A DNA stretch of 32,000 nucleotides from Trichodesmium erythraeum IMS101 (GTDB lineage: Bacteria > Cyanobacteriota > Cyanobacteriia > Cyanobacteriales > Microcoleaceae), in contig NC_008312.1 in NCBI RefSeq assembly GCF_000014265.1, forward strand, positions 5,280,001-5,312,000, read 5' to 3'. The first letter of the stretch is position 1; each line of letters starts with the position of its first letter. A program made the position numbers and the translations under genes. Shown here one piece after another: positions 1 through 32,000 of this stretch. Under the pieces are notes generated by a model, which was not told the DNA's origin, made no database searches, and saw nothing but the letters and a program-made list of their open reading frames with translations.

Positions 1-767
1 TCCTTTCCTTCAATTATGCCTTTAAGTAATTCATTTTTTAAAACCATGCCAACTACATCATCAATAGAATCTCTTATGACAATAATTCGACTATGTTGAG
101 AACTAATAATATCTGATTTTACCTCAGCTATAATTGAGTCACTGTATAAATAAGTAGTCGCTATTCGAGGTGTCATAATATCCCATGCACTTTTATCATT
201 TAGCCGAAATACTCTTCCAATCATTTCAGCTTCATCACCTTCAATAACTCCCTCTTTATATCCTATTCTGGTCAAAAACATTATTTCTGCTTCATTAGTA
301 GTAGGTAATTTTTTTCCTTGAGTAAAAGGTGATGTAATTTTTTCCATGAACCAAACTATGGGAGTAAAAATAAAAGTTAAACCTTTTACAGGTAAAGCGA
401 TTATTAATGAAAATTTCATGGCATAGCGTTCTCCTAAAGTTTTAGGAATAATTTCGCCAAAAACTATTACTAAAAATGTCAAAATAGCTGAAAAAAATCC
501 TAACCAAGTACTTCCAAAAACTGAGGCTGCAATATTACCAATTAAGATACTACCAACAATATTAAAAATGTTATTAATAATCACAACAGTGGCAATAGGG
601 CGGTTAATTTTTTTCTTAATTACCCACAGTGCTAATGCTGCTGTTTTTTTAGATTGGGCTAACTGCTGTACTTTAATAGGAGAAACAGAAAGTAAAGCTG
701 TTTCAGTAGCAGAACAAAGGGCAGAACCTATAAGAATAATTAAAACTATAATAATTAGCTTGAGCAT
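1..767 (-). CDS. DUF21 + CBS-pair (CNNM / HlyC-CorC family) membrane protein; 3' end lies outside the window
   Basis: Absent from the ORF track because it leaves the window. My minus-strand translation from ATG (765-767) gives MLKLIIIVLIILIGSALCSATETALLSVSPIKVQQLAQSKKTAALALWVIKKKINRPIATVVIINNIFNIVGS...FGEIIPKTLGERYA...EAEMIGRVFRLNDKSAWDIMTPRIA...SQHSRIIVIRDSIDDVVGMVLKNELLKGIIEGK. It has a hydrophobic DUF21 N-terminus followed by typical CBS motifs, and the frame stays open to position 1. Confidence 0.8.
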   Translation of the reverse strand, partial: MLKLIIIVLIILIGSALCSATETALLSVSPIKVQQLAQSKKTAALALWVIKKKINRPIATVVIINNIFNIVGSILIGNIAASVFGSTWLGFFSAILTFLVIVFGEIIPKTLGERYAMKFSLIIALPVKGLTFIFTPIVWFMEKITSPFTQGKKLPTTNEAEIMFLTRIGYKEGVIEGDEAEMIGRVFRLNDKSAWDIMTPRIATTYLYSDSIIAEVKSDIISSQHSRIIVIRDSIDDVVGMVLKNELLKGIIEGK

Positions 768-816
768 ACTCAACTAATAATTGGGTAATCTTAATAATAC
801 CATTTTTTATTTAGTT

Positions 817-1719
817 ATGAAACCTTCTAACTGGTTGATTATATTAGTTCTCACTATTGGTGTTTTAGCAATATCTACTGGTGCAATATTAATTAGGTTG
901 GCGAGTCTATCTGCGCGAATGAGTGGGATAGAGTTTAGTTTGGTAATAGCTGCCTCACGGCTGGCGATCGCCTCTTTATTATTAGTACCAACATGGTCAA
1001 AAATTAAGTGGCAAACTATCGAACTAAGGGCAATACTCTATGCAGGTGCAGCGGGGGTTTGCCTTGCGGCTCATTTTGTTCTTTGGGTTACTTCTTTATC
1101 TTACACTTCGATCGCAGCTTCGACTGCCTTGGTCACAACTAACCCCATCTGGGTAGCTTTGTTGTCGTGGTGGTGGTTAAAGGAAAGGCTTTCTCGTCGC
1201 ACAGTTATTGGCATTTTAGTAGCTATAACAGGAGGACTAATAATTGGTTTAGCAGATATTGGTGGGGCAACTACAGTTAGTAACCCTGTTCTGGGAAATT
1301 TTTTAGCTCTTCTGGGGGCTTGGGCAGGTAGTTTATATATATTTCTGGGATATCAAGCTCGAACTAAGGGGTTTGGTATTGGAGGCTATATTGTGGTAGT
1401 ATATGGCATAGCTGCAGTTGTATTATTGCCTATTCCTTTTGTTTCGGGTGTTGGCTACTTTGGTTATTCTGGTTCGGTCTATTTTTATTTATTGTTAATG
1501 GGGTTATTGCCTCAATTAATAGGGCATACAAGTTTTAATTGGGCAATGGGTTGGGTTTCTCCTACTTTGGTTACTTTGGCGGTTTTATTTGAACCTGTTG
1601 GAGCCAGTTTTTTGGGTTATTTATTGTTCGGTGAGGTGCCTTCTCTAATTACTTTATTGGGAGCAGTTATTTTATTAATTGGAGTGGCAGTTGCTGCCTT
1701 GAGTTCTCAAAAAAAATAG
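817..1719 (+). CDS. EamA/DMT-family (drug/metabolite) transporter, about 10 TM segments
   Basis: ORF 781..1719 is entirely hydrophobic, with two EamA-like halves (LAISTGAILIRLA..., ...LFEPVGASFLGYLLFGEVPS). I prefer ATG at 817 (MKPSNWLIILV...) over the TTG at 781 used by the track. It is divergent from the CNNM gene. Confidence 0.8.
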   Translation: MKPSNWLIILVLTIGVLAISTGAILIRLASLSARMSGIEFSLVIAASRLAIASLLLVPTWSKIKWQTIELRAILYAGAAGVCLAAHFVLWVTSLSYTSIAASTALVTTNPIWVALLSWWWLKERLSRRTVIGILVAITGGLIIGLADIGGATTVSNPVLGNFLALLGAWAGSLYIFLGYQARTKGFGIGGYIVVVYGIAAVVLLPIPFVSGVGYFGYSGSVYFYLLLMGLLPQLIGHTSFNWAMGWVSPTLVTLAVLFEPVGASFLGYLLFGEVPSLITLLGAVILLIGVAVAALSSQKK

Positions 1720-1814
1720 ATGAAGAGTTTAGTGTAGGGATTTTAATTATTTGTGTTTTGCTAAAAAAATTTAGGCTAATCTCTACACTATTCTCCTCTC
1801 TCTTGACGACAATT

Positions 1815-2210
1815 CTATTTTGTTTCTGGGAGCATATCTTGACTATGGATAGTTATACGTTTAATAAGTTTAACTATCAATTTTTGTAAAAATTTAATGG
1901 TTTCTCTCATGCTAGAATTATGAGTTACTGCCCAAATATTTGTTATTAAACAACAGGTAGCAAACCCCAAAAGAATAAATGTTTGGATTCTAACTACTCC
2001 AACAATAAACCAGCTTCCGACATGGAGGATAATTATTAAGGCATAAAAACTGGCTACTAATGCCATTAAGTTAATTTCTTTTTTGGGTCGATGGAGGACT
2101 GTAAAAATTATTGGTTGTAAACTTGCTAGTACATTTGTAGGTACTATAAATCCACAAATTTCTACACAATATAGGTGTGAAAATTCGATGATGTTATTAA
2201 AGTCAAACAT
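1815..2210 (-). CDS. hypothetical small membrane protein (131 aa, 3-4 predicted TM segments)
   Basis: ATG-initiated ORF (MFDFNNIIEF...) with several hydrophobic stretches. I recognise no family and see no clear Shine-Dalgarno sequence. Confidence 0.45.
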   Translation of the reverse strand: MFDFNNIIEFSHLYCVEICGFIVPTNVLASLQPIIFTVLHRPKKEINLMALVASFYALIIILHVGSWFIVGVVRIQTFILLGFATCCLITNIWAVTHNSSMRETIKFLQKLIVKLIKRITIHSQDMLPETK

Positions 2211-2435
2211 ATTATAATTCTGTTGATAAATTTCTGTTTATGGTTGATTAATTCTGGGGTTTTATTTGAGGGTAATATCACATTGGTTTTTCAGTTGAAT
2301 GTTATCAAAATTTATTGAGATTAGAAGGATTTTACTCTGGTTGAATATCTTATACAATCTCTGTGTTTCTATATTTTATTTTTACTGATATTACCGAATT
2401 TAATTTAATAAGATTAAATTTCATAAAATAGCTGT

Positions 2436-2567
2436 TTATTTTTTCCTTTTTTGCTTTTTATAAACTCCATCAGTCCAGAAATTTGTAAACATCATTAGCA
2501 TTCCTCCAATAAAAATTGTAATTGCCATTCCAGCAGGAATTACAGTTTGCCAGTCAGTTGTTTCCAT
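2436..2567 (-). CDS. candidate 43-aa single-TM mini-protein
   Basis: Below the track's size cut-off. My translation is METTDWQTVIPAGMAITIFIGGMLMMFTNFWTDGVYKKQKRKK. It has an ATG at 2565-2567 preceded by an agggag Shine-Dalgarno-like motif 5 nt upstream, one hydrophobic helix and a Lys-rich tail. Confidence 0.4.
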   Translation of the reverse strand: METTDWQTVIPAGMAITIFIGGMLMMFTNFWTDGVYKKQKRKK

Positions 2568-2993
2568 GTACTCCCTAATTAATTTAGTCAGGATATCTTG
2601 CCAATTATACCTTGTTATTAATTACTATGTGATTATATTAAGATTTATCAAAAAATATTAAATTAAGCAAAAAAATTGTTCTTTTTGTGACGTGTTGAAG
2701 GAGCAGTTATAATTTGTGGAGACTATTTTGTAAAAGCTCGCGATCGCCACTTTTTTCAACTACAAAAAAACCATAAAAATTGTCTGTTTTTTCTATATTT
2801 ACTCCTTTTCTTAAAGGTTACTAATTTTTTTTTCTTTCTGGCCTAGGCCTTTTACATACAATGTCCCTAGGGATAAAGGTGGGGGTTGAATTTTGACTTT
2901 TGATTTTTGAGTTCCCTAAATTAAAGTGGTGTAAGGTTATTTTGCAATTTTTCTTAATATATCTTAATATATGTAAAAGAAGAGTTGAAGGAT

Positions 2994-4496
2994 ATGGCCG
3001 TGACTGATAAGCAAACATCCAAATGGAAGCCAAGTAAATTATTTCAAACCCTAGGCTATTTTGGGGTTATTCCATTTATCGGTAGTGTGAAATGGTTAGA
3101 AAAGTTATTTGGTAAAAAGACATTATTACCGCCAGACACATCAGAAGTTGTATTAGTAGTAGGTGCTAATGGTGGAGTTGGTAAGCGAGTTGTACCTAGA
3201 CTACTGAAGCAGGGTTATCAGGTGCGATCGCTGGTTCGAGATGCGAAAAAAGCTCAAGAAGTTCTCGGTAATGATGTGGAAATAGTAACTGCCGACATTA
3301 CCCAACCAGAAACTCTCACTCCTGAGATCTTCAAAGATGTGAGCAAAATTATCTGTTGTACAGGTACAAGAGTCGAAACTGTAGAGAAAGATAACCCAAA
3401 CCGGGAGAAATATTATCAAGGCATCAAATTTTTCATGCCAGAAGTTGTTGAAGACCCCCAACTTGTGGAATACGAAGGGATGAAAAATCTAGTAGCAGCA
3501 GCAAAACCACAACTACAACCAAAAAATAACAAAATTTTGTTTGACTTCAAAAACCCTACCCAAGACCTCAAAGAAACCTGGGGTGCATTAGATGATGTTG
3601 TGATGGGGGGAGTTAGCGAAAGTTCTATTTGTCTTACAGATAGTGGTGCTCTTTTCTCTGGTAATGTCTCTACAGAAAACTCTGGTGGTTTCGTATCTGT
3701 CCGTACCCGCAATTTTGATCCCCCAACGAATTTATTTGGTTCTGCTGGTATAGAGCTGCGGGTGAAAGGAGATGGCAAGCGTTATAAGTTTTTCCTGCGC
3801 TGCGAAGATAAATGGGATGGGGTTGGTTATAGCTATTCTTTTGATACTGTTTATAATATCTGGACAACTATTCGCATTCCATTTAAAGATTTAATTCCAG
3901 TATTTCGTGCTAAAGTTGTAGAAAATGCTCAACCTTTTAATCCTAGTCAAGTTTATTCTTACCAATTAATGTTGAGTAAATTTGAATATAATAAAGAACT
4001 TAATTCTAGATTTGCACCAGGATTTTTTCAGTTAGAAATTGAGTATATTAAAACTTATGGTAGTGACGAATTACCTAGGTTTGTTTTGGTTAGTTCGGCG
4101 GGTGTAACTCGTCCAGGACGACCAGGATTAAATTTAGATGAACAAATTAAAATAGTGCAGCTTAATGACCAATTAAAAGGTTTATTAAATTGGAAATTCA
4201 AAGGTGAGGAGGTTGTTCGTTCTAGTGGTATTCCTTATACTATAATTCGACCTTGTGGAATGACTGAACAACCTGGTGGTCAAGCTTTAATATTTGACCA
4301 AGGGGATAATATTAAGGGTATTGTTAGTCGGGATGATATTGCTGAACTTTGTGTCAAGGTTTTGGAAGAAAATCAGGCTTGCAATACAACTTTTGAGGCG
4401 AAAGGGGATAAGGAAAATCAAGCAACTGTTGAAAATTGGGAGAGGTTATTTAATGGTTTAAAGCCTGATGTTAAAAAGTTACCTCTGACAGTTTAA
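2994..4496 (+). CDS. NAD(P)-binding (atypical SDR / NmrA-like) protein with an inserted CIA30 (complex I intermediate-associated protein 30-like) domain
   Basis: ORF 2985..4496, taking ATG at 2994 (MAVTDKQ...). A Rossmann motif VVGANGGVGKRVV is followed by ...IICCTG. A central block, WGALDDVVMGGVSESS...FSGNVSTENSGGFVSVRT...GIELRVKGDGKRYKF, is CIA30-like. The Rossmann fold then resumes (RFVLVSSAGVTRPG...YTIIRPCGM...DDIAELCV). Confidence 0.8.
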   Translation: MAVTDKQTSKWKPSKLFQTLGYFGVIPFIGSVKWLEKLFGKKTLLPPDTSEVVLVVGANGGVGKRVVPRLLKQGYQVRSLVRDAKKAQEVLGNDVEIVTADITQPETLTPEIFKDVSKIICCTGTRVETVEKDNPNREKYYQGIKFFMPEVVEDPQLVEYEGMKNLVAAAKPQLQPKNNKILFDFKNPTQDLKETWGALDDVVMGGVSESSICLTDSGALFSGNVSTENSGGFVSVRTRNFDPPTNLFGSAGIELRVKGDGKRYKFFLRCEDKWDGVGYSYSFDTVYNIWTTIRIPFKDLIPVFRAKVVENAQPFNPSQVYSYQLMLSKFEYNKELNSRFAPGFFQLEIEYIKTYGSDELPRFVLVSSAGVTRPGRPGLNLDEQIKIVQLNDQLKGLLNWKFKGEEVVRSSGIPYTIIRPCGMTEQPGGQALIFDQGDNIKGIVSRDDIAELCVKVLEENQACNTTFEAKGDKENQATVENWERLFNGLKPDVKKLPLTV

Positions 4497-4630
4497 ATAA
4501 AGTATTTTTTTTTATCTACGAGGTACAGTTTTATATCCCCTTCCACTCCCCTTAAAAATTAGGGGGTTTTCAGATAAAATACATTGCTTTTCGAGTAATA
4601 TCCAGTCTGCTTGCAATGGAAGTTTTACAA

Positions 4631-4688
4631 GAAACCGGGTTTATGGGAGACAGATATCAGAATGGGTATTTCATATCAACCCGGTTTC
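4631..4688. repeat. perfect 11-bp inverted repeat (gaaaccgggtt / aacccggtttc) with a 36-nt spacer, between convergent genes
   Basis: Read directly: 4631-4641 and 4678-4688 are exact reverse complements. It may be a stem-loop, a terminator-like element or a small palindromic element; the function is unknown. Confidence 0.5.
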
Positions 4689-4818
4689 TCTGCTTTATTT
4701 ATAACGACACTAACGGATTTAATATTATCTCTTTTTTTCTATGAAAATATCTAAATATTAGAATAAAAAAGGTGATTAAGTCTTGATTTTTGCAGATATT
4801 TAATAAGATTTGTCAGAG

Positions 4819-5067
4819 TCAGGCAATTATACTATCTCCATTCAGGTCAATATCAAACTCCTCTTCCCATTGCAACAGAGCATCTCCTGATTTCCAACCA
4901 GAACCGCGAGTAATGACACCCTGAGAATTGGTAGTCCAGATATAACCTTGCTCACTCAGGTTATTCTGACCTTGGAGTAGGAAGCGAGAACCTCCTGAGT
5001 TATTAGCTTCAACGACAACACCTTCCCAACTGGGGGTAGTGTTGTCGCTGTAATTCCTGGTCTCCAT
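4819..5067 (-). CDS. 82-aa Trp-rich hypothetical protein immediately downstream of the giant gene
   Basis: ATG ORF METRNYSDNTTPSWEGVVVEANNSGGSRFLLQGQNNLSEQGYIWTTNSQGVITRGSGWKSGDALLQWEEEFDIDLNGDSIIA. It ends in a DxDxNGD Ca-binding-like motif, lies on the same strand 87 nt after the giant gene's stop, and has no obvious Shine-Dalgarno sequence. Confidence 0.5.
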   Translation of the reverse strand: METRNYSDNTTPSWEGVVVEANNSGGSRFLLQGQNNLSEQGYIWTTNSQGVITRGSGWKSGDALLQWEEEFDIDLNGDSIIA

Positions 5068-5154
5068 TGATTATCTAGTAGGTATGCTCTGCATCTTTGG
5101 CAAAAGTTGCTGTACCTTCGGATTCAATGTTTCCAGAGATGTCTATTCAATAAA

Positions 5155-8100
5155 TTACATTCCCGCTACGTCCCAAGCTGAGCCAAAACCTCCGGGGTTA
5201 ACTGTTTGATTAGGTGTGCCGTCATCATTCATCAACCAAATCCTGTTAGCTCCACTTTGATCACGCCAGTGAATGTCTGCCACTCCATCAGTATTGAAAT
5301 CTGCTACTCCGGCTACATCCCAAGCTAAACCAAGGATTCCGGGGTGAACTGTTTGATTACGTGTACCGTCATCATTCATCAACCAAATCCTGTTTTGTCC
5401 ATTGTTATGACTTTGATGACGCCAGAGAATGTCATCCACTCCATCGGCATTGAAATCTGCTACTCCGGCTACATCCCAAGCTAAACCAAGGATTCCGGGG
5501 TGAACTGTTTGATTACGTGTACCGTCATCATTCATCAACCAAATCCTGTTTTGTCCATTGTTATGACTTTGATGACGCCAGAGAATGTCATCCACTCCAT
5601 CGGCATTGAAATCTGCTACTCCGGCTACATCCCAAGCTGAACGAAAACTTCCGGGGTTAACTGTTTGATTACGTGTACCGTCATCATTCATCAACCAAAT
5701 CCTGTTTGGTCCATTTTTATGACTTTGATGACGCCAGAGAATGTCATCTACTCCATCAGTATTGAAATCTGCTACTCCGGCTACATCCCAAGCTGAATGG
5801 AAATTTCCGGGGTTAACTGTTTGATTACGTGTGCCGTCATCATTCATCAGCCAAATCCTGTTTGGTCCATTTTTATGACTTTGATGACGCCAGAGAATGT
5901 CTGCCACTCCATCAGTATTGAAATCTGCTACTCCGGCTACATCCCAAGCTGAACCAAAACTTCCGGGGTTAACTGTTTGATTACGTGTACCGTCATCATT
6001 CATCAGCCAAATCCTGTTTGGTCCATTTTTATGACTTTTATGACGCCAGAGAATGTCTGCCACTCCATCAGCATTGAAATCAAACTGGACTGGTTCACTT
6101 TCGTCGATATCGTTAACATTAATGGTCAACTGTTCTTGATAGCTGGCTACGTTTCTATCAGTAGTTTGAACTCGGATATTATAACTAGACTGACTTTCAT
6201 AGTCTGGGGAATCATTGATTCTTAGTTGGTCAGCCTCAATAGTGAAGGCTTGGTTATCTTTATCTCCCTCACCTGTTACTAATTCATAAGTAAAGCTATC
6301 TCCTGAGTCGGGGTCGACGGTGTAAAATTCACCAACTACGCTGTTAGGTGCTACGTTTTCGTCAATATTTTTGTTGCCAAGGTCGAGGTCAGTGGGAGCT
6401 TCATTAATATCGTTAACATTAATGGTCAACTGTTCTTGATAGCTGGCTACGTTTCTATCAGTAGTCTGAACTCGGATATTATAAGTAGGCTTAGTTTCAA
6501 AATCTGGAGAACTATTGATTTTCAGTTGGTTACCTTCAATGGTGAAGGTTTGGTTATCTGTATCTCCCTCTCCTGCTACTAATGCATAAGTAAAGGTGTC
6601 TCCAGGGTCGGGGTCGGTTGTGGAAAATGTTCCAACTACACTATTGGCTGCTACGTTTTCGTCAATGGTTTCTTTGTCAAGCTCCAGAGCTGTGGGAGCT
6701 TTGTTGCTCTCTTTAACTTTTGTCGTTGCTTGAGCTTGAGCTGTTGTTGTTTCTACTTGACCGACCTTGTCTGTGGCTACGCTGTAGAAGGCGTAGGTTT
6801 TGTCAATTTCTCCCGTGTAAGTGGCTGAGGTTTCTGTGGTGTCGTCTAACCATAATTCAAAGTCACCTCCGTTTTCCGAGACGTATATATCATAGGTTGC
6901 TACACCACTGCCTTGGTCTTCTCCTGTCCAGGTAACTTCGATTTCTGCACCGGATGTCGTTTCTGGGAGTTCCTCTACTTTGCTGGTGGGTGCTGTAATA
7001 TCAATGGTGTTGAATACGGGGGGGGTTGCTATGGGGTCGTTGGTGTCGAATACTATGCTGGCTTCCGCGTCGATGACATCCCCCGTCTGAACATCCTGCC
7101 CGGGACTGATGGTGTAGGATATAAAACCATCTCCTTCGGGTGGGTTGACGTTGGGTGGTAGGAACCCGGCGTCGAAGTCTGTGGGATATTCTCCGGTTTC
7201 CGGGTCGATGGTTTCTAGGGTGTATTTGACTGCTCCGGTTTCGGCGTTCATTTCCGCGTTGAAGTCTACGAAATAGCCGATGGTTTCTGTCAGGTCTATT
7301 CTTTCGGTGTAGTTTTGATAGCCAGGGGGGATTTCGATGTTGATGTCCCCGAAGCCAAAGTTGCCTAGTTCAAAGCTGTTCCAGTCTAGGTCGCTGTCTA
7401 GTTGTTGGGTGACGGTGACGAAGACTGCGGGGGCGTCTGCTTTTTCGGCGTCGTTTTCAAAGCGGATGGTGTAGGGGAGGGTTTGTGGGGATGTGAGCCA
7501 GTTTTCCTCCCCTACTCCTGCAGGGCCTATTATGTCGTTGGGATCCACCGCTCCTCCTATTGGTAGTTCTTGTCGCTCGACTGTATTGCAAGCACCAGTT
7601 ATACATAGTCCAATTATGTAGCCAGGGGTACCTATTGGTGTTGTAGGAGCAAAAATACCTGTAGCATCAGACAAAAATTCTGCTCCTGTTCCTGCCCTTT
7701 TGTCTGCAGAGTCAAAATCTAAATCTTTTGCTCTCTTTCCCCTTTCGCTGTCTTTCAAGTTCTTGTCATTAACCATATCAATAGCAGCACCCCTAGTAAG
7801 TAACCCAGATTTTCCACCATTTCCCAAATACTTTTTTTCTCTTTCTCTTAGCTTTTTTGCACGCTCTATCATCCGTTTTATGGAATCATTTTTATCTTTA
7901 CTTTTCAATCCCTCCGGATCAATATAATCTACCGGACCATTTCCAACATACCGATACAAATTCTCATCCCCCCCATTCAACCCAATAGGGTCCATAGAAA
8001 CAAACCGCCCAGTCTCCCCATCATAAAACCTTGCCCGCATAAAATCAAGACCATTAGCCTCCTCCATCACCCCAAACTGCCCCACAAACTCAAACTGATT

Positions 8101-16070: not shown

Positions 16071-16619
16071 TTTTCAATATTGACCCTATTTAATACAACT
16101 TGCCTTGGCAGTAAGTAAAAAAAAACTGATGACTAAAATATTATCCTTATTTTTTAATTCAGTCAACACTCAAAACTATAAGTATAGCTACCAAATTTAT
16201 CCCTTATTTAGCAATAGCTGTAACTAAAAAAAATACCCTGTCAAACTAAGCAGATTTGATATAATTTTAGTATGAAAATTAGTCAGATCTTTCATGGCAA
16301 AACTTATGAGTTATACCAAATATGAAAAAGAATATTGTAAATAGTAATAAACTATAATATATATACTTTATATGTAAAATAATTTTCATTATTGAGGGGG
16401 ATCAAAGCCTTAAGCAAAACAAATCTTAATACATGAACAGGGGACTCCCACTAAAGGAAAGTTAACTTCTCTGAAATAGTATTAGTCCGCTCAAATCTTA
16501 AACCTTTGAAAAATACAGTTAAAATAAAAGCATAAAGTCTATACCTCTTCCTGATCAAAAACAGAAAGGGAGAAAGATTGTATAATATAACCTTTGTAAA
16601 GTCAAGAAAATAAATTTTA

Positions 16620-19337
16620 GTGTCATACTCAACCCAGAACAGCCAAGAGCTGGCTCTGAAGACCTTATTTCCATTTCAATTAGATGAATTCCAGAAACAA
16701 GCGATCGCTGCCCTAAACGCTGGAAAATCAGTAGTCGTTTGTGCCCCCACAGGTTCAGGCAAAACCCTAATTGGAGAATATGCCATTTACCGGGCCTTAA
16801 GTCGTGGACAACGAGTATTCTATACCACACCTCTCAAAGCCCTATCAAACCAGAAATTGCGGGACTTCCGCAAATTATTTGGGCCAGAAAAAGTGGGCTT
16901 AGTGACAGGAGATACATCCGTCAACCGGGAAGCATCAGTTCTAGTGATGACTACAGAAATATTCCGCAATATGCTCTATGGTACTCACATTGGAGAAGTA
17001 GGCGCATCCTTAGAAAAAGTAGAAGCAGTAGTTTTAGACGAATGCCACTACATGAATGATCGCCAGCGAGGCACGGTCTGGGAAGAATCAATAATTTACT
17101 GCCCGCCAGAAATCCAACTATTAGCCCTCTCCGCTACAGTAGCTAATAGCGATCAACTCACAGACTGGATTCTCAGAGTACATGGGCCGACGGAATTAAT
17201 TTACTCTGATTTTCGACCAGTCCCTCTGAAATTTAATTTCTCCAATAGTAAAGGCTTATTTTCTTTACTCAATAGTAATCAAAAAAGAATCAATCCTCAA
17301 CTTAAGCCTAAAAGTAGACAACCAAAAACAGACAAAAAAGATAAAAAAGAAGAACCAGCCCTATCAACAGTATTATCTCAGCTCCAAGAGCGAGATATGT
17401 TACCAGCCATCTACTTCATATTCAGCCGTAGAGGATGCGCTCGTGCTGTAGCAGAAATAGCACAACTGAGCAATCTCACCTTAGTGAACCCAGAAGAAGC
17501 GGCTAAACTACAAAAACTAGTTCAGAAATTTCTCCAGCGCAACCCAGATCTAGGGAAATCTCAACAGTTAGAACCTCTCACTAGAGGAATAGCAGCTCAC
17601 CATGCCGGAATGTTACCAGTCTGGAAAGGATTAGTTGAGGAATTATTTCAGCAAGGTTTAATCAAAGTAGTATTTGCTACCGAAACCTTGGCTGCAGGAA
17701 TAAACATGCCAGCTCGTACAACTGTTATCTCCAGTCTCTCAAAACGCACAGATGATGGGCACCGACTCCTAAAACCATCAGAATTTCTGCAAATGGCAGG
17801 TAGGGCAGGACGACGAGGGATGGATATTCAAGGTTATGTTGTAACTGTACAAACTAGGTTTGAGGGGGTCAAAGAGGCAGCTTATTTGGCAACTTCAGGA
17901 GCTGACCCCCTGGTGAGCCAGTTTACTCCTAGCTATGGTATGGTGCTGAATTTACTACAAACTCATACTTTGCAGGAGGCAAAAGATTTAGTAGAACGTA
18001 GTTTTGGTCAGTATTTGTCTACCCTATCTTTATTGCCAGAGAGAAAAGAAATTGAACTCAAGGAAAAGGAGTTGAAAGCTCTAGAAAATAAACTGGGAAT
18101 TTATGAAGATAATGATTGGATTAATCTTGAACAACTACTGGCTAGTTATGAAAAGTTACGGGGAAAAGTCAAAGAGGAGAAACGACTACTGAGGATTTTG
18201 CAAAGGCAGGCAGAGGAAACTCGAATTAGGGAAATGTCTTTGTCTTTGTCTTTTGCAATTTTGGGAACTGTGCTTAGTTTGAAAGGAAAGCATGTTCCTA
18301 CTGCGAAAAAGTCTACTGCAGAACCTATTCCAGCCGTGTTAGTAGCAAAAGTTCCTGGTTCTGGTCAGTCTTCTTATTCCTTGTGTTTGGGTAAGGATAA
18401 TCGATGGTATATAGTAGGAGCAATGGATGTAATGACTTTGCAGGCGGACTTCCCTCGGTTGGCTGCTGTGGACTACATGGAAGTCCCTGAAGAGATGGGT
18501 TCTCGTTTAGGTCAATGTCGCAAGGGAGATGAAATTTCTCTGGTTTTGGCTCAACAAATTCCAGCGGTACCGCTTCCGGTAGATCCTCCAGAAGTTTTAG
18601 CACAAATGCAGAAACTGGCAATATGTGAAGCAGAAGCTGAGGCACACCCTCTGAAGGAGTGGGGGAACCCTCGTACTCTGATCAAGGGTTGGCGACGGGT
18701 AGAAATGTTGAGGGCTGAAATAGAGGATCGCCAGAGAGAGTTGGAGGATAAGTTAGCACGTCACTGGCAAGAGTTTCTCCATCTAATTGAAATTTTGCAA
18801 TATTTTGGCTGTCTCCATGGGGTCGAGCCGACTGAGGTTGGTCAAGCTTGTGCGGCAATTCGGGGTGATAATGAATTATGGCTTGGTTTGGTCTTGATGT
18901 CTGGATCTTTTGACGAACTTGACCCACACCATTTGGCTACTGCTTGTGCTGGTCTGGTGACAGAGATTACTAGACCTGATAGTTGGACTCGTTATGAGTT
19001 GTCTGTTGAGGTGAAGGAGGCAATGGCAAGTTTGCGCAATTTACGACATCAGTTATTTCAGGTGCAGCATCGGCATCAGGTGGCTTTGCCTGTCTGGTTG
19101 GAGCGGGATTTGATTGCTTTGGTTGAACAGTGGGCTTTGGGAGTGGAATGGGAGGAGCTAGTAAACAATGCAAGTCTTGATGAGGGTGATGTTGTCCGGA
19201 TGTTACGTCGGACTTTGGATTTTTTGTCTCAGATTCCTCATGTGCCTTGTTTGTCGGATGCTTTACGACGGAATGCTCATCGTGCTATGCAGTTGATTGA
19301 TCGTTTCCCTGTGAATGAAGTGGTTGAACCAGAATAA
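16620..19337 (+). CDS. Ski2-like / HelY-type DEAD/DEAH-box (superfamily 2) RNA helicase with a DSHCT-like C-terminal domain
   Basis: 905-aa ORF with motif I CAPTGSGKT, motif II VLDECHYM, motif III LSATV, motif VI QMAGRAGRRG, and a C-terminal LDEGDVVRMLRRTLDFLSQI block typical of DSHCT. The only possible start is GTG at 16620, immediately after an in-frame TAG. Confidence 0.9.
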   Translation: MSYSTQNSQELALKTLFPFQLDEFQKQAIAALNAGKSVVVCAPTGSGKTLIGEYAIYRALSRGQRVFYTTPLKALSNQKLRDFRKLFGPEKVGLVTGDTSVNREASVLVMTTEIFRNMLYGTHIGEVGASLEKVEAVVLDECHYMNDRQRGTVWEESIIYCPPEIQLLALSATVANSDQLTDWILRVHGPTELIYSDFRPVPLKFNFSNSKGLFSLLNSNQKRINPQLKPKSRQPKTDKKDKKEEPALSTVLSQLQERDMLPAIYFIFSRRGCARAVAEIAQLSNLTLVNPEEAAKLQKLVQKFLQRNPDLGKSQQLEPLTRGIAAHHAGMLPVWKGLVEELFQQGLIKVVFATETLAAGINMPARTTVISSLSKRTDDGHRLLKPSEFLQMAGRAGRRGMDIQGYVVTVQTRFEGVKEAAYLATSGADPLVSQFTPSYGMVLNLLQTHTLQEAKDLVERSFGQYLSTLSLLPERKEIELKEKELKALENKLGIYEDNDWINLEQLLASYEKLRGKVKEEKRLLRILQRQAEETRIREMSLSLSFAILGTVLSLKGKHVPTAKKSTAEPIPAVLVAKVPGSGQSSYSLCLGKDNRWYIVGAMDVMTLQADFPRLAAVDYMEVPEEMGSRLGQCRKGDEISLVLAQQIPAVPLPVDPPEVLAQMQKLAICEAEAEAHPLKEWGNPRTLIKGWRRVEMLRAEIEDRQRELEDKLARHWQEFLHLIEILQYFGCLHGVEPTEVGQACAAIRGDNELWLGLVLMSGSFDELDPHHLATACAGLVTEITRPDSWTRYELSVEVKEAMASLRNLRHQLFQVQHRHQVALPVWLERDLIALVEQWALGVEWEELVNNASLDEGDVVRMLRRTLDFLSQIPHVPCLSDALRRNAHRAMQLIDRFPVNEVVEPE

Positions 19338-19485
19338 TGATTTGACTTTTCTAGGGTTACAATATCCTAGATTTTTAGCTAATATCATTATTCTAAATAT
19401 GTTTGATTTTTTATGAGGTTTCTCCTGCAAATTCTCTTTAATTCAATCTTTATACTGTTTTTCCAATTTTGCTGTTTTTGCAGAC

Positions 19486-20740
19486 TTGAATAAAAAGTCA
19501 TGTCTATGGGCAAGTTATCCCCATTAATTACATAATACCATGGCTTTGAGGGGGATGCAAGAGAAATATCTGTAGTTTTTTGGAGCTTCACAGAATGCAA
19601 AAGTAGATTAATCATCCCCAGATGAATTCTTGGTTTAGATAAAAAAAATGGGTGTTTTACCAATTTATGGTGTTTTTTTTGATGAGCGATCGCTTCATCT
19701 AAAATCAGAAGTTTTGAGTTAGCCAAAACTTAGCCGAGGAAAGCCCAGTTTAAAATTTATTCTATTTGAATAAAAAGTCATGTCTATGGGCAAGTTATCC
19801 CCATTAATTACATAATACCATGGCTTTGAGGGGGATGCAAGAGAAATATCTGTAGTTTTTTGGAGCTTCACAGAATGCAAAAGTAGATTAATCATCCCCA
19901 GATGAATTCTTGGTTTAGATAAAAAAAAATGGGTGTTTTACCAATTTATGGTGTTTTTTTTGATGAGCGATCGCTTCATCTAAAATCAGAAGTTTTGAGT
20001 TAGCCAAAACTTAGCCGAGGAAAGCCCAGTTTAAAATTTATTCTATTTGAATAAAAAGTCATGTCTATGGGCAAGTTATCCCCATTAATTACATAATACC
20101 ATGGCTTTAAGGGGGATGCAAGAGAAATATCTGTAGTTTTTTTGGAGCTTCACAGAATGCAAAAGTAGATTAATCATCCCCAGATGAATTCTTGGTTTAG
20201 ATAAAAAAAATGGGTGTTTTACCAATTTATGGTGTTTTTTTTGATGAGCGATCGCTTCATCTAAAATCAGAAGTTTTGAGTTAGCCAAAACTTAGCCGAG
20301 GAAAGCCCAGTTTAAAATTTATTCTATTTGAATAAAAAGTCATGTCTATGGGCAAGTTATCCCCATTAATTACATAATACCATGGCTTTGAGGCGGATGC
20401 AAGAGAAATATCTGTAGTTTTTTTGGAGCTTCACAGAATGCAAAAGTAGATTAATCATCCCCAGATGAATTCTTGGTTTAGATAAAAAAAATGGGTGTTT
20501 TACCAATTTATGGTGTTTTTTTTGATGAGCGATCGCTTCATCTAAAATCAGAAGTTTTGAGTTAGCCAAAACTTAGCCGAGGAAAGCCCTGTTTAAAATT
20601 TATTCTATTTGAATAAAAAGTCATGTTTAGGGGCAAGTTACCCCCATTAATTACACAATATCATGGTTTTGAGGGGGATGCAAGGGGAAGACCTGTAGTT
20701 TTTTTTGGAGCTTCACAGAATGAAAAGTAGATTAGATCAT
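19486..20740. repeat. tandem array of a 280-281 bp unit: 4 near-identical full copies plus 1 truncated, diverged copy; apparently non-coding
   Basis: The unit start ttgaataaaaagtcatgtctatggg occurs at 19486, 19766, 20047, 20328 and 20609 (the last diverged: ...gtcatgtttagggg). Copies differ by a few substitutions and by homopolymer-length changes. Confidence 0.95.
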
Positions 20741-20756
20741 TTGATTAGTTTTTTAA

Positions 20757-20784
20757 CCTGACACTTGATATCTGATACCTAATA
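20757..20784. repeat. heptanucleotide (STRR-like) tandem repeat cctgaca/cttgata/tctgata/cctaata
   Basis: Four consecutive 7-mers read directly. They belong to the same family as the array at 27266-27295. Confidence 0.7.
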
Positions 20785-21466
20785 CTTTTACATAGTACAT
20801 TTCTTCTATTATACTTACAATGTCATGTCAATTTTTTTGTCAACCCCTTTTTCTGTTATCAATTAACAGTAATTAGTTGACATAGAAATTTCACTTCTGA
20901 CTTCTGATTATGGGAAATATCTTAATGCTAATTCCTCCTTTAAAGACTATGAATCTAATAGGCGATAGCTGACTGCTGTTTGAGCATAATTGCTCAGTAA
21001 ATGCCGACAAAATTATTATAAATAATCTTTAATTTTTATTTTATAAGTTAGCTAAGTTTTATTGACATCAAGTCATTGAGATTTTACGATTTTTTTTTCT
21101 GTACCTATAGATACTAAAAAAAATGATCAAAATTATAATTATCAAATAAATTTGAAATCTCATGAAATATTTCCCCATGGCTAACTACAGAAGTTAAAAA
21201 CTTGTACATAATTTTACAATATTCTACATAATTAGATATTAATTGTGAGATTATATCAACTGGGAAAACTATGTACAGAAACTAAATTTTTGTTGTGACT
21301 AATTGTGAGAGGAGTGAGAATGTTTTAATAGTAATGGCGAGTGCTATATAACCTATTCTTGAATCTGAGAAAAGGTCAGTTAAAGGAGACAACTAGAAAT
21401 TACGAGAATTATTAATAGTTTTTAATATTTAGTTGTTAATTGAATTTAATATCATAGTGAGGAGTC

Positions 21467-24400
21467 ATGAATCAACAAAAACAAAAAAAAGCTTTGTCTA
21501 AAAAAAATTTACTACTTCTACCAAGTTTGTTAGGTGCATTACTAAGTTTAATGGTACTGTTACCAAAAGCTGGTAGAGCTAGTGTTTTATTAGGGATAAT
21601 TCGAGACTTCCAGAATACAGATGAATGGAATCAAGTTATTAGACGAATAGATGCTCTCGGTATTAGTTATGAACCAATTGATTTAAGACAAATAAAAACA
21701 GTAGATGAGCTATCTGGGGTAAGGGTGATCTTTTTACCAAATATTGAAGTTTTAACTGAACCTCAAGTACAAATTATTGAAGAGTGGGTGAAGGGTGGAG
21801 GAAAATTAATAGCTAGTGGTCAAATAGGTCAAAAATCTCAGTTAGGAGTAAGGCAAAAGTTGCGATCGCTACTTGGTTCTTACTGGGCTTTTCCTCTAAG
21901 TCAACCGACAATACCAGAACCCAAATATCGTTGTTTAGATCTAACTTGTACAAAATCTACAAATTGGGCACCAAAAACCAATAATGTAGGTACAGTCACA
22001 GGTGGAATATTAATTCCAGCCGGTTTAAATAGCACAACTGCAGCTACTTGGAAGGGAACTTCTGGTTCTTCAGCAGTAGTAATTACTCCTCAAGTTACTT
22101 ATTTGGGTTGGCATTGGGGAAATACTGAATCTGCTGCTGTGGATAGTATTTGGTTGCAGGCTATTTTGAATCGTTATCAAGGTCAACCAGAATTTAGTGC
22201 CAGAAATAATAATATTTTTTCTTTAGAAAATAATAGACGGAGTGTATCTGATGCTAATAACTCCAACCCGGTAAAAATTCACCCAAGAAGTAACCCTTCG
22301 CCGAGTTCAAGGAAGGAAAGTGTGAGTCCAGTTAGAGTTCAACCTAAAAGGAATTCTGTAAATACTGGGGAAAATTCAAATATAAATCCAACTGCTCCTA
22401 TAGCTGAAAATTCAATTGTAAATGAAGATAATATTTGGCTGAGAAGGCAGGAAAAGAAGAGCGGTACTGAAAACGAACCAGAAAATTTGATTCAAGCAAG
22501 GGAAGAATTAGGTAGCCAAAATAGTAATTTAGGATCAAAAATAACAACGGTTCCTGAAAGTGAAATTGTTGGTGGGAAAGATACTGCTGTTAGTGAGTCT
22601 GAAAATTCAACTACAGAGACTACTAATAATAGAGGTAGGAATATTTGGCAAAGGCTCCAACAAGAAAAAGAAGAACAAAATCAGGCTAGTGAAGTTGTTG
22701 GTGAGAAAGATCAAGTTATTGACTCAAGTACTAACTCTACTCTACAAAATAATAATAGGGGGAGTATTTGGAACCGGACTCAAGAAGAAACAAAAACAAG
22801 GGCATCATCTTCTCGCCGTCATCCTATAATGCGCTTACTCAGGTCTCTACCACCAATAGAAGTACCAAGTGCTCAAAGAGACCCTTCATCAGGATCAGCA
22901 TCTCCTGGTTTAGATATTCGACAAGGAAATTATCCAATTAGCAGGGCGAAAGCTTATGCCATGTTAGAGGAATTAAATAATCTCCTTGGTAGATTTGAAA
23001 GCGCATTGATAGCAGCTAAATCTGCAAATGTAAAAGTTGATCTGGCAGCAGATGATGTGAGTTTGTTGGCTGCGAGTACTGGCAATGCTAGGTTTATTGC
23101 TCAAAGAAATCAAAAAATTAGGGGTGGTCAACAAGTTATTGTTAAAGTGCGTCAGGTAATTCAAAATTTTCCCCAACAGGTAAAAGCTAAACAATACGCT
23201 GCTGCGAGAAACCAATGGCTACAAGCAAGGCAAATGTTGTGGAATAACTACCCGACTGATGGTCAAAGAGCGGGAGCTGAGATTCGAGCTGTTTGGTTAG
23301 ACCGGGGAACAATTGTGAGGGCGAGGTCTGAAAGAGGTTTGGCTGGGGTATTTAACCGACTTGCTGCTGCTGGTATTAATACTGTTTTCTTTGAAACCAT
23401 TAATGCTGGTTATACGATTTATCCTAGTAATGTTGCTCCAAGACAAAATCCTTTGACAACTTCTTGGGATCCTCTGAAGGCGGCGGTGAAGTTAGCCCAC
23501 GAAAGGAATATGGAGTTACACCCTTGGATTTGGGCGTTTGCAGTGGGGAACAAAGCTCATAACCAGGCTCTTGGTCAAGGAGATAGTTATTTGGGTCCGG
23601 TAATTTCGGCTCATCCTAGTTGGGTGATGACTGATAAAAGGGGTCGCAAAAGACATCCTTTAGATGGCAAGGTTTATATGGATCCTGCGAATCCTGAGGT
23701 GAGGCAATATTTGCTGAATATAATAGATGAAATTGCTAGTCGGTATGAGGTTGATGGGATTCACCTTGACTATATTCGCTATCCTTTTCAAAATCCTGAA
23801 CGGAATTTTTCTTATGGTTATAGTACAATAGCGCGTAATCAGTTTCGGCAGTTGTATGGGATAGATCCGATGAAGATTTCGTCACGGGATCGCCAGAATT
23901 TGTGGAGGTGGACTGAGTTTAAGATTAACCAAGTTAATAGTTTTGTTGCTAATACTTCTAGTTTTCTCAAAAAGAAGTATCCAAGGTTAATTTTTTCGGT
24001 AGCGGTGTTTCCTTTTCCTCGTCATCAACGCTTTGATCAAATTCAGCAAGACTGGGAAAGTTGGGTTATGAATGAGGATATTGATTTGTTGACTCCTATG
24101 ACTTACGCTTTAGATACAAATCGTTTTCAGCGAATAACTCAACCGCTGACAAATACTGGAGTGTTAGGTAGTACTTTGATAACGCCGGCGGTTAAGCTTT
24201 TGAATATTCCTGAAATTGTAGCAGTAGACCAAATTCAAGCAGCTCGAGATTTACCTACTGGGGGTTATATTATTTTTGCGGCGGAAAGAATTACTGGTGG
24301 TTTCCATGGATTTTTAACTCGTACTCAAGGTGGGGTAGAAATGGATAATACTAGAAGAGCTTCATTAAATACTTTTGGTAAAACAGCTAAAGTTGTGGAG

Positions 24401-24766
24401 GGTGTAATTCCTTACCGTCAACCATTTATTGCTGCTGCAGATCGTTTTCAAGCTTTGAAAAAAGAATGGAGTTTTTTGTTGGGAAATGAGCAACTTTTCC
24501 TGAGGGAGCTTCAGCTTGAGAGTTGGGGTAATGAGGTAGGGGAGTTAGCAACAGCTTTGGAAAATTTGGCTGATAGTCCTGATCATAGTAATTTTAATAT
24601 TGCTAAGAGAAAGCTGAGGAAATTCCAGTTAAAATTTAGAAGTAATATGAGTGATCATGCTAGGCAAAATGCTTATCAAGTTCAGACTTGGCAAAATCGT
24701 TTGACAGCTTTGGAGATGTTGTTAAATTATGGGGAAAGGGTCAAGTTAAATGATCAGAGGTTTTAA
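21467..24766 (+). CDS. secreted glycoside-hydrolase-like family 10 (GHL10 / DUF187) protein with an N-terminal domain and a long low-complexity linker
   Basis: 1,099-aa ORF with a gaggag Shine-Dalgarno sequence before the ATG and a signal-peptide-like N-terminus (KKNLLLLPSLLGALLSLMVLLPKAGRA). The C-terminal half reads AVWLDRGTI...INTVFFETINAGYTIYPS...WDPLKAAVKLAHERNMELHPWIW...YMDPANPEVRQYLLNIIDEIASRYEVDGIHLDYIRYP, which is characteristic of GHL10. Confidence 0.8.
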   Translation: MNQQKQKKALSKKNLLLLPSLLGALLSLMVLLPKAGRASVLLGIIRDFQNTDEWNQVIRRIDALGISYEPIDLRQIKTVDELSGVRVIFLPNIEVLTEPQVQIIEEWVKGGGKLIASGQIGQKSQLGVRQKLRSLLGSYWAFPLSQPTIPEPKYRCLDLTCTKSTNWAPKTNNVGTVTGGILIPAGLNSTTAATWKGTSGSSAVVITPQVTYLGWHWGNTESAAVDSIWLQAILNRYQGQPEFSARNNNIFSLENNRRSVSDANNSNPVKIHPRSNPSPSSRKESVSPVRVQPKRNSVNTGENSNINPTAPIAENSIVNEDNIWLRRQEKKSGTENEPENLIQAREELGSQNSNLGSKITTVPESEIVGGKDTAVSESENSTTETTNNRGRNIWQRLQQEKEEQNQASEVVGEKDQVIDSSTNSTLQNNNRGSIWNRTQEETKTRASSSRRHPIMRLLRSLPPIEVPSAQRDPSSGSASPGLDIRQGNYPISRAKAYAMLEELNNLLGRFESALIAAKSANVKVDLAADDVSLLAASTGNARFIAQRNQKIRGGQQVIVKVRQVIQNFPQQVKAKQYAAARNQWLQARQMLWNNYPTDGQRAGAEIRAVWLDRGTIVRARSERGLAGVFNRLAAAGINTVFFETINAGYTIYPSNVAPRQNPLTTSWDPLKAAVKLAHERNMELHPWIWAFAVGNKAHNQALGQGDSYLGPVISAHPSWVMTDKRGRKRHPLDGKVYMDPANPEVRQYLLNIIDEIASRYEVDGIHLDYIRYPFQNPERNFSYGYSTIARNQFRQLYGIDPMKISSRDRQNLWRWTEFKINQVNSFVANTSSFLKKKYPRLIFSVAVFPFPRHQRFDQIQQDWESWVMNEDIDLLTPMTYALDTNRFQRITQPLTNTGVLGSTLITPAVKLLNIPEIVAVDQIQAARDLPTGGYIIFAAERITGGFHGFLTRTQGGVEMDNTRRASLNTFGKTAKVVEGVIPYRQPFIAAADRFQALKKEWSFLLGNEQLFLRELQLESWGNEVGELATALENLADSPDHSNFNIAKRKLRKFQLKFRSNMSDHARQNAYQVQTWQNRLTALEMLLNYGERVKLNDQRF

Positions 24767-25022
24767 CTAGAAGGTAAGTCAGGGTGATCGTTATACTAAG
24801 GGCGATGATTTTTTTAGATGCTCCTGCTCATGGGAGCATTAGAGGTGAGTCTTATACTGATAAAGTCAGACAAACATTTATTCAATTGGTATAATTTTTC
24901 CTGTTTCTGGTTTTTTGTCTATTTGCTTTGCCGGTCTACCTTGTCTTACCCTATTATCCGTGTCAAAACCTATCTTTATGAGGCTCCCTAGTGAATTGGG
25001 AGCATCTTGTTCCTTTGAAAAA

Positions 25023-25634
25023 TTATTCTTTCCTGACTTTTTCTGGTATTCCTACTGGAGATAAACCAGCGATCGCTTTTAAGTTTTGATACCTAATTAA
25101 TTCAGTGAAATTAAAACTATTGCGCCCTTCAAGTTTAGCAACATTTTCCATTCCGTGTAATAAATGATTAGCTGCTAATGGTGCTTCATAACCCCGTCTA
25201 GTTGCTACTCGAACTGCCATTTCATCTGCTGCTAGTTCTGTTTTTGTGCTATGGTTTCTTTGCCAAATTCTCATTAAACCAATTGTGGTTAGACTACTAG
25301 CAACTAAGAGCCCAAACACGTCTGCTTCTGTTAATTGAGAAAATATTCCTACTAACCCTACTCCAAAAATACCTTGATTTATGTTAGGTTTAAACCATTG
25401 AATTTCACATAACCAACTTACAGTTCGTAACATAACTAAATCTCTTTGTGCTTTGGGTAAATTCATCCATAAATCAAAGTTTAAATATATGACCCGATTA
25501 TTTTTCCAAGGTACGGGAAACGTTGTTTGAATAATTGTAGTTTGCTCTGGTTTTCCGACTATTTTTGTCATCATGCGACCAGAAGCAGGCATTAGATCTA
25601 ATAAACGACTAGTTTCAAAAAGTTCAGAGTTCAT
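25023..25634 (-). CDS. conserved cyanobacterial hypothetical protein, DUF3318-like (family name recalled from memory)
   Basis: 203-aa ATG ORF: MNSELFETSRLLDLMPASGRMMTKIVGKPEQ...IYLNFDLWMNLPKAQRDLVMLRTVSWL, followed by two hydrophobic segments. Confidence 0.6.
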   Translation of the reverse strand: MNSELFETSRLLDLMPASGRMMTKIVGKPEQTTIIQTTFPVPWKNNRVIYLNFDLWMNLPKAQRDLVMLRTVSWLCEIQWFKPNINQGIFGVGLVGIFSQLTEADVFGLLVASSLTTIGLMRIWQRNHSTKTELAADEMAVRVATRRGYEAPLAANHLLHGMENVAKLEGRNSFNFTELIRYQNLKAIAGLSPVGIPEKVRKE

Positions 25635-25871
25635 ATTTTAATTACCTTTAAAGTATTATATAGCTTTAAGCTTTAAGTATTGAGTTATCAGCTTAAGTTA
25701 AGCCAGGTTCAAATTATTGATTATAAGTTATACAGAATTTTAACTATATCAATGTTCTAACACTTTGTTTGTAGTGTCATACAGGATTAATCAAAAATTT
25801 GCTATAAATAATTTATTAAATTTGTTCAACAATGTCTGAAGGTAAGTTTAATTATTAACTATTAATTAGTT

Positions 25872-32000: not shown

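Follow-up and report, generated by a model that had tools for sequence, protein, structure and literature searches.

The window, a 32,000-nt stretch of cyanobacterial DNA, carries a tandem array of a 281-base repeat between a DSH-type helicase on one side and a GHL10 protein on the other (Table 1). The helicase has a conserved terminator of its own, placed between helicase and array. Because its closest relatives are found in Trichodesmium sp. MAGs (84–86%) and Okeania (80–84%), we assign the host to the non-heterocystous filamentous cyanobacteria of the Trichodesmium/Okeania/Dapis clade. Tandem Repeats Finder returned the array with a period of 281, 4.5 copies, 97% matches and a score of 2371, and, together with an alignment of the units, reproduced the boundaries proposed in an initial annotation of this DNA. 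The full units share 98.9–100% mutual identity (BLAST). All the differences listed in that annotation were seen in the alignment (G>A at 20109, G>C at 20394, T6 versus T7, A8 versus A9), along with one extra A>T near 20590 in unit 4. Unit 5, rightly described as truncated and diverged, is 89.5% identical across 131–133 nt and ends there (BLAST).

Table 1 Features of the tandem array, in window positions.
Feature	Position	Strand	Details	Basis
Whole tandem array	19486–20740	.		Tandem Repeats Finder, unit alignment, BLAST identities
Full units (n = 4)	19486–19765, 19766–20046, 20047–20327, 20328–20608		280–281 bp, head-to-tail	
Unit 5	20609–20740		truncated, more diverged	
Core, unit 1	19483–19599	-	head TTGAATAAAAAGTCATG 19486–19502; tail GGAGCTTCACAGAATG 19582–19597	nhmmer family profile, E = 3e-26
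Core, unit 2	19758–19879	-	head 19766–19782; tail 19862–19877	nhmmer, E = 1e-26
Core, unit 3	20039–20161	-	head 20047–20063; tail 20144–20159	nhmmer, E = 1e-26
Core, unit 4	20320–20442	-	head 20328–20344; tail 20425–20440	nhmmer, E = 5e-27
Core, unit 5	20601–20724	-	head 20609–20625; tail 20707–20722	nhmmer, E = 3e-28
Lineage-specific spacer, unit 1	19600–19765	.	equivalents in units 2–4	BLAST, flank comparison
Spacer hairpin	19699–19731	-	AAGUUUUG-N7-CAAAACUU, then CUGAUUUU; dG -8.1	hairpin + U-run scan
Spacer hairpin, repeats	19980–20012, 20261–20293, 20542–20574	-		
Predicted promoter, unit 1	19532–19560	-	-35 TTGCAT 19555–19560; TG 19539–19540; -10 TATTAT 19532–19537; start near A 19525	
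Predicted promoter, unit 2	19812–19840	-	-35 19835–19840; -10 19812–19817; start near 19805	
Predicted promoter, unit 3	20093–20121	-	-35 20116–20121; -10 20093–20098; start near 20086	
Predicted promoter, unit 4	20374–20402	-	-35 20397–20402; -10 20374–20379; start near 20367	
Predicted promoter, unit 5	20655–20683	-	-35 TTGCAT 20678–20683; -10 TATTGT 20655–20660; start near 20648	

Each unit consists of a ~120-nt conserved core, with a head and a tail block, and a ~160-nt fast-evolving spacer; truncated unit 5 retains the entire core. The elements emphasized initially are all present once per full unit, namely HIP1 (GCGATCGC; 19686, 19967, 20248 and 20529), the A8/9-N24-T8 element (A8-N24-T8 at 19641–19680) and the GTTTTG-N7-CAAAAC hairpin. 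The emphasis itself was less well placed, as they lie in the poorly conserved spacer, which also holds a degenerate second tail-like motif: a BLAST search with the unit found no match past position ~133 in other genera, and of the spacer features only the HIP1 module TTTTGATGAGCGATCGC, within which the site at 19686 lies, recurs in Okeania-type arrays. The conserved head, minus-strand promoter, YUYG motif and tail described below are absent from the initial annotation.

Inspecting coding potential, we recovered the TTG-initiated minus-strand open reading frames already listed (112 aa at 19388–19726, none in unit 2, 67 aa in units 3 and 4), whose frame is broken between units by the T6/T7 and A8/A9 differences. 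A Pfam search of the 67/112-aa ORFs gave no credible match, the best being AID (E = 0.079; 13 bits versus a 27-bit cut-off). A tblastn search for homologues in other genomes, which for the 67-aa ORF had been named as what would overturn the non-coding call, found the 67/112-aa ORFs intact in the same species only, with the exact ORF protein restricted to that species’ helicase locus, and outside the species short low-identity stretches over the conserved core, nothing more. Since frames differ, no credible Pfam match exists and intact ORFs are confined to one species, the 281-bp unit is, judged by its sequence, non-coding, in agreement with the earlier call; a protein-coding gene was rejected, its frame being broken between copies and homologues beyond the species lacking. 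Small ORFs starting from the head ATG (either strand) or after the tail were likewise discarded, as they are not conserved across the family introduced below.

To look for relatives and dispersed copies, as had been proposed, we ran BLAST searches and a metagenome scan and found the core at an orthologous site and at many other loci. Unit positions 1–133 alone match other genera, with hits in Okeania sp. SIO1I7 (79%), O. hirsuta (75%) and Trichodesmium MAG_R04 (73%), which follow the same helicase in matching orientation, in five, one and one copies, respectively; the single helicase-site copy in the Trichodesmium MAG lineage is degenerate. A further three-copy array (L094) apparently sits at the Okeania helicase locus. 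Downstream of clpX lies a second orthologous site, occupied in three taxa: L091, L095 (its ClpX and the ClpX of Trichodesmium sp. MO_231.B1 share 100% identity) and Dapis sp. BLCC M172. The metagenome scan yielded 19 loci, spread over at least 12 gene contexts (at least ten intergenic ones besides the helicase and clpX sites), several with two to three tandem copies at periods of ~236–330 nt and, in L094, at a wider spacing. Most family copies are 3′ intergenic, between convergent genes. Presence at the helicase site is patchy in relatives, and where the element is missing, synteny is also broken. In viral contigs, the head had one chance match and the tail 16-mer had 53, none of them accompanied by the rest of the core, and a literature search by head and tail strings returned unrelated papers only. 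The family exists, different genera retain it at orthologous sites, and its copy number is strain-dependent; the core apparently represents a hitherto undescribed repeat family of the Trichodesmium/Okeania/Dapis clade.

The core is under purifying selection. Among six units of the window species, 21 positions vary, only two of which fall in family-conserved columns (46 of 116, defined by ≥90% conservation in other family members). This avoidance of conserved columns by within-species variation (hypergeometric P = 0.001) was still significant when the 26 search-pattern positions were left out (P = 0.016). Head and tail form the two most conserved blocks and vary less than the role of a promoter or terminator would call for; in L087–L105, part of this invariance is an artefact of searching with an exact pattern.

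On the minus strand, TTGCAT-17 nt-TGnTAnnnT is present in each of the five window units and in 35 of the 36 family copies. The TG[AG]TAnnnT element was found in 35/36 copies, with TTGCAT exactly 17 nt upstream and each of its bases conserved in 29–33 of those 35; divergent subfamilies replace TTGCAT by CTGACA or TAGAAA, with the spacing unchanged. Two point differences among the full units both fall inside the promoter spacer. On the plus strand, TAnnnT is possible in 12/35 copies only, and a plus-strand promoter was rejected since its -10 box is not conserved. On its minus strand, the family carries a promoter signature of sigma-70 type that is fixed in position, with the proviso that copies are related and the counts hence not independent. 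The -35 box TTGCAT fits TTGACA at three of six positions, and a consensus promoter scan did not list the minus-strand TTGCAT promoter; TTCACA-17-AATCAT, which the scan did list, was dismissed because, by inspection, other genera do not conserve it. The promoter is missing from two Okeania units (L034 13322 and 13627) in which the head and YUYG region are preserved. An NtcA site (GTA-N8-TAC) is absent and, to our knowledge, none of the HetR, CRP, SigF or sigma-28-like motifs is a consistent fit.

From this signature, RNA polymerase would start ~7 nt past the -10 box, near unit position 40, and head leftwards. The product would be a short non-coding RNA, the first ~45 nt of which would be the most conserved transcribed sequence of the family, comprising in order a YUYG (YUNR-like) motif, CAUGAC and UUUUUAUU; the predicted RNA would include GUUCGCCCCUACGCAUGACUUUUUAUUC. 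YUYG occupies fixed columns in 36/38 copies. In many family members, the ~45-nt stretch is predicted to fold into a hairpin with a U-tract, which would end or attenuate transcription. The early hairpin is poor in the window units, where the RNA would more likely reach ~100 nt, extending to the spacer hairpin and U-run; its 3′ ends would then fall at 19700, 19981, 20262 and 20543. That hairpin is terminator-like, follows the start predicted for the next unit rightwards by ~100 nt and is confined to the window species, not conserved across the family.

Structural support for the small-RNA reading is modest. A helix GGRGUYRU/AUGACUU is 76.7% paired, versus 26–53% with the partner slid and 50.4% when read as the plus strand, and copies with at least six of seven pairs number 17 on the minus versus two on the plus strand. 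This helix depends strongly on G.U pairs, faces competition from a GGGG/CCCC helix, does not form in the window’s own units and, with an invariant 3′ arm, lacks two-sided covariation. RNAalifold on the 36-copy core, applied to both strands, returned no consensus structure, and single-sequence folding z-scores (-1 to -2) were not significant. A plus-strand terminator before the tail was rejected, the hairpin being predicted in about half of the copies examined.

We propose, with moderate confidence, that the array is a tandem set of small-RNA transcription units, each a non-coding core with its promoter; it would thus comprise five tandem small-RNA genes. Among the three candidates named in the initial annotation (an ncRNA gene array, a protein-binding or structural satellite, and a recent amplification), the first is best supported, its strand and transcription being predictions from sequence. 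The tail sits upstream of the predicted promoter, and the small-RNA-unit model leaves it unaccounted for. A broader proposition, offered tentatively and with the chances leaning somewhat against it, is that the whole family consists of clade-wide, self-contained micro-transcription units, dispersing and tandemly amplifying in Trichodesmium, Okeania and Dapis. Such a micro-transcription unit would have a recognition block upstream, an extended -10 promoter, an RNA of ~45 nt with a YUNR-type motif, and a terminating or attenuating hairpin/U-tract.

We compared the array with known element classes. It is not a CRISPR array, as already recognized, given 281-bp units (versus repeats of ~23–50 nt) that directly abut without unique spacers. 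An integron attC site was rejected by inspection: the head GTTGAAT fits GTTRRRY, but no RYYYAAC partner lies within 150 nt. An IS200/IS605 end or TnpB omega RNA was excluded likewise, as tnpB adjoins the core in two contexts only and, in the one inspected (L099/L102), the IS carries LE/RE hairpins of its own, which differ from the core. The enterobacterial SIB/QUAD repeats (encoding Sib sRNAs and ibs toxins) and OmrA/OmrB are intergenic repeats, some tandem, with a conserved sRNA promoter each; the window core resembles them in its short units, conserved ends and variable middle, but has no conserved toxin ORF or antisense overlap, and theirs is an unrelated sequence from a different phylum. 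BIME/REP of E. coli and Correia elements of Neisseria are mosaic intergenic repeats, some with promoter activity. They share with our family modular motifs in varying order and orientation, a 3′ intergenic preference and tandem clustering, whereas the family has no palindromic REP unit, yielded no terminal inverted repeats or target duplications, and occupies orthologous sites across genera.

On the assumption that NsiR1, to which the initial annotation pointed, has an Rfam model, the following null bears on it: at the gathering score, Rfam gave no match in the window or the 19 family loci, and only chance-level matches at E up to 10. NsiR1 genes are tandem, each with its own promoter and an RNA of ~60 nt (PMC4030482). 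Like the window array, the NsiR1 array is cyanobacterial and made of tandem intergenic direct repeats whose copy number varies by genome (Ionescu et al. 2010; PMC4030482); a promoter and short RNA per repeat would be a further likeness, one that for the window array is a prediction. In contrast, the two share no sequence or Rfam similarity, and the DIF motif TCCGGA found around -35 in NsiR1 (PMC4030482) is missing from 19486–20740, confirming over the whole array what had been noticed before. NsiR1 lies near hetF in heterocystous hosts, whereas the window array adjoins a DSH-type helicase and GHL10; the heterocystous framing falls, since the helicase relationships indicate a non-heterocystous host. 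The window family is, moreover, dispersed over many loci and has a 281-bp unit with a long spacer. The array is best read as analogous, and unrelated, to NsiR1. A second precedent comes from T. erythraeum IMS101, where a >6-kb array of seven 736–973-bp tandem repeats gives rise to the cell’s most abundant ncRNAs, of ~260 nt (Pfreundt et al. 2014, PMC4143802). It belongs to the same clade and likewise has non-coding tandem repeats >96% identical, a more diverged edge copy and one start site per repeat; however, its units have three times the length, contain the duplicated 3′ end of a gene and were reported to lack similarity elsewhere in T. erythraeum or GenBank (PMC4143802), whereas the window core belongs to a multi-locus, multi-genus family.

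The small-RNA reading has to be weighed against action at the DNA level, which we regard as unlikely yet the rival deserving most attention: a mosaic intergenic repeat of BIME/REP or MITE type, spreading selfishly or structurally, whose promoter would be incidental or carried along and whose head and tail would bind a putative nucleoid protein, recombinase, transposase or transcription factor. The invariance of head and tail, which no covarying structure explains, speaks in its favor, and so does modularity: the tail-like motif behaves as a separate module, direct in subfamily-A units and, in subfamily B, inverted and placed ~75 nt upstream of the head, and the TTTTGATGAGCGATCGC and GAACGGAGTTCTAT modules are shuffled among subfamilies. 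The predominance of 3′ intergenic positions between convergent genes and the patchy occurrence at the helicase site also fit. Yet in the window unit we saw neither terminal inverted repeats, as stated initially, nor a target-site duplication, and we found no target-site duplications, consistent terminal inverted repeats or associated transposase in the family, nearby TnpB elements having their own ends. A strand-asymmetric extended -10 and -35 at fixed spacing would be unexpected for a mere binding array, and the fact that several genera have retained the element at orthologous sites points to a host-level function. Alternatively, and rather improbably, the element could act in cis as a portable promoter or leader that drives or attenuates the gene beyond the head, or fires antisense into the helicase 3′ end, with the array multiplying the effect. 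Five contexts have a gene beyond the head in the predicted promoter direction, and in three unrelated cases (Uma2, NUDIX and GDE) the start codon lies 116–118 nt from the head; at both conserved sites the promoter faces the 3′ end of helicase or clpX, and the hairpin and U-tract just after the start, competing with an alternative helix, could attenuate. However, most loci, as well as units 2–5 of the array, have only a unit or spacer downstream, flanking genes are functionally unrelated, and the conserved terminator separates helicase from array.

A neutral recent amplification of meaningless intergenic DNA, or an assembly artefact, is very improbable. The near-identity of the full units would suit it, as would a spacer conserved nowhere outside the species and the state of other assemblies of the species, two of which hold 2.5 copies of the unit while some break inside the array or bridge it with N-runs. 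Nevertheless, for the core this reading is refuted, given its conservation across genera at two orthologous sites and many other loci, the avoidance of family-conserved columns by within-species variation, independent arrays of the same family in Okeania and metagenomes, and the 2.5 distinguishable units that L166/L167 carry, assembled gap-free. Of the initial suggestion of a recent amplification, what stands is that the growth from ~2.5 to 4.5 copies in the window strain, conceivably via unequal recombination among units, may be recent and neutral. Hardly credible at all is a type I toxin-antitoxin-like or micro-peptide locus, in which the tail (GGAG-N9-ATG) would start a tiny hydrophobic plus-strand ORF and the divergent minus-strand RNA would serve as antitoxin. 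Tandemly repeated type I loci (ibs/sib, zor/orz) do occur in enterobacteria, and in subfamily A, MK[MIV][FL][VL][VIA][FL]H-type mini-ORFs come after the tail, just as MKIFLVLLLG-type ORFs come after second tail-like motifs. But the window’s own ORF after the tail reads MQK-stop (three codons), ORF length and frame are unconserved in the family (3 to >30 codons, with frame-shifting indels), nucleotide conservation runs on beyond stop codons, the GG of the putative Shine-Dalgarno sequence varies when AGCTTCACA does not, and the ORF and predicted antisense RNA do not overlap; for the window, this reading is largely refuted.

As marine cyanobacteria, Trichodesmium and its relatives are of global importance. 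Non-coding DNA makes up ~40% of the Trichodesmium genome, where promoter activity is mostly directed at RNAs with no known function (PMC4143802). A conserved element that is multi-copy, array-forming and predicted to bear a promoter offers a concrete handle on this fraction, with a family profile (nhmmer) usable for a census in complete genomes, and the array itself marks fast copy-number change between strains. The core family is a testable candidate regulatory RNA family and a possible portable promoter able to rewire neighboring genes. If the proposal of micro-transcription units is true, these would supply regulatory RNAs or portable promoters to their hosts and would explain in part why non-coding, promoter-rich DNA takes up an unusually large share of these genomes.

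Tandem Repeats Finder resolved the stretch between the helicase and GHL10 genes as a single array (period 281, 4.5 copies, 97% matches, score 2371). Alignment of the units reproduced the boundaries, point differences, homopolymer-length differences and shortened fifth copy described in the initial annotation, with unit 5 retaining 89.5% identity over 131-133 nt in BLAST. The ORFs listed there were likewise recovered, with lengths of 112 aa in unit 1 and 67 aa in units 3 and 4 and no ORF in unit 2. Records of the exact 67-aa product all come from this locus in further assemblies of the species, and a Pfam search of the unit ORFs returned no credible match, its sole hit, AID, being sub-threshold (E = 0.079).

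Elsewhere in the window, a 3232-aa ORF encodes a giant repetitive protein, surface or toxin-like, with DUF4347, RHS-repeat, PPC, TIG, DUF7619, cadherin and FG-GAP domains. The 5′ end of this ORF is overlapped for ~70 nt by a DDE_3/HTH_33 transposase ORF, which we take to be IS630-like.

Features of the window and of the comparison loci (L numbers)
Feature	Coordinates	Strand	Remark
3232-aa ORF	5155-14853	-	
In-frame DNA repeats of this ORF	11470-14236; 5161-6081; 6107-6701		357 bp x 7.8; 156 bp x 6; 300 bp x 2
Transposase ORF	14786-15877	-	
DSH-type DEAD-box helicase	16620-19337	+	left neighbour of array
Helicase terminator hairpin TCTAGGGTTACAATATCCTAGA then T5	19350-19376	+	between stop codon and array; conserved in L001, L003, L162
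Tandem array	19486-20740		
Predicted -35 boxes, units 1-5	19555, 19835, 20116, 20397, 20678	-	
Predicted -10 boxes, units 1-5	19532, 19812, 20093, 20374, 20655	-	
Predicted starts, units 1-5	19525, 19805, 20086, 20367, 20648	-	near these A residues
TAGACA-16-TAGAAT	19759-19786, 20040-20067, 20321-20348, 20602-20629	-	spans each unit junction
GHL10 protein	21467-24766	+	right neighbour of array
L001 hairpin insertion	3490-3625		
L162/L163 element with deletion	7814-7895		
L034 promoterless units	13322-13700; 13627-13950		
Head/start codon, L088	1023/1139		Uma2
Head/start codon, L100	1047/1164		NUDIX
Head/start codon, L092	12497/12615		glycogen debranching enzyme
L093 ORF fragment	2412-2576	+	
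TnpB element, L099; L102	160-1700; 6500-8030		
L171 232-bp repeat	2899-3361		

When one unit was compared with syntenic loci by BLAST, the matches were confined to unit positions 1-133, at identities of 79% in Okeania sp. SIO1I7, 75% in O. hirsuta and 73% in Trichodesmium MAG_R04. As in the window, all three follow the helicase gene in unchanged orientation, as five tandem units, one unit and, in the MAG_R04 lineage, one degenerate unit, respectively. The nearest relatives of the helicase itself are found in Trichodesmium sp. MAGs (84-87%) and Okeania (80-84%), and also in Microcoleaceae MAGs, and therefore place the host among the non-heterocystous filamentous cyanobacteria of the Trichodesmium/Okeania clade; the heterocyst framing initially proposed by reference to NsiR1, an sRNA array of heterocystous cyanobacteria, is thus inapplicable.

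The conserved core, roughly the first 120 nt of the unit, runs from a left-end head (TTGAATAAAAAGTCATG) through a T-run to a right-end tail (GGAGCTTCACArAATG). Scanning metagenome contigs for head-N70-100-tail yielded 19 loci, found by exact pattern, so that the apparent invariance of head and tail is biased accordingly. Carrier contigs have 32-38% G+C and contain HIP1; one has a clpX gene whose product is the same as in ‘Trichodesmium sp. MO_231.B1’ and shares 97-98% identity with those of Okeania, Hydrocoleum and Dapis. The genes beside family copies are mutually unrelated (ClpX, SOD, Leu/Phe-tRNA protein transferase, TPR protein, DUF488, GTPase, a restriction-modification pair, glycogen debranching enzyme, NUDIX, Uma2, PPTase and TnpB), and tandem sets of 2-3 copies, with periods of ~236-330 nt, occur at several metagenome loci, the spacing in L094 being wider. 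Since a core copy follows clpX in L091, L095 and Dapis sp. BLCC M172 (L173; nhmmer E = 7e-27), this position represents a second orthologously conserved site besides that at the helicase. A family profile search over 2.13 Mb gave zero copies in ~60 loci of Microcoleus, Nostoc, Planktothrix, Leptolyngbya and others, and the core had no match in Rfam, in viral contigs or in the literature searched by sequence string.

The single-copy element of the MAG_R04 lineage is decaying. In L001 a hairpin insertion of ~140 nt, containing a 16-bp inverted repeat, lies at the predicted start site, and a deletion in the Tara contigs L162 and L163 takes out the -35 region. An IS1341-type TnpB element has inserted ~20-40 nt away from a family copy in L099 and in L102; it has left-end and right-end hairpins of its own, and in L102 its tnpB is frameshifted. 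Beyond the first head of the subfamily-A array in L093 lies a 54-aa ORF fragment (…LKPRAVRALQAGGKEAFKELLGNPNINIAKAIVEGWVKSE), which may be a pseudogene remnant. Pelagic Trichodesmium contigs (L171, also L168 and L172) carry a different repeat downstream of clpX, a 232-bp unit in two tandem copies that contains TTCCGGAA and has only the TTTTGATGAGCGATCGC module in common with the window’s spacer.

Two other assemblies of the window’s species (L166 and L167), with nearly identical flanks, hold 2.5 copies in gap-free assembly, and their units diverge from one another more than the window’s units do; other assemblies break or scaffold within the array. The array therefore predates the strain split, and recent expansion or homogenisation accounts for the near-identity of the window’s four full units. 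Among six units of the species, 21 core positions vary, two of them inside family-conserved columns (46 of 116, each conserved to at least 90% elsewhere in the family), an avoidance with hypergeometric P = 0.001, or P = 0.016 without the 26 positions forced invariant by the search pattern. This pattern of variation shows constraint on the core. The ~160-nt spacer is unconserved beyond the species, except for the TTTTGATGAGCGATCGC module common to Okeania-type arrays, and it is in this spacer that the features stressed by the initial annotation (HIP1, A8-N24-T8 and the GTTTTG hairpin) sit.

On the minus strand, TG[AG]TAnnnT occurs in 35 of 36 distinct copies, which are phylogenetically related, so that such counts overstate independence. 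The end of TTGCAT lies exactly 17 nt before the hexamer, each base being kept in 29-33 of 35 copies; positions T-15, G-14, T-12, A-11 and T-7 are invariant and the inner positions free. At the sequence level, this TTGCAT-17-TG[AG]TAnnnT signature has the form that an extended -10 promoter should take, and no more than 12 of 35 copies could have a plus-strand TAnnnT at the same site. Divergent subfamilies without TTGCAT have CTGACA or TAGAAA at unchanged spacing, and all five window units retain the predicted promoter. Of the six positions of the conserved -35 box, only three agree with the E. coli consensus, and the TTGCAT promoter is absent from the list returned by a generic scan of the window. 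Listed by that scan is a second promoter-like site, TAGACA-16-TAGAAT (9-10 of 12 matches; TAAACA variant at the last junction), which is window-specific and not shared by other genera; a spacer RNA of ~55 nt could run from it to the spacer hairpin.

The ~45 nt after the predicted start, the reverse complement of the head and adjoining GGGGCGAAC region, align without gaps over 38 copies, 36 of which have YUYG (UUCG, CUCG, CUUG or UUUG) at fixed columns, a tetranucleotide that fits the YUNR motif known from loops of antisense RNAs. A 7-bp helix (GGRGUYRU/AUGACUU), directly followed 3′ by UUUUUAUU, is paired in 76.7% of cells, as compared to 26-53% with the partner slid by 1-3 columns; it relies on G.U pairs, and the plus-strand reading pairs just 50.4%. 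At least six of seven pairs form in 17 copies on the minus strand versus two on the plus strand. A competing helix, GGGG/CCCC, is paired in 64% of cells, which is not clearly above the controls. In the window’s own units the terminator-like helix does not form, and the next minus-strand hairpin with a U-run lies in the spacer, ~100 nt from the predicted start. Counting against a structured RNA, RNAalifold found no consensus structure among family copies, folding z-scores reached only -1 to -2, and the helix lacks two-sided covariation.

The best-supported reading, to which we give about an even chance, is that each unit is a small minus-strand transcription unit. Its main rival, a DNA-level mosaic repeat with head and tail as protein-binding sites, strikes us as less likely, with three observations in its favour: head and tail vary less than a promoter or terminator would call for, the tail lies upstream of the predicted promoter and recurs as an independent module, and two Okeania units retain the head without the promoter. 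In these L034 units, which keep the head and YUYG region, an inverted copy of post-tail sequence replaces the promoter segment, creating a long inverted repeat within the unit. A cis-regulatory role of the core on neighbouring genes is possible: at three unrelated loci, divergent genes have start codons 116-118 nt past the head, on the side towards which the predicted promoter points. At the two conserved sites this promoter aims into the 3′ ends of helicase and clpX. On the features tested, we rejected a type I toxin-antitoxin, a CRISPR array, an integron attC site, an IS605-end origin and a protein-coding gene.

Read as minus-strand transcription units, the array would be a tandem set of five such genes, analogous in design to the NsiR1 arrays (PMC4030482), with a further analogue in the tandem-repeat ncRNAs known from T. 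erythraeum (PMC4143802), and unrelated to either in sequence.
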